Below, piece after piece: positions 1 to 64,000 of a DNA stretch of 64,000 bases. Each line of letters starts with the position of its first letter. Positions within the stretch are counted from its first letter, which is position 1. The notes below the pieces were generated by a model. That model saw only the letters and a program-made list of their open reading frames with translations, was not told the DNA's origin and did no database searches. Source of the DNA: an uncultured Anaerolineales bacterium. GTDB taxonomy: Bacteria > Chloroflexota > Anaerolineae > Epilineales > Epilineaceae. The position numbers were made by a program, and so were the translations under genes. The stretch is from NCBI GenBank assembly GCA_964651245.1, contig CAZYVI010000010.1, positions 93,182 to 157,181 on the forward strand, given 5' to 3'.

Positions 1-632
1 CGCCGACGCAGCCCGTCATCGCCGACGCGCCGCGCCTGTCGGACCACCTCGACGCCGAGAGCCAGGCCCACTTCGACGACCTGCGCCGCTACCTCGACCT
101 GGCCGGCCTGGCCTACGACCTCAACCCGACGCTCGTGCGCGGCCTCGACTACTACGCCCGGACGGTGTTCGAGATCCATGTGGCGGGCATCGGCGCCCAG
201 AGCGCGCTGTGCGGCGGCGGCCGCTACGACGGCCTCGTCGAGCTCCTCGGCGGCCCGCCGACGCCCGGCGTCGGCTTCGGCAGCGGCATCGAGCGCTGTG
301 TGGCCGTTCTGAAGCAGTTCGAGATCCCGCCGCCGCCGCTCGGCGCGCCGGCGGTGTGGTTCGTCTACTTCGACGCCGCCACCAAGGACGCCTGCGTCGC
401 CGCCGCGGTGGCGCTGCGGCGCGCCGGCGTCGCGGCGGCGATGTCGCCCGGCTCCAAGGGGATGCGCAAGCAGCTCGGCGACGCCTCGGCCGCCGGCGCG
501 CGCTACGCCGCCATCCTCGGCGGCGACGAGCTGGCCGCCGGGACGGTGACCCTCAAGGACCTGGCCAGCGGCGAGCAGCGCGTGGTGGCGCGCGCGGCGC
601 TGGCGGGCGCGGTGGCGACGCCGACTGCCTAG
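1..632 (+). CDS. hisS: histidine--tRNA ligase, C-terminal portion (5' end lies outside window)
   Basis: Frame open from nt 3 to TAG at 630-632. Class II aaRS motifs GLDYYARTVFE, CGGGRYDGL, GFGSGIERC, followed by an anticodon-binding-like C-terminus. No start codon in window. Confidence 0.85.
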   Translation, partial: PTQPVIADAPRLSDHLDAESQAHFDDLRRYLDLAGLAYDLNPTLVRGLDYYARTVFEIHVAGIGAQSALCGGGRYDGLVELLGGPPTPGVGFGSGIERCVAVLKQFEIPPPPLGAPAVWFVYFDAATKDACVAAAVALRRAGVAAAMSPGSKGMRKQLGDASAAGARYAAILGGDELAAGTVTLKDLASGEQRVVARAALAGAVATPTA

Positions 633-2098
633 CGCGGCTCGAACCGGGCCTGGAAGAACCTCAGGTACGTCGGCTCGTAGGTCATCCGCAGGCCGCGCGC
701 CGCGTCGCGCTGGTCGTGGACGGCCTTGACGGACTCGGCCACCACGTCCATGTGGGCCTGGGTGTAGACGCGGCGCGGGACCGTCAGCCGGGTCAACTCG
801 AGCGCCGGGCGGTTGTGGTCGCCGGTCACGGGGTCGCGGCCGGCGCTGACGATGCCGCGCTCCATCGCCCGGATCCCGCCGTCGCGGTAGAGCTCGGCCG
901 CCAGCAGCTGGGCCGGAAACTGGTCCTGGGCCAGGTGCGCGTAGAACGCGCGGGCGTCGAGGAACACGGCATGGCCGCCGATCGGGCGGACGATCGGGAT
1001 GTCCCAGTCGGCCAGCAGCTCGCCCAGGTAGCGCACCTGGCCGATCCGCGACCGGATGTAGTCGTCCTGCATCGACTCCTCGATGCCGATCGCCATCGCC
1101 TCCATGTCGCGCCCGGCCAGGCCGCCGTAGGTGTGGAGCCCTTCATAGACGACGACGAGGTTGCGCAACGCCTCGCCCAGCCCGTCGTCGTTCACCGCCA
1201 CCCAGCCGCCGATGTTCACCAGGCTGTCCTTCTTGGCGCTCATCCAGGCGCCGTCGGTGAGGTCGCACAGCGCGCGGACGATGGCCGCGATCGGCCGGTC
1301 GGCCATGCCGGGCTCGCGCTCCTGGATGAAGAACGCGTTCTCGACGATCCGGGTGGCGTCGAGGTAGAGCTTGAGGCCGTGCCGGTCGCACAGCGCCCGC
1401 AGCGCCGTCACGCCGGCCAGGCTCACCGGCTGCCCGCCGGCCATGTTCACCGTGCCCGCCAGGCTGACGTAGGCGATGTCGGCCGCGCCCTCGCGCGCGA
1501 TGACCGCCTCGAGCTTGGCGAGGTCGATGTCGCCCTTGAACGGGTGCGGGTCGCGCGGGTCGTGCGCCGCGTCGCCGATGACGTCGACGAAGCGGCCGCC
1601 GGCCAGCTCCTGGTGCAGCCGGGTGGTGGTGAAGTACATGTTGCCCGGGACCACCTGGCCGGGCCGGATCGCGGCGCGGCTGATCAGGTGCTCGGCGCCG
1701 CGGCCCTGGTGGGTAGGGACCACGTGGCGGTAGCCGTAGAACCGCTGGATCGTCTCTTCGAGCCGGTAGAAGTTGCGGCTGCCGGCATACGCCTCGTCGC
1801 CCAGCATCATCCCGGCCCACTGCCGATCGCTCATCGCGTTCGTGCCGCTGTCTGTGAGCAGGTCGATCGTCACGTCGTCCGACCGCAGCAAGAACGTGTT
1901 GTAGCCGGCCTCGGCCAGGGCGCGCTCGCGCGCGGCGCGGGTCGTCACCGGCAGCGGCTCGACGACCTTGATCTTCCAGGGCTCGGCCCACGAGCGGCGG
2001 CCGAACTGCTGGCCCATGGTGCGCGGCGGCCACGGCTCGGGGCGGGCTTCGGCCGGCGGGACGGCGGCGGGCGGGGCGGCGGGCTGCGGGTCGGTCAT
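629..2098 (-). CDS. tnaA: tryptophanase / tyrosine phenol-lyase family beta-eliminating lyase (PLP-dependent)
   Basis: Near-collinear match to recalled E. coli TnaA: KIKVVEPL..TTRAARE, FLLRSDDVTIDLLTDSGT, GDEAYAGS, PTHQGRGAE, SAKKD, HAVFLDA, FPAQ, YTQAHMD. ATG at 2096-2098 is preceded by GGGAGA with a 5-nt spacer. The stop overlaps the hisS stop inside a CTAG palindrome (629-632). Confidence 0.85.
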   Translation of the reverse strand: MTDPQPAAPPAAVPPAEARPEPWPPRTMGQQFGRRSWAEPWKIKVVEPLPVTTRAARERALAEAGYNTFLLRSDDVTIDLLTDSGTNAMSDRQWAGMMLGDEAYAGSRNFYRLEETIQRFYGYRHVVPTHQGRGAEHLISRAAIRPGQVVPGNMYFTTTRLHQELAGGRFVDVIGDAAHDPRDPHPFKGDIDLAKLEAVIAREGAADIAYVSLAGTVNMAGGQPVSLAGVTALRALCDRHGLKLYLDATRIVENAFFIQEREPGMADRPIAAIVRALCDLTDGAWMSAKKDSLVNIGGWVAVNDDGLGEALRNLVVVYEGLHTYGGLAGRDMEAMAIGIEESMQDDYIRSRIGQVRYLGELLADWDIPIVRPIGGHAVFLDARAFYAHLAQDQFPAQLLAAELYRDGGIRAMERGIVSAGRDPVTGDHNRPALELTRLTVPRRVYTQAHMDVVAESVKAVHDQRDAARGLRMTYEPTYLRFFQARFEPR

Positions 2099-2117
2099 TC
2101 CATCTCCCTCGGTCGGA

Positions 2118-3044
2118 TCAGTTGTCCGGCGCGCCGGCTTCGATCCAGCGCCGGATCGTGGCGATGTCATCGTCGGACAGGCGCACGCCGCCGGGGGGCA
2201 TGTACGGCGCCAGCTGGCGCGACACCTTGCGGTACAGCAGGCTGGCCTGCGGGTCGCCCGGCACGATGGACGGCCCGCTGTTTCCGCCGGCCATCAACGA
2301 GGCGTAGCTCTCGAGGTTGAGCCCGGCCACATAGCCGTGGCAGGTCCGGCAGTCGCGGCTGAAGATCGGCAGCACCGCGCCCTGGAAGCTGACCGCCTCG
2401 GGGTCGGGCTCCGGCGTGCCGTCATCGACCGCTGCCACCGCCCACGGCCGCGGCCCGTCGAGGCCGTAGGCGCCGGTGACGCGGACGAGGTCGAAGAGGT
2501 CGATGCAGCCGCTGTCGTCGAGGTCGGCCAGCGGCTCGAAGTCGGGGTCGGCGGCGCACTGGCGGTAGTGGGCCGCCACGCGCACCAGGTCGAACAGGTC
2601 GACGCGGTCGTTGCCGTCGGCGTCGCCGGCCGGCAGCGCGACGGCGGCCATCGTCGTGCGCCCGCCGGCGCGGCACGGGACGTCGTCGGCCGCGGCGCTG
2701 AGGTGCCGCGGCCGGACGGCCGTCAGCCGCACCATCCCCGCCGCCACGCCGATCAGCGCGAAGCGCCCGGCGGCGTCCGTCGTGGCCGACGGACCGTCGG
2801 TCCCGGCCTGGACGACGACGCCGCCGTGGTCGCCGCCGCCCCAGCGCTCGACCGTCCCGACGATGTCGCACCCGCCGGCCGCCTGCCGCGGCGGCGCGGC
2901 CGCGGCGGGCGCGGCCCGCTGGCGCGCGGCGACGGCCGCGACGGCCACGGCCGCGGCGACGGCCCAGCGCGCCGCGGCGACGCTCGCGACGGCGGCCGTT
3001 CGGTCCCGTCCGTTGCAGCGGGCGGTGCGGGCGGGTCGGGCCAT
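2118..3044 (-). CDS. secreted multidomain protein: signal peptide, CarbopepD_reg-like segment, two dockerin-type Ca-binding repeats, C-terminal CxxCH cytochrome-c (PSCyt-like) domain
   Basis: N-terminal hydrophobic Ala-rich leader. DADGNDRVDLFDLVRVAAHY and DLDDSGCIDLFDLVRVTGAYG resemble dockerin repeats. The C-terminus carries FSRDCRTCHG...LNLESYASLMAGG...VPGDPQASLLY. GGGAGA lies 7 nt upstream of the ATG at 3044. Confidence 0.6.
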   Translation of the reverse strand: MARPARTARCNGRDRTAAVASVAAARWAVAAAVAVAAVAARQRAAPAAAAPPRQAAGGCDIVGTVERWGGGDHGGVVVQAGTDGPSATTDAAGRFALIGVAAGMVRLTAVRPRHLSAAADDVPCRAGGRTTMAAVALPAGDADGNDRVDLFDLVRVAAHYRQCAADPDFEPLADLDDSGCIDLFDLVRVTGAYGLDGPRPWAVAAVDDGTPEPDPEAVSFQGAVLPIFSRDCRTCHGYVAGLNLESYASLMAGGNSGPSIVPGDPQASLLYRKVSRQLAPYMPPGGVRLSDDDIATIRRWIEAGAPDN

Positions 3045-3237
3045 GGGCGGATCTCCCGGGTTCGGTCAGGGCGCGCCGGTCGCACGACGACCACCGGGGA
3101 CGGGCTCATGCCCACCGCCGCGGCCACCGCGCGCGTACAGCGTGGCCGCCGCCGGCCGCGGCGACGTTGCGCCAGCGCAACCTGGGACGGCGGGATCGGG
3201 TGTACTCTGGCGGTTGCGGCACTGGAGGCGCCCGACG

Positions 3238-4425
3238 ATGCCCCGCCCCTATCGACTCATGCTCGCGCTCTTCGCGGCCCTCGGCGCGCTGGCGGCCCTC
3301 GACGCCGCGCTGGCGGCGCTGGGGGTTACGCCGTTCCTCACCGGCCTGCGCTGGCTGCGGGTGCATGCCGTGACGCTCGGGCTCGTGACCGAGGCCGCGT
3401 TCGGGCTGCTGCCCGCGATGGCCGCGCGCCGGGCCGGCCGCCCTCGGCCGCCCGACGACCACGGCCGCTGGCTCCTCCTCCACGCCGGCCTCGTGGCGCT
3501 GCTCGTCGGCATCCCGCTCGTCCGCCCGCCGATGATCGCCGTGGGCGGCCTGCTGGTGCTGGCCGCAGCGCTGTGGCTGGCGCAGGACGTGGCGCGCCTC
3601 GGGCGCCCGGCCGCGGCCGGCGCGGCGCACCGCTGGCGGGCCGACGGCCAGGCGTACGCCCTGACGGCGCTGGCCTTCCTGGCCGTCGGAGCGCTGGTGG
3701 GTACCGGGCTGTGGATCGGCTGGGGGCCGTGGCTCGGCATCGCCGTGCCCAAGGAGACCCACGTCCACGCCGTGGTCTGGGGCTTTGCGTCGCTGTTCGT
3801 GGCCGGGCTGGCGGTCGATCTCGCCGCCCAGGCCGCGCCGGCGGGCGGGGGGCGCGGGACCGCCGGGCCGTGGGCGCTGATCGCCGCCGGCGCCGCGGCG
3901 CTGCTGGCGGCGCCATGGCTGGGCGACGCCAACGGCCTCATGGTCGGCGGCATCGTCGTCTATGCCGTCGGGACGCTGTGGCTGGCCGCGGCGGTCCTGC
4001 GCCCGCTCGCCCGGCCGTTCGGGCCCGGCGCGGCCCATCTGCTCACGGGCTATCTCTGGATCCTCGTCCCGGCCGGCGCGCTGCCGTTCGTGGTGCTCGG
4101 CAGCGGCGGCCTGCCGGTGGCGCGGGTCGAGTCGGTCGGGCCGTCGATCCTGGCCTACGGCTGGCTGCTGCAGGTCGTCATCGCGCTGCTCCCGCCGGCG
4201 GCCGACCGGGCGGACGGCGGCTCAGGTGCGCCCGACGCGACCGGCGACGTGGCCGCGCTCGGCGGGACGTGGCCCAGCTGGGTGGCCGTCAACGGTTGCG
4301 CCGCGGCGCTCGTGGCCAGCATCGCCCTGCCGGCCCACGAGGCGCAGCTGGGCGCGCTGGCGTTCGCCCTCCTCGCGGCGGTGCTGGCGGGCCTGGCGGT
4401 GCGGCTGGCGCGGCGGATGGGCTGA
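3238..4425 (+). CDS. polytopic membrane protein (about 9-12 TM helices), possibly NnrS-like
   Basis: Continuous hydrophobic helices with conserved-looking His residues in TM segments (KETHVHAVVWGF). GGAGG lies 9 nt upstream of the ATG. Composition is not Arg-rich, unlike the alternative frames. Confidence 0.5.
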   Translation: MPRPYRLMLALFAALGALAALDAALAALGVTPFLTGLRWLRVHAVTLGLVTEAAFGLLPAMAARRAGRPRPPDDHGRWLLLHAGLVALLVGIPLVRPPMIAVGGLLVLAAALWLAQDVARLGRPAAAGAAHRWRADGQAYALTALAFLAVGALVGTGLWIGWGPWLGIAVPKETHVHAVVWGFASLFVAGLAVDLAAQAAPAGGGRGTAGPWALIAAGAAALLAAPWLGDANGLMVGGIVVYAVGTLWLAAAVLRPLARPFGPGAAHLLTGYLWILVPAGALPFVVLGSGGLPVARVESVGPSILAYGWLLQVVIALLPPAADRADGGSGAPDATGDVAALGGTWPSWVAVNGCAAALVASIALPAHEAQLGALAFALLAAVLAGLAVRLARRMG

Positions 4426-4513
4426 GCGGTTCTCGCCCGCCGGGCGTAGAATCGCTCTCGCGTCGACCGTCGGCGCCGCCGGCCCAGGCCGGCGACCGCT
4501 CGCCGAGGCCCGC

Positions 4514-5773
4514 GTGCGCGAGATCCCGGTCCCGATCGCCCCCGACACGCTGCTCGACGCCTGCACGGTGCGCGGCCTGCGCATCCGCGCCACCGGCCGG
4601 CCGGGTGGGCGGGGCAAGGCGCCGCCGGCGTGGCAGCTGCGCTGGCCGGACCGCGCCGGGGCGCTCGAGGTCATCGAGACGCCGGACGGGGCGATGGTGC
4701 GCATCGCCGCCAACCGCGACGGCGGCTGGGCGCACGGCTTCGCCAAGCGGCTGGCGCGCACGCTCGCCGACGAGGCGGCGCGGCAGGCGGGGCGCATCGA
4801 GGTGCTGCGGCCGCGGGTGCTGGTGGTGGTCCACGACCCCATCGTCGACGCCCGCAGCGGCCGCCGGCTGGTGGCCCAGATGGGCTGGCACGACCCCGAC
4901 GCGCTCGTCGCCCAGTACATCGACGACGTCGCCGCCGCCAGCCACGGCCTGGTGCGCTACGAGGTCGTGGAGCGGCGCGACGCGCCGTGGTTCCCGCCCA
5001 AGCGCGACGGCTTCCGCTACACGCCCGACGACTACCTGGCCCGCTGGCGCCGCCGCGACATGCACCAGCCCGACGCGATCGACTACCCGGCCCAGCTCAA
5101 GGCGTTCGACCTCGTCCGGCGCTGGGAGCGCGACGAGATCGACGAGGTCTGGTTCCTGACGTTCCCGTACGCCGGCGACTGGGAGTCGACGATGGTCGGG
5201 CGCGACGCCTTCTGGTGCAACTCGCCACCGGTGGCCGGCACCGGCGCCTGCAGCGGTCGCTTCGTGCTCATGGGCTTCAACTACGAGCGCGACGTCGGCT
5301 GCATGCTGGAGAACCTGGGCCACCGCGTCGAGTCGATGATGGACCGCGTCTGGCGCCGCCACACCGGCGAGCGCAACCTCTGGCACCGCTTCATCCGCAC
5401 CGACCTCACCCATCCCGGCCGGGCCGAGTGTGGCAACGTCCACTTCGCGCCCAACAGCGCCCGCGACTACGACTGGGGCAACCCCCGCCCGGTGCCGAGC
5501 TACTGTGACGATTGGCTGGCGTTCCCGCGCTACGCCGCGGCCGGCGCCGACTTCCGTGACGACGACGGCCGCGCCGAGGTCGGCAGCGGCGCGAAGCGCG
5601 TCGCCGACCCCCCGGCGCGGCCGCGGATCGTCGATCATCGGGAGTGGGGCGGCGGCGACATGCGCGCCCACCACGTTTGGTGGCTGTCGCACCTGCCGCA
5701 CGTGGCGGGTGAGACCGACGGGGTGGCCAACCACTGGTGGCCGTACGTCGTCGACCCGAACCGCGTGCCGTAG
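4514..5773 (+). CDS. hypothetical Trp/Cys/Asp-rich protein (419 aa), family not recognised
   Basis: Protein-like composition from 4514 onward (FLTFPYAGDWESTMVGRDAFWCNSPP, GNVHFAPNSARDYDWGN). GTG at 4514 is the first start after the upstream stop at 4425, with GAGG 9 nt upstream. The upstream part of ORF 3962..5773 is Arg/Ser junk overlapping the membrane gene. Confidence 0.5.
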   Translation: MREIPVPIAPDTLLDACTVRGLRIRATGRPGGRGKAPPAWQLRWPDRAGALEVIETPDGAMVRIAANRDGGWAHGFAKRLARTLADEAARQAGRIEVLRPRVLVVVHDPIVDARSGRRLVAQMGWHDPDALVAQYIDDVAAASHGLVRYEVVERRDAPWFPPKRDGFRYTPDDYLARWRRRDMHQPDAIDYPAQLKAFDLVRRWERDEIDEVWFLTFPYAGDWESTMVGRDAFWCNSPPVAGTGACSGRFVLMGFNYERDVGCMLENLGHRVESMMDRVWRRHTGERNLWHRFIRTDLTHPGRAECGNVHFAPNSARDYDWGNPRPVPSYCDDWLAFPRYAAAGADFRDDDGRAEVGSGAKRVADPPARPRIVDHREWGGGDMRAHHVWWLSHLPHVAGETDGVANHWWPYVVDPNRVP

Positions 5774-5824
5774 TCGCCTGATGGCGCGGCGGACCGTCGC
5801 GTTCGGCGGGCCGCCGGAGCGGGC

Positions 5825-6067
5825 TCAGCTCAGCTCGAACGGGCTCCGGACGAGGACGAGGTAGGGCGAACCCGACGCGGGCGCGCCGAAGAGGCGCTCG
5901 CTGTCGACGACGATCGCGCCGGCCGTCTCGGCCCGCCGCCGCTCGGCCTCGAGGCTCCGCTGACGGGCGGCGAGGGCCATGAAGTCAAGGTCGACGGTGG
6001 TCGACGCCGCCTCGTGGCGCACGGTGGCGATGGGGTCCTGCCACACGGTGTCGTGGTCGTAGAACAT
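5825..6067 (-). CDS. small hypothetical protein (80 aa)
   Basis: Non-Arg-rich composition (MFYDHDTVWQDPIATVRHEA...). GGGAGA lies 7 nt upstream of the ATG at 6065-6067. It is embedded in a longer spurious ORF, 5825..6709. Confidence 0.45.
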   Translation of the reverse strand: MFYDHDTVWQDPIATVRHEAASTTVDLDFMALAARQRSLEAERRRAETAGAIVVDSERLFGAPASGSPYLVLVRSPFELS

Positions 6068-6321
6068 CGTCCTGTCTCCCAATGCCGATCCTGATCCACC
6101 AGGCGATCCCAATCCGAGCGGGTCCAACCGGACCGTCCAAACGCCCAACCGCACGTCCCAATCCAAACCCGGCCCATCGAACGAGCCAACCGCTCCCGAA
6201 ATCCAAATGTCCGCGGCCGTCGCGAGGTCACGATTGCGTTGCGACCGCTGGACTCGGCAGTGATGACGCGGCCTCGTCGACGGAGGATACGGCCAATCGG
6301 ACGCCGCGGTTCGAGACCGGC
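6068..6321. repeat. array of ten or more degenerate CCAA(T/C/A) motifs (TTGG(G/A) on the minus strand) spaced 9-15 nt apart, between the methyltransferase gene and the small ORF
   Basis: Read directly on the plus strand: tcccaat, tcccaat, gtccaacc, gtccaaac, cccaacc, tcccaatccaaaccc, gccaacc, tccaaatg. The stretch is C/A-rich and no credible ORF crosses it. Confidence 0.4.
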
Positions 6322-7158
6322 TCAGGCCCGCTCGACGACCGCGCCGTATGGTGCCAAACGGCGCGCCATGACCTCGATCGCCGCCGGGTTGTCGTCGACG
6401 AGGATGAAGTCGCGCCCGTGCTTGGCGGCGGCCTCGCCCAGCGTCCCGCTGCCGGCGAAGAAGTCGAGGCAGACGTCGCCGGGGTTCGTGTGGACCTTGA
6501 CGATCCGCTCGACGATCGCCAGCGGCTTCTGGGTGGCGTAGCCCGTCTTCTCGCGCCCGTTCGTGCTGACGATCGTCTGCCACCAGACGTCGGTCGGCGT
6601 CTTGCCGCGCGCCGCCTTCTCGGGTCCGACGATGCCGGGCGCCAGGTAGGGGATGCGGTCGATGGCGTCGTAGTGGAAGGTGTAGGCCTCGGGGTCGACG
6701 CTGTACCACAGGATGTTGTCGTGCTTGGCCGGCCAGCGACGCTTCGAGCGGGCGCCGTAGTCGTAGGCCCAGATGATCTCGTTCTGGAACGCGTCGCGCC
6801 CGAACAGGGCGTCCATCAGGACCTTGGCGTAGTGGACCTCGCGGTAGTCCATGTGCAGGAAGAAGCTGCCGGTCGGCTTGAGCACCCGCCGGCCCTCGGC
6901 CAGGCGCGGGGCGATGAAGCCCGGAAAGTCGACGAAGCGGTCGTCATAGCCGCTGCGGCCGACGGCCTCGCTGCGGTAGCGCCGTCCCTGGAAGCCCGTC
7001 CGGTCGCCGCCGCCGTCGTCGCGGACGGTGCGCAGCTGGGTGCGCGTCTGCCGCCGGCCGGTGTTGAACGGCGGGTCGATGTAGACGAGGTCGACCGACG
7101 CGCTCGGCAGCGTCGCCAGCACGGCCAGGTTGTCGCCCTCGATGATCCGGCCGGCCAC
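6322..7158 (-). CDS. DNA methyltransferase (N4-cytosine/N6-adenine class, DPPF motif); no adjacent restriction gene
   Basis: VDLVYIDPPFNTG, then the catalytic region, with a C-terminal FFAGSGTLGEAA AdoMet motif. This beta-class motif order matches the DNA_methylase_N4/N6 family. GTG start at 7156-7158 with GGAGGGGAGGG upstream. Confidence 0.8.
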   Translation of the reverse strand: MAGRIIEGDNLAVLATLPSASVDLVYIDPPFNTGRRQTRTQLRTVRDDGGGDRTGFQGRRYRSEAVGRSGYDDRFVDFPGFIAPRLAEGRRVLKPTGSFFLHMDYREVHYAKVLMDALFGRDAFQNEIIWAYDYGARSKRRWPAKHDNILWYSVDPEAYTFHYDAIDRIPYLAPGIVGPEKAARGKTPTDVWWQTIVSTNGREKTGYATQKPLAIVERIVKVHTNPGDVCLDFFAGSGTLGEAAAKHGRDFILVDDNPAAIEVMARRLAPYGAVVERA

Positions 7159-7246
7159 GCGCCCTCCCCTCCGGCGCGACGGCGCCGCGCCCGGCGCGGA
7201 GGATGATACCTCCGGCCGCCCGTCCCCTGCCGGCTATACTGCGGCC

Positions 7247-8029
7247 ATGCCCGCCCCGCCGCCACCCGCCCTCGTCCGCGCCGCCGCCGCCGTGGCGACG
7301 GCCTTCCTGGTGCTGCCGCTGGCCGGGCTGGCCGCGCGAACGCCGTGGGACCGGGCGCTGGCGGTCGTGACGGCGCCGGCCACGGTAACGGCGCTGCGGC
7401 TGTCGCTGGTCGTCTCGACGGCCGCCACCGCCGCCGCCTTCGCCCTCGGCTTCCCGCTGGGCTGGTGGTTGGCCCGCGGCGCGCGCCGGCCGGTGGCCGT
7501 GGTGCGGCCGTTCGTGCTGCTGCCGCTCGTGCTGCCGCCGGTGGTGGGCGGCGTGGCGCTGCTGGCGGCGCTCGGGCGCCGCGGCCTGGTGGGCGCCTGG
7601 CTCGACGCGGCCGGCATCCGGCTGCCGTTCACGACGCTCGGCGCCGTCGTCGCCGCCGCGTTCGTCGCGCTGCCGCTCGTCACGCTGGCCGTCGAGGCCG
7701 GCTTCCGCGCGCTCGACCCGCGGCTGGAGGCGGCGGCGGCGGTGCTGGGCGCGTCGCCCGGCTTCACGCTGCGGCGCGTGACGCTGCCGCTGCTGGGGGC
7801 GCAGTTGGCGGCCGGGCTGGCGCTGGGCTGGGCGCGTGCCCTGGGCGAGTTCGGCGCCACGATCACCTTCGCCGGCAACCGGGCGGGCCGGACCCAGACG
7901 CTGCCGCTGGCCATCTACGAGCTGCTCCACCACGACGCCGACGCGGCGATCGTGCTCTCGCTGGGCTTGGTGGCGGTGGCCGCGGCGACCCTGGCGCTGC
8001 TGCACGGCCGCCTGGTGCACGCCGGCTGA
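7247..8029 (+). CDS. modB: ABC transporter permease, molybdate/sulfate (ModB/CysT-like) type
   Basis: Five or six TM helices and the EAAAVLGASPGFTLRRVTLPL (EAA loop) motif. ATG at 7247 is preceded by TATACT (7235-7240) plus 6 nt and no SD, which fits a leaderless transcript. Confidence 0.7.
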   Translation: MPAPPPPALVRAAAAVATAFLVLPLAGLAARTPWDRALAVVTAPATVTALRLSLVVSTAATAAAFALGFPLGWWLARGARRPVAVVRPFVLLPLVLPPVVGGVALLAALGRRGLVGAWLDAAGIRLPFTTLGAVVAAAFVALPLVTLAVEAGFRALDPRLEAAAAVLGASPGFTLRRVTLPLLGAQLAAGLALGWARALGEFGATITFAGNRAGRTQTLPLAIYELLHHDADAAIVLSLGLVAVAAATLALLHGRLVHAG

Positions 8030-8037
8030 GCCCGGCG

Positions 8038-8766
8038 GTGGGCCTGGACCTGGCGCTGCGGGCGCGGCGCGGCGCGTTCGCGCTCGAGGCGCGGCTGGCC
8101 TGCGCGGCGGGCGAGGTCTGCGCCGTCGTCGGGCCCAACGGGGCCGGCAAGAGCACGCTGCTGGCGGCCATCGCCGGGCTGGTGCGGCCCGACGACGGCC
8201 ACGTCACGCTCGACGGCGTCGATCTGGACCGCGCCGGCGCCGGCTGGCGCCGGGCCCACGTGCCGCCGCGCCGGCGCCCGATCGGCGTCGTGTTCCAGGA
8301 CCGGCTGCTGTTCCCGCACTTGGACGCGCTCGACAACACCGCGTTCCCGCTGCGCGCCCGCGGCGTGGCCGCGGCCGAGGCGTGCGCCCGGGCCCAGGCG
8401 GCGCTCGACGACGTCGGCGTCGGCCACAAGGCCGCCGCGCGGCCGGCGGCGCTGTCGGGCGGCGAGGCGCAGCGCGTGGCGCTGGCGCGGGCGCTCGTGA
8501 CGCGGCCGCGGCTGCTGCTCCTCGACGAACCGCTGGTGGCCCTCGACGGCCCGGCGCGGGCGCGGATCGTCGAGCTGCTGCAGTCGATCGTGACGCGCTT
8601 CGACGGCGTCGCGTTGTGGGTGACGCACGACCCGCGCGACGTGCGCGCGGTGGCCGACACGCTCGTCGTGGTCGAGGCCGGCGCCGTCACCGAGGCCGGA
8701 CCGGCCGCCGCGGTGCTCGCGGCGCCGCGCAGCGCGTTCCTGCGCGGCCTCGTCGGGTCCGGGTGA
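8038..8766 (+). CDS. modC: ABC transporter ATP-binding protein (ModC-like, lacks a TOBE domain)
   Basis: Walker A GPNGAGKST, Q-loop, signature LSGGEAQRVALARAL, Walker B LLLLDEP, H-loop VTHD. GTG at 8038 lies 9 nt after the modB stop. Confidence 0.7.
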   Translation: MGLDLALRARRGAFALEARLACAAGEVCAVVGPNGAGKSTLLAAIAGLVRPDDGHVTLDGVDLDRAGAGWRRAHVPPRRRPIGVVFQDRLLFPHLDALDNTAFPLRARGVAAAEACARAQAALDDVGVGHKAAARPAALSGGEAQRVALARALVTRPRLLLLDEPLVALDGPARARIVELLQSIVTRFDGVALWVTHDPRDVRAVADTLVVVEAGAVTEAGPAAAVLAAPRSAFLRGLVGSG

Positions 8767-8827
8767 GGTGCGGCGCGCGCGGCGGGTTCGCGCGCGCCGC
8801 GCCGATCCGATTGGCCGCCGCCCGCCG

Positions 8828-11164
8828 CTAGCGCGCCCCGCCGCCCAGCCGCAACGGCGCCTGCGCGACGGGCGCGGCGGCGCCCGTGCCGTGCGCCAGC
8901 CGCCAGATGCCGTCGAGCCCGACGCCGCTGAACCGCTCGGGCGTCGTCTGGCCGGGCCAGGTCACGGCCACGCCGGTGACGGCCGTGGCGTCGCCGAGGC
9001 CAAGCTCGACCTGAAGGCTGTTGCCGCCGAAGCTGCTGCCGGTGCCGACGAGGCGGTGGAGCGTCCGCGGACCCGCCGGCGTCGCCAGCTCGACCGCCAC
9101 CCGCGCGCCGACGGCGAACGGGTTGGCGCCCGGGCCGCTCAGCCGCAGCGTCGCCCAGCGGTGGCCGTGGCCGGGGTTCTCGTAGAGCACGTTCGGGTAC
9201 CAATCGCCCTCCCAGGCGCCGCCCAGGTCGGCGTAGACGTCCTGGTCGCCGTCGTGGTCGAGGTCGGCGAACGCCACGCCGTGCCCCTTCTGGAGGTTGC
9301 CGAAGCCGCCGCTGGTGGTGATGTCCTCGAACCGGCCGTCGGCGGTGCCGCGGAAGGCGCGGTTGGGGACCAGGGCGCGGTAGTCGGGGTTGCCGGTGCC
9401 GAGCAGGAAGTCCTCCCAGCCGTCGTTGTCGAAGTCGCCGAAGTTCGTGCCCATGGCGTAGAACACGCGGCCGACGCCCGCCGCCGGCGCCACGTCCTCG
9501 AACGTGCCGTCGCCGCGGTTGCGGTACAGCGCCAGGCGCGACGCCGTCGTCGGCAGGCCGAGCAGGTCGGCCAGGGTGTCGTGGGCGGGGCGGACGTCGC
9601 TGCCCTGCTGGCCGAACGGGGCCACCAGCAGGTCGAGCCAGCCGTCGTTGTCGAAGTCCCACCACCACGTCGAGAAGCTGTTGCGGGGGCCCGCCACGCC
9701 GGCGGCGGCGGTGACGTCGCGGAAGCGCCAGGCGCCGGCGTCGTCCGGGCCCTCGTTGCGCCACAGCACGTTGTCCTGGCCCATCCGGCTTAGGTACAGG
9801 TCGGGGCGGCCGTCGTTGTCGTAGTCGCCCCACGCCGCGCCCTTGATGTAGCCCGGCAGGTCGACGCCCGCGGCCGCGGCGATGTCGGTGAAGGTCCCGT
9901 CGCCGTTGTTGCGCATGAGCTGGTTGGGGTGGCCCGTCCCGCCGTCGGCGTTCTCGTTGCCGACGAACAGGTCGAGGTCGCCGTCGCCGTCGAAGTCGGC
10001 CCAGGTGCCGGCCTGCGTCGGGTGGTCGGCGAGCAGGCCGGCGGCCTCGGTCACGTCCTCGAACGTCCCGTCGCCGCGGTTGCGCAGGAGCGAGCTGGGG
10101 AACGTCGAGCCGCCCATGCGCCACGCCCCGCGGTAGACCATCGCGTCGAGCCAGCCGTCGCCGTCGGCGTCGACCTGGTGGACGTGCAGGCCGCCGGTCA
10201 GGCCGGTGAGGCCGGCGGCGGCGGTGTGGTCGACGAACGTGCCGTCGCCCTGGCCGACCCAGAAGTGGAGCGGGTCCGACACCCCCCACGACGAGTTGAG
10301 GATGTCCAGCAGGCCGTCGCCCGTGAAGTCGTCGATCGCGACGCCGCCGGCCAGGCCCGGTGCGTCGACGCCGAGCGCCGGCGCGATGTCGGTGAAGCGG
10401 CCGATGTCGGCGTCCGAGGCGAACAGCGACGGGTCCAACCGCTGCGCCTCGGCCACACCGTCGGGCCAGGTGCCGCGGGCCATGTGGGCGACGTTGAGCA
10501 GCCAGCGGCTGGTCAGGTCGTTGGGGTCGACCCGCAGCAGGACCTCGAACTCCGGGATCGCGCGGTCGACGCCCTGGGTGTCCTGGTGCACGCCGTCCCC
10601 TTGGATAGGCAGCACGCACGAGTCGGCGTTGTGGTTCGCGTTGCAGTTCGTGACCTCGCCGTAGCGCAGCCAGGTGGTGCCGATCATCGACGTCAACGTC
10701 CGCAGCGCTTCGGAGTCGGACAGGTTCGAGAACGAGCGCAGCTCGGAGCGCAGGGCTTCGAACGTGGCGATGGCCTCGGGGAATCGCCCGGCCCCCAGCT
10801 GGTCCATGGCGATGCGGAAGCCGTGGTTGAAGCGGCCTTGCGCGTCGGCGGGCACCGGCATGCGCTCGAGCGCCGCCAGCCGGATCGAGCTCTCGTAGGT
10901 CGCGGTCTCCAGCGTCAGGTCGGCCACGAGCCGCTGGAGACGGGCGGCCATGGCGACGGTGCCGGGCGGTTGACCGACGCCGGACGGCGCCTGGGCGGCC
11001 GGCGCGGCGCCGTGCCCGTGGCCGCCCGGGCCGGGGGCGATGGCCGGGCTGTCGGCCGCCGCGGCCGGCGGCGGGGCCGGGGGCGGCGCCGCCGACCGGC
11101 TGCCCGCGCAGGACGACACGAGCGCGGCGGCCAGCAGGGCCAGCGCGCGCGACGGGTGCTGCAT
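8828..11164 (-). CDS. lipoprotein with FG-GAP/VCBS repeats and a C-terminal ASPIC/UnbV domain (CRTAC1-like)
   Basis: Signal peptide with lipobox LVSSC. Repeated [14 protein letters not shown] / [11 protein letters not shown] / DFDNDGW motifs. C-terminal [26 protein letters not shown] lies 7 nt upstream of the ATG at 11162-11164. The 360-codon upstream extension in ORF 8828..12244 is Arg/Pro junk. Confidence 0.7.
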
Positions 11165-11403
11165 CGAGGGATCCTCTTCGGTTGGGCGCGGACGGACACG
11201 CCCGGCCGCCGGGAAGGTCACGGGGGGAGCTCGAGGCGCGGATGGGGAGGATCCGCGCGCGAAGACCAGCCGCCGGCCGGCCGCCAAACCAGGCCGACGG
11301 AGTCCTCGCGTTGCGACGATGCAACGCAACACCGCGCCGGCCCGTGACGATAGGCGATCCGTCGATCTCGCCCGCGCGCGCCCGAAGGCGTCGCGCCGGC
11401 CCG

Positions 11404-12159
11404 CTACAACGGGTCGCGCGACGGCGTCCCGGCCTTGCGCGGGTAGGCGCGCGGCGTCGGGCGGCGCTTGTCGACGACGACGAGGTGGCGGGGGCGGTCG
11501 AGACCGGGCAGCTGGTAGGCCAGCCGCGGCCGCGACCGGCCGCCGAGCACCGACAGCGCGGCGACGCTGGCCGCCACCTCGGCGTCGGCGTCGGCGCCCT
11601 TGTACGCCACCACCCGGCCGCCGACGGCCACGAGCGGCAGGGTGTACTCCAGCAGCACCGGCAGCGGCGCCAGGGCGCGGGCGACGGCCAGGTCGAAGCG
11701 CTCGCGCAGGGCGCGGTCGCGGCCGGCGTCCTCGACGCGGCAGTGCAGGGCCGTGACGTTGCCCAGCTCCAGCGCCGCGACGGCCTGCTCGAGGTAGGCG
11801 ACGACCTTGCCGGTGGCCTCGATGAGCGTGAAGCGCCAGCGCGGCCGCATCACCGCCAGCGGCAGCCCCGGGAAGCCGGCGCCGGTGCCGACGTCGACGA
11901 CGGTCAGCGGCCGGTCGGGGTCGAGGTCGGCCATCGCCCGCAGGCCGATGAGGCTGTCGACGATGTGCTGGACGGCGATGTCGGCCGGCGCGGTGATCCG
12001 GGTCAGGTTCATGCGCTGGTTCGCGCCCAGCAGTGCCGCCCCCAGCCGGGCGAACCGCGCCAGCTGCGCCTCGTCGACGGCGATGCCGTGCGCCGCGGCC
12101 AGGTCGCGGACGACGTCGAGGTCGACCGCGGCGGGCGGGTCGGGCGGGGAGGCGGTCAT
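11404..12159 (-). CDS. rsmG: 16S rRNA (guanine527-N7)-methyltransferase RsmG (GidB)
   Basis: [54 protein letters not shown] at 12157-12159. Confidence 0.8.
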
Positions 12160-12282
12160 GGCGCCAAGTGTATACTGAGCCGCCGCGCGGCACGGGGCCG
12201 GCGGCGGGCTCGACGCGCCGCATCGCGGCGGCCGCGCGAGCCACCGCCGCGCGGCGGACCGTTTCGCACAGCGAGGAACGCC

Positions 12283-13581
12283 ATGCACCCTCCGACGGAC
12301 GCGCCCCCGCCGTTCGCCGACGCGGCGGAGGCGGTCGGCGCGGCGCTGCAGCGCCCGCTGGCCGAGGTCGACCCGGCGATCGCGGCCCTGGTGGCGGCCG
12401 AGGGCGAGCGCCAGCGGACCGGCATCGAGCTCATCGCCAGCGAGAACTTCACCAGCCGCGCCGTGCGCGAGGCCGTCGGCTCGGTCCTGACGAACAAGTA
12501 CGCCGAGGGGCTGCCGGGAAAGCGCTATTACGGCGGCTGCGAGATCGTCGACCAGGTCGAGGACCTCGCCCGCGAGCGGGCCAAGGCGCTGTTCGGCGCC
12601 GCGCACGCCAACGTTCAGCCGCACGCCGGATCGCCGGCCAACATGGCGGCCTACCGCGCCCTCATCCGGCCCGGCGACCTCATCATGGCGATGCGGCTCG
12701 ACCAGGGCGGCCACCTGACGCACGGCAGCCCGGTCAACTTCAGCGGCACCGACTACCGCGTCGTGGCCTACGGCGTCGACCCGGCGACCGAGCGGATCGA
12801 CATCGACGCCTTCGCCGCGCTCGCCCGCGAGCACCGCCCGGCGCTCGTCGTCGGCGGCGCCACGGCCTACCCGCGGGCGATCGACTTCGCGGCGATGGCG
12901 GAGGTGGCGCGCGAGGTCGGGGCGTACTTCGTCGTCGACATGGCCCACATCGCCGGGCTGGTGGCGGCGCGGCTGCACCCCGATCCGGTGCCGCATGCCG
13001 ACATCGTGACGACGACGACCCACAAGACGCTGCGCGGGCCGCGCGGCGGGCTCATCCTCTGCACGGCCGAGCACGCCAAGGCCGTCGACAAGATCGTCTT
13101 CCCGCACCTCCAGGGCGGCCCGCTCGAGCACGTCATCGCCGGCAAGGCCGTGGCGCTGCTCGAGGCGGCCCAGCCGGCGTTCGCCGCCTATCAGGCCGCC
13201 GTCATCGCCAACGCCCGCGCCCTGGCCGACGCGCTGGCCGGCCACGGCTTCCGGATCGTCTCGGGCGGCACCGACAACCACATCGTCTTGGTCGACCTGC
13301 GGCCGAAGGGCCTGACGGGCAAGGCGGCCGAGGCGCGCCTCGACCGCGCCGGCATCACGACGAACAAGAACACGATCCCGTTCGACCCCGAGTCGCCGTT
13401 CGTCACCAGCGGCCTGCGCCTCGGCACGCCGGCCGTGACGACGCGCGGGATGGGCGAGGACGACATGCGCACGATCGCAGGCTGGATCGACGACGCCCTC
13501 GACGGGCCGGAGGACGACGCGGCGCTGGCGCGGATCCGCGGGGCGGTGGGCGAGATGGCGGGGGGGTACCCGGTGCCGTAG
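12283..13581 (+). CDS. glyA: serine hydroxymethyltransferase
   Basis: [41 protein letters not shown], and the PLP-Lys region. GAGGA lies 5 nt upstream of the ATG at 12283. Confidence 0.9.
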
Positions 13582-13728
13582 CGGGACGACGCAGGCGGCA
13601 ACACGGCGTCGGCGACCGCGTCGACGTCGGGGCGATGCGGGAGCGACGAGATGGCGGTGCCGGCCACGGCGCGCACCGGCCGTCGCGAGCGCTCGAGCAC
13701 GACCGATCGATCACAGGGGGGCATGCGC

Positions 13729-14583
13729 ATGGAGATCCAAACCGTGGGCGTCATCGGCTGCGGCCTGATGGGGTCGGGCATCGTCGAGGTCTGCGCCCGC
13801 AGCGGCCTCAGCGTCGTCGTGCGCGAGGTGTCGCAGCCGGCGCTGCACGCCGGGCTGGGGCGGCTGCGGACATCGCTGGACAAGGGCCTCGAGCGCGGCA
13901 AGCTCAGCGCCGACGACCACGCGACCGCCCTCGACCGGGTGCGCGGGACGACCGAGCTGGCCGACCTGGCCGACTGCGACTGGGTCATCGAGGCGGCGGT
14001 CGAGGACCTGGCCGTCAAGCAGGCGTTGTTCGCCGAGCTCGACGGCATCGTCGGCCCCGACACCGTGCTGTCGAGCAACACGTCGTCGATCAGCATCACC
14101 AAGATCGCCGCCGCCACCGGCCGCGCCGACCGCGTCATCGGCACCCACTTCTTCAACCCGGTGCCGGTGATGCCGCTGCTCGAGCTGGTGCGCGGCCTTC
14201 AGACCAGCGACGCGACCTATGAGCGCGCCCGGGCGCTGGGCGAGCGGCTGGGCAAGACGCTGGTGGTCTGCCTCAAGGACGCGCCCGGCTTCATCGTCAA
14301 CCGCCTGTTCATCCCGTACGGCCTGGACGCGATCCGCGCTCTCGACGACGGGGTGGCCTCGATCGAGGACTTCGACACCGCCATGAAGCTCGGCATGAGC
14401 CACCCGATGGGCCCCTTCACCCTCATGGACTTCGTCGGCCTCGACACGATGCTCTTCATCGCCGACGCGATGTACGACGAGACCAAGGACCCCCGCTACG
14501 CCGCCCCGCCGCGCCTGCGGCAGATGGTGGCGGCGGGGTGGCTGGGGCGGAAGAGCGGGCGGGGGTTTTACGCGTACGGGTAA
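13729..14583 (+). CDS. 3-hydroxybutyryl-CoA / 3-hydroxyacyl-CoA dehydrogenase
   Basis: Rossmann VGVIGCGLMGSGI, SNTSSISIT, HFFNPVPVMPLLE. A G6 tract lies 7 nt upstream of the ATG at 13729; an alternative ATG sits 6 nt earlier. Confidence 0.8.
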   Translation: MEIQTVGVIGCGLMGSGIVEVCARSGLSVVVREVSQPALHAGLGRLRTSLDKGLERGKLSADDHATALDRVRGTTELADLADCDWVIEAAVEDLAVKQALFAELDGIVGPDTVLSSNTSSISITKIAAATGRADRVIGTHFFNPVPVMPLLELVRGLQTSDATYERARALGERLGKTLVVCLKDAPGFIVNRLFIPYGLDAIRALDDGVASIEDFDTAMKLGMSHPMGPFTLMDFVGLDTMLFIADAMYDETKDPRYAAPPRLRQMVAAGWLGRKSGRGFYAYG

Positions 14584-14704
14584 ACGTGGTGGCTGGGCGT
14601 CGCGATCAGCGTCGGCAGCCCGGTGGCCGTCGCGCTGTGCATGGGGGCGTGGGCCAGCCCGTTCGTGCTCGTCTGGTTCGTGGCGGTGATCGCCGGGGGG
14701 CAGC

Positions 14705-15142
14705 ATGACCGTCCACCGCATGGACAACGTCGGCATCGTCGTCGAGGACCTCGATGCCGCCATCGCGTTCTTCACCGAGCTTGGCCTAGATCTCGAGGGC
14801 CGCGCCCACATCGAGGGCGACTGGGCATCGGGCGTCACGGGACTGCGCGACATGCGCGTCGAGATCGCCATGATGCGCACGCCGGATGGCCACAGCCGGC
14901 TCGAGCTGTCCCGCTTCCTCGCGCCGCCCGTGGTCGCCGATCACCGCGGCGCGCCCGTGAACGCGCTGGGCTACCTGCGCGTCATGTTCACCGTGGCGGA
15001 CCTCGATGACACCCTCGCCCGCCTCGGCCAACACGGCGCCGAGCTCGTCGGCGAGGTGGCCCAGTACGAGGACAGGTATCGCCTCTGCTACGTCCGGGGG
15101 CCTGAAGGCATTCTGATCGGGCTGGCCGAAGAGCTCGGGTAG
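14705..15142 (+). CDS. VOC-family (glyoxalase/bleomycin-resistance fold) protein
   Basis: MDNVGIVVEDLDAAIAFF...paired beta-alpha-beta-beta-beta composition. A G7 tract lies 4 nt upstream of the ATG. Confidence 0.6.
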   Translation: MTVHRMDNVGIVVEDLDAAIAFFTELGLDLEGRAHIEGDWASGVTGLRDMRVEIAMMRTPDGHSRLELSRFLAPPVVADHRGAPVNALGYLRVMFTVADLDDTLARLGQHGAELVGEVAQYEDRYRLCYVRGPEGILIGLAEELG

Positions 15143-15204
15143 CCGTGTTGTACAGCCGCCCCGCGCAGTGGGTTCCGCGCTGCCCCGACACGGCGCGTGC
15201 GCCA

Positions 15205-15232
15205 TTGACGCAGTGCGCCGATGGCGTATACT
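15205..15232 (+). promoter_or_regulatory. sigma70-like promoter (TTGACG-N16-TATACT) giving a leaderless toxin-antitoxin transcript
   Basis: -35 TTGACG at 15205-15210 and -10 TATACT at 15227-15232. The GTG start at 15240 lies 7 nt past the -10, so the predicted transcription start coincides with the start codon. Confidence 0.45.
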
Positions 15233-15239
15233 TCTGCTC

Positions 15240-15530
15240 GTGAAGGTCTCCTGGGATCCCGCCAAGAGCGTCGCCAATCGCACGAAGCATGGCGTTTCGT
15301 TCGAGGAGGCTCAGGAGTTGTTCACTTCTGGGGTCGACTACCTCGAGATCTTCGACGACGCCCACTCCGACGACGAGGACCGGTTTCTGGCGATCGGGCC
15401 GATCCGCCGCGGCTTGGTGCTCGTGGTGTGGACCGAGCGCGACGAGCAGGAGATACGTGTCATCAGTGCGCGCTGGGCCACGCCGCGTGAAGCGCAACGC
15501 TTCACCGAACATCTGGAGCACCGATCATGA
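15240..15530 (+). CDS. brnT: BrnT-like (DUF497, RelE-fold) toxin
   Basis: KVSWDPAKSVANRTKHGVSFEEAQELF...VLVVWTERDEQEIRVISARWATPREAQRF. The stop overlaps the next start as ATGA at 15527-15530. Confidence 0.7.
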   Translation: MKVSWDPAKSVANRTKHGVSFEEAQELFTSGVDYLEIFDDAHSDDEDRFLAIGPIRRGLVLVVWTERDEQEIRVISARWATPREAQRFTEHLEHRS

Positions 15531-15820
15531 GCGATGAGATCCAGGAGCTGACGGATACCCAGCTGGCGCGCGCCATCCCGGCAAGCCTGCGCCGCCGTTT
15601 GATGGCCGGCGACATCCGGTCCGGCGAAGACGTGGCGGCCGTTCGACGCTTCGTCGGCCTGTCCCAGACCGAGTTCGCCCGCGCGATCGGTATCAGCGTG
15701 TCGACGCTGCGGAACTGGGAGCAGGGCCGCCGTCATCCGGAGGGTCCCGCCATCGCGCTGCTTCGCATTGCGGTCCGCCACCCGAGGATCATCCGCGAAA
15801 GCCTCGGACGCGCGGCCTGA
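15527..15820 (+). CDS. HTH-XRE antitoxin (COG2944/MqsA-HigA-like) partner of BrnT
   Basis: C-terminal HTH GLSQTEFARAIGISVSTLRNWEQGRRHP. 4-nt ATGA overlap with the toxin gene. Confidence 0.7.
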   Translation: MSDEIQELTDTQLARAIPASLRRRLMAGDIRSGEDVAAVRRFVGLSQTEFARAIGISVSTLRNWEQGRRHPEGPAIALLRIAVRHPRIIRESLGRAA

Positions 15821-15895
15821 TCCTGCTCCTGCGGACCACGGCCTGTCGACGCCGGCGCAATGGGCGGTTGCGTAGACAGCCGTCGCGATCCCGGC

Positions 15896-17221
15896 CTACC
15901 GCAAGAAATCCCGCAGCTTCTTCGACCGCGTCGGATGCCGCAGCCGCCGGATCGCCTTCGTTTCGATCTGGCGGATGCGCTCGCGGGTGACGCCGAAGCG
16001 CTCGCCGACCTCCTCGAGGGTGTGCTGCTTGCCGTCCAGCAGGCCGTAGCGGAGCATCAGGACCTCGGCCTCGCGCGGCAGGAGGTCGTCGAGGATGAGC
16101 TCGATCTCCTCGCGCAGCATCTCGCGGCCGGCTTGCTCGGTCGGGTCGGGCGAGTCGTCGTCGGCCAGGAACTCGCCGAGCTCGCTGTCGGCCTCGTCGC
16201 CGACCTTCTTCTCGAGCGACAACGGGCGCTGGGCGATCTCGCGGATGTGCTCGACGCGCTTGACGGTGACGCCCATCTCCTGGGCCACCTCGGCCAGCGA
16301 CGGCGCGCGGCCCTGCTCCTGCTCGAGGCGGCGGAAGATCGCCATGTACTTGGCGATCTGCTCGCTCATGTGGACCGGCACCCGGATCGTGCGCGCCTGG
16401 TCGGCCAGGGCGCGGGTGATCGCCTGGCGGATCCACCACGTGGCGTAGGTGCTGAACTTGAAGCCCCGCCGCCAGTCGAACTTCTCGACGGCCCGGATCA
16501 GGCCGACGTTGCCCTCCTGGATGAGGTCCAGCAGCGGCACGTCGTTGTTGTTGTACTTCTTGGCGATGTGGACGACGAGGCGGCTGTTGGCCTGGATGAG
16601 CCGCTCGCGCGCGTCGAGGCCCTTGCGGTAGGCGGCGACGAGGACCGGGTCGGTGCCGCCCGTCGCCTTGAGCTCATTCAGGGCCGCCTCGGCGGCGCGG
16701 CCGGCCTCGTAGGCTTGGGCCAGGCTCTTCTCGTCGTCGGCCGTCAGCAGCGGGATCGAGCCGATCTCGCGCAGGTAGAGGCTGACGGCGTCGTCGCCGT
16801 CGCTGAACGACAGGTCGAGGGGCGAGACGCGGATGCCGCGCCCCGACAGGAACGGGTCGAGCTCGGCCGCCAGCGCCTCGAGGTCGAGGTCCTCGAGCTC
16901 GGCCAGGATCTCGGGCGGCGGCTCGTCGTCCGCCAGCACCGCCAGCGGGTCGACGTCGTCGGGCTCGTCGGCCAGGGCGGCGATCGGGTCGCCGTCGGCG
17001 TCGTCGGCGTCGTCCGCGCCGACGACCATCGCGCCGTCGTCCCCGTCCGCGGCGCGCACCTCGAGCCCCGCGTCCTGCGCCGCCGCCCGTAGCGCCGCCA
17101 GCGTCGCGCCGTGCCGGTCGGCGGGGGGCAGCGCCTGCGCCAGGTCGCTCGAGGTGAGGTAGCCCTGTTCCTTCGCGACGGCCCGCAAGGCCGCGAGCGC
17201 TTGGTCGAACGACATCGGCAT
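15896..17221 (-). CDS. rpoD: primary RNA polymerase sigma factor (sigma-70 family, RpoD/SigA)
   Basis: Acidic region 1.1. Region 2 [53 protein letters not shown]. Region 3 and region 4 [30 protein letters not shown]. Confidence 0.9.
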
Positions 17222-17379
17222 CGGGGCGCAGATCCAGACAGGGGGGCGGCGGACGGACGGGCTGCTGGGCGTCGGTCGCGGTCCGTCCGTACGGGTGGCG
17301 CAAGTGTAGCGCCGCGGGGGGGGGAGTCAAACACACCTGCTATACTCAGGCGCTGCGCCGGCCTACACCTGCCACGACC

Positions 17380-18036
17380 ATGACCCAGCTCTTGCTCGTC
17401 CGCCATGGCATGACGGATTGGGTCGGCGAACGCCTCGCCGGCCGGACGCCGGGCATCCCGCTGAACGCCGCCGGCCGCGCCGAGGCTGCCGCCCTGGCCG
17501 CCCGCCTGGCCGATACGCCGATCGAGGCCGTCTACGCCAGCCCGTTGGAGCGCACGCGCGAGACGGCCGGCTACCTGGCCCAGCCGCGCGGCCTCGACGT
17601 GACCGTGCTCGACGGCGTCGGCGAGGTCGACTTCGGGGCCTGGACCGGTCGCCCGCTGGCCGAGCTGCGGCGCGAGAAGCTGTGGCGCACGGTGCGCGCC
17701 ACGCCCAGCGCCATGCGCTTCCCGGACGGCGAGCGCCTGCTCGACGCCCAGGCCCGGGCGCTGGCGGCGATCGAGGCGGTGCGCGCCGCGCACCCGTGGT
17801 CGACGGTGGCGGTGGTGTCGCACGCCGACATCATCAAGGCCATCCTCGCCCACCACGCCGGGCTCCACTTCGACCTGTTCCAGCGCATCACGATCGGCAC
17901 GGCCAGCCTCTCGATCCTCCACCTCGACGCCGACGGCGCGTCGGTCGTCCTGGTCAACGACGTCGGGAAGGTGCCGCCGCCGCCGAAGCCGCCCGAGCCC
18001 GAGCCGGCGGCCGAACCCGGTTCGCAGGAGGGCTAG
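17380..18036 (+). CDS. histidine-phosphatase (phosphoglycerate-mutase-like) family protein, MSMEG_4193-type
   Basis: LVRHGMTDW catalytic RHG motif and ...VVSHADIIKAI. It is the first gene of a conserved trio with the next two genes. TATACT at 17341-17346. Confidence 0.7.
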   Translation: MTQLLLVRHGMTDWVGERLAGRTPGIPLNAAGRAEAAALAARLADTPIEAVYASPLERTRETAGYLAQPRGLDVTVLDGVGEVDFGAWTGRPLAELRREKLWRTVRATPSAMRFPDGERLLDAQARALAAIEAVRAAHPWSTVAVVSHADIIKAILAHHAGLHFDLFQRITIGTASLSILHLDADGASVVLVNDVGKVPPPPKPPEPEPAAEPGSQEG

Positions 18037-18040
18037 CACG

Positions 18041-18583
18041 ATGGCGCAGCCGTTCGCCTTCGACCTCGACCCTGTGTCGTTCATCACCGTCGGCGCCGTC
18101 GGCGAGCCGGGCGCGCGCACGTTCTACCTCCAGGCAGCCGAGCAGGGCCGCACGGTGTCGCTGCTCATCGAGAAGGAGCAGGCGCTGGCGCTGGCGGCGG
18201 GCATCGAGCAGCTCTTCGCGCGGCTGCACGAGGCCGGCGTCCTGCCGACCGACGCCGTGGCGCCGGCGGCCGGTAACCTCGGGCTGCTGTTGCCGATCGA
18301 GCCGGCGTTCCGCGTCGGCCAGATGGGCATCGGCGTCGACGAGTCGCGCGAGCGGGTCGTGCTCATCGCCGAGGAGAACGACGACGACGACGTCGAGGGT
18401 CAGCGGGCGCGCTTCACGGCCAGCTACGCCCAGATGGCCGCCCTGGCCCAGCAGGCGGTCGAGGTGGCGCGCCAAGGCCGGCCGACCTGCCCGCTGTGCG
18501 GCGAGCCGCTCGACGGCGACGGTCACTTCTGCCCGCGCAAGAACGGCAAGCCGGCCCCGCCGCCGGACGTGCCGGACGCCTGA
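18041..18583 (+). CDS. DUF3090-like protein with a C-terminal CxxC...C zinc-ribbon
   Basis: Conserved-looking FDLDPVSFITVGAVGEPGARTFYLQA and a C-terminal CPLCGEPLDGDGHFCPR. GGAGGG lies 8 nt upstream of the ATG and 5 nt after the previous stop. Confidence 0.55.
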   Translation: MAQPFAFDLDPVSFITVGAVGEPGARTFYLQAAEQGRTVSLLIEKEQALALAAGIEQLFARLHEAGVLPTDAVAPAAGNLGLLLPIEPAFRVGQMGIGVDESRERVVLIAEENDDDDVEGQRARFTASYAQMAALAQQAVEVARQGRPTCPLCGEPLDGDGHFCPRKNGKPAPPPDVPDA

Positions 18584-18617
18584 CCGGGCGCCCACGGCCC
18601 GCCGCGCCGGCCCGCCG

Positions 18618-19421
18618 ATGCCCGACGACCGCGTCCCGGCCCACCCGGCGGCCGACGATCCGACCCGGCGGCTCGCGCCGGACCGCGTCGTCTGGCTGGC
18701 GCCCGAGGCGGCCCTGGCGCGCCTGGCGTCGGACGCGATCGAGGTCGAGGGCCAGTTCCTGCACGGCTCCAACGACACGTTCCTGGTGACGCTGGCCGGC
18801 GGCGACGGCGCCGTTGCGCTGCACGCGGTCTACAAGCCGCGCCGCGGCGAGCAGCCGCTGTGGGACTTCCCGCCCGCCACGCTGGCCCGGCGCGAGGTGG
18901 CTGCGCACGCCCTGTCGGAGGCCCTGGGCTGGGGGCTCGTGCCGCCGACGGTGCTCCGGCGCGGGCCGGCCGGACCGGGCATGCTCCAGCTGTTCATCCC
19001 GCACGACCCCATGACGCACTACCTGGCCCTCGACGCGCCCGACCCGCTCGTCGTCTGCCGGCTGGCGGCGTTCGACGTCGTGGCCAACAACGCCGACCGC
19101 AAGAGCGGCCATGTCCTGTCCGACCCGACCGGCCGGCTCTGGGCGATCGACCACGGCCTCACGTTCCACGTCGAGCCGAAGCTGCGGACCGTGATCTGGG
19201 ACACCGCCGGCACGCCGCTGCCGCCCCCGATCGCCGCCGACCTCGCCCGTGTCGCCGCGGCGCTGGCCGACCGGCAGGGCCCGCTGCGGCGCGCGATGGC
19301 GGCGCTGCTGGCCGCCGACGAAGTCGGGGCGACGCTGCATCGCATCCGCGCGCTCCTGCGCGCCGGCCAGCTGCCGGCGCCCGACCCGAACGTCCGCCAC
19401 CTGCCGTGGCCGCCCATCTGA
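18618..19421 (+). CDS. SCO1664-family protein (PI3/PI4-kinase-like fold, function unknown)
   Basis: FLHGSNDTFLVTL, VYKPRRGEQPLWDFP, DRKSGHVLSDPTGRLWAIDHGLTF. Third member of the conserved trio. Confidence 0.55.
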   Translation: MPDDRVPAHPAADDPTRRLAPDRVVWLAPEAALARLASDAIEVEGQFLHGSNDTFLVTLAGGDGAVALHAVYKPRRGEQPLWDFPPATLARREVAAHALSEALGWGLVPPTVLRRGPAGPGMLQLFIPHDPMTHYLALDAPDPLVVCRLAAFDVVANNADRKSGHVLSDPTGRLWAIDHGLTFHVEPKLRTVIWDTAGTPLPPPIAADLARVAAALADRQGPLRRAMAALLAADEVGATLHRIRALLRAGQLPAPDPNVRHLPWPPI

Positions 19422-19578
19422 GCCGGCGCGGGTCGACGCGTCAACCGATCCCACCGTCGACGCGCCGTCGCAGCCGTCGCGACCGCCCGTCGCGGACGGG
19501 CTGGCCTCGCCCGGCGCGGCCAACCTACAATCGGCGTCCGGCGCCCGGCCGTGGGGTGCCCCGCAGGAGGCGACGACG

Positions 19579-20676
19579 ATGAACGACCCAGGCGCGCGCC
19601 GCGCCGCCGCCGCCGCCGCGGCCGGCCTGGCGATGGCGCTCGTGCCGCTCGGCTTGGCCGGTTGCGGCCGCAGCGGCGGCCCGGCCGCCGAGCCCGACGC
19701 CGTCGCCGCCACCCGCGCCGCCAGCGCCACGCTGACCGCCAGCGCCACGCTCCAAGCGGGCGCCGTGGCGACCGACGGGGCTGGCGCGCGCCCGACGATG
19801 GCGCTCGTGCCCGTCACGCCGCGGCCGACGCCGACGGCCGACCCGGGGCTGCCGGCGCCGGCCCATGCCTTGGTCGTCGACCGCGACGACCCGGACCGCC
19901 TCTACCTGACGTTCGTGCGCGGCATGATGCACTCGACCGACGGCGGCATGACCTGGTCGCAGCTGCGCACCTCGAAGGCGGACGAGGGCACCTCGCTCGT
20001 CGTCGCGGCCCAGCTGGGCGACGGGACGCTGTTCGCCGCCGGCCCGGGCGCGTTCAAGCGCAGCGCCGACGGCGGCACCACGTGGCAGCCCGTGTCGACG
20101 ACGCTCGGCGCCGACATCCGCGGCCTGGCCGTCGACCCGAGCGACGGCCAGCGGCTCTACGCCCTGGTGCGCGGCGCCGGCGTCGCGTCGTCGACGGACG
20201 GCGGCGCCCGCTGGACCGCCGCCGGCGGCGCGCTGCCGTCCTTGGCCTACGGCCTCTGGGTCGTCGCCGCCGACCCGACGGTGCTGGTCACGACCGACCG
20301 CGCCGACGGCGGCCTGCTGCGCAGCGACGACGGCGGCGCGTCGTGGGCGCCGCTGCCGGCGACCGGCGCCCGTGGCGACTGGCGCGCCATCGTGCGCGGC
20401 GACGCCGGGCTGCTGTTCGCCGCCACCGGCGAGGGGCTCTTCCGCAGCGGCGACGGCGGCGCGAGCTGGCTGCCGCTCGGCCCGTTCAAGACGCTGGTGA
20501 CGATCGCCGTGGCGCCGAACGACGGCCAGGTGATCACGGCCATCACGCCCGGCCAGTACAACGTCTACCGCTCCCAGGACGGCGGCGCCACCTGGCCCGG
20601 CAGCGGTACGCGGACGGCCACCGCGCCGCCGTCGGGCGACGCGACGCCGCTGCCGACCGCGGGGCGCGCGCCGTGA
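19579..20676 (+). CDS. BNR/Asp-box repeat lipoprotein (Ycf48/sialidase-like beta-propeller)
   Basis: Lipobox LAGC. Six S-x-D-G-G-x-T/S-W repeats ([60 protein letters not shown]). GGAGG lies 9 nt upstream of the ATG. Confidence 0.65.
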
Positions 20677-21656
20677 GCGCGGCGCCGCTGCCGACGCGCC
20701 GCCTCGGCCGTACCGGCCTCGAGGTGTCGGCGCTGGCGCTGGGGACGATGCAGTTCGGCTGGACGGCCGACGAGGCAGCCAGCTTTGCCGTCCTCGACGC
20801 CTACCTCGAGGCCGGCGGCAACCTGATCGACACCGCCGACATCTACAGCCGCTGGGCCGACGGCAACCCCGGCGGCGTGAGCGAGCGGATCGTCGGCCGC
20901 TGGCTGGCCGACCGCGGCGTGCGCGACCGGGTCGTGTTGGCGACCAAGGTCAAGGGGCGGATGTGGGACGGGCCCAACGGCGAGGGGCTGTCGCGGCTGC
21001 ACATCCTGCGCGCCTGCGACGACAGCTTGCGGCGGCTGGGCGTCGACCACATCGACCTCTACCAAACCCACTCCTGGGACCCCCAGACCCCGATCGACGA
21101 GACGCTGCGGGCGCTGGACGACCTGGTGCGCGCCGGCAAGGTCCGCTACATCGGCGCCTCCAACCTGCCGGCCTGGCACCTCGTCGAGGCGCTGTGGCGC
21201 AGCGACGGGGCGGGGGTGGCCCGCTACGACAGCGTCCAGCCCAACTACAGCCTCGTGCGCCGCGCCGAGTTCGAGGCCGAGTTGGCGCCGGCCTGCGCCC
21301 GGTTCGGCGTCGGCGTGATCCCCTACAGCCCGCTGGGCGGCGGCTTCCTGACCGGCAAGTACCGGCCGTCGTCGCCCGGCGGTGCGCCCGACGGTCCCCG
21401 CGCGGCGCGCATCCGCGAGCGCTACGTGAACGACCGCGGCCTGGCCGTTCTCGACGCGCTCGACGCCGCGGCCGCCGACCACGGCGCGACCTGCGCCCAG
21501 GTGGCGCTGGCCTGGCTCCTCGCCCAGCCGAACGTCACGGCGCCGATCGTCGGCGCCAACACCGCGGCGCAGCTGCGCGAGATCCTGCCGGGCGCGCAGC
21601 TGGCGCTCGACGCGGCGGCCCTGGCGCGGCTCACCGAGGCGAGCGCGGGCTGGTAG
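20673..21656 (+). CDS. aldo/keto reductase
   Basis: [16 protein letters not shown], active-site [31 protein letters not shown]. The GTG start overlaps the upstream stop (GTGA). Confidence 0.85.
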
Positions 21657-21714
21657 CCGCCACGGGCGCGTCGCGGGCGCGGCCGCCCCGTCGAACGTCG
21701 TCGCCGCGGGGCGC

Positions 21715-22926
21715 CTAGCGCACGCGGTACTCCGCCTTGCAGTTCAGCCGGACATAGGCGAACAGCCGCGTCGCCCCATCGGCCACCCGGGGGTCGGCGT
21801 CGGACTGGAGCGCGGCGAGGTCGGGCGTCCGGGTCGGGCAGAGCGACCGGAGCCAGAGCCACTGCGGCGCGGCCGGGTCGGTGTACGTCGGCAGCAGCGG
21901 CCGCAGCGACGCGGTCGAGGCGTTCCGCAGCAACGTGTCCCAGGCCAGGCGCCGGACCGGATCGGGGTCGCCGAGGCGCTCGGCGAGGGCGGCGATCAGC
22001 TCGGGCTCGAGGAGCACCGGCGCCGCGGCGAGGAACGTCGCCTCGGCGAAGGCGGCGCGCGTGGCCGCGTCGCCGTGCGCCAGGCCGTCGGCGGCGATGA
22101 CCTGGAAGGCCGAGGGCAGCCGCGGCTCGACCAGCGCCGCCGGCGCCGTCGCCGCGGCGCCGAGGCGCGGCCGTAGCGCGGGCGTCGCCAGGGCGTGGGC
22201 GGTGAACGTCGCGGCCGGGTCGCCGGTCAGCCACCAGACCGTCGCCGCCACGCCGTCGCCGGCGGCGGCGCCGTCCGCCGCCAGGGCGGTGAGCAGCCGC
22301 CGCGCCAGCGACGCGCGGCTGCCGGCCGAGAGCACCGGCGCGCCGCGGTCGCGGGCGCGGTCGGCCACGGCGCGCGCGGCGGCGCCGTCCGGGACGGCGG
22401 CGTCGAGCAGCGCCTCGCGCTCGGCCGGCGAGGCGTAGCGGTGCGCCTCGAGCGTCAGGGCATTGTCGAGCGCCGCCGGCGATGCGACCGCGGCGGCGGC
22501 CCGCGCCCGCCAGGCGGCGCCGCGCAGCCGCGGCCCGGCGATGGCCAGGGCGGCGCCGGCCACGAGCAGTGCCGTCGCCGCGCCTCGCTGCCAGCGGCGC
22601 GGCCGGCGGCGCATCACCCAGGCGGCCACGATCGGGATCGGGGCCAGCGCCAACGCCAGCCAACCCAGGCCGCGCGCCAGCCCGGTGAGGGCCAGCGGCG
22701 CCCGGAAACCCATCAGGCCCAGCCAGAGCCCCAGCTCGGCGCCGAGGAAGAAGGCCGGCGCGGCCGCCGCCATCGCCAGCAGCTGCCAGCCGACGGTCCC
22801 GAACTCGCGCTCGCCCGGGCTCGGACGCCAGCGGGCGGCGATGAACGTGGCCAGACCCGCGGCCACGCCGGCCACGGCGGCCAGGGGTTCCAGCTGCAGC
22901 CAGAGAACGAGGGACGGGGTCGACAT
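21715..22926 (-). CDS. hypothetical membrane protein (N-terminal 4-5 TM helices, Ala-rich C-terminal domain)
   Basis: Hydrophobic helices MSTPSLVLWLQLEPLAAVAGVAAGLATFIAA... GGAG lies 6 nt upstream of the ATG. Confidence 0.45.
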   Translation of the reverse strand: MSTPSLVLWLQLEPLAAVAGVAAGLATFIAARWRPSPGEREFGTVGWQLLAMAAAAPAFFLGAELGLWLGLMGFRAPLALTGLARGLGWLALALAPIPIVAAWVMRRRPRRWQRGAATALLVAGAALAIAGPRLRGAAWRARAAAAVASPAALDNALTLEAHRYASPAEREALLDAAVPDGAAARAVADRARDRGAPVLSAGSRASLARRLLTALAADGAAAGDGVAATVWWLTGDPAATFTAHALATPALRPRLGAAATAPAALVEPRLPSAFQVIAADGLAHGDAATRAAFAEATFLAAAPVLLEPELIAALAERLGDPDPVRRLAWDTLLRNASTASLRPLLPTYTDPAAPQWLWLRSLCPTRTPDLAALQSDADPRVADGATRLFAYVRLNCKAEYRVR

Positions 22927-23084
22927 CGATGGCTCCAGGAGCGCAGCGCGCCGCAGGGCACGCCGGCGACCGCAAGACGCGCCGACGCCGGGCGCCTCGG
23001 CGCGGCGTCGAGACGAGGTGTACGACCGGTTCGGCGCGACGGTAGCGCCGCGCGGCGCGCGCCGCGCAGGGCAACCGCCTTAGA

Positions 23085-23130
23085 GGGCCTAACAAAACCA
23101 CACGGCCTCGGATCTCCACGGGGCCGAGGC
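23085..23130 (-). terminator. intrinsic terminator downstream of the mobA-like gene (GC stem, then a U-rich tract on the minus strand)
   Basis: gcctcgg(23105-11) - loop - ccgaggc(23124-30), followed on the minus strand by GUGUGGUUUUGUU. A U-tract is rare in this GC context. Confidence 0.4.
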
Positions 23131-23160
23131 ACGTCGTCGCGCCGGCTTTGTGAGGGACTC

Positions 23161-23904
23161 TTAGCCGCGCGGCCGGTTCAACCGCTGTGCGGCCGCGGCC
23201 AGATCGCTGAGGGTGTTGACGTTGAGAAACGACCGGCCATCCGGGTCGGCCGGCCGCCAGCGTTCCGGCGGTACGACCACCGACGGGACGGCGCTGGCCA
23301 ACAGTTGGGCTGGCGCCGGTCCGCCGGCCAGCAGCCGCTCGATCGCCGGGACGCAGCCGCGGCGGTAGGCGGCCAGCAGCGGCTGGAGACCGCCTGCCCC
23401 GGGGTCGGGCGACGGGCCGGCCGCGGGCAGCGCCTGCGGCCCGGCGTCCGGCACGGCCGCCAGGGCGGGGCCGACGGCGTCCGCCAGCAGCGCCAGCAGC
23501 GCCGGCTGGACGAGCGGCAGGTCGCAGGCCACCACCAGGCAGAGGTCGGTCGGCGCCGCCGTCAGGCCGGCGTGCAGCCCGGTGAGGGGTCCGCGGGCCG
23601 GCAGCCGGTCGACGACGACGGGCACCCCGAACGCGAGGAAGCGCGCGTCGTCGTCGTGCGCGACGACGACGCGGTGGGTCGTCACCGCCGCCAACGCCTC
23701 GAGCACCCACGCCAGCAGCGGCCGGCCGGCGAGCGCGAGGAAGGCCTTGTCGATGCCCATCCGCCGGCTGCGACCGCCGGCCAGCACGACGCCGGTGGCC
23801 GGCTCGGCGCCAAGGCGCAGCGGCGCGGCCGCCGGGTCGATCACAGCGGTGGCGTCCGGCGCGGCGACCGGCCGGCCGCGCGGCGCCGGGAGGGGGCGGG
23901 GCAT
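23161..23904 (-). CDS. mobA: molybdenum cofactor guanylyltransferase-like nucleotidyltransferase (MobA family)
   Basis: GVVLAGGRSRRMGIDKAFL, PLTGLHAGL, ACDLPLV, LNVNTLSDL. The start is uncertain: the ATG at 23904 gives a long N-terminal tail, and internal GTG or CTG starts are possible. Confidence 0.55.
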   Translation of the reverse strand: MPRPLPAPRGRPVAAPDATAVIDPAAAPLRLGAEPATGVVLAGGRSRRMGIDKAFLALAGRPLLAWVLEALAAVTTHRVVVAHDDDARFLAFGVPVVVDRLPARGPLTGLHAGLTAAPTDLCLVVACDLPLVQPALLALLADAVGPALAAVPDAGPQALPAAGPSPDPGAGGLQPLLAAYRRGCVPAIERLLAGGPAPAQLLASAVPSVVVPPERWRPADPDGRSFLNVNTLSDLAAAAQRLNRPRG

Positions 23905-24043
23905 GGCGCGATGGTGCCACAGGGGCGCGAGGGCGACCACATCGGCCCGGTCGGCCCCCGTGCCGGCGCGTTCGCCGACCCTGTCGCCGGGGACGGCCGC
24001 GCCGCCGCCGCCGCGCGCCGCGACCGTCCCTATAATCGCCGCC

Positions 24044-26077
24044 ATGTGCGGCATCTACGGCGTCGTCGTCCGACCCGGCGCGGCCATCGATCCGGCGCGC
24101 GTGGCGGCGATGGGCGCGGCGCTGGCCCACCGCGGGCCGGACGATGCCCACAGCTGGACGGACGGCACGGCGGCGCTGGGCGCGACGCGGCTGTCGATCA
24201 TCGACGTCGCGGGCGGCCGGCAGCCGGTGGCCAACGAGGACGGCTCGATCGTCGCCTGCCAGAACGGCGAGCTCTACAACTACGCCGCGCTGCGGGCCGA
24301 GCTGGCCGCCGCCGGCCACGCCTTCGGCAACCACGGCGACACCGAGGTCCTGCCGCACCTCTACGAGGCGGACGGCCTCGACTTCGCGCGGCGGCTGCGC
24401 GGCATGTTCGCGGCTGCGATCTGGGACGCCCGCCGCGGCCGATTGGTGCTCTCGCGCGATCGGCTCGGGATCAAGCCGCTGCACTACGCCGAGAGCGACG
24501 ACGGCCTCTGGTTCGCCAGCGAGATCAAGGCGATCCTGGCCGCCGGCTACGCCAAGCGCCTCGACCCGCAGGCGCTGCACGACTACCTCAGCCTCGACTA
24601 CGTGCCCGGGCCGGCGACGATGTTCGACGGCATCCGCAAGCTGCCGCCCGGCGCGCAGCTCGTCTGGGACGCCGGCGCGCCGCGCGGCCGGGCGCTGGGC
24701 GTGCGGCAGTGGTGGTCGTGGCCGGCGCAGCGCGGCGCGCCGGCGGGCGCCGCCGACCGCGCCGCGCTGCCCACCGCGCTGCCGCGCAGCGAGGACGGCT
24801 GGGTGCGCGTGGTGCGCGCCGCGCTCGAGGACGCCGTGGCCGCCCACCTGGTCAGCGACGTCCCTGTCGGCGCGTTCCTGTCGGGCGGGATCGACTCGAG
24901 CGTCGTCGTCGCGCTGATGCAGCGGCTGAGCGGCCGCGTCGAGACGTTCGCCGTCGGCTTCGACGACGCGTCGTACGACGAGCTGCCGTACGCCGAGCGC
25001 GTTGCGGCCCACTGCGGCACGGTCCACCACGCGACGATCGTGCGCCCGGCCGCCGAGGCGCTCGTGCACGACCTCGTCACGGCGTTCGACGAGCCGTTCG
25101 CCGACTCCTCGGCCATCGGCTCGTGGATCGTGGCGCGCGAGGCGGCCGGGCACACCAAGGTCGTGCTGTCGGGCGACGGGGGCGACGAGGTCTTCGGCGG
25201 CTACGTCATCTACCAGGCCGACCGCCTGGCGGCGATCGGGCGGCGGCTGCCGTCGCTCCTCACGCGGCGTCTCCTGCCGTCGCTCGCCCGCGCCGTGCCG
25301 GCCTCCGATCGCAAGATGGCGCTCGACCTGCGGCTGCAGCGCTTCGCGCGCGGCATCGCGCTCGACCCGCTGGCGGCGCACCTGGCGTGGCGGGAGATCT
25401 TCGCCGAGGACGCCAAGGCGACCCTCTACGCCGCCCACGACACTGCACGCCTCGGCGCCCACGACACCGACCACCCATCCCACGAGGGCCTGGACCCCGG
25501 ATCCCACGCCCGTGTAGGGGCACGGCATGCCGTGCCCTCCCCCGCCGTCCGCCCCACCCTCGACCTACTCCGGGCCGCCCACGACGCCTACCCCCATGCC
25601 GACCCGATCAACCGCCTCATGGCCGTCGATGCCTCGATCAGCCTCGTCGACGACATGCTCACCAAGGTCGACCGCACGAGCATGGCCCACGGCCTCGAGG
25701 TTCGGGTGCCGCTGCTCGACCACCCGCTCGTCGAGTTGCTGGCGCGCGTGCCCGACGTCTACAAGGTCCGCCCGATCCACCGCGGCCTCGGCCTCAAGCC
25801 GCTCCTGCGCCGCGTCGCCGCCGACCTGCTGCCGGCCGACATCGTCCGTCGGCCCAAGGCCGGCTTCCACGTCCCGATCCCGGGCTGGCTCAAGGGCGAG
25901 CTCCGGCCGCTGCTCACCGATGTCCTGTCGCCGGCGCGGGTGCGGCGCCAGGGCATCTTCGATCCCGATGCGGTCGATGCGCTCGTCCGGGCCCACCTCG
26001 ACGGCCGCCACAACCTCAGCCGCGAGCTCTGGGGGCTCTTGATGTTCGGGCTGTGGTACGAGCGGCATCTGGCGTGA
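24044..26077 (+). CDS. asnB: asparagine synthase (glutamine-hydrolysing)
   Basis: N-terminal MCGIYG nucleophile Cys2. SGGIDSS PP-loop. The C-terminal synthetase domain continues to ...WYERHL. TATAAT at 24031-24036 plus 7 nt precedes the ATG, suggesting a leaderless transcript. Confidence 0.9.
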   Translation: MCGIYGVVVRPGAAIDPARVAAMGAALAHRGPDDAHSWTDGTAALGATRLSIIDVAGGRQPVANEDGSIVACQNGELYNYAALRAELAAAGHAFGNHGDTEVLPHLYEADGLDFARRLRGMFAAAIWDARRGRLVLSRDRLGIKPLHYAESDDGLWFASEIKAILAAGYAKRLDPQALHDYLSLDYVPGPATMFDGIRKLPPGAQLVWDAGAPRGRALGVRQWWSWPAQRGAPAGAADRAALPTALPRSEDGWVRVVRAALEDAVAAHLVSDVPVGAFLSGGIDSSVVVALMQRLSGRVETFAVGFDDASYDELPYAERVAAHCGTVHHATIVRPAAEALVHDLVTAFDEPFADSSAIGSWIVAREAAGHTKVVLSGDGGDEVFGGYVIYQADRLAAIGRRLPSLLTRRLLPSLARAVPASDRKMALDLRLQRFARGIALDPLAAHLAWREIFAEDAKATLYAAHDTARLGAHDTDHPSHEGLDPGSHARVGARHAVPSPAVRPTLDLLRAAHDAYPHADPINRLMAVDASISLVDDMLTKVDRTSMAHGLEVRVPLLDHPLVELLARVPDVYKVRPIHRGLGLKPLLRRVAADLLPADIVRRPKAGFHVPIPGWLKGELRPLLTDVLSPARVRRQGIFDPDAVDALVRAHLDGRHNLSRELWGLLMFGLWYERHLA

Positions 26078-26147
26078 GCGCGGGACGGGCGGCGCGGGCG
26101 CATCGCACCCGCGCCGCCCGCCGGACGACGAACGCCTCGCTCCGCCG

Positions 26148-26576
26148 TCAGCCCTCGCGGTAGAGCCAGCCGGCCACGTACGCGCCGACCAGCGTCACAA
26201 TGATGCTCGGCACCATCGACACGCCGATGAGCGACCACTCGAAGACGTCCATGCTGGCCATGCCGGCCATGATCGGGACGCCGGCGACCCACAACAGGGC
26301 GCCGGCGATGAGGGCGGTGCGCATCCCCGCGCCGAAGCGCGGCCGCATCGCGGCGTAGGTGAACGCCAGGGCGATGCCCATCAGCACGTAGGTGCCGGCG
26401 AACACGGCCAGGTCCCCGAGTCCGCCCTCGGTGAACGGCGGCAGCCCAAGCCGCTCCATCGCCGCGTTCCAGCGGTCCGCCAGCAGCGTGCCGGTGATGA
26501 GCATGTCGAGGGCCACCATCACGATCCCGGCGGCAACGCCTCCGATGAGCACCTTCTTGCCGTTGATCCCAGCCAC
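26148..26576 (-). CDS. small hypothetical membrane protein (4 TM helices)
   Basis: Hydrophobic 143-aa protein. GTG start with AAGGAGGA 9 nt upstream. Confidence 0.45.
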   Translation of the reverse strand: MAGINGKKVLIGGVAAGIVMVALDMLITGTLLADRWNAAMERLGLPPFTEGGLGDLAVFAGTYVLMGIALAFTYAAMRPRFGAGMRTALIAGALLWVAGVPIMAGMASMDVFEWSLIGVSMVPSIIVTLVGAYVAGWLYREG

Positions 26577-26681
26577 GTCGTGCGTTCCTCCTTGCGCATC
26601 GTCGGACCGCCCGTTGACGGCCCGTGCGCGGCGAGTATCCTCCCCGCCGCCGCTGCGCGCAACCGCTTCCCCGAGGACGAC

Positions 26682-27948
26682 GTGGGCCATCGCCTGCCCC
26701 AGCGCCCGCCGCTGCCCGCCACCGTTCTCGCCCTGTCGGCGGCGAGCTTCCTGCGCGACGTGGCCAGCGAGATGCTCACCCATCTCGTGCCGATCTTCCT
26801 GGCCGAGACGCTCGGCGCCCGGACGGCCGTCGTCGGGCAGGTCGAGGGGGCGGCCGCTGGCCAGCCTCACCAAGCTGGCCAGCGGCCGCCTGTCGGACCG
26901 GTTGGGCCGCCGCAAGGGGCTGACGGCCGCCGGCTACGGCGTCGCCGCCGCCGCCGTGCCCGTCCTGCTCGCCGCCGCGTCGTGGCCGGTCGTCCTCGCC
27001 GCGCGCCTTCTCGACCGGCTCGGCAAGGGCATCCGCACGGCGCCGCGCGACGCGCTGCTGGCCGACGCGACCCCGCCCGCGGCGCGCGGCCGCGCGTTCG
27101 GCCTCCACCGCGCCGCCGACAGCGCCGGTGCGTTCGTCGGGCTGCTGCTGGCCCTGGCGATCGTCTGGCGGCGCGACCTCGGGGCGCTGCCGCTCGATGC
27201 GGCGACGTTCCGGACGATCGTCGGTTGGGCGATCGTGCCCGCGGTCCTGGCGGCGGTCGTCGTCGTCGGCGGCGTGCGCGAGTCAGTCCGGCCGCCGCCG
27301 GGCGACTCGGCCGTCGGCGGGGCGCGCGGCGAGCGGGCGGCGCCCTGGTCGTGGCGGGCGCCGAGCCCGTTCGCCCGCTTCGTCGTCGTCACCGTCCTCT
27401 TCACGCTGGCCAACGCCAGCGACGCCTTCCTCGTGCTCCGGGCGCGCAGCCTCGGCGCGTCGCTCGTCGAGGTCCTGGCGCTCCTGGCCGTGTTCAACCT
27501 GGTATACGCTGCCTGCTCGACCTGGGCCGGCGGCCTGTCGGACCGGGTGCCGCGGCGGCGGCTCGTCGTCGCCGGCTGGTCGATCTACGCGCTCGTCTAC
27601 CTCGGGTTCGCGTTCGTCGACGACGCCGGCTGGCTGTGGGGACTGTTCGCAGCCTACGGCCTGTACTACGCCCTGACCGAAGGCGTCGCCAAGGCGATCG
27701 TCGCCGACCTCGTGCCCGCGGCGCGGCGCGGCGCGGCGTACGGGGCGTACCATGCCGCCGTCGGCCTCACGGCCCTGCCGGCCAGCGTGCTGGCCGGGGT
27801 GCTGTGGCAAGGCGCGGGCACGTGGGACGGGTTCGGGCCGCGGGCGCCGTTCGTGGCCGGGGCGGGGCTGGCGCTGGCGGCGGCAGGGCTCATGGCGGTG
27901 TGGGTGACGACAGAGCCGGCCGAATCGTCGTCAGCGGCGGCCGCCTAG
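26682..27948 (+). pseudogene. MFS transporter interrupted by an apparent +1 frameshift in a G5 tract (about 26843-26847); either a sequencing error or a genuine pseudogene
   Basis: The N-terminus LSAASFLRDVASEMLTHLVPIFLAETLGARTAVVGQVEG is in frame 0 (ORF 26580..28103). The remainder, LASLTKLASGRLSDRLGRRKG and the following TM helices, is in frame 1 (ORF 26392..27948). Removing one G from gagggggcgg restores a continuous MFS sequence. Confidence 0.6.
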
Positions 27949-28737
27949 CGACCGCCGCGCACTTCGCCGCGCGGCGGTCGCCAGCGTCAGGCCGACGAAC
28001 CGCACCAGCCGCAGCTGCCGCCGCCAGCGCCACGGTTCGTTCAAGAGGCGCCACAGCCAGATCAGCCCGAGGCGGCGGACGATCAAGGGCGGCCACGGGC
28101 TGACGCCGGCGATGAAGTCGAACGTCCCGCCGACCCCGATGCCGACCGGGATGCCGAGCCCAGGCAGCGCATCGTGCAGCCAGATCTCCTGCGCCGGCGT
28201 GCCATACGCCACGAGCACGACGTCGACGGGCGCCGCGGCGGCCAGCGCGGCGCGGACGGCCGCCGCGTCCGAGGCGCGCGGGCTGCCGGCGAACGTGCCG
28301 GCGATCGTCAGCCCGGGGTGGTCGGCGGCCAGCCGGGCTGCGGCGCGATCGGCCACGCCGTCGGCCGCGCCGAGCAGGAACACCCGCCAGCCGGCCGTCG
28401 CCGCGGCGCCCGCTAGGCGCACCGTCAGCGCGCTGCCCGGGACGACGGCCCGGATCGGCGTCCCGAGCCGCCGCGCCGCCCAGCGGATCCCGACGCCGTC
28501 CGGCGTCGCCAGCGCGGCGGAGGCGAGCGCGGCGGCCAGGGCGGGGTCGTGACGGGCTTGGACGACCATCTCGGGGTTGGGGGTCGCGACGACGTGGCTG
28601 CGCCCCGACGCGCGCCCGTCGGCGATGAGCGCGGCGACGCGGTCGACGGCCTCGTCCATCGTCACGTCGTCGACGCGCGTCCCGAGGACGTCGATCGCGC
28701 CGCCCGCGCCCGCGGCCGTCCGCCGTTCAGGTATCAT
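27931..28737 (-). CDS. WecB/TagA/CpsF-family glycosyltransferase
   Basis: IDVLGTRVDDVTMDEAV, VVATPNPEMVVQA, PDGVGIRWAAR, WRVFLLGA, VGGTFDFIAG. The 3' end overlaps the MFS 3' end by 18 nt in convergent orientation. Confidence 0.75.
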   Translation of the reverse strand: MIPERRTAAGAGGAIDVLGTRVDDVTMDEAVDRVAALIADGRASGRSHVVATPNPEMVVQARHDPALAAALASAALATPDGVGIRWAARRLGTPIRAVVPGSALTVRLAGAAATAGWRVFLLGAADGVADRAAARLAADHPGLTIAGTFAGSPRASDAAAVRAALAAAAPVDVVLVAYGTPAQEIWLHDALPGLGIPVGIGVGGTFDFIAGVSPWPPLIVRRLGLIWLWRLLNEPWRWRRQLRLVRFVGLTLATAARRSARRSLGGRR

Positions 28738-28745
28738 CGCCGGCC

Positions 28746-29987
28746 ATGTCGCCCACTGCGCCTGTCCCGCCCCCCGCCGGCCGCCGCGCCCTCGCACCCG
28801 GCGGCCGACGCCAGCAGCGCGGCCGGTTCGCGCTGGCGCTCCTGGCGTACGCCGCGCTGACGGTGGTCGTGTTCGGGCTCGTCTTCCGCTACATGAAGCG
28901 GCTGGCGCGCCTGTACGGCTACGACATCGAAAACATCTGGCTGCAGTACGGCCTGGTGTGCCTGATCTTCCTGGTGTTCGTCGTCGGCGTCGACTGGGCG
29001 TTCGGCTGGCTGCCGGGACGGCCGCGGCCGCGGCTGCGGCGCGAGAACCGGCTGCGCCTGGCGCTGCTCGGCGGGCTGACGCTCGCGGCGATCGTCGCCG
29101 CCTACCAGTCGCGCTTTCCGAACGACCCCGAGATCGGCATCGACAAGGGGATCACCTACCTCATCGCCGGGGCGCTGGGCAGCTACGCCGGGGCGCTGGC
29201 CGCCACCTGGCGGACCTACGGCCTCGTCGAGGTCATCGCCCCGCCGCCGCCCGACGTCGTGCGCGCGGTGGCGGCGGCCCACGCGGGCGTGCCGCCGGCG
29301 CGGACGGCGTGGGACCGCGCCAAGCGCCTCTTCGACGCCGCGATCGCGCTCCTCATCCTGTTCGTCAGCCTGCCGATCTCGATCCCGCTGACGATGGCGC
29401 TGTGGTGGCAGGATCCCGGCCCGCTGCTCGTGGCCAAGGTGGCCGTGCGGCAGGGCGGCAAGAGCTTCCGCCAGCTCAAGCTCCGGACGATGGTCAAGAA
29501 CGCCGAGGCCGCCACCGGCCCGGTCCCCGCCGCGCCGACCGACGCCCGCGTGACGCGCCTCGGCGGGCTGTTGCGCCGGACGCACATCGACGAGCTGCCG
29601 CAGATGATCAACATCGCGCTCGGACAGATGAGCCTCGTCGGGCCGCGCCCCGAGCGGACCGTCTTCGTCGCCCGCCACCTGGTCCAGGTGCCCGGCTACG
29701 CCGAGCGCCACGCCGTGCCGCCCGGGCTCGCCGGCCTGGCCCAGGTCTACGGCGACTACTACAGCACGCCGCGCGAGAAGCTGCGCTACGACCGCCTCTA
29801 CATCCGCAAGCGCGGCCCCGCGCTCGACGTCCACCTGTTCCTGACCGCCGTCGCCCTCGCCTTCCTCGGCATCCGCCCCGGCGCCCGACACCGCCGCCGC
29901 GAGCGCCTCCGGCAGCGGGAGCAGGGCCGCCGCTACGGGCGGGCGTACGAGGCGCTGCGCGGCGAGCGGATGGACGGCCAGGGGTAG
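28746..29987 (+). CDS. undecaprenyl-phosphate sugar phosphotransferase (bacterial sugar transferase, WbaP/EpsL-like)
   Basis: N-terminal TM helices. RLFDAAIALLILFVSLPI, RQLKLRTM, DELPQMINIALGQMSLVGPRPE. TATCAT at 28732-28737 plus 8 nt precedes the ATG. Divergent from the TagA-like gene. Confidence 0.8.
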   Translation: MSPTAPVPPPAGRRALAPGGRRQQRGRFALALLAYAALTVVVFGLVFRYMKRLARLYGYDIENIWLQYGLVCLIFLVFVVGVDWAFGWLPGRPRPRLRRENRLRLALLGGLTLAAIVAAYQSRFPNDPEIGIDKGITYLIAGALGSYAGALAATWRTYGLVEVIAPPPPDVVRAVAAAHAGVPPARTAWDRAKRLFDAAIALLILFVSLPISIPLTMALWWQDPGPLLVAKVAVRQGGKSFRQLKLRTMVKNAEAATGPVPAAPTDARVTRLGGLLRRTHIDELPQMINIALGQMSLVGPRPERTVFVARHLVQVPGYAERHAVPPGLAGLAQVYGDYYSTPREKLRYDRLYIRKRGPALDVHLFLTAVALAFLGIRPGARHRRRERLRQREQGRRYGRAYEALRGERMDGQG

Positions 29988-30010
29988 CGGGAGCGGGGCG
30001 CGGCCGGCCG

Positions 30011-30505
30011 CTACCAGCGGTGCCACGCCGGGTGGCCTTCGCGCACCGCCACGAACACCCCGTCGCACGTCGCGCACAGCTCGCCCGCGGCGTCGAACAG
30101 CTCGCCGTGGACGTTGGCGCGGCGGTCGCTGGCGTCGGTGACGCGGGCGACGAGGTGGACCGGGCCGCCGGACGGCGTCGGGCGCAGCAGCTTGATGTGG
30201 TACTCGGCCGTCACGGTGCACGGCGGCTCGCTCGCCCCGGACCGGACCATGAGATGGTGGGCCGCCGTCCAGTTGCAGTGGCAGTCGAGCAGCGACCCGA
30301 TGATGCCGCCGTTGAGCATGCCCTCGAACGCCTCGTGGTACGGCTCGCCCTGCCAGTCGGCGACGACGGCGTCGCCCTCGACGCGGCTCTTGATGCGCAG
30401 CCCCCGGGCATTCGCCGGACCGCAGCCGAAGCAGATGCTGGCGGGGGCGTAGCGGTCCTGGAGGGCGAGCGGTGTTCGATCGGCGTCCGGCGGCACGTTC
30501 GTCAA
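30011..30505 (-). CDS. PaaI-family (hotdog-fold) thioesterase
   Basis: [14 protein letters not shown]...[23 protein letters not shown]...[16 protein letters not shown] start with GAGGAGG 6 nt upstream. The longer ORF to 30658 adds an Arg-rich N-terminus. Confidence 0.55.
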
Positions 30506-30651
30506 CTCAAGCCTCCTCACCCCTGTCGATCGAGGTTCGGCCCTCAGCCTACCACAACCATCGCCGCCGCGGCGCCGGGCGTCGGGGCGGCGACCGCCGC
30601 CGCGGACCACCCATCCGCATCGACGCCCGCGCGATGCGGTATCCTGGGCCG

Positions 30652-33297
30652 ATGGCACCGCGACCGCGCCCGCCGCTCCCCCCGCTGCCCGTCGAGCGCA
30701 CCGCCCTCATCGGCCGCGACGAGGCGCGCCGCGCCGTGGCCGAGCGGCTGGCGCGGCCCGACGTCGGGCTGGTGACGATCACCGGGCCCGGCGGCGCCGG
30801 CAAGACGCGCCTCGCCCTCGCCGTCGCCGCCGACGTGCGCGATCAGTTCCCCGACGGCGTCGCGCTGGCGCCCCTGGCCGCCCTCGCCGACCCCGCCCGC
30901 GTGCCCGACGCCCTCGGCGCCGCCGTCGGCCTGGCCGAGGCCGACGGCGCGGCCGCCGTCGCCGCGGCCATCGGCGACGCGTCGCTCCTGCTCGTCGTCG
31001 ACAACTTCGAGCACGTCACGTCCGCCGCGCCGGTCGTCGCCGACCTCCTCGCGGCCTGCCCGGGCCTCAAGGTCGTGGCGACGAGCCGCGAGCCCCTCGG
31101 TCTCTACGGCGAGCACGAGCTGCCGCTGGCGCCGTTCGACGTGCCCCGCCTCGACCAGCTGCCGGCCGGGCGCGGCGTCGCCGACGTCCTGCCGGCGCTC
31201 GCCCGCAGCCCGGCCATCGCCTTGCTCGTCGAGCGCGCCCGCGCCGTGCGGCCCGACTTCGCGCTGACCGCCGCCAACGCGCCGGCTATCGTCGACATCT
31301 GCCGCCGGCTCGACGGGCTGCCGCTGGCCATCGAGCTGGCGGCCGGCCGGCTGCGGCTGCTCGACCCGGCCGCGCTGGCCGACCGCCTGGCCGAGAGCCT
31401 CGACGTCCTGGGCGTCGGGCCGCGCGACCGGCCGGCCCGCCAGCAGACGCTGCGCGGCGCCATCGACTGGAGCTACCGGCTGCTCGAGCCCGACGAGCAG
31501 GCCCTGTTCCGCAGCCTCGGCGCGTTCGCCGGCGCCGTCGGCGTCGCGGCGGCGGCGGCGGTGCGCGCGGCGCTGCCGGATGGCGGGGCGGTGGTCGAGC
31601 CCGGCCCGGCGGCCAACGGCGGGCGGTCCGGCGACGGGGCGGCGGTCGAGGCGGGGCTGGCGTCGCTGGCGGCCAAGAGCCTGGTGCGGCCGCAGCCGGG
31701 ACCCGGTCGTCCCCGCTTCGAGCTGCTGGCGATGCTGCGCGCCTACGCCGTCGAGGCGTTGCGCGCAGCGGGCGAGCACGACGCCGTGCGCCGCGCCCTG
31801 CTGCGGTGGTGCCTCGACGAGGCGCGCGACGCGGCGGCGGCGCTCGAGTCGGCCGAGCCGCGCACCGGGGTCGAGCGGATCGTGGCCGAGCACGACAACC
31901 TCGGCGCCGTCCTGGCGTGGTCGCTGGGCGGTGGCGTCGACGCCGCTGTGGCGCAGGACGGCGCGCGGCTGGCCATCGCCTTGGAGCGGTTCTGGCTGGT
32001 GCGCGGCCGGCCGGCCGAAGGCCAGCGCTGGTGCGCCCGCGCCGCCGCCGTCCTCGACGCCAGCCCCGGCGCCGCGCCGCGCGAGCGGCTGGCCGCGCAC
32101 CGCGCCACCGGCCGCTTCGCCTACCTGCGCCACGACGTCGCCGCCGCCTCCGAGGCGCTCGACGCGGCGATGGCGCTGGCCCGGGTGATCGGCGACGACC
32201 TCGAGGCGGCCCGGACGCTGCACAGCCTGGGCACGCTAGCGCGCAACGTCGGCCGGCTCGACGACGCGCGCGCGTGCTACGCCGAGGCGCTGATCCTGGG
32301 CCGGCAGGCCGGCGCCGCGCGCGAGCCGGCGATCAGCCTCTACAACCTGGGCGCGCTGGCGATGCTCGACGGCGACCTGCCGGCGGCCGAGGCCGCCTTG
32401 ACCGAGAGCCTGGCGCTGGCCGTGGCCGCTGGCGATGTCCGCGGCGAAGTTTTCGGCCGCAGCGCGCTCGGGACGTTGGCGGCCTGGCGCGGGCACGCCG
32501 ACGCGGCCGTCACCGCCCTCGAGGCCGCGCTGGCGCTGGCCGAGCGGCACGGCTTCCGCGACCACGCCGTTGGGCACGCCAGCCTTGCGCTCTCGGCGGT
32601 CGAGCACGGCCTCGGGCGGGTCGATCGGGCGGCGGCCGTTCTGGCCGCGGCGCTGGTCCGGCGCGTCGACGACGCCGTCGCGACCGCCCACCTGGTCTGG
32701 GCGGTGGCGAACCTCGTCGGCTGGCCGGCGACGGTGCCGATCGACGACGCGGCCGGGCCGCTCGCGGCGCGCCGCCGGCGGCCCGACGCGCGCCGATCGC
32801 GCGACGCGGCGGCGCTGGCGACGGCCCTGCGCCTCGTGGCCGCGGCCGAGGCCGTCGCGCCGCTGGCCGACGTCTTCGGGGCCGAAGACGCCGCGGTCGC
32901 CGACGCCAACCGCACCGCGCTGCGGACGGCGCTCGGCCCGGCGGCGGCGTCCATCGAGGCGGACGGGGCGGCGCTGGACATCGAAGCCGCTGTGGCCGAG
33001 GCCCTGGCGGCCTGTCGCCGGCTGGCCGAGGCGGCCCCGACGCCGCCGGCCGGGTGGGCGAACGACGACGCCACGCCCGAGGACGGTGGGCGCCGCGCCG
33101 ACATGCGCGCCATGCTCAGCGAGCGCGAGTGGGAGGTCGCCGAGCGCATCGCCGCCGGGCGCACCTACCGCCAGATCGCCGACGAGCTCGCGATCGTGCC
33201 GAAGACCGTCGAAAAGCACGTCGGCAGCGCGCTGGCCAAGCTGGGGCTGGCCAACCGGACCCAGCTGGCGTTGTGGGTGCGGGGGCGCACCGGGTAG
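30652..33297 (+). CDS. LuxR-family transcriptional regulator with an N-terminal NB-ARC/AAA (STAND) NTPase and TPR repeats
   Basis: Walker [12 protein letters not shown], Walker [18 protein letters not shown], and the LPLAIELAA helical domain. Long TPR-like Ala/Leu repeats. C-terminal [51 protein letters not shown] plus 6 nt precedes the ATG at 30652. Confidence 0.8.
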
Positions 33298-33360
33298 GAC
33301 GCGCGACCGCGCCGCCACATGCGATCGACCCGGGTCGCCGAGGGTCGCCCGCGAGGTGAA

Positions 33361-33830
33361 TGTAGGGGCACCCCTTGTGGGTGCCTATAGGCGACAAGGT
33401 AGCGGCCGCACGTAGATGATCGCGCTGCCGTCCGATCACCCGGCGATGAATCGCCGGGCTACAACAACGACGCCGGCTGAAGCCGGCAACAGGCAGCAAC
33501 ACGTATCGCGACGTGCCGTTTGGTTCCTCACTCCTCACCGCCGCTGAACCGTCCAAGCGGCCCCGGCTTCTCTGACCTAGGCGAGACCGCTGAAGGTCCG
33601 CCCGTAGCCGGCTTCAGCCGGCGTCGTTCCTGTAGCCCGGCCGTTCACGGCCGGGCGGGGCGGGGCGGGAACCGGACCACGCCGTGGCCGCTACCTTGTC
33701 GCCTATGGGGCACCCCTTGTGGGTGCCCTTCGCCCACCATGCGACCACCCTTCGCCCACCAGGCGAATACCATGCGACCGACGATGGTCGTGCAACGTGC
33801 GAAGGGCACCCACAAGGGGTGCCCCTACGC
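33361..33830. repeat. nested inverted-repeat element (MITE/SNR-like) in a convergent intergenic region
   Basis: gggcaccccttgtgggtgcc-tataggcgacaaggtagcggcc (33365-33407) is inverted against ggccgctaccttgtcgcctat-ggggcaccccttgtgggtgccc (33686-33727). An inner inverted repeat centres on the palindromic gccggctgaagccggc (about 33468-33492 against 33600-33636). A third copy of the gggcacccacaaggggtgccc hairpin lies at about 33800-33823. Direct repeats ttcgcccacc...atgcgacc lie at 33729-33780. No coding potential. Confidence 0.5.
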
Positions 33831-33858
33831 GGATGTCGTGACGAACGACAACGCCCCG

Positions 33859-34761
33859 CTAACCCCCCACCCGGTCGCGCGTCCGGCCGCGGCGGGCGCG
33901 CTTCTCGAGGAACTCGATGATGGCGCTGGCGACGTCGACGCCGCTGGCGGCCTCGATCCCCTCGAGGCCGGGCGACGAGTTGACCTCGATGACGAGCGGC
34001 CCGTGGTTGCTGCGCAACAGGTCGACGCCGGCCACGTTCAGGCCCAGCGTCTTGCAGGCGCGCACCGCCGTCGTCCGCTCCACCGGGCGCAGGCGGATGG
34101 CGCTGGCCGAGCCGCCGCGGTGGAGGTTGCTGCGGAACTCGCCCTCGGCCGCCTGCCGGCGCATCGCCGCCACCACCCGGCCGCCGACGACGAAGGCGCG
34201 GATGTCGGCGCCGCCGGCTTCGGCGATGAACTCCTGGAGCAGGATGTTGGCGTCGAGCTGTCGGAAGGCGGCGATGACCGACTCGGCCGCGTTGCGCGTC
34301 TCGGCCAGGACGACGCCCATCCCCTGGGTGCCCTCGAGCAGCTTGACGACGAACGGCGGCGAGCCGACGCTGTCGATCAGGCCCTGGATGTCCTTCGTGG
34401 CGTGGGCGAAGCCGGTGACGGGCAGGCCGACCCCCTCGCGGCTCAGCAGCTGCAGGCTGCGCAGCTTGTCGCGCGAGCGCGAGATCGCCTGCGACTCGTT
34501 GGCGGCGAAGACGCCCATCATCTCGAACTGGCGCACCACCGCCGTACCGTAGAACGTGTAGCTGGCGCCGATGCGCGGGATGATCGCGTCGAAGTCGAGC
34601 GTCTTGCCGCCGAGGATGACGGACGGCTTCTGCGACGTGATGTTCATGTAGCAGCGCAGATAGTCCACCACCTGGACCTCGTGGCCGCGCGCCTCGGCGG
34701 CCTCGCGCAGGCGGGAGGTGGAGTAGAGCGAGGCGCGGCGCGACAGGATGCCGATCTTCAC
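33859..34761 (-). CDS. rimK: ribosomal protein S6 modification protein RimK (alpha-L-glutamate ligase, ATP-grasp)
   Basis: Collinear match to recalled E. coli RimK: [91 protein letters not shown] start with GGAGAA 6 nt upstream. Confidence 0.9.
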
Positions 34762-35258
34762 GCGGGGTTCTCCGGGGCGGGGGTGGGCGCGCGGTCGTCG
34801 CCGGACATCGGCTCGCGCGCGGTCTGGAGGAACGAGCGGCCGCTGTGGACCAGGAAGCGGCGGCGCAGCGCCTGGCGGCCGAGGAGCAACCGGAAGCCCA
34901 TAACGTCGCGCCGCACCAGCGTCAGGTCGATCGGGTAGCGGTGGTCGCCCACCACGAGCGTCGTCGAGATCACCGGCCGGAACGTGAGCTTGCCGCTGGA
35001 CGAGCGCACCCACTTCATGCCCGCCAGCGGCGCGGCGCAGGCCACGATCGTGTCGTCGTCGCCCTGCACCGGATGGACCTGGAACCGCACCCAGCGCTCG
35101 CCGTCGCGCGCGAACCGCTTCACGTCCCAGGCGTGCAGCGCCGACGACCGCGCGCCGGTGTCGACCTTGGCCTTGACGGCCGCGATGCCGAGATCGGGCA
35201 GGGCCACCCACTCCCGCCACCCGATCGTCTCGAGCGTGCGCCGCGCGCGTTTGACCAC
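34758..35258 (-). CDS. RimK-associated ATP-dependent zinc protease (retropepsin-like, DUF785/PF05618)
   Basis: [36 protein letters not shown] start with GGAGGT 5 nt upstream. The stop overlaps the rimK start as GTGA. Confidence 0.7.
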
Positions 35259-35377
35259 CCCCACCTCCGCGTCTCGGCGGCCCACGAAGGGGCGGGCTTG
35301 GCCGCGCGCCGCGATGATGCCACCACGCCACCGGGCGCGCCACCGGGCGCAACGGCCCCGCGGCGCCCCGCCCGCCC

Positions 35378-38227
35378 TCAGGTAGGCGGCGCCGTGGCCA
35401 GCGCGACCGCGTCGTCGGCCGACAACGCCTCGCCCTCGGCCACGGCGGCCGCGGCGGCGTCGGCGCCGAGGGCGGCGACGACGGACGCTGTGTCGGCATC
35501 GCACTTGGGCACCTCGCGCGGCGTCAGGTGGGCGCCGATCCGATGCCGCAGACCGGCTGCGGCGCCGAACAGCCGCGCCGCCGCGATCGGGTTGCCCTCC
35601 GCCAGCGCCAGCCGGCCCAGCGGCGGCAGGACGCGCGACAACCCGCGCGGGTCGCCGGCGTCGAGGCGCAGCCGCGCCGCGGCGCCGAGCTCGGCGCGGG
35701 CGGCGGCCAGGTCGCCTTGGGCCAGCCGGATGTCGCCGCGGGTGTGGTGGATCGTGGCCAGCGTCCAGATGTCCTCGACGGCTTCGGCCAGCGGCCGCGC
35801 CTCGTCGAGCCAGGCCTCGGCGGCCGCCAGGTCGCGGGCGTCGGCGTCGATCCCCGCCAGGTTGATCAGCGTCGCCGCCATGCCCTCGCGGTCGTCGAGT
35901 TCGCGCTGGATGGCCAGGGCGGCGGCGAAGTGGTCCCGCGCTTCGGCCATGTCGCCGCGCTCGGCGGTGACGATGCCCAGACCGTGCAGCACGCCGGCCT
36001 CGGCGTAGCGGTCGCCCAGGCGCCGGGCGACGACCAGGTTGAGGCGCGCCGCATCGGCCGCGGCGTCGAGGTCGCCTTCGTCGACCGCCACGAGGCCGAG
36101 GTTGTGGACGATCCGCAGCGCCAGCGCGTCGTCGCCGCAGGCCTCGGCCAGCGCCCGGGCCTCGCCGAGGGCGGCGCGGGCGGCGGCGAAGTCGCCGCGC
36201 AGCCACGTCAGGACGCCGAGGCCGTTCATCGCCCGCGCGCGGGCGTTGGAGGCGCGGCCGGCGGCCGGGTTGGACAGGGCCCGGCGCAGGTAGGCTTGGC
36301 CTTCCTGGAGGTGGCCCCGCAGGTACCAGTAGCGCCAGAGGTCGGCGGCCATCGCCACCGCGGCGTCGGCCTGTCCGCGGGCGATGAGGTGGTCGAGGGC
36401 GGCGCGCAGGTTGGCGTGCTCGGCTGCCAGACGCTCGAGCCAGAGCGCCTGCTCGCCACCGACGACGTGCTGCCGGCCGGCATCGGCCATCGCCGCCAGC
36501 GCCGCGGCGTGCCGGTCGGCCACCGCCTCGGCCTCGCCGGCCGCGGCGAGCAGGTCGGCGGCGTACTCGATGACGACCTGGAACAGCGTGAACCGGGCGG
36601 AATCGCCCGCGGGCGCCGGCTGGACCAGGCTCATGTCGACGAGCGCCGTCAGCGACGTGAAGACGTCGAGCGGACTGGTCTCGGGGTCGACCGGGGCGGC
36701 GCAGATGGACTCGGCCAGCTCGATCGTCCAGCCGCCGCGGAAGACGGCCAGGCGGCGGAACAGCCGGCGCTCGTCGGGCCCGAGCAGGGCGTGGCTCCAG
36801 TCGAGGGTGGCGGCCAACGTCTGCTGCCGCGCCGGCAGGTCGCGCCGCGCCCCGCCGAGCTCGGCCAGCCGGCCTTCGAGGCGCGCCAGCAGCGCGGCCG
36901 GCGGCAGCATGCGCACCCGGGCCGCGGCCAGCTCGATCGCCAGCGGCACGCCGTCGAGACGGCGACAGATCGCCTCGACGGCCGCCGCGTTGTCGGCGGT
37001 GAGCGCGAAGTCGGCGTCGGTGGCGCGGGCGCGATCGACGAACAGCATCACGGCCGGGCTGGCGGCGACGGCGGCCACGGCATCGGCGTCGAGCCCGCGG
37101 GCGCTGCCGGCGGCGGCGTCGGGCAGGCGGTCGAGGTCGTCGAGGTCGTCGTCCGCTGCCGGCAGCGCCAGCGGGCCGAGGGCCACCTCGTGCTCGCCGC
37201 GCACCCGCAGCGGGGCGCGGCTGGTGACGATCAGCCGCAGCGACGGGCAGGCTTCGAGCAACGCGGCGAGGTCGGGGCCGACCGCCACGATCTGCTCGAG
37301 GTTGTCGAGCACCAGCAGCGTGCGGCGCTCGGCCAGGCGCGCCGTGAGCACCTCGGCCAGCGGCGTGCTGCCGCCCTCGGCGACGCCGAGCGCGGCCGCC
37401 AGGGCCGGCAGGACGAGGGCTGGATCGTCGATCGCGGCCAGCGGCACGAAGAAGGCGCCGTCGGGGAAGTCGTCGAGGGCCTCGGCGGCCAGCTGCAGCG
37501 CCAGCCGCGACTTGCCGATGCCGCCCGGTCCGGTCAGCGTCACAAGCCGGGCGTCGGGGCGGTCGAGGAGGGCGTGGACCTCGGCGACCTCGGCGGCGCG
37601 GTCGATGAGCGGCGTCAGCGCCTGCGGCAGGTTGTGGGGGTGGGCGTCGAGCGTCTTCAGCGCCGGGAACGCCGCCGGCAGGTCATCCACGACCGCTTGG
37701 TGGACCTCCTCCGGCGCCAGCAGGTCGCGCAGCCGGTGCGCGCCGAGCGACTGCAGCGCCACGCCCGAGGGCAGGTGGTCGCGCACCAGCAGCGCCACCG
37801 CCTGGCTGAGCAGGATCTGGCCGCCGTAGCCGGCCGCCATGAGCCGCGCCAGACGGTTGAGGCACGGCGCCACGTAGTCGCCGCGATGCGGTGCGGCCTC
37901 GCCGGCGTGGACCGCCATCCGCACCGCCAGCGGCCCGTCGGGCCCCCAGTCCGCCGTCGCCAGGGCGCGCTGGGCGTCGACGGCCGCGGCGAGGGCGTCG
38001 GGGGCGGTGTGGAACGCGGCCTGGACGGCGTCGCCGACGCGCTTGAACCAGACGCCGCCGTGCGCGGCGATCGCGCGCTCGACGATCGCGTCGTGCCGGG
38101 CCAGGGCGGCGCGCATGGCCGCGGCGTCGCGCTCCCAGCGGGCCGTGCTGCCCTGGATGTCGGTGAACAGGAAGGCGACGGTGCCGGTGGGCCAGGCGGG
38201 GGCGGCGTCGCCGGGCCGGGCGGTCAG
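35378..38227 (-). CDS. class III adenylate/guanylate cyclase domain fused to an NB-ARC (STAND) NTPase and a long TPR array; no HTH; start codon uncertain
   Basis: Cyclase motifs [44 protein letters not shown] motifs [39 protein letters not shown]. More than ten TPR-like repeats follow. No in-frame ATG or GTG lies upstream of the cyclase domain; only a CTG at 38225-38227, which overlaps the upstream gene's stop. Confidence 0.75.
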
Positions 38228-38790
38228 CGGACGAGCTCCGCCGCCAGCCCGACCGCCAGCAGTCCCAGGCCGAGCAGGACGAACAGCGACGCCTGGTTGA
38301 AGGCACGCAGCTTGGCGTTCGTGATCACGGCGTTGGCGACGATCTGGCCGGCCAGCGCGACGTGCAGCGGGTGGTCGGCCGGCGCGTAGCCCGTGGCGCC
38401 GCCGTAGCGGGCGGCGACCTCGGCGGCGAGCTCGTCGGGCGTGTAGGCCGCCAGGTGGCCGCTGTAGAACAGGTTGTCGTGCGGCTCGCCGCGGCGGGGG
38501 CGCGACGGCCGCAGCCGCGGCGGGCCGTGCGGCCGGAACGACCACACCGCGGTGGCCAGCGCCGCCAGGAACGCCAGCTCGGCGGCGCCGAACGCGGCCA
38601 CCGCCGGCGCCGGCATGTTGTCGGCGCCGCGCAGCAGGCTGATCATCGCCGCGTTCGCCGTGCCCGTCAGGGCGGAGACGGCCAGGTTCTTGGCCTCGGC
38701 GAACCGCAGCCAGGCGTCGACGCGGTCGAGGATGTCGGCCAGGAGGTCGCCGGTCGGGCCGGCGTCGGCGGCCGGCGCGCGGGCGGTCAT
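38224..38790 (-). CDS. hypothetical membrane protein (188 aa; hydrophobic segments plus a C-terminal TM anchor)
   Basis: MTARAPAADAGPTGDLLADILDRVDAWLRFAEAKN..., hydrophobic stretches, then the C-terminal SLFVLLGLGLLAVGLAAELV. Its ATG overlaps the upstream stop as ATGA at 38787-38790, and its stop overlaps the cyclase CTG. Confidence 0.5.
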   Translation of the reverse strand: MTARAPAADAGPTGDLLADILDRVDAWLRFAEAKNLAVSALTGTANAAMISLLRGADNMPAPAVAAFGAAELAFLAALATAVWSFRPHGPPRLRPSRPRRGEPHDNLFYSGHLAAYTPDELAAEVAARYGGATGYAPADHPLHVALAGQIVANAVITNAKLRAFNQASLFVLLGLGLLAVGLAAELVR

Positions 38791-39218
38791 GCCGCCGGCC
38801 AGAACCGCGTGACGAGCTCGTCGACGATCGGGACGAGCAGCACCGTCGTGGCCAGGATGGCCGGCGTCACCCCTTCGTCGAGGCCGAACAGGTCGCCGCC
38901 GGCCGAGGTGACGCTGACGGCCCAGCCGACGTAGGCCACGCCCGCCAACGCGTAGAAGTACCACGGCCCGCGGGTCTGCTGCTCGCGCAGCCGCGTCGCC
39001 AGCAGGTAGAGGACGGTGCCGACGAGGCCGATGCCGAAGACCGCCCAGCGCCAGGCGGCGGCGCTGTCCGGCAGGTTGGCGTACGTCGGCACGTAGAACG
39101 CCAGCACCTCGGCCGGGACGTACTTCGTCAGCTTGCTCGGCAGCGTGTCGGCCTCGCCGCCGGCGTCGGCGGCGCGCACGCGCTGGCTGTCGGGGGCGTA
39201 GACGATGGCGCGGGGCAT
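38787..39218 (-). CDS. hypothetical small membrane protein (143 aa, 3 TM helices)
   Basis: MPRAIVYAPDSQ... then WRWAVFGIGLVGTVLYLL, PWYFYALAGVAYVGWAV, VTPAILATTVLLVPIV. Strong RBS: GAGGAGG 5 nt upstream of the ATG at 39216-39218. Confidence 0.55.
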   Translation of the reverse strand: MPRAIVYAPDSQRVRAADAGGEADTLPSKLTKYVPAEVLAFYVPTYANLPDSAAAWRWAVFGIGLVGTVLYLLATRLREQQTRGPWYFYALAGVAYVGWAVSVTSAGGDLFGLDEGVTPAILATTVLLVPIVDELVTRFWPAA

Positions 39219-39353
39219 CGGGTCCTCCTCGGGGCGAACGGAGAAGCGCGGGCCAGTGTAGGCCGGCGGGGGGCGGGTCGCAAGGGCGGCGACGGGGGTG
39301 GTATCATCGACCGGCTCGACCGACACCGTCCCCACCAACGAGGAGCCCCTGCC

Positions 39354-41267
39354 ATGCCCACGACCCCGTGGCGCCGCTGGGCGCCGCACGCGCCGCTGGC
39401 GGCGATCGTGGCGCTCTACCTGGCGACGGCCGCCGCCTACGCCTGGCGGGTGCCGATCCTCGAGGGCGCCGACGAGCACGGGCACGCGCTGGTGGTCCAG
39501 CACGTCAGCATCCACGGCAGCCCGCCGCGCATCGGCACGCTCTGGGAGGCCGTCCAGCCGCCGCTCTACTACGCCGTCGCCGCAGCGGTCCACGGCGCGG
39601 CCGGCGGCGGCCGGATCGTGCCGTCCACGCTCCGGCTCAACGACGGCTTCCGGTTCGACGACCCCAGCTCGGCCGACGCGTTCGATCCGCGCAGCTATGC
39701 GCCGGCCGACGCCCGCCCGGCGCGCCGCCTGCGCGCCCTGTCGATGCTCTTCGGCGCGCTGACGCTCGGCTGCGTGTACGCGACGGCCCTGGCGGTCTCG
39801 CGCGGGCGACGGTTGGTGGCATGGTCGGCCGCCGCGCTCCCGGCGCTCACGCCGATGTACGCCCACCACCACGCCGTGATCACGAACGACAGCCTGGCAA
39901 CGCTGTGGTGCGCCGTGGTCGTCTGGCTGCTGGCGCGGCACGTCATGGCGGGCGCGGCGGCGCCGGGAGCCGGCGGCGGAGTCGGGGGCAGCGGGGGCAC
40001 CGCGCGGCAGGCGGTGGGAATGGGCATCGCCGCCGGCCTCGGCATCTGGACCAAGCTCACGATGGCCCCGGTGGCCGCCGCCGCCGCCGTCCTGCTGGTG
40101 TGGGGGCCGGGGCCGGCCGCGGCGCGCCGGCGCGCCGCCGTCCGATTCGCGCTGACGGCAGGGGCCGTGGCCAGCCCGTGGCTGATCCTGAACACCTGGC
40201 ACTACGGTGATCCGCTCGCCCGCGCCGCGATGCAGCAGGCGCACGCCGCGCTGGCGGTGCAGCGCACGCCGTTCGCGTTGATCGGCGACGGCGGGTTCTG
40301 GCGGATGGTCTTCGAGTCCTACTGGGGTCGGCTGGGGTCGATGACGGTGCCGCTGCGCGCCGAGGACTACGCCCTGTTCCGCCTCGTAGCGGCCGTCGGC
40401 GCGCTTGGCCTGCCCGTCGCCATGGGGCGCCGCGTCATCGACCGGCGGGCCGCCGGCGCGCTGGGGCTCGTGGTCGGCCTGACCTGGGTCGCCTTCGTGG
40501 CCCACAACCTGGGGTTGTCGGCGCCGCAAGGCCGGCTGCTGTTCCCGGCGCTGCCGGCGCTGTCGGTGCTGTGGGCGGCCGGCTGGACCGCCGGGCTCGA
40601 TGGGGCGGTCGACGCCGCCCGCCATGCCGCGCGGCGCGCCGGTGTGGCCGTCGGGCCGCGCCGGCGCTGGGCGGGCGCGATCGGCGCGGCGGCATCCGCC
40701 GGGCTCGTCGCGGCGCTCGGGCTGGTCAACCTCCAGACGCTGGCCGGCCCCGTGCAGCGCGCCTTCCACGACGCGCCGGCGGCGCGCGCGGCGCAGCTCG
40801 CCGCGCCCGCGCCGCGCCGGCCGGCCGCCGCCTCCGCCCCCGCCGCGCCCGACGACGGCGCCCGGCCCGTCGCGTCGCGCGCGATCCGTGCCGCGGCGCG
40901 ACCCGACCGGCCGCCGCCCGCGCCGCCTTCGACGCTGGCCCGTGCCGATCGGCCCGCTGCGGCCGGCACGCTCCGCACGGCGCCCGGCGCCGCCGAGGAC
41001 GCCAGCGTGGCCGTTGCCGCGCCCGCTGCCGCGGAGTCGCGCGATCGGCGCCCGCGGCGGCCCGCGGCCAAGCCCCGGCCGCCGTTCGAGCCCGACGCGG
41101 ACGACGCGGCGGCCGACGACCGGGCCGCGCTCGAGCGGCGACGCCACGTCCCGAACGGGGGCGAGCTGCCGCCGATCGACGCCGCGCCGTGGGCGGCGCC
41201 GACGCCGCAGGCGGGCGGCGCGCAGCAGCCGATGCCCGTGCCGCCGGTGTCGCCGCCCTCGGCCTGA
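39354..41267 (+). CDS. glycosyltransferase family 39 / PMT_2-like (ArnT/PMT-type GT-C) membrane protein with a Pro/Ala-rich C-terminal tail
   Basis: N-terminal loop EGADEHGH and QPPLYYAV as in PMT/ArnT-like enzymes, with 10 or more TM helices. AGGAG lies 8 nt upstream of the ATG. Convergent with the YfhO-like gene, stops 3 nt apart. Confidence 0.55.
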   Translation: MPTTPWRRWAPHAPLAAIVALYLATAAAYAWRVPILEGADEHGHALVVQHVSIHGSPPRIGTLWEAVQPPLYYAVAAAVHGAAGGGRIVPSTLRLNDGFRFDDPSSADAFDPRSYAPADARPARRLRALSMLFGALTLGCVYATALAVSRGRRLVAWSAAALPALTPMYAHHHAVITNDSLATLWCAVVVWLLARHVMAGAAAPGAGGGVGGSGGTARQAVGMGIAAGLGIWTKLTMAPVAAAAAVLLVWGPGPAAARRRAAVRFALTAGAVASPWLILNTWHYGDPLARAAMQQAHAALAVQRTPFALIGDGGFWRMVFESYWGRLGSMTVPLRAEDYALFRLVAAVGALGLPVAMGRRVIDRRAAGALGLVVGLTWVAFVAHNLGLSAPQGRLLFPALPALSVLWAAGWTAGLDGAVDAARHAARRAGVAVGPRRRWAGAIGAAASAGLVAALGLVNLQTLAGPVQRAFHDAPAARAAQLAAPAPRRPAAASAPAAPDDGARPVASRAIRAAARPDRPPPAPPSTLARADRPAAAGTLRTAPGAAEDASVAVAAPAAAESRDRRPRRPAAKPRPPFEPDADDAAADDRAALERRRHVPNGGELPPIDAAPWAAPTPQAGGAQQPMPVPPVSPPSA

Positions 41268-41270
41268 CGA

Positions 41271-43814
41271 TCAGCCGCGCGCCGCGCGCTCCGGCCGCGC
41301 CGGGGACGGGCGCGCCGCCCCGCCGCCTACGGCCAGCCACCCGCCCACCGCCCACCACGCCGCGATCGCCAGCGCCGCGGCAGCCGCCAGCGCCCGGCCC
41401 AGCCGCCAGCCGGCGGGCTCGTAGCGCAGGACGATGCGGTGCCGCCCGGCCGGCGCCGGCACGGCGCGGAACGTGAAGTCGGCGCGCAGCACCGGGGCCG
41501 GCGCGTCGTCGACGGTCGCGCGCCAGTCGGGGTGCCAGGTGTCGGACAGCAGCACGAACGCCGGCGCGCCGAGGTCGACGTCGACGACGATGTGGTCGGG
41601 CTCGTAGGCGGCGACCGACGCGGCGCCCTGAACGGCTGGGCCGGCGCTGTCCGGCGCCGGGTCGACGGCGCGCACGGCGTCGGCGGCCGCCGGTTCGCGC
41701 GCGAGGTCGGCGGCGGCGAAGTGCACCACGGCCGCGGGGGCGGCCGGGTCGCGCAGCGCGTCGAACACCGCGGCGTCGTCGGCCCGTACGGCGGCGTCGG
41801 CGACGAGCCGGAGCCGCGGCAGGGCGCCGTCGTTGCGCCAGACGTCGACGGCCGGGTCGGCGTCGTAGGCGAGGGTCCAGCGGCCGCGGTCGCTGGGGGC
41901 GGCGCCCTTGTCGGTGACGCACCAGCCGACGCCGAAGCGGTTGTAGAGCGGCGAGCCGCGGTGCTCCAGCCCGTCCATGCTGAAGCTGTAGGTGCCCAGC
42001 CGCGACGGGTTGTAGACGCCGCCGAGGCCGTAGAGCCCCCAGAGCTGCGGCGCCGCCGGCGGCCAGGCGCCGGCCGCCACGTCGATGCGCGCCGGCAGGT
42101 CGGGCGCGCCGGGGGCGAACGACGCGCCGCGCTCGGCCAGCCACCGCACCGCCGGCGACGGCCGGAACCCGGCGGCCGGGTCGGCGCCGTCGACCTCGAC
42201 GCCGGCGCCGAGGGCGACGAGGTCGACCGCGGTGGCCAGCGCCAGCAGCGGGGCGGCGGCGCGTGCCAGCGGAATCGCCCATGGGCGGGGAGCGCGCACG
42301 GCGGTCGTCGGACCCGCCGTGGCCGGCATCGCCGTCGCGGCTGCGGTCATGGTCGCCATCGATGTCGATCTCGACGTTGATGGCGATGGCGACGTCGATG
42401 TCGACGTCGATGGCGGTGACGATGGCGATGGCGGTGACGATGTCGCGGCGGCGGTCGCCGCACGCCCGCTCCAGCGGGCCGCGGCCGACGCCGCCACGGC
42501 CTGCGCCCCCGCCGCCGCCAGCCACGCCAGCGCCAGGTCGGTCACCAGGAGGTAGCGCGCCGGCGCCCGGAACGGCAGGTCGAGCGGGGCGATGAGCCAG
42601 CTGTGGACCGGCGTCGCCGGCCCGAGCGCGATCAGCAGCGACACGGCGGCCAGCGAGGCGAAGACGGCGACGTCGGCGCCGTCGGTCGAGCCGAACGCGT
42701 AGTCGCCCCGGCGGCCGCGGCCCACCGTGAGGTCGCCGCCGGCACGTCGCCGCCGCCGGCTGGGCCACGCGGCCGCGACGGCGAACAAGGCCAGGCCCAG
42801 CGGCGCGAGGCCGACATAGCCGACCTCGACCCGGTCCCAGTCGCCGCGGAAGTCCGCCGCCCCCCGCCCGTACCACCACGGCGCCACAAGGCCGACGAGC
42901 GCCCGCGGCGGCAGGCTGTACTGCACCGCCGTGGCGTCGTCGTAGGCGGCGCGCACGGTGTGGGGCCGCAGCGCGACCGTCGGCAGCAGCGCCGGCGCCG
43001 CCAGCGCGAACGCCAGCGCGCCGGCGACGGCGACGTGAACGAGCGGCCCGGCGCGGCGGCCGAGCGCGGCCCGCCCGGCGGCGACCCAGCCGACGGCCGC
43101 CGCGCCGAGCCACGTGGCCTGGGCGTGGCCCGCCAGGGCGCCCATCGCCAGCGCCACCGCCGCCAGCGCCACCCAGGCGCCGCGCCGGACGAGCGCGGGC
43201 GCGCGGGGTGCGAGGCGGCGGTCCGATCCGCCGCCGACGGTGTCGGCGCGGCAGAGGCCGAGCAGCGCCAGCGGCAGCCAGCTGGCGGCGGCGTTGAAGT
43301 TGAGGTTGCCGAGGTGGGTGACGAAGACGTCGTTGAACATCCAGGCCAGCGCGCCCAGCAGCGCCGGGGCGGGCGCGAAGCCGCCGCCGTCGCCGCCGCG
43401 GCGCCACAGCCGCAGGCAGGCGTACATCGCCGCCCCGGCCAGCCAGGCGTGGCCGATGACGACCCACTGCAGGTGGCGGTAGTCGAAGGCGGGCGCGAGC
43501 GCGTAGAGCAGCCGCAAGGGCGGGTAGAGCAGGCCCGACTGGTTGTCGGCCAGCAGCGGCGCGCCGGCGTAGAGGTGCGGGTTCCACAGCGGCAGCTCGC
43601 CGGCGGCCAACCGTTCGGCGGCGAAGCGGTACATCGGGTAGAGGAACGACGCCAGGTCGCCGCCGCCGCGCGGCAGCCAGTAGCCGCCGAACAGGACGGG
43701 GGCGAAGAAGGCGGCGCAGGCGGCGGTGAGGGCGGCGAGGGCGGCGACGTCGCCGGCCGGCCACCGTTTCGGAGTCGGCGCCGAGGTCGGCGGCGGTGTC
43801 GCCGGCGCGCTCAT
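41271..43814 (-). CDS. YfhO-like polytopic membrane protein with a large extracytoplasmic C-terminal domain and an internal Ser/Thr/Pro-rich linker
   Basis: N-terminal multi-TM domain (LWNPHLYAGAPLLADNQSGLLYP...). STP-rich linker TSSPPSPSSPPSTSTSTSPSPSTS. The ATG overlaps the upstream gene's stop as ATGA (43811-43814). The longer listed ORF (to 46202) is a frame artefact. Confidence 0.5.
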   Translation of the reverse strand: MSAPATPPPTSAPTPKRWPAGDVAALAALTAACAAFFAPVLFGGYWLPRGGGDLASFLYPMYRFAAERLAAGELPLWNPHLYAGAPLLADNQSGLLYPPLRLLYALAPAFDYRHLQWVVIGHAWLAGAAMYACLRLWRRGGDGGGFAPAPALLGALAWMFNDVFVTHLGNLNFNAAASWLPLALLGLCRADTVGGGSDRRLAPRAPALVRRGAWVALAAVALAMGALAGHAQATWLGAAAVGWVAAGRAALGRRAGPLVHVAVAGALAFALAAPALLPTVALRPHTVRAAYDDATAVQYSLPPRALVGLVAPWWYGRGAADFRGDWDRVEVGYVGLAPLGLALFAVAAAWPSRRRRRAGGDLTVGRGRRGDYAFGSTDGADVAVFASLAAVSLLIALGPATPVHSWLIAPLDLPFRAPARYLLVTDLALAWLAAAGAQAVAASAAARWSGRAATAAATSSPPSPSSPPSTSTSTSPSPSTSRSTSMATMTAAATAMPATAGPTTAVRAPRPWAIPLARAAAPLLALATAVDLVALGAGVEVDGADPAAGFRPSPAVRWLAERGASFAPGAPDLPARIDVAAGAWPPAAPQLWGLYGLGGVYNPSRLGTYSFSMDGLEHRGSPLYNRFGVGWCVTDKGAAPSDRGRWTLAYDADPAVDVWRNDGALPRLRLVADAAVRADDAAVFDALRDPAAPAAVVHFAAADLAREPAAADAVRAVDPAPDSAGPAVQGAASVAAYEPDHIVVDVDLGAPAFVLLSDTWHPDWRATVDDAPAPVLRADFTFRAVPAPAGRHRIVLRYEPAGWRLGRALAAAAALAIAAWWAVGGWLAVGGGAARPSPARPERAARG
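42361..42444. repeat. tandem hexanucleotide repeat (14 x GAYGKC) inside the YfhO-like CDS; it encodes the Ser/Thr/Pro linker
   Basis: gatgtc gatctc gacgtt gatggc gatggc gacgtc gatgtc gacgtc gatggc ggtgac gatggc gatggc ggtgac gatgtc. Confidence 0.6.
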
Positions 43815-46366
43815 CGCACCGTCACCGTGCCGACCGTCACCGCGTCGTCGCTCCAGCGCGCACCCGCGGCGTCCACGGCCGGCAGGCGCGGGGTGCCGTC
43901 GGTCGGGCGGTAGAGGCCGAGGCGCACCGTCAGCCGGTCGCCCGGCCGGACCGGCGACGGCCACGCCCAGGCCACGCGCGACGGGATGCGGTCGCCCGGC
44001 CGCCAGCGCGACGTCGGGTAGCGGTGGTCGCGCGAGGGCGGGCCGTCGAGCGCGAGCGGCTCGGCCTCGCCGTCGCGCGTCACGTGCACGAACAGCTGCA
44101 GGTCCTCGCCCGGCGCCTGGAGCGCCCGCCAGACGAGGTCGAGCGTGCCGCTCGCCGCCGGGGCGTTCATGTCGAGCGCCAGCGGCAGCGCCGGCCGCTG
44201 CGGCACGCCCGCGGCGTCGAACGCCCGCACGTCGAGCGCGATGGCGTCGCCGAAGCGGGCCGACGGCGGCCCGGCCGCGGCCATGCGCGCCTCGTCGCGG
44301 CGTGGCTGCGGCGCCGCCGCGTCGATCGCGACGTCGACCGCCGCGCTGTCCGGCCCGCCCGGTGCGGCCGGCGCGGACGGCCAGCTTTCCTGGGCGTTCA
44401 TGTCGTAGATGTCGACGACCAGCCGGGCGAGCGTCGACGGGCGGTAGCCGTCCCAGTCGGGCCGGGTCGCCAGGGCCGGCGCCCGGATCGTCCGGACGTC
44501 TTCGACGAGCAGGCCCGCACTGCGGTCGAGCGTGGCGAACGGGGCGTTGCCGCGGCCGGGGTAGCTCAGGTCGGGCGGGCTGGCGACGGTGCGCAGCGCC
44601 GTCGGGTCGTCGGCCGCGGCCACCGCCTGGTCCCAGCGCAGCGCGACGTAGCCGTCGCGCAGCGGGCCGTCGAATTCGGACGTCGGGTGGTCGAGGATGC
44701 GCCAGTAGAGGGTGACGTCGACGTTGCGCCCCTCGACGACGCGGGCCGGCGCCCGGATCGCCGCGAGCTCGACCCGGGCGTGGGTGCCGTCGAACGCGAC
44801 CCCGACCGGCACGGCGTCCGGTGGCAGCGTGCGCTCGACGATGAACCGCGGCCGGGCGTAGGCCGGCCGGATCGCGCCGAGGAGCGCGCCTGCGGACAGG
44901 CCGGCCATCGCGACCGCGACGATGGCCGCGAGCGCGCCATCGCCAAGCCGCCGCGGCGGCAGCAGCGCGCGCCAGCCCAGGACGAGGAGGACGGCCGGGG
45001 CGGCGACGGCCGGGAAGAGCAGCCGGCCGTGGGCGCCCTTGGCGATGAGCATCCAGCGCAGCAGGGCGGCGAAGGCGACGAGCCACCACACGACGAGCAG
45101 CGCGATGTCGGGCCTCGGCCACGACGGCCGCCGCCATGCGCGCCGCCCCCACGCCCGCACGCCGCCGGCCAGCGCGGCAAGGGCGGCGGCGTCGACGAGC
45201 GCGTAGACCCAGCGCGGCAGCAGGATCGTGAACCAGCCGAAGACGCCCCAGCTCGAGAGCCAGAGGCCGTAGAGCTCGGCCGGCAGGCCGCGCACGAACC
45301 GCGCGGCGCTGACGTCGCGCTGCAGCTCGGGCGGCAGCATGAGGTTCAGGCCGGTGAGCGAGCCGTAGAGCCGCAGGTTGCGCAGGTACCACCAGCCGGC
45401 CAGCACGACGCAGGCGGCGACGACGGCGGCCGCGGTGGCGACGAGGCGGCGAGCATCGGCGGCGGCGCCCGCACCGCGCCGCCGCCACGCTGCCCACAGG
45501 AGCGCCCCGACGACGAACGCGGCCAGCGCCAGCCCGGAGAGCTTGGCCAACGGGGCCAGGCCGACGGAGACGGCGAGGGCGGCGGCGTCGCGGCGGCGGG
45601 CGCGGGCGCGCCCGCTCGCGGCGCCGATGCTCGGGCCATCGCCACCGCCATCGCCATCGCCACCGCCGCCGACGTCGTCGTCGCGCGCGCCCACGACCCG
45701 CAGCAGCAGCGCCAGCGACACCGCGGCGACGGCGTTCATCGCGTTGTCGTTGGACACCGTCGACGAGAGGTGGATGAACTGCGGGTTGAGGCCGACGAGC
45801 GCCAGGGCGGCGACGGCGAGCCAGCGGCGGGGGGCGAGGACGCGGGCGAAGATCGACCATAGGGCGACGAGGGTGGCGAGGGCGAGGAGGGTCGAGGCGA
45901 GGCGCATCGCGCGGACGGCGGCGAGGTAGCGGTCGTCGCGGCGGGACGCGCTGGCGACGAACCGGTTCTCGTTGCCGCGCACCTCGGGTCGCCCCATCGA
46001 GTTCTGGTGGTTGTACGTCAGCGCGTCCCAGCCGGGTTCGCAGTGCCCGCGGAAGGTCTCGCCGGCGGGATCGAAGCCGTTGCCGTCGAGCCGGACGAGC
46101 GGGCTCACCAGGGCGTAGTACAGCGGCGGCTGGCTGCCCTCTTGCTCCCACAGCCCCCGGTCCTCGGCGCGCGCCTGCTGCACCGGCAGCGTGCCGGTGC
46201 AATAGAGGTGCTTGGCGAAGAAGTAGTGCGAGCTCTCGTCGGCGCCCTCGAACGGCGGCACGACGGCGTTGTAGGCGAGGGCCAGCGCGGCGAAGGCGGC
46301 GATGATCGCGCCAGCGGCGGCCCTCGCTGCGCGTTGGGTCGAGGGCGCTGGCCGCGTGACGGTCAT
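43811..46366 (-). CDS. glycosyltransferase family 39 / PMT_2-like membrane protein (second copy) with a C-terminal extracytoplasmic domain
   Basis: PFEGADESSHYFFAKH and QPPLYYALV motifs, multiple TM helices, and an acidic Gly/Asp low-complexity insert DDDVGGGGDGDGGGDG. Start taken at the in-frame Met-15 of ORF 43811..46408. Its stop overlaps the YfhO-like start. Confidence 0.55.
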   Translation of the reverse strand: MTVTRPAPSTQRAARAAAGAIIAAFAALALAYNAVVPPFEGADESSHYFFAKHLYCTGTLPVQQARAEDRGLWEQEGSQPPLYYALVSPLVRLDGNGFDPAGETFRGHCEPGWDALTYNHQNSMGRPEVRGNENRFVASASRRDDRYLAAVRAMRLASTLLALATLVALWSIFARVLAPRRWLAVAALALVGLNPQFIHLSSTVSNDNAMNAVAAVSLALLLRVVGARDDDVGGGGDGDGGGDGPSIGAASGRARARRRDAAALAVSVGLAPLAKLSGLALAAFVVGALLWAAWRRRGAGAAADARRLVATAAAVVAACVVLAGWWYLRNLRLYGSLTGLNLMLPPELQRDVSAARFVRGLPAELYGLWLSSWGVFGWFTILLPRWVYALVDAAALAALAGGVRAWGRRAWRRPSWPRPDIALLVVWWLVAFAALLRWMLIAKGAHGRLLFPAVAAPAVLLVLGWRALLPPRRLGDGALAAIVAVAMAGLSAGALLGAIRPAYARPRFIVERTLPPDAVPVGVAFDGTHARVELAAIRAPARVVEGRNVDVTLYWRILDHPTSEFDGPLRDGYVALRWDQAVAAADDPTALRTVASPPDLSYPGRGNAPFATLDRSAGLLVEDVRTIRAPALATRPDWDGYRPSTLARLVVDIYDMNAQESWPSAPAAPGGPDSAAVDVAIDAAAPQPRRDEARMAAAGPPSARFGDAIALDVRAFDAAGVPQRPALPLALDMNAPAASGTLDLVWRALQAPGEDLQLFVHVTRDGEAEPLALDGPPSRDHRYPTSRWRPGDRIPSRVAWAWPSPVRPGDRLTVRLGLYRPTDGTPRLPAVDAAGARWSDDAVTVGTVTVR

Positions 46367-46809
46367 GCGCCCTGCGCCGGCGGCAGCTGGCGGGGGAAGA
46401 TCCAGCACGAGGGGTGGGCTTCCATGCCGATGTGCGGGTAGTACGTCCGCGCCCCGGGCGCGGCCAGCAGGATGAGGTTCGCCGTCGGCGGGACGGCGGC
46501 GCGGGTGCGGGCGATGAGGGTGCGGCCGATACCGCGGCCCTGGAAAGCGACGTCGACGCCGAGGTCGGAGAGGTAGGTGCAGTAGACGAAGTCGGTGAGG
46601 CTGCGGGCGACGCCGACGAGCAGGCGATCGGCGGTTCGGGCCGTGACGATGAGGTCGGCCTTGGACAGCATGCCGGCGATGATCGCGGGGGCGTGGATCG
46701 GGCGGCGCGAGGCGAGGGTCGAGCGGACGAGGAGATCGACGAACTCAGCTGGCGTCAGGTCGGGCTCGAGCGCGTAACGGATGTCGGCGGCGTCGCGGTC
46801 CATGGGCAT
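46363..46809 (-). CDS. GNAT-family N-acetyltransferase
   Basis: C-terminal 148 codons of ORF 46363..49038: VAFQGRGIGRTLI acetyl-CoA-binding motif. GGAGGG upstream of the ATG. The stop abuts or overlaps the GT39 start. Confidence 0.6.
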   Translation of the reverse strand: MPMDRDAADIRYALEPDLTPAEFVDLLVRSTLASRRPIHAPAIIAGMLSKADLIVTARTADRLLVGVARSLTDFVYCTYLSDLGVDVAFQGRGIGRTLIARTRAAVPPTANLILLAAPGARTYYPHIGMEAHPSCWIFPRQLPPAQGA

Positions 46810-46826
46810 CCCTCCGACCCTCCGCC

Positions 46827-48893
46827 TTAGATCGGCAGCTGGGTCCCGAGCTCGACGACCTGCGCCGGCGGCAGGCCGTAGTAGTACGTCGCGCTCTGGG
46901 CGTTGCGCGACAGCCAGGCGAAGAGGTGCTCGCGCCAGACCGCCATGCCCGGGCGGCGGGTGGCGATGATGCGCTCGCGGCTCAGGAAGTACGTCACCGA
47001 CCGTGGGTCGAGCGACCAGCCGGGCGCTTCGACCGCCGCCAGGCCGCGCGGCACGTCGGGCTGCTCCATGAAGCCCGACCGGATCGTGACCCGCCAGACG
47101 TCGTCGCGCAGGCGCTCGACGGCGGTGCGCGCGCCGACCGGCAGGTAGGGCACGTCGGCGGTGTCCACATGGACGACGACGATCTGGCGATGCAGGACCT
47201 GGTTGTGCCGCAGGTTCTGGATGAGCGCCGGCGGCGTGCCGCGGGCGTTGGAGTAGAGGAACACCGCGGTGCCCGGTACCCGGGCGACGGCCTTGGCGTC
47301 GGCCTCGGCAAGGAACGTCCGCAGCGGCTGGGTGCTGGCGGCCAGCCGGATCGCCAGCAGCTTGCGGCCGGTGTGCCAGGTCGTCAGGATCGCGAACACG
47401 CCGCCGGCCACCACCAGCGGGAACCAGCCGCCGTGGAACAGCTTGAGGAGGTTGGCGCCGAAGAAGGCCAGGTCGATGACCAGGAACACCGCGCACAGCG
47501 CCAGCGCCCGGCCCTGAGACCAGCCCCAGCGCTCGCGCAGCACGGCGTAGAACAGGGCCGTCGTGATCGCCATCGTGCTCGTGACGGCGATGCCGTAGGC
47601 GGCGGCCAGGTTGCTCGACGTCCGGAAGCCGAGGACGACGGCGATGCACATGGCCAGTAGCGCCCAGTTGATGGCGCCGATGTAGATCTGCCCGCGCGCC
47701 TCGGCCGAGGTGTGGCGGATGTCGAGCCGCGGGCTGTAGCCCAGCTGGATGGCCTGCATCGTCAGCGAGTAGGCGCCGGAGATGAGGGCCTGCGACGCGA
47801 TCACCGTGGCGCAGGTTGCCAGCATCACCAGCGGCGCCAGCGCCCAGCCGGGCGCCAGCTGGTAGAACGGGTGCGCCGCCGCCGCCGCCGGATCGACGAG
47901 CAGCAGCGCGCCCTGGCCGAAGTAGTTCAGCAGCAGGCACGGCAGCACCAGCGCGAACCAGGCCAGCCGGATCGGACGCGCCCCGAAGTGCCCCATGTCG
48001 GCGTACAGCGCTTCGCCGCCGGTCACCACCAGGAAGACCGAGCCCAGGATCACGAAGCCGTGGAAGCCGTTGGCGGCGAAGAACCGCGCGCCGTGCAGCG
48101 GGTTGACGGCCGCCAGGACGGCCGGCGCGTCGGCGATGGCGGCGACGCCGAGCAGGGCCAGGACGGCGAACCAGAGCAGCATGATCGGTCCGAACACCGC
48201 CCCGACGCTGGCCGTGCCGCGGTGCTGGAACGCGAACAGGCCGATCAGGATGCCGACGGTCAACGCCAGCAGCAGGTTGTGGTCGACGGACGGCGCCAGG
48301 ACCGCCAGCCCCTCGACCGCCGACAGCACGCTGATGGCCGGGGTGATGACGCCGTCGCCGTAGAGCAGCGCCGCGCCGAACAGCCCCAGCAGGATGAGCC
48401 GCCCCCGCCAGCGGTGGGCCTTGTCGTGGCGCGGGCTGATCAGGGCGATGAGGGCCAGGATGCCGCCCTCGCCCTGGTTGTCGGCCCGCAGGATGAAGCC
48501 GACGTACTTGATCGAGATGACAATGACGAGCGACCAGACGATGAGCGACAGCACGCCGAGCACGTTGGCCGCTGTGGCCGCCACGCCGTGGGCCGGGTTG
48601 AAGCACTCCCGCAGCGCGTAGAGCGGGCTGGTGCCGATATCGCCGAAGACGATGCCCAGCGCCGCCAGCGCCAGCGGCCAAACCGGGCCGTGGTGCGGGC
48701 GGTGGCCGGCGGCCGTGGGCGTCGCGCCGCCAGCGTCGGCCGCCTGGTCGTCGGCCGCCGGCGCGGCGTCGTTCGACGCGTCCGACGGCGCCGCCGTCCC
48801 GGCGGACGGCGCCGTCACGTCGTCCGGCGCGGGCGGGGCGGCGGGGGCATCGGGCGGGGCAGCGGGCTGGGCAGCGGGCGGGGCGGCGGCCAT
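46827..48893 (-). CDS. kup: KUP/HAK/KT potassium uptake transporter with an Ala/Pro-rich N-terminal extension
   Basis: GIVFGDIGTSPLYAL, ADNQGEGGILAL, 12 TM helices, and a C-terminal cytoplasmic domain. GGAG lies 8 nt upstream of the ATG. Confidence 0.85.
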   Translation of the reverse strand: MAAAPPAAQPAAPPDAPAAPPAPDDVTAPSAGTAAPSDASNDAAPAADDQAADAGGATPTAAGHRPHHGPVWPLALAALGIVFGDIGTSPLYALRECFNPAHGVAATAANVLGVLSLIVWSLVIVISIKYVGFILRADNQGEGGILALIALISPRHDKAHRWRGRLILLGLFGAALLYGDGVITPAISVLSAVEGLAVLAPSVDHNLLLALTVGILIGLFAFQHRGTASVGAVFGPIMLLWFAVLALLGVAAIADAPAVLAAVNPLHGARFFAANGFHGFVILGSVFLVVTGGEALYADMGHFGARPIRLAWFALVLPCLLLNYFGQGALLLVDPAAAAAHPFYQLAPGWALAPLVMLATCATVIASQALISGAYSLTMQAIQLGYSPRLDIRHTSAEARGQIYIGAINWALLAMCIAVVLGFRTSSNLAAAYGIAVTSTMAITTALFYAVLRERWGWSQGRALALCAVFLVIDLAFFGANLLKLFHGGWFPLVVAGGVFAILTTWHTGRKLLAIRLAASTQPLRTFLAEADAKAVARVPGTAVFLYSNARGTPPALIQNLRHNQVLHRQIVVVHVDTADVPYLPVGARTAVERLRDDVWRVTIRSGFMEQPDVPRGLAAVEAPGWSLDPRSVTYFLSRERIIATRRPGMAVWREHLFAWLSRNAQSATYYYGLPPAQVVELGTQLPI

Positions 48894-49031
48894 CGGGTGC
48901 GCTCCGGGACAGGTCGGGCGGCATCGTCGGCGCTCGGGCGCCGGCGGCACGATGGTAGCCAGGCGGCCCGGGAACGCAATCCCCGACGCCGATGCGATGG
49001 GCCGGAAGGACACCGGATGTGCATGGCAGGC

Positions 49032-49060
49032 TTGACATGGTGACAAGTATGGCTTACACT
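49032..49060 (+). promoter_or_regulatory. sigma70-type promoter TTGACA-N17-TACACT for the XRE/2-TM gene pair, carrying a TGACA-N3-TGACA direct repeat
   Basis: -35 TTGACA at 49032-49037, a 17-nt spacer, and -10 TACACT at 49055-49060. AGGAGG at 49072-49077 lies 7 nt before the ATG at 49085. Confidence 0.5.
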
Positions 49061-49084
49061 TCGCCCAGTACAGGAGGCACGCCG

Positions 49085-49321
49085 ATGGCCGCTCGCCGCC
49101 TCACGAATCGCCTTCGCGTCGCCCGCGCCGAGCACGGCTGGTCGCAGGATGAGCTCGCCCGTCGGGCGGGCGTGACCCGCCAGACCGTCAGCTCGATCGA
49201 GACCGGCCAGTACGTGCCCTCGGCCCTGCTGGCGTTCGTGCTGGCCGAGCAGCTCGGCGTGCCGGTCGATGCGCTGTTCCGTCTCGAGCCGGCGTCGCCG
49301 GCCGAGCCGCCCAGGGAGTGA
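49085..49321 (+). CDS. XRE-family (Cro/C1-type) HTH transcriptional regulator, 78 aa
   Basis: LRVARAEHGWSQDELARRAGVTRQTVSSIETGQYVPSALLAFVLAEQLGVPVDALF. Confidence 0.75.
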   Translation: MAARRLTNRLRVARAEHGWSQDELARRAGVTRQTVSSIETGQYVPSALLAFVLAEQLGVPVDALFRLEPASPAEPPRE

Positions 49322-49326
49322 CGCTC

Positions 49327-49638
49327 ATGGCTCCGTCCACACCGTCCACACCGACCGAGATCGACCGCGACGAGCGCACGATCGCCGTCGAGCGGGCCGG
49401 GAACCGTTGGGCCTACCTTGTGCTCAGCTACGGCCTGCTGGCCAGCGTGGCCTACCGCAGCTTCGCCCGCCACGAGCAGCCGTGGGATCTGCTGGCACTC
49501 GTCGTGGCGGGCGGCGTCGTCAGCGCCGGCTACCAGGCCGCGCACCGCGCCCTGAGCCAGCGCTGGGCGGTCGTCGTCGTGACGACACTGGTCGTCGCCG
49601 CCGCGCTGGCCGCCGTGGCCGCCGGCGTGATGCGCTAG
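49327..49638 (+). CDS. small 2-TM membrane protein co-transcribed with the XRE regulator
   Basis: GGGAG lies 8 nt upstream of the ATG at 49327; an alternative GTG at 49318 overlaps the upstream stop. Two hydrophobic helices (WAYLVLSYGLLASVAY, VVVVTTLVVAAALAAVAAGV). Confidence 0.5.
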   Translation: MAPSTPSTPTEIDRDERTIAVERAGNRWAYLVLSYGLLASVAYRSFARHEQPWDLLALVVAGGVVSAGYQAAHRALSQRWAVVVVTTLVVAAALAAVAAGVMR

Positions 49639-49659
49639 CGGTCGCCGCGCCGCCGGCGG

Positions 49660-53442
<3,783 letters not shown>

Positions 53443-53591
53443 GGGCCTCCTCCTTCCCGCGGCTGCGGGGGCACGGGCGCTCTCGGGGCTGGGGCGATGC
53501 GGTGGCGAAGTATAGCGCCCCGCCGCCCGCCGACGGCGTATCATCGGCGCCACGATGCGCCGCCGTGGCGCCGCCCACCGAGGAGCGCTGC

Positions 53592-54458
53592 ATGGCCCGC
53601 CGCCCGAATCGCCGCCGACGACGGCTCGCCGTCGCCGCCGCGCTCGCCGGCGCGGCGGTCGGCGGCTTCGCCCTGCTGGCCCACCAGTCGGAGGCCATGT
53701 TCGAGGCTTCGGTCGGTATCGAGCACCTCGACGCCGTCGGCGTGCCGCGGCGCTGGCTCGACGGCCCGGATGGGCTGCGGCTGAGCTACTTCGAGCGCGG
53801 CGACCCCGCGCGCGGCCGCGTCGTCTACGTCCACGGCTCGCCGGGCGACGCGAACAACTGGTCCGCGTACGTCCGCGACCCCGTCGGCGGCATGCAGTCC
53901 ATCAGCTACGACCGCCCGGGCTTCGGCCAGACCACGCCCGGCGCGGCGCTGCCGTCGCTGGCGGACCAGGCGCGGGCGATGGCGCCGTTCCTGGCTGCGC
54001 CAGGCCCCAAGGCCGTCCTCGTCGGCCATTCGCTGGGCGGGCCGATCGTCGCCGCGGCCGCGCTCGCGCAACCCGACCGGGTGGCCGGCCTCGTCATCGC
54101 CGCGGGCTCGCTCGATCCGGCGCTGGAACGCTGGGCGTGGTTCAACCGCGCCGCCGACCTGGCCGCGCTGCGGCTGCTCCTGCCGGCGGCCTGGCGCCAC
54201 AGCAACGACGAGATCCGGACGCTGAAGGAGGAGCTCGACGCGCTCGGCGCCCGGCTGGGCGAGCTCGCCGTGCCGGTGATCGTCGTCCACAGCCGCGACG
54301 ACCGCCTGGTGCCCTTCGCCAACGTCGACTACCTGCGGCGCCGGCTGCCGCCGGCGACGCTCGAGGCGGTCGTGGCCCTCGACGACAAGGACCACTTCGT
54401 GATCTGGAACGCCGCCGACGTCGTGCGCGACGCCATCGCGCGGCTCGCGGACCGCTAG
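53592..54458 (+). CDS. alpha/beta-hydrolase fold protein with an N-terminal signal/anchor
   Basis: Basic N-terminus plus a hydrophobic helix. HGSPGD and nucleophile elbow GHSLGG. GAGGAG lies 7 nt upstream of the ATG. Confidence 0.7.
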
Positions 54459-54632
54459 CGCGGCGGCCGTCCGCTGACGGCCCCGCCGGGGGCGCGACGC
54501 GCCTCAAGCGCATTTACGATATAATCACGCCAGCTTTCCCGCGGGAACCAAGCGGCGCGGCCGCGCGCGGCGCGCCCGCCGGAGCCCTGCGGCACGCCGA
54601 CGAGCGCGCCGGCGACAGAGGAAGGGGCCGAC

Positions 54633-56369
54633 GTGGCGACGACACAGCCGTTCCGCATCCGACTGCTCGGCACGTTCGCCCTCGAGCGCGATGGCCATGA
54701 AGTGCAGCGCTTCCACGCCAACCGCCCGGAGCTGCTGCTGATGTACATGGCGGTGGCCCCCGACACCTGGCACCTGCGCAAGTCGATCGCGGCCGATCTC
54801 TGGCCGGCGACGGACGTCTCGACGGCCCGCAAGCACCTCTCCTACAACCTGTTCTTGCTCAAGAAGATCACCGCCGGGCACGGCCTCGAGACGCCGTTCG
54901 AGGAGACCCGCCACGCGCTCCGCCTCCGGCCCGACCTGGGCCTCGACACGCGCGACTTCCTGCACGCCTTGGCCGCCGCCGGCGCCGCGCAGACCGTCGA
55001 CGGGCGGCTGCGACACCTCGAGGCGGCGCTCGAGCTCTACGGCCAGGGCCTGCTGCCGTCGCACCGCCAGCCGTGGCTGACGGTGCCGCAGCAGCGGCTG
55101 GCCGAGCTGGCCGACGGGGCGCGCCAGATGATGACGGTGGCCCTGCCGGCGCCCGCGGCGGCGATCGCCGGCCAGCTGCCGGGCCTCGCCGGCGCCTGGG
55201 CGCCGGGTGGTCCGATCGGCCTGGCCTCCGACGGCGGTCCCGCGCCGGCGTTCCCCGGCCTCGTCGACGGGCCGGCCGAGGCGCCGCCGCACGACGGCGA
55301 CGAGGCGGGCTGGACGCTCGGCGCGTGGGCGGCCTGGGCGGACGAGGCCGAGGCCGCGGTGCACGGACCGGACCGCGACGCCTGGCTGGCGCAGTTCGAT
55401 GACCGCGCCGCCGCCCTCGCCGACGCGGTCGAGCACGCCATCCGCCGCGGCCGCGCCCTCGAGGCGCTGCCGATCTGCGCCGCGCTGTCGGACTACTACC
55501 GCCTCCGCCGCCGCCTGCCCGAGGGGCGTCGCCTGCTCGACCGCCTGCTGGCCGAGGTCCGCGCCGTCCCGCCGCAGCTGCACGCCCGGGCGCTGCACAG
55601 CGCCGGCACGATGGCCTACTTCGACGGCGACCGCGAGACCGCCCGGCGCCGGCTCGAGCAGGCGCTGGCCCGCTGGCGGGCGCTCAAGGAGCCCGGCGTC
55701 GGGCTGCTGCGGACGCTGGGCAACCTCGCCATCGCGCTGCAGGGCCTCCACGAGCTCGACCGGGCGGCCGAGATCTACGACCAGTGCCTGGCGATGGCCC
55801 AGCGCCTCGATGAGCCGCGGCTGGCCGCGACGGCGCTCTACAACGCGGCCCAGAACGAGATCCGCCGCCGCGACCCGGCGCGGGCGCGCGCGCTCATCGC
55901 CCAGCGCCAGGCGCTGCTGGCCGAGCGGCCCGACGTCGTCGAGCTGGCGCGCACCTACGCGCTCGAGGCGGCCGTCGACATCCTGCTCGGCGCCCCGGAC
56001 GACGCCCGCCACGCGGCGGCGCTCGCCTTGTCGCTCTACACGTCGGCGGGCGATGGCGACGGCACTGCGCACGCGCTGCGGCTGCTCGGCCAGATCGCCC
56101 TGGCGGACGGCGACGCTGACGGCGCCGAAGCGCACTACGACGAGAGCCTCGCGGTGGCCGAGCGGAGCCGCAGCTTCTGGGACGTCGGCCAGTCGCTGGC
56201 CGGCCTGGCGCTCGTCTACCGCGAGCGCGGCGACGAGGCCAAGGCGCAGGCGACCTACCTGCGCGCCAGCGGCCTGCTGCGCGCCGCGCAGGACGACGAG
56301 AGCGTCCGGCGCCTGGCGGCCGAGTTCGCGGCCCGCGCCCCGGCGACGGCGCCCGCGGTCGCCGGCTAG
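54633..56369 (+). CDS. SARP-family transcriptional activator (OmpR-type winged-helix, BTAD and TPR)
   Basis: FRIRLLGTFALERDGHEV N-terminal DNA-binding domain, BTAD region, and TPR-like repeats. GTG start with GAGGAAGGGG upstream. Promoter-like TATAAT at 54520-54525 gives a leader of about 108 nt. Confidence 0.75.
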   Translation: MATTQPFRIRLLGTFALERDGHEVQRFHANRPELLLMYMAVAPDTWHLRKSIAADLWPATDVSTARKHLSYNLFLLKKITAGHGLETPFEETRHALRLRPDLGLDTRDFLHALAAAGAAQTVDGRLRHLEAALELYGQGLLPSHRQPWLTVPQQRLAELADGARQMMTVALPAPAAAIAGQLPGLAGAWAPGGPIGLASDGGPAPAFPGLVDGPAEAPPHDGDEAGWTLGAWAAWADEAEAAVHGPDRDAWLAQFDDRAAALADAVEHAIRRGRALEALPICAALSDYYRLRRRLPEGRRLLDRLLAEVRAVPPQLHARALHSAGTMAYFDGDRETARRRLEQALARWRALKEPGVGLLRTLGNLAIALQGLHELDRAAEIYDQCLAMAQRLDEPRLAATALYNAAQNEIRRRDPARARALIAQRQALLAERPDVVELARTYALEAAVDILLGAPDDARHAAALALSLYTSAGDGDGTAHALRLLGQIALADGDADGAEAHYDESLAVAERSRSFWDVGQSLAGLALVYRERGDEAKAQATYLRASGLLRAAQDDESVRRLAAEFAARAPATAPAVAG

Positions 56370-56435
56370 CGGCCGGGGTCACGGCCCAACCGACACGCGG
56401 GCCCGGCGCTTCGAGCCCGCGCGATCGGCCATTCG

Positions 56436-56459
56436 CCGGGCCGGCGATCGCCGGCCCGG
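56436..56459. terminator. perfect 24-bp GC palindrome between convergent genes (possible bidirectional terminator)
   Basis: ccgggccggcgatcgccggcccgg equals its own reverse complement. It lies 67 nt after the SARP stop and 20 nt after the stop of the convergent secreted-protein gene. Confidence 0.45.
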
Positions 56460-56478
56460 TGGGCGAGCGGCGATCCGG

Positions 56479-56922
56479 CTACTCGAACACCAGGTCGACC
56501 TGGTCGTCGCCGTGGCCGCCGTCGATGACGTGGCTCGGGTTGAGCGTCGTGGCGGCAGGCTTGCGGCCGGCGAGCACGCCCTCGAGCGGGGCGTAGACCA
56601 CGTAGTCGGCATCGGCGGCGAGGCCGGCGAAGGCGTAGCGGCCGTCGCCCGCCGTGAGCGCGGCGCCGGCCGGCAGCGGCACGCCGGCCACACAGCGCGC
56701 CAGCAGGACCGCGGCGCCGGCGATCGGCGTGCCGGCGTCCGACGTGACCGTGCCGCCGATGAACGGCACCGCCGGCCCGGGGTGCGGGTCGCCCGGCCCT
56801 TGGCCGCCGGTCGGGCACACCGTGCCGCCGGCGACGATGGCCGCCGGCCGGGCAGCGACGAGGCCCAGCACCACCCACACACCCGCCACGAGCGCACGGC
56901 GTCCCCAACCACGGCGATTCAT
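56479..56922 (-). CDS. small secreted protein with a carboxypeptidase-regulatory-like (CarbopepD_reg) beta-sandwich
   Basis: Signal peptide MNRRGWGRRALVAGVWVVLGLVAARPAAIVA, then GTVTSDAGTPIAGAAVLL...GDGRYAFAGL. GGAGG lies 7 nt upstream of the ATG. Confidence 0.55.
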   Translation of the reverse strand: MNRRGWGRRALVAGVWVVLGLVAARPAAIVAGGTVCPTGGQGPGDPHPGPAVPFIGGTVTSDAGTPIAGAAVLLARCVAGVPLPAGAALTAGDGRYAFAGLAADADYVVYAPLEGVLAGRKPAATTLNPSHVIDGGHGDDQVDLVFE

Positions 56923-57152
56923 CCGAGCACCTCCACGCTTCGCAGGGCCCCGGGGGAGGGAGCAACGGTGCGGAACGACCGTCCCGGCGGCTGTATGATT
57001 TCTATTTGTATCAGAAACGGTGCCGGTTGGCTACTGCATCCGTACGCTCGATTGCGACGCACGCCGGCGGCGGTCCGATACCGGCGGTTTGCCGCAGCGG
57101 ACGACGCCGGGTCGGCCGAGCGCGACGCGAACCCGGCGGGCCGCCCGCGGCC

Positions 57153-58829
57153 TCAGGGGCGCGGCGCCGCGCCGGCGGACCCCACCGCGGCCGCGTGGAT
57201 CGCCTCGTCGGCGCCCCAGTGCATCGCGTCGCGGCCGAGCGCGGCCACGATGCCGCCGCGCTCGAGCTGGGCCTGGACGTCGGGCTGGACGGCGGCCAGC
57301 AGGAGCCGCGCGCCGCGCGCGGCCAGGCGCTCGTGGAGGTGCGCCATCGCCAGCAGGCCCGAGGTGTCGACGAGCGGGACGCCGCGCATCGACAGGATCA
57401 GGACGCGGACGTCGTCGAGACGGGCGAACGCTTCGTTGAACGTGCCGACGGCGGCGAAGAAGAGCGGCCCGGAGAGGTAGGCCACCCGGATCCCGGCGTA
57501 GGGGTCGGGCCAGGCAAGCGGCAGCGGGTCGCGCAGCCGCGCCGGGTCGACGGCGACGACCTCGACGCGCAACGCGGCGATGCGGCCGATGAACACCACC
57601 GCCGACAGCGCCACGCCCAGCAGGATCGCCTGGGTGAGGTCGAGCGCGATCGTGGCCAGCATCGTCACGGCGAACTTCAGCTGGGCCGACGTCAGCCGGT
57701 GGCGCCACATGAAGCCGATGGCCTCCCACTCGTTCATCCGCCAGGCGGTGACGATGAGGACGCCGGCCAAGGCGCACAGCGGCACGGCGGCCATGAGCGG
57801 CGCGCCGACGAGCACCGTCGCCAGGAGCGCCGCGCTGTGGACCAGGCTCACGACCCGCGTCTTGCCGCCGCTCTTGATGCCGACGCTCGAGCGCGCGATC
57901 GCCGCCGTGGCCGGCACGCCGCCGAAGAACGGGATCACCAGGTTGCCGAGGCCCTGGGCGATCAGCTCCTGGTTGGCGCGCAGCCGGATGCCGGTCATCT
58001 GGCTGCCGACGGCCCCGCACAGCAGGCTCTCGATCGCGCCCAGCGCCGCGATGGACAGCGCCGGCGCCACGAGGCCGCGCCAGGCGTCCAGCGGCAGCGC
58101 AGCCAGGGTGAGTCGGTCGTCGAGGAGAAGCCGGCGCGGGATGTCGCCGATGCGATCCACCGGCCAGCCGAGCCACGACGCCACCGCCGTGGCGGCTACG
58201 AGGCCGACGAGCGAGGCCGGCACCCGCTGCCAGCGCCGCGGCCACAGGACCATGACGGCCATGACGAGCCCGCCGAGCGCCAGCGGCAGGACGTGCGGCG
58301 TCGGCGGCTGGCGGACCAGGGCGACGAGCTTGAGCAGCGCGGTCTCGGCCGGCGGCGTGGCGGTGCCGAACCAGGCGTCGACCTGTCCGATGGCGATGAT
58401 CAGGGCGATGCCGCTGGTGAAGCCGGTGATGACCGGCGACGGGATGAACGCCACGAACCGCCCCAGCCGCAGCAGCCCGACGGCCAGCAGCACCAGCCCG
58501 GCCAGCGCTCCGGCTGCCCAGACGCCCTCGAGGCCGTAGCGCGTCGCCAGGCCCACCAGGATCGCGCTCATGGCGCCGGTCGGGCCCGAGATCTGGTAGG
58601 GCGCCCCGGACAGCGCGCCGATGATCAGGCCAGCCAGGATCGCCGTCACCAGCCCGGCGGCCGGCGTGGCGCCCGACGCGACGCCGAACGCCAGCGCCAG
58701 CGGCAGCGCCACCGCCGCCACCGTCAGGCCGGCCAGCGCGTCGCGGGTGAGGTCCGGCAGCCGGTAGCGACCGAACTCCTCGCGGTACAGTTCACGCAGC
58801 GTGGCGAACGGTCGGCTGGCGATCGACAT
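57153..58829 (-). CDS. SulP-family anion permease with a C-terminal STAS domain
   Basis: AYAGIRVAYLSGPLFFAAVGTF, 10 or more TM helices, and the C-terminal STAS VRVLILSMRGVPLVDTSGLLAM. Confidence 0.8.
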   Translation of the reverse strand: MSIASRPFATLRELYREEFGRYRLPDLTRDALAGLTVAAVALPLALAFGVASGATPAAGLVTAILAGLIIGALSGAPYQISGPTGAMSAILVGLATRYGLEGVWAAGALAGLVLLAVGLLRLGRFVAFIPSPVITGFTSGIALIIAIGQVDAWFGTATPPAETALLKLVALVRQPPTPHVLPLALGGLVMAVMVLWPRRWQRVPASLVGLVAATAVASWLGWPVDRIGDIPRRLLLDDRLTLAALPLDAWRGLVAPALSIAALGAIESLLCGAVGSQMTGIRLRANQELIAQGLGNLVIPFFGGVPATAAIARSSVGIKSGGKTRVVSLVHSAALLATVLVGAPLMAAVPLCALAGVLIVTAWRMNEWEAIGFMWRHRLTSAQLKFAVTMLATIALDLTQAILLGVALSAVVFIGRIAALRVEVVAVDPARLRDPLPLAWPDPYAGIRVAYLSGPLFFAAVGTFNEAFARLDDVRVLILSMRGVPLVDTSGLLAMAHLHERLAARGARLLLAAVQPDVQAQLERGGIVAALGRDAMHWGADEAIHAAAVGSAGAAPRP

Positions 58830-58948
58830 GCGCACCCCCTGGCGCGGGCGGGTCCGCGCGCCGGCGCGCGCGGTGTGGCCGGCGCCGGGGCGGAGTATGC
58901 GGCCGGGGTTGCGCGGCGGGCGAGATTTCGGCGGGCCTCCGGCGACGA

Positions 58949-61336
58949 TCAGCGCACCCGCACCGGCGCCAGCGCCAGCTCGTGGCCGAAGACGTCGACG
59001 CTCAGGCCGCCGCGCTCGGGATCGTAGACCTTGACGAACAGCGTGTAGGCGTCCGGCGGGGCATCGGCGGAGACGGCCACCGGCTGGGCGTCGACGACGA
59101 CCTCGCCGGGCCGCCAGGCCGACGTCGGCCGGGCGCCGTCGGCGGGCGCCTCGTCGCGCTGGCCCCAGGTCTCGGCCGCACCGCGCCGGAGCTGGACCGA
59201 GACCTTGAGGTCGCGTCCCACGGCCCGGGTGGCGCGCCAGTACAACGTCAACGGCACCGTGGCGCCGGGCCGGACCGCGCGCGTCGGCAGCGCGTAGCCC
59301 ACCAGCTCGATCCGGTCGCCGAAGCGCACCCGCATCGGCGACGGGACGCCGTCGCGCCCGACGGCCGCCGCGACGACGACGCGGCCGACGGTGACCGCCC
59401 GATCGACGACGGCCGCGGCGTCGTCGACGGCGCCGGCAACCGCCGCGCCGCCGCCGAGGGGCGCGACGCGGCGGCCGTCGCGGGCGTCGTACAGCCCGAC
59501 GATCACGCGGCAGTCGCACGGAGCGGCGGTGGACGGCGGCAGGTCGAAGGCGTGGCGGTCGGGGATGCCGGCGTCCAGGGGCCAGTCCGACGTCGGCCAG
59601 CGGCCGCCGGCCGGCATGCTGTCGTGCTGGGCGACGACGAGGCCGTCGCCGTCGACGAGGTGCACGAACACTGACAGGTCGCGGGAGATCGGCGCCGTCG
59701 TCGACCAGACCAGGTCGACCGTCAGGCGCTCGCCGGGGCGCACCGGCGTGGCCGGGTCGCCGGCTGGCGCGACGGCGGCGCGGTGCAGGGTGATGCCGCC
59801 TTCGAACGTGGCCCGGACGTCATCGCCGACCGCCACCGTCGCCGGCGGCCGGTAGGCGGGCGCCGCGACGGCGGCCAGCAGCCAGGCCGACAGGGCGGCC
59901 CAGAGGCCGACGACGAGCCAGGGCCAGCGCGCGGCGTCGCCGGCCTGGCCATGCGGCGCGCCGGCGGCACCGGCGCCGTCGCGGCGCCCGCCGCCCGCGC
60001 GCCGGCGCGCCCACGCCGAGGCGTCGGCGGCGCGCCCGGCGAGCCAGCGCGCCACCTCGTCCCAGCCCACGGCCAGCACCACGGCCAGGGCCGGCAGGGC
60101 CGGGAACAGGAGTCGCCCCTGCGGGAACTGCACCCGCGCCCAGAGCACGACGCCCAGCGCCAGCGACGCCACCGCCAGCGCGCCCAGCCCCACCGCCTGC
60201 CGCGTCCGCCGGCCGCGCCGCACGGCCGCCGCCGCCGCGCCGGCCGCGCCCAGCGCCTGCGCGGCGCCGAGGGCGACGAAGACGGCGTCGGGCGCCGGCA
60301 GGTTGTACCACCCGAACACCGCCCAGGCGCTCTTCCAGACGCCGCCGAGCTGGCCCAGCAACTCGGCCAGGCCCGGCGGGCTCGGCCGGCGCGGCATCGC
60401 CGCCCACATCAGCGGCAGCCCGGTCGGGTCGCCGAAGCGCCACAGGTTGCGCGCCGGCCACCAGCCGGCCACCGCGGCCAGCGCCAGCGCGAACGCGCCG
60501 GCCGGTCGCGCCAGGCGCGCCGCGCCGCCCCCGCCGCGGGGCGCGCCGACGAGGGCCGCCGCGGCCACGGGCAGCAGGAAGAGCCCGTTGAGCTTGGCCA
60601 GCACGGCCAGGCCGCACGCCGTGCCAAGCCCGGCCGCGCGCCCGACGGTCGGGCCGCCGTCGACGACGCGGGCGGCGGCCCAGAGGACGACGGCGCCGGC
60701 GGCCAGGGCGGCGATGTCGTTGCTGACCTGGCTGCCGAAGAACAGCGTGGCCGGCGAGAGGCCGACCGTCGCCGCCGCCGCGGCGGCCACCGCCGGCCGG
60801 TCGGGCAGCAGCCGGCGGGCGGCGGCGTGCGTGGCGGCGACGGCGGCCAGCGCCAGCGCCAGGCTGACGAGGCCGGCGACGCGGGCGGCGCGGGCCGTGC
60901 CACGCCACGGGAAGCGCTCGCCGGGCGGGTGGAGGACGCGGTTCGCATTGCCGCCGGATGCGGCGACGCCGACGGCGGCGTGCGGGTTGTCGCGCACGGC
61001 GCGGTCGGCGTCACCGCGGTCGAAGCCGCGGACGGCCAGCGCGACGAGGGCGTAGTAGAGGGGCGGTTGGCTGCCTTCCTGCCGCCACGGCGCATCGCGC
61101 GCCTGCTCGACCGACACCGGCAGCCCGCCGCCGTCGGCCAGGTGCGACGCGAAGTGCCAGTGCCAGATGCCGTCGGGCGCCTCCCACGGCGGGACGCGCC
61201 ACCACCACGCCAGCCCGAGCGCCAGCGTCAGGCCGAGGACGGCGGCCAGCGGCGGCGGGCGGCGGGCGGGCGGGGCGGGGCGGGGCACGGCCGCCAGTGT
61301 GCCATTGCCCCCCGCCGCCCGGCCAGCGGCTATCAT
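58949..61336 (-). CDS. glycosyltransferase family 39 / PMT_2-like membrane protein (third copy) with a C-terminal extracytoplasmic domain
   Basis: WEAPDGIWHWHFASH and QPPLYYALV motifs, many TM helices. GGGGAGGG lies 4 nt upstream of the ATG at 61334-61336. The extension to 63706 in the ORF track is junk. Confidence 0.55.
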   Translation of the reverse strand: MIAAGRAAGGNGTLAAVPRPAPPARRPPPLAAVLGLTLALGLAWWWRVPPWEAPDGIWHWHFASHLADGGGLPVSVEQARDAPWRQEGSQPPLYYALVALAVRGFDRGDADRAVRDNPHAAVGVAASGGNANRVLHPPGERFPWRGTARAARVAGLVSLALALAAVAATHAAARRLLPDRPAVAAAAAATVGLSPATLFFGSQVSNDIAALAAGAVVLWAAARVVDGGPTVGRAAGLGTACGLAVLAKLNGLFLLPVAAAALVGAPRGGGGAARLARPAGAFALALAAVAGWWPARNLWRFGDPTGLPLMWAAMPRRPSPPGLAELLGQLGGVWKSAWAVFGWYNLPAPDAVFVALGAAQALGAAGAAAAAVRRGRRTRQAVGLGALAVASLALGVVLWARVQFPQGRLLFPALPALAVVLAVGWDEVARWLAGRAADASAWARRRAGGGRRDGAGAAGAPHGQAGDAARWPWLVVGLWAALSAWLLAAVAAPAYRPPATVAVGDDVRATFEGGITLHRAAVAPAGDPATPVRPGERLTVDLVWSTTAPISRDLSVFVHLVDGDGLVVAQHDSMPAGGRWPTSDWPLDAGIPDRHAFDLPPSTAAPCDCRVIVGLYDARDGRRVAPLGGGAAVAGAVDDAAAVVDRAVTVGRVVVAAAVGRDGVPSPMRVRFGDRIELVGYALPTRAVRPGATVPLTLYWRATRAVGRDLKVSVQLRRGAAETWGQRDEAPADGARPTSAWRPGEVVVDAQPVAVSADAPPDAYTLFVKVYDPERGGLSVDVFGHELALAPVRVR

Positions 61337-61417
61337 CCGGCCCTCCCCACCGCCGCGCGCGCCGCGGTCCGGTCGCCGCCATCGGCGCCGGCCGGCGCGC
61401 CGTCCCGAGGATGCGCC

Positions 61418-64000
61418 ATGATCCGCCTCCGCCGCCTCGTCGCCCGCGAGTTCCGCCAGCTCGTCGACGTCGAGCTGCGGTTCCCGCGCCGCGGCCGCAT
61501 CCTGGTCCAAGGGCGCAACGAGGCCGGCAAGAGCACGCTGTTCGAGGCGGTCTTCGTGGCCCTGTTCGGCAAGCCGCTCGACGGCAAGACGCTCGACGAG
61601 TGCGTCCAGTACGGCCGCGACCAGGCCTGGCTCGAGCTCGAGGTCGAGCTGCCCGGCGGCCGGGCGATGACCGTCGCGCGCCAGATCCGCGCCACGTCCG
61701 CCCGCAACCGCTACACGCTGACGATCACGAACGCCGACGGCAGCGACGAGACGCTCCAGGGCGTGGGGGTCAACGCCCGGATCGAGGCCGAGCTCGGCCT
61801 CGACGGCGAGGCGCTGCTCAACAGCTGCTTCGTCGAGCAGAAGAAGCTCGAGAAGCTCGAGGGCCTGGGGCTGCGGGAGCGCGAGCACAGCCTGATGAAG
61901 CTCCTCAACCTCGACCGGCTGGTGGCGCTGGCCGACGAGCTCAAGGTCACCCGCGCCGACCAAGCCGACCTCCAGCGCCTGCGCGATCGGCTGGCCCTGG
62001 CCGACGTCCAAGCCCAGCTGCCGGCCCTCGAGGCCCAGCACGCCGCCGCCGCCGCCGCCGTGGCGCGCGCCGAGGCCGCCGCCGCCGTCGCCGCCGCGCT
62101 GGCCGAACGCCGCGCCGTCGACGCCCTGGCCCAGGAGCGCGCCGCCGCCGCCGCCGAGGCCGCCGCGCTGGCCGAGCGCGCCGCCGCGGCCGAGGCGCTG
62201 CAGCGCGCCGCCGCCCGGCTGCGCGACCTGACCACCGCCCGCGACCGCGCCGTCGCGGCCGAGGCCGAGCGCCGCGCCGCCGACGAGGCGGCGGCCGTCG
62301 CCACCGCCGCCCAGGCGGCGCTGCCGGGCGTCGCCGCCCTCGGCGCCCGCCTCACCACCCTGGGGCGGCGGCGCGAGGCGCTCGACCGCCTGGGCGAGGA
62401 GCGGGCCACGACGGCGCGCTGGGTCGAGGCGGCGGACGCCCAGCTGGGGCGGCTGGCCGAGGCGCGCGACGCCCTGAACGACACCCGCCGCAGCCTGGTC
62501 GAGGCCCGTGCCGCCGAGCGCGACGCCACCGCCGACGCCGAGGCCGCCGCCCACGACGTCCGCGCGTTCGACGTGCGCGACGCCCTCGCCGCCTGGCTCG
62601 AGGCGGCCGGCGCCGCCGACCCGGCCGCGGCCCCCCGCGCCGCGATCGCCGCGGCGCGCGCCGAGCTGGCGGCGCGCGCCGGCCGCGCCCGCACCCGCGT
62701 CGGTGTGCCGGCGGCCCTGGGCGTGGCGCTGGCGCTGGCCGCGTTCGGGCTGAACCGCGCGCTCGGGGCGGACGGTGTTCTCGGCGCCCGGCTGGTCGGC
62801 GACGTCTGGGCGCCGCCGCCGCTGTGGCTGCAGCTCGCCGCCGCGCTCGGGACGCGCGCCGCGCTGGCGCTGGGGGCGCTCGCCTGCCTCGCGCTGGCCG
62901 CCCGCCGTTACGCGGCCGAGCGCGCCCGCCGCGCCGAGGTCGACCGCGCCATCGCCCGGCTCGAGGGCGAGGCGTCGGTGGCCGAACAACGGCGGGCGAT
63001 GCTGGCCGAACGACGCGCCGCGGCCGAGGCGCGGCTGCGCTTGCTCAACAGCGTCGTGCCCACCGAGGCGGTGCGCGCCGCCTCGGCCGTCGCCGAGCTC
63101 GGCGCGCGCCTCGGCGACCGGTCGCGCGCCGACGTGGCCGAGGCGCTCGAGGCGGCCCGCGAGGCCCGGGCGCGCGCCGCGGCGCGCATCGAGTCGCTGG
63201 CGCGACGCGAGGCCGAGCTGCGCGAGGCGGGCGGGCCGGTCGACGCCCAGGCGCTGGCCCAGGAGCGGGCCGCCAAGGCGGCGCGGGCCGAGCGCCTGGC
63301 GGCGTTCGGCGCCCGGGCGGCGGCCCACCTGGCGGCGCGCGCCGCCCGCCTCGATGTCGTCGCCGAGCGCGAGGCGATCGCCGAGGCGCTGGCGGCGATG
63401 CGCGGGCGCTGGGCGGCCCTCAAGGAGCAGGCCGATCGACTGCCGGCGCTGGGCGCGGCCCGCGACCGCTGGGCGGCCGAGGCCGCGGCGCGCTGGGACG
63501 AGGCCGCGGCGGCCCACGGCGCCGTCGTCGAGGCCATCGCGGGCCAGTCCGTGGCGTCGCCGTCGTGGTCGCGCGACCACGACGGCGAGGTCTGGGCGAC
63601 GCTGGCGGCGGCCGTCGCCGGCGCCTACGCCGCGGCCGGCGGCGACGCCGTGCGCGAGGCGCACCGCAGCGCGGCCGAGGCCGCCGCCGCCGTCGCGGCG
63701 CGCCACGACGACGCGCGCGCCCGCTGGCGGGTGACGGCCGCGGCGCTGGCGGCACGGCTGGCCGCGCTCGATGCGGCGGACGACGCGCTTCGGGCGGCCG
63801 GGGCCGCGCTGGAAGCCGGCGCCGGCGGCGACGGCGGCGACGGGACGGTGGCCGCGGCGCTGGCGGCGCTGCTGCCGAGGCTAGGTAGCAGCGAGGCGGC
63901 CGAGCGCGCGGTGCTCGTCGAGCGGCGCGACCGCCTGGTGCGCGACATCGACGTGGCGCGGCACGAGCAGGCGCGGCTGGCCACGGCCCTGGGCCTGCGG
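61418..64000 (+). CDS. SMC/SbcC/Rad50-like P-loop ATPase with Ala-rich coiled coils and an internal hydrophobic hairpin; 3' end lies outside the window
   Basis: Frame 2 is open from the ATG at 61418 to the window end; it is absent from the ORF track because it contains no stop. N-terminal Walker A QGRNEAGKSTLFEAV in an SbcC/AAA_23-like head, long Ala/Glu/Arg coiled coils, and two hydrophobic helices around 62690-62900. Confidence 0.55.
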   Translation, partial: MIRLRRLVAREFRQLVDVELRFPRRGRILVQGRNEAGKSTLFEAVFVALFGKPLDGKTLDECVQYGRDQAWLELEVELPGGRAMTVARQIRATSARNRYTLTITNADGSDETLQGVGVNARIEAELGLDGEALLNSCFVEQKKLEKLEGLGLREREHSLMKLLNLDRLVALADELKVTRADQADLQRLRDRLALADVQAQLPALEAQHAAAAAAVARAEAAAAVAAALAERRAVDALAQERAAAAAEAAALAERAAAAEALQRAAARLRDLTTARDRAVAAEAERRAADEAAAVATAAQAALPGVAALGARLTTLGRRREALDRLGEERATTARWVEAADAQLGRLAEARDALNDTRRSLVEARAAERDATADAEAAAHDVRAFDVRDALAAWLEAAGAADPAAAPRAAIAAARAELAARAGRARTRVGVPAALGVALALAAFGLNRALGADGVLGARLVGDVWAPPPLWLQLAAALGTRAALALGALACLALAARRYAAERARRAEVDRAIARLEGEASVAEQRRAMLAERRAAAEARLRLLNSVVPTEAVRAASAVAELGARLGDRSRADVAEALEAAREARARAAARIESLARREAELREAGGPVDAQALAQERAAKAARAERLAAFGARAAAHLAARAARLDVVAEREAIAEALAAMRGRWAALKEQADRLPALGAARDRWAAEAAARWDEAAAAHGAVVEAIAGQSVASPSWSRDHDGEVWATLAAAVAGAYAAAGGDAVREAHRSAAEAAAAVAARHDDARARWRVTAAALAARLAALDAADDALRAAGAALEAGAGGDGGDGTVAAALAALLPRLGSSEAAERAVLVERRDRLVRDIDVARHEQARLATALGLR

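Follow-up and report, generated by a model that had tools for sequence, protein, structure and literature searches.

Glycosyltransferases of the GT-C type exert their activity on the outer face of the membrane. The YfhO protein of Bacillus subtilis has 13 predicted transmembrane (TM) helices (PMC5836110), and streptococcal enzymes of the YfhO family glycosylate Ser/Thr-rich disordered regions; the known glycosylated regions of this kind are extracytoplasmic (PMC12041528).

Here we describe a gene for a YfhO-like protein located in a 64-kb stretch of Chloroflexota DNA, the whole of which was analysed and is referred to below as the window. The gene carries an in-frame tandem repeat encoding a run of Ser, Thr and Pro (S/T/P) residues. 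According to the original prediction, made from the same DNA, this run is a linker prone to O-glycosylation, variable in length and possibly modified by adjacent enzymes of the PMT type. Our verdict differs: we regard the repeat as an ordinary loop insertion made through a simple-sequence repeat.

A YfhO-family gene and its GT-C neighbours

The following genes form the immediate context of the repeat:

41271-43814, minus strand: YfhO-family GT-C glycosyltransferase gene, 847 aa (Pfam YfhO, homologs, AF2 model, Foldseek)
43811-46366, minus strand: PMT-like (GT39-like) GT-C gene, upstream of the YfhO gene and translationally coupled to it (Pfam PMT, orthologs)
39354-41267, plus strand: convergent PMT_2-like GT-C gene, its stop 3 nt from the YfhO stop (Pfam PMT_2)

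The label 'YfhO-like' given in the original prediction holds, if weakly. The Pfam YfhO profile covers the C-terminal part of the protein only and, at 28.8 bits, barely exceeds the cut-off of 28.5, but PF09586 is recorded on 117 of the 120 listed homologs, out of 371 detected at E <= 1e-5. With the AF2 model (pLDDT 88.2, pTM 0.89), Foldseek retrieved AftD, AglB, ArnT, PglB and STT3 (E 1e-7 to 1e-3) and also Pmt1/2; the modelled fold is that of GT-C enzymes. In all 121 sequences compared, two aspartates are invariant: D53, in the GGGD of the first outer loop, and D90. By family membership, the protein is a putative sugar transferase that would use polyprenyl phosphate as donor and an acceptor on the outer side. 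A PDB sequence search with the family profile gave no meaningful match, NCBIfam assigned none of the three GT-C proteins (YfhO-like, PMT-like and PMT_2-like) to a family and an exact look-up of the window's YfhO protein found it not on record. A scan of 20 neighbouring genes of the window revealed no gene for a GT-A or GtrA partner.

The start and stop codons of the PMT-like and YfhO genes overlap in an ATGA (43814-43811), and another ATGA (46366-46363) links the PMT-like gene with the GNAT gene upstream of it; both were read directly. The upstream PMT-like protein scored 19.2 bits with Pfam PMT (cut-off 22.7) and PF02366 is recorded for its orthologs, and the convergent protein scored 26.6 bits with PMT_2, for a cut-off of 26.1. 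Acidic DE motifs, as read from the sequences only, occur in the upstream protein (PPFEGADESSHY, directly after TM1) and in the convergent one (PILEGADEHGH). The earlier description of the neighbours as O-mannosyltransferase-like stands insofar as these are GT-C proteins resembling PMT; the label itself is weak, with the upstream gene below the Pfam cut-off, and for this gene we retain 'PMT-like', its identity as a protein mannosyltransferase being putative. All three genes recur, in the same convergent arrangement, in an Ardenticatenales relative (L005); two further relatives (L001 and L006) have the PMT-YfhO pair.

The hexanucleotide tract

42360-42443, minus strand: in-frame degenerate hexanucleotide repeat of 28 codons, TSSPPSPSSPPSTSTSTSPSPSTSRSTS, aa 458-485 of the YfhO-like protein (Tandem Repeats Finder, lag-6 identity, codon bias)

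Altogether, 14 in-register hexamers occupy positions 42361-42444. The wording 'fourteen consecutive GAYGKC' used for them previously is right in number and place and slightly generous as to the unit, because four hexamers deviate by one or two bases (GATCTC, GACGTT and, twice, GGTGAC), the exact GAYGKC being found in 10/14. Tandem Repeats Finder delimited the tract as 42359-42445, with a period of 6, 14.5 copies, 74% matches and a score of 76, and scored it also with a period of 30 (score 100). Its lag-6 self-identity of 0.73-0.74 ranks first among all positions of the window (z ~5.3); rank two (0.72) belongs to an insert in the PMT-like neighbour gene, and the next locus reaches 0.60. The longest perfect runs amount to 2.3 copies of 6 nt, 1.9 copies of 12 nt and 1.9 copies of 18 nt. 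The tract is quasi-palindromic, with an mRNA hairpin z-score of -3.46.

Translation of the minus strand yields TSSPPSPSSPPSTSTSTSPSPSTS, corresponding to aa 458-481 of the 847-aa ORF (42372-42443) and followed by RSTS. This translation agrees exactly with the original prediction, as does the character of the segment, which is in frame, consists purely of S/T/P and is predicted by AF2 to be disordered: residues 459-487 have no secondary structure in the model, and pLDDT is below 50 over residues 469-506.

Membrane topology of the repeat-bearing loop

42279-42476, minus strand: loop predicted to be cytoplasmic, connecting TM10 with TM11 (aa 447-512) and bordered by Arg-rich flanks (AF2, helix parity, charge, loop lengths)

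TM helices were taken from the AF2 model; a crude Kyte-Doolittle caller missed several of them. The model comprises 11 TM helices, a β-rich domain of 266 aa and a final helix, TM12. Inside loops (144 aa) contain 20 K/R and 5 D/E, and outside loops (412 aa) contain 33 K/R and 46 D/E, the S/T/P loop itself being flanked by ARWSGR and VRAPRPW..LAR. Across the 120 listed homologs, the standard deviation of loop length is 0-0.7 aa for predicted outside loops and 1.2-14 aa for predicted inside loops. Helix parity counted from both termini, charge distribution under the positive-inside rule and the conservation of loop lengths agree in predicting a cytoplasmic position for the S/T/P loop, opposite the membrane face at which the flanking PMT-like enzymes, as GT-C proteins, would act.

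The same site is variable in membrane architecture. In most homologs the insertion site is occupied by a TM hairpin, flanked on one side by the TM helix after the conserved PFRAPAR loop and on the other by the last TM helix ahead of the large outer domain; at least one TM-like segment occurs there in 106 of the 120 listed homologs. Measured from anchor to anchor in the alignment (GAQ... to ...PLLAL), the loops of near relatives are 17, 23 and 83 aa long. Other homologs carry low-complexity inserts of their own in other predicted inside loops, e.g., P0006 and P0002.

Age and origin of the insertion

42252-42443, minus strand: lineage-specific insertion of 192 nt (64 codons), made up of the repeat and an A/T/M/P-rich tail (MATMTAAATAMPATAGPTTAVRAPRPWAIPL), boundaries approximate (DNA and protein alignments)

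The host is a relative of Ardenticatenales (Chloroflexota) with very GC-rich DNA (76% GC). Alignment at the DNA level revealed that L001 and L002, orthologs with ~78% identity, lack the 192-nt insertion, and the S/T/P content of 24/24 residues compares with 16/24 at most in each of the 120 listed homologs. The codons of the tract are atypical: 12 of 28 end in A, versus 64 of 4209 (1.5%) in five neighbouring genes (P ~2e-13). Outside the tract, TCA is used for none of 163 Ser codons, CCA for 6 of 305 Pro codons and ACA for 2 of 163 Thr codons. Since its synonymous positions show no adjustment to the codon bias of the genome, the tract appears to be of recent origin. A window-wide search for a source of the insert's remaining, non-repeat portion gave nothing convincing, the match at 33918 being ordinary coding sequence.

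Slippage had been invoked earlier, and as an origin it is plausible, given the hierarchy of 6-, 12- and 18-nt units, the atypical codons and the absence from orthologs; local duplication is a plausible source as well. The history of the site may be pictured as follows. In the ancestor of the clade a TM hairpin would have been lost, so that a short cytoplasmic loop rich in Arg remained, which reads GRRRWRA in the nearest orthologs, and 192 nt would then have been gained at this shortened loop, solely in the present lineage. The core of the insert, a quasi-palindromic GAYGKC hexamer, would have been amplified in steps of 6, 12 and 18 nt, most likely via slippage during replication or via local duplication. 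In the frame of the gene, it would have given rise to the 28-residue S/T/P run inside a disordered loop of 66 residues on the cytoplasmic face, most likely a flexible connector from TM10 to TM11 that is functionally near-neutral.

Alternative explanations

Overall, we consider it likely that the S/T/P tract is a young insertion that arose from a simple-sequence repeat within an indel-tolerant loop, where it acts as a near-neutral connector and not as a PMT substrate. An extracytoplasmic, O-glycosylation-prone run of variable length, acted on by adjacent GT-C enzymes of the PMT-like or YfhO-like kind, would be consistent with a segment that is 24/24 S/T/P and predicted disordered, with the clustering of three GT-C genes, two of them translationally coupled, and with the streptococcal precedent of YfhO-family activity on Ser/Thr-rich disordered regions (PMC12041528). 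It is nevertheless highly improbable, as known substrates are extracytoplasmic (PMC12041528), while three independent predicted grounds place the loop in the cytoplasm (PMC5836110), and the tract occurs in one lineage only, being absent from orthologs that keep the gene cluster. Because it is unique to this lineage while relatives keep the trio or the pair, the tract cannot belong to what is conserved in the function of the cluster. The linker had been suggested as a PMT substrate; parity, charge and loop-length conservation, which predict a cytoplasmic loop, speak against this part of the original prediction. A role in sugar attachment is unlikely for the modelled loop, and a young, harmless insertion is most likely. 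The neutrality of the insert is an assumption on our part, and the 28-residue S/T/P run could be a region of regulatory phosphorylation. A cytoplasmic disordered region through which phosphorylation by Hanks-type kinases or partner binding tunes the glycosyltransferase would agree with the predicted location and disorder of the loop and with its Ser/Thr content (20 of 28 residues). We hold this to be distinctly unlikely, however, as the tract is not conserved (missing from 120/120 listed homologs), its codons are atypical and young-looking, and a scan of neighbouring genes turned up no kinase gene.

Ongoing variation is a separate matter from slippage as an origin. That the tract is an actively hypervariable repeat of the contingency type, with slipped-strand mispairing altering linker length between cells or strains, is suggested by a tandem repeat with hairpin potential and by a loop length that changes from each near relative to the next (17, 23 and 83 aa). 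We consider it unlikely: the repeat is degenerate (74% matches), perfect hexamers follow one another for 2.3 copies at most and the long perfect or near-perfect run of units expected of contingency repeats is not present in the YfhO tract. Moreover, the six-base unit preserves the frame and, as a multiple of three, does not allow slippage to switch the gene on and off. Searches for alleles of the same species returned only a 31%-identical Pseudomonadales match among genome contigs and a 37%-identical fragment among metagenome contigs, and a protein search with the linker and its flanks gave 8000 candidates, all of them low-complexity matches, of which none scored. Scarcely credible is an artefact of assembly or sequencing, or a pseudogene in which the true frame of the tract is a different one. 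Across the tract, GC3 does reach 1.0 in a second minus-strand frame (DIVTAIAIVTAI...) and falls to 0.57 in the gene's own frame, but both flanks match orthologs in the frame of the gene, there is no stop codon, the insertion measures exactly 64 codons and the other frame would need two compensating frameshifts. We rejected this double-frameshift reading, as the GC3 of 1.0 in the other phase results from the G that is invariant at hexamer positions 1 and 4.

The main value of the young-insertion reading is that of a correction. An S/T/P-rich stretch near PMT-like genes resembles a glycosylation substrate, and topology needs to be checked first; in the present case, predicted topology puts the stretch on the membrane face opposite to that of glycosylation. 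The locus also offers a clean, small example of the evolution of a multi-pass membrane enzyme, in which outer catalytic loops are fixed in length, and the cytoplasmic loops of the YfhO-like enzyme appear to have undergone loss of a TM hairpin and acquisition of young, repeat-derived disordered inserts.

A related inverted repeat in the PMT-like gene

45635-45682, minus strand: GAT/GGC-type repeat encoding DDDVGGGGDGDGGGDG in the upstream PMT-like gene (alignments, lag-6 rank 2)
42402-42442, plus strand: 41-nt segment of the YfhO tract, identical at 37/41 positions to the reverse complement of 45637-45677 (within-window blastn, best non-self match)

A low-complexity insert in the neighbour gene was likewise part of the original prediction; DDDVGGGGDGDGGGDG is indeed encoded there, at 45635-45682, and is lineage-specific, 16 aa of this D/G insert (VGGGGDGDGGGDGPSI) being missing from orthologs in alignments with L001, L005 and L006. 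Each of the two coupled GT-C genes has gained a codon-atypical insert, and the inserts share a super-unit, GGTGRC-GATGGC-GATGGC, that is read as D/G in the PMT-like gene and as S/P/T in the YfhO gene. When the order of hexamers in the tract was shuffled, the 37/41 match was reached in 19 of 2000 trials. The presence of an inverted related repeat in the adjacent gene hints at a process beyond two independent slippage events. We assign a low probability to a templated process, i.e., template switching or gene conversion between quasi-palindromic repeats in the operon, as the maker of both inserts; two independent slippage events are the alternative. If a templated event did occur, one sequence would have produced new disordered protein segments from both strands, and a single repeat could seed different low-complexity peptides on opposite strands. 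The loop that bears the insert in the PMT-like protein looks cytoplasmic when read by eye. An inversion switch operating between the inverted repeats was also considered and seems unlikely: the longest perfect shared run is ~17 nt by eye, and both genes would be disrupted.

Comparison with known systems

Described members of the YfhO family include YfhO of B. subtilis and S. aureus, Lmo1079 of Listeria and streptococcal PgtC2 and PgfM1/2. The Chloroflexota protein shares with them PF09586, the GT-C fold, a multi-TM N-terminal domain and the invariant Asp in the first outer loop, and it resembles the published model of B. subtilis YfhO in carrying its large outer domain between the penultimate and the final TM helix (PMC5836110). 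It differs from the family in lying at the Pfam threshold and in its unique, predicted-cytoplasmic S/T/P insert. Instead of the 13 TM helices predicted for the B. subtilis protein (PMC5836110), it has 11+1, a difference that we ascribe to the probable loss of a TM hairpin in its clade.

The disordered regions of streptococcal PrsA and PBP1a and the S/T/P linkers of actinobacterial Pmt substrates are similar to the YfhO tract in their poly-Ser/Thr(/Pro) composition and disorder, and also in that the tract is situated in a membrane protein and adjoins GT-C genes (PMC12041528). These O-glycosylated regions lie outside the membrane beside folded outer domains, whereas the YfhO tract is predicted to connect helices on the cytoplasmic side and is conserved in no relative.

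Low-complexity insertions derived from microsatellites likewise have a short tandem unit whose length is a multiple of three, lineage-specific distribution, atypical codons and a position in an indel-tolerant surface loop. In contrast to these, the YfhO tract is degenerate and not pure, and it has an inverted related copy in the coupled neighbour gene.

Hexamer repeat in the YfhO-like gene

The hexamer repeat is real and in frame, statistically outstanding but degenerate. It lies inside a minus-strand ORF of 847 aa (43814..41271; third-codon G+C 0.96), and the translation given in the original prediction is exact: 42372-42443 reads TSSPPSPSSPPSTSTSTSPSPSTS in the gene frame (aa 458-481), the tract proper spanning 28 codons (42360-42443) with RSTS at its C-terminal end. 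Fourteen consecutive GAYGKC units had been claimed; fourteen hexamers do stand in register, but only ten fit this consensus and four deviate.

Hexamers of the tract (42361-42444, register of the original prediction)
Hexamers 1-7: GATGTC, GATCTC, GACGTT, GATGGC, GATGGC, GACGTC, GATGTC
Hexamers 8-14: GACGTC, GATGGC, GGTGAC, GATGGC, GATGGC, GGTGAC, GATGTC

In Tandem Repeats Finder, 42359-42445 is scored as a period-6 array (14.5 copies, 74% matches, score 76) and alternatively as one of period 30 (score 100). The G+C content of the window is 76%. Lag-6 self-identity of the tract (0.73-0.74, z ~5.3) is the top value of the 64-kb window, followed by 0.72 for an insert in the neighbouring PMT-like gene (45635-45682), while the next best place reaches only 0.60; this ranking sets a genuine repeat far above the GC-rich background. 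Nested within the tract are stretches of perfect repetition: 2.3 copies of a 6-nt unit, 1.9 of a 12-nt unit and 1.9 of an 18-nt unit. It is also quasi-palindromic, with GTCGAC and GACGTC units, and a long mRNA hairpin is predicted at 42340-42465 (minus strand; -55.7 kcal/mol, z = -3.46), a stability that none of 200 shuffles matched. The nested runs, the quasi-palindrome and the hairpin are compatible with slippage or local duplication as the origin.

Gene neighbourhood

Genes and overlaps around the YfhO-like gene
46366..43811, minus: PMT-like gene, upstream of YfhO; Pfam 19.2 bits, below the cut-off of 22.7
46366-46363 and 43814-43811, minus: ATGA stop/start overlaps chaining the GNAT, PMT-like and YfhO-like genes (chain 46809-41271)
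39354-41267, plus: PMT_2-like gene, convergent with YfhO; 26.6 versus 26.1 bits

The stop codons of the PMT_2-like gene and of YfhO lie 3 nt apart; the PMT_2-like product has a low-complexity, Ala/Pro/Arg-rich C-terminal tail of ~200 aa (40700-41267, plus). The gene past the GNAT gene encodes a Kup potassium transporter (46827-48950, minus) and is no PMT; its N-terminal extension is of low complexity and Ala/Pro/Asp-rich. The order MetH - Kup - PMT - YfhO - PMT_2 - small gene - STAND/TPR - RimB - RimK is common to the window and an Ardenticatenales bin, GCA_020853525.1 (locus L005). The PMT-YfhO pair with its 4-nt overlap was found again in a more distant relative, and the convergent PMT_2-like gene is missing from another relative's locus, L001. 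A scan of 20 neighbouring genes yielded neither a GT-A nor a GtrA partner. A PycTM (Pycsar effector) domain (31.2 bits) occurs in a 188-aa protein (38224-38790, minus) that overlaps a 157-aa membrane protein without a family match (38787-39260, minus), and this pair also follows YfhO in the relatives' loci L001 and L002. Pfam detected no cyclase domain in the adjacent STAND/TPR gene (35378-38116).

Fold of the protein and topology of the loop

The Pfam YfhO match of the protein is barely at threshold (28.8 bits versus 28.5). Its 371 homologs come from Chloroflexota metagenome bins (Ardenticatenales, Anaerolineae), and PF09586 is annotated in 117 of the 120 listed. An AlphaFold2 model from 121 sequences (pLDDT 88.2, pTM 0.89) resembles AftD, AglB, ArnT, PglB, STT3 and Pmt1/2 in Foldseek, so that the fold is GT-C. 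It contains helices at 20-42, 112-135, 148-166, 171-192, 204-228, 231-252, 256-285, 336-358, 376-396, 418-458 and 513-536, followed by a beta-rich domain (537-802) and a final helix (803-831). In the model, residues 459-487 lack secondary structure and pLDDT falls below 50 at 469-506. The disordered Ser/Thr/Pro linker made by a simple repeat, as originally proposed, is upheld.

An invariant GGGD53 lies in the first loop, which in GT-C enzymes is characteristically the outer, catalytic one. With this loop outside, a basic N-terminus and nine further helices, parity would place the chain inside at residue 447. The basic C-terminal tail (+4) in turn suggests that the 266-aa domain is outside and that the chain leaves the cytoplasm through helix 513-536. 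Loops assigned inside hold 20 K/R and 5 D/E in 144 aa, those outside 33 K/R and 46 D/E in 412 aa; the insert lacks acidic residues and lies between ARWSGR and VRAPRPW..LAR. Over the 120 listed homologs (alignment of 121 sequences mapped to 41271-43814), predicted outside loops keep a constant length (sd 0-0.7 aa), whereas every predicted inside loop varies (sd 1.2-14), and some homologs also carry low-complexity inserts in predicted inside loops, e.g., the VDVTPPDATPVDATP repeat of P0006. Parity, charge and conservation together indicate that loop 447-512 is most probably cytoplasmic, and the repeat forms a disordered part of this loop in a YfhO-family GT-C enzyme.

Origin and age of the insertion

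The tract is missing from the nearest orthologs (P0001 and P0002, ~78% identical) and from the next pair (P0003 and P0004, ~64%). In the DNA alignment both near orthologs lack 192 bases (64 codons) that are present in the window, with flanks in frame. At least one TM-like hydrophobic segment occupies the insertion site in 106 of the 120 listed homologs, two being visible in the full alignment; this TM hairpin was lost in the five-member clade of the window and P0001-P0004, as compared with P0005-P0120 (window 42279-42476, aa 447-512). The number of predicted TM helices thereby fell from 13+1 to 11+1 with topology unaltered, since the helices were lost as a pair. The loop measures 17-23 aa in the hairpin-less clade (e.g., AVAAAGRRRWRAADAVG) and 83 aa in the window only. 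The best 24-residue stretch holds at most 16 Ser/Thr/Pro in any listed homolog versus 24 in the window protein.

Codon usage of the tract is atypical: 12 of its 28 codons end in A (TCA x3, CCA x5, ACA x3, AGA x1), as against 64 of 4209 in five neighbouring genes (binomial P ~2e-13), where TCA serves for none of 163 Ser codons. Synonymous positions uncorrected by the strong genome bias point to a tract that arose recently or is still being homogenised. The insertion is lineage-specific and looks young, and it sits where a TM hairpin was lost. An exact look-up of the protein found no record; two scans of sequence collections returned distant relatives only, and a linker-centred search was swamped by low-complexity matches. 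As to the variable length originally envisaged, a classical contingency locus is unlikely, because the repeat is imperfect and its unit in frame.

The low-complexity insert claimed for the neighbouring PMT-like gene is also real (DDDVGGGGDGDGGGDG, 45635-45682). Sixteen of its residues are missing from the L001, L005 and L006 orthologs, and it is flanked by GRARARRRD. It falls between the fourth and fifth TM helices, counted by eye, which would make it probably cytoplasmic too. Outside itself, the YfhO insert finds its best match in the window here, on the opposite strand (37/41 nt; 42402-42442, plus, versus the reverse complement of 45637-45677), a match reached in only 19 of 2000 random orderings with hexamer vocabularies held fixed. 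Both tracts share the order GACGTC-x-GGTGRC-GATGGC-GATGGC-GGTGRC-GATGKC. They may have a common templated origin, one read as Asp/Gly and the other, from the complementary strand in another frame, as Ser/Pro/Thr; they may equally reflect convergence of the same slippage-prone unit.

Proposed glycosylation of the linker

Sugar transfer by GT-C enzymes, PMTs and YfhO-family proteins included, takes place at the outer side of the membrane, so a loop predicted to be cytoplasmic would not be accessible to them. Being absent from the 120 listed relatives, the tract is not part of the conserved function of the PMT-YfhO-PMT_2 cluster. On both points, the proposal that adjacent PMT-like enzymes use the linker as a substrate is not upheld, and glycosylation is disfavoured by the predicted topology. 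The feature is of an ordinary kind: a simple-sequence repeat has given rise to a low-complexity insertion in a loop. The Ser/Thr-rich disordered regions glycosylated in streptococci by PgtC2, a YfhO-family enzyme, are explicitly extracytoplasmic (PMC12041528), whereas the Ser/Thr/Pro loop of the window is predicted to be cytoplasmic.
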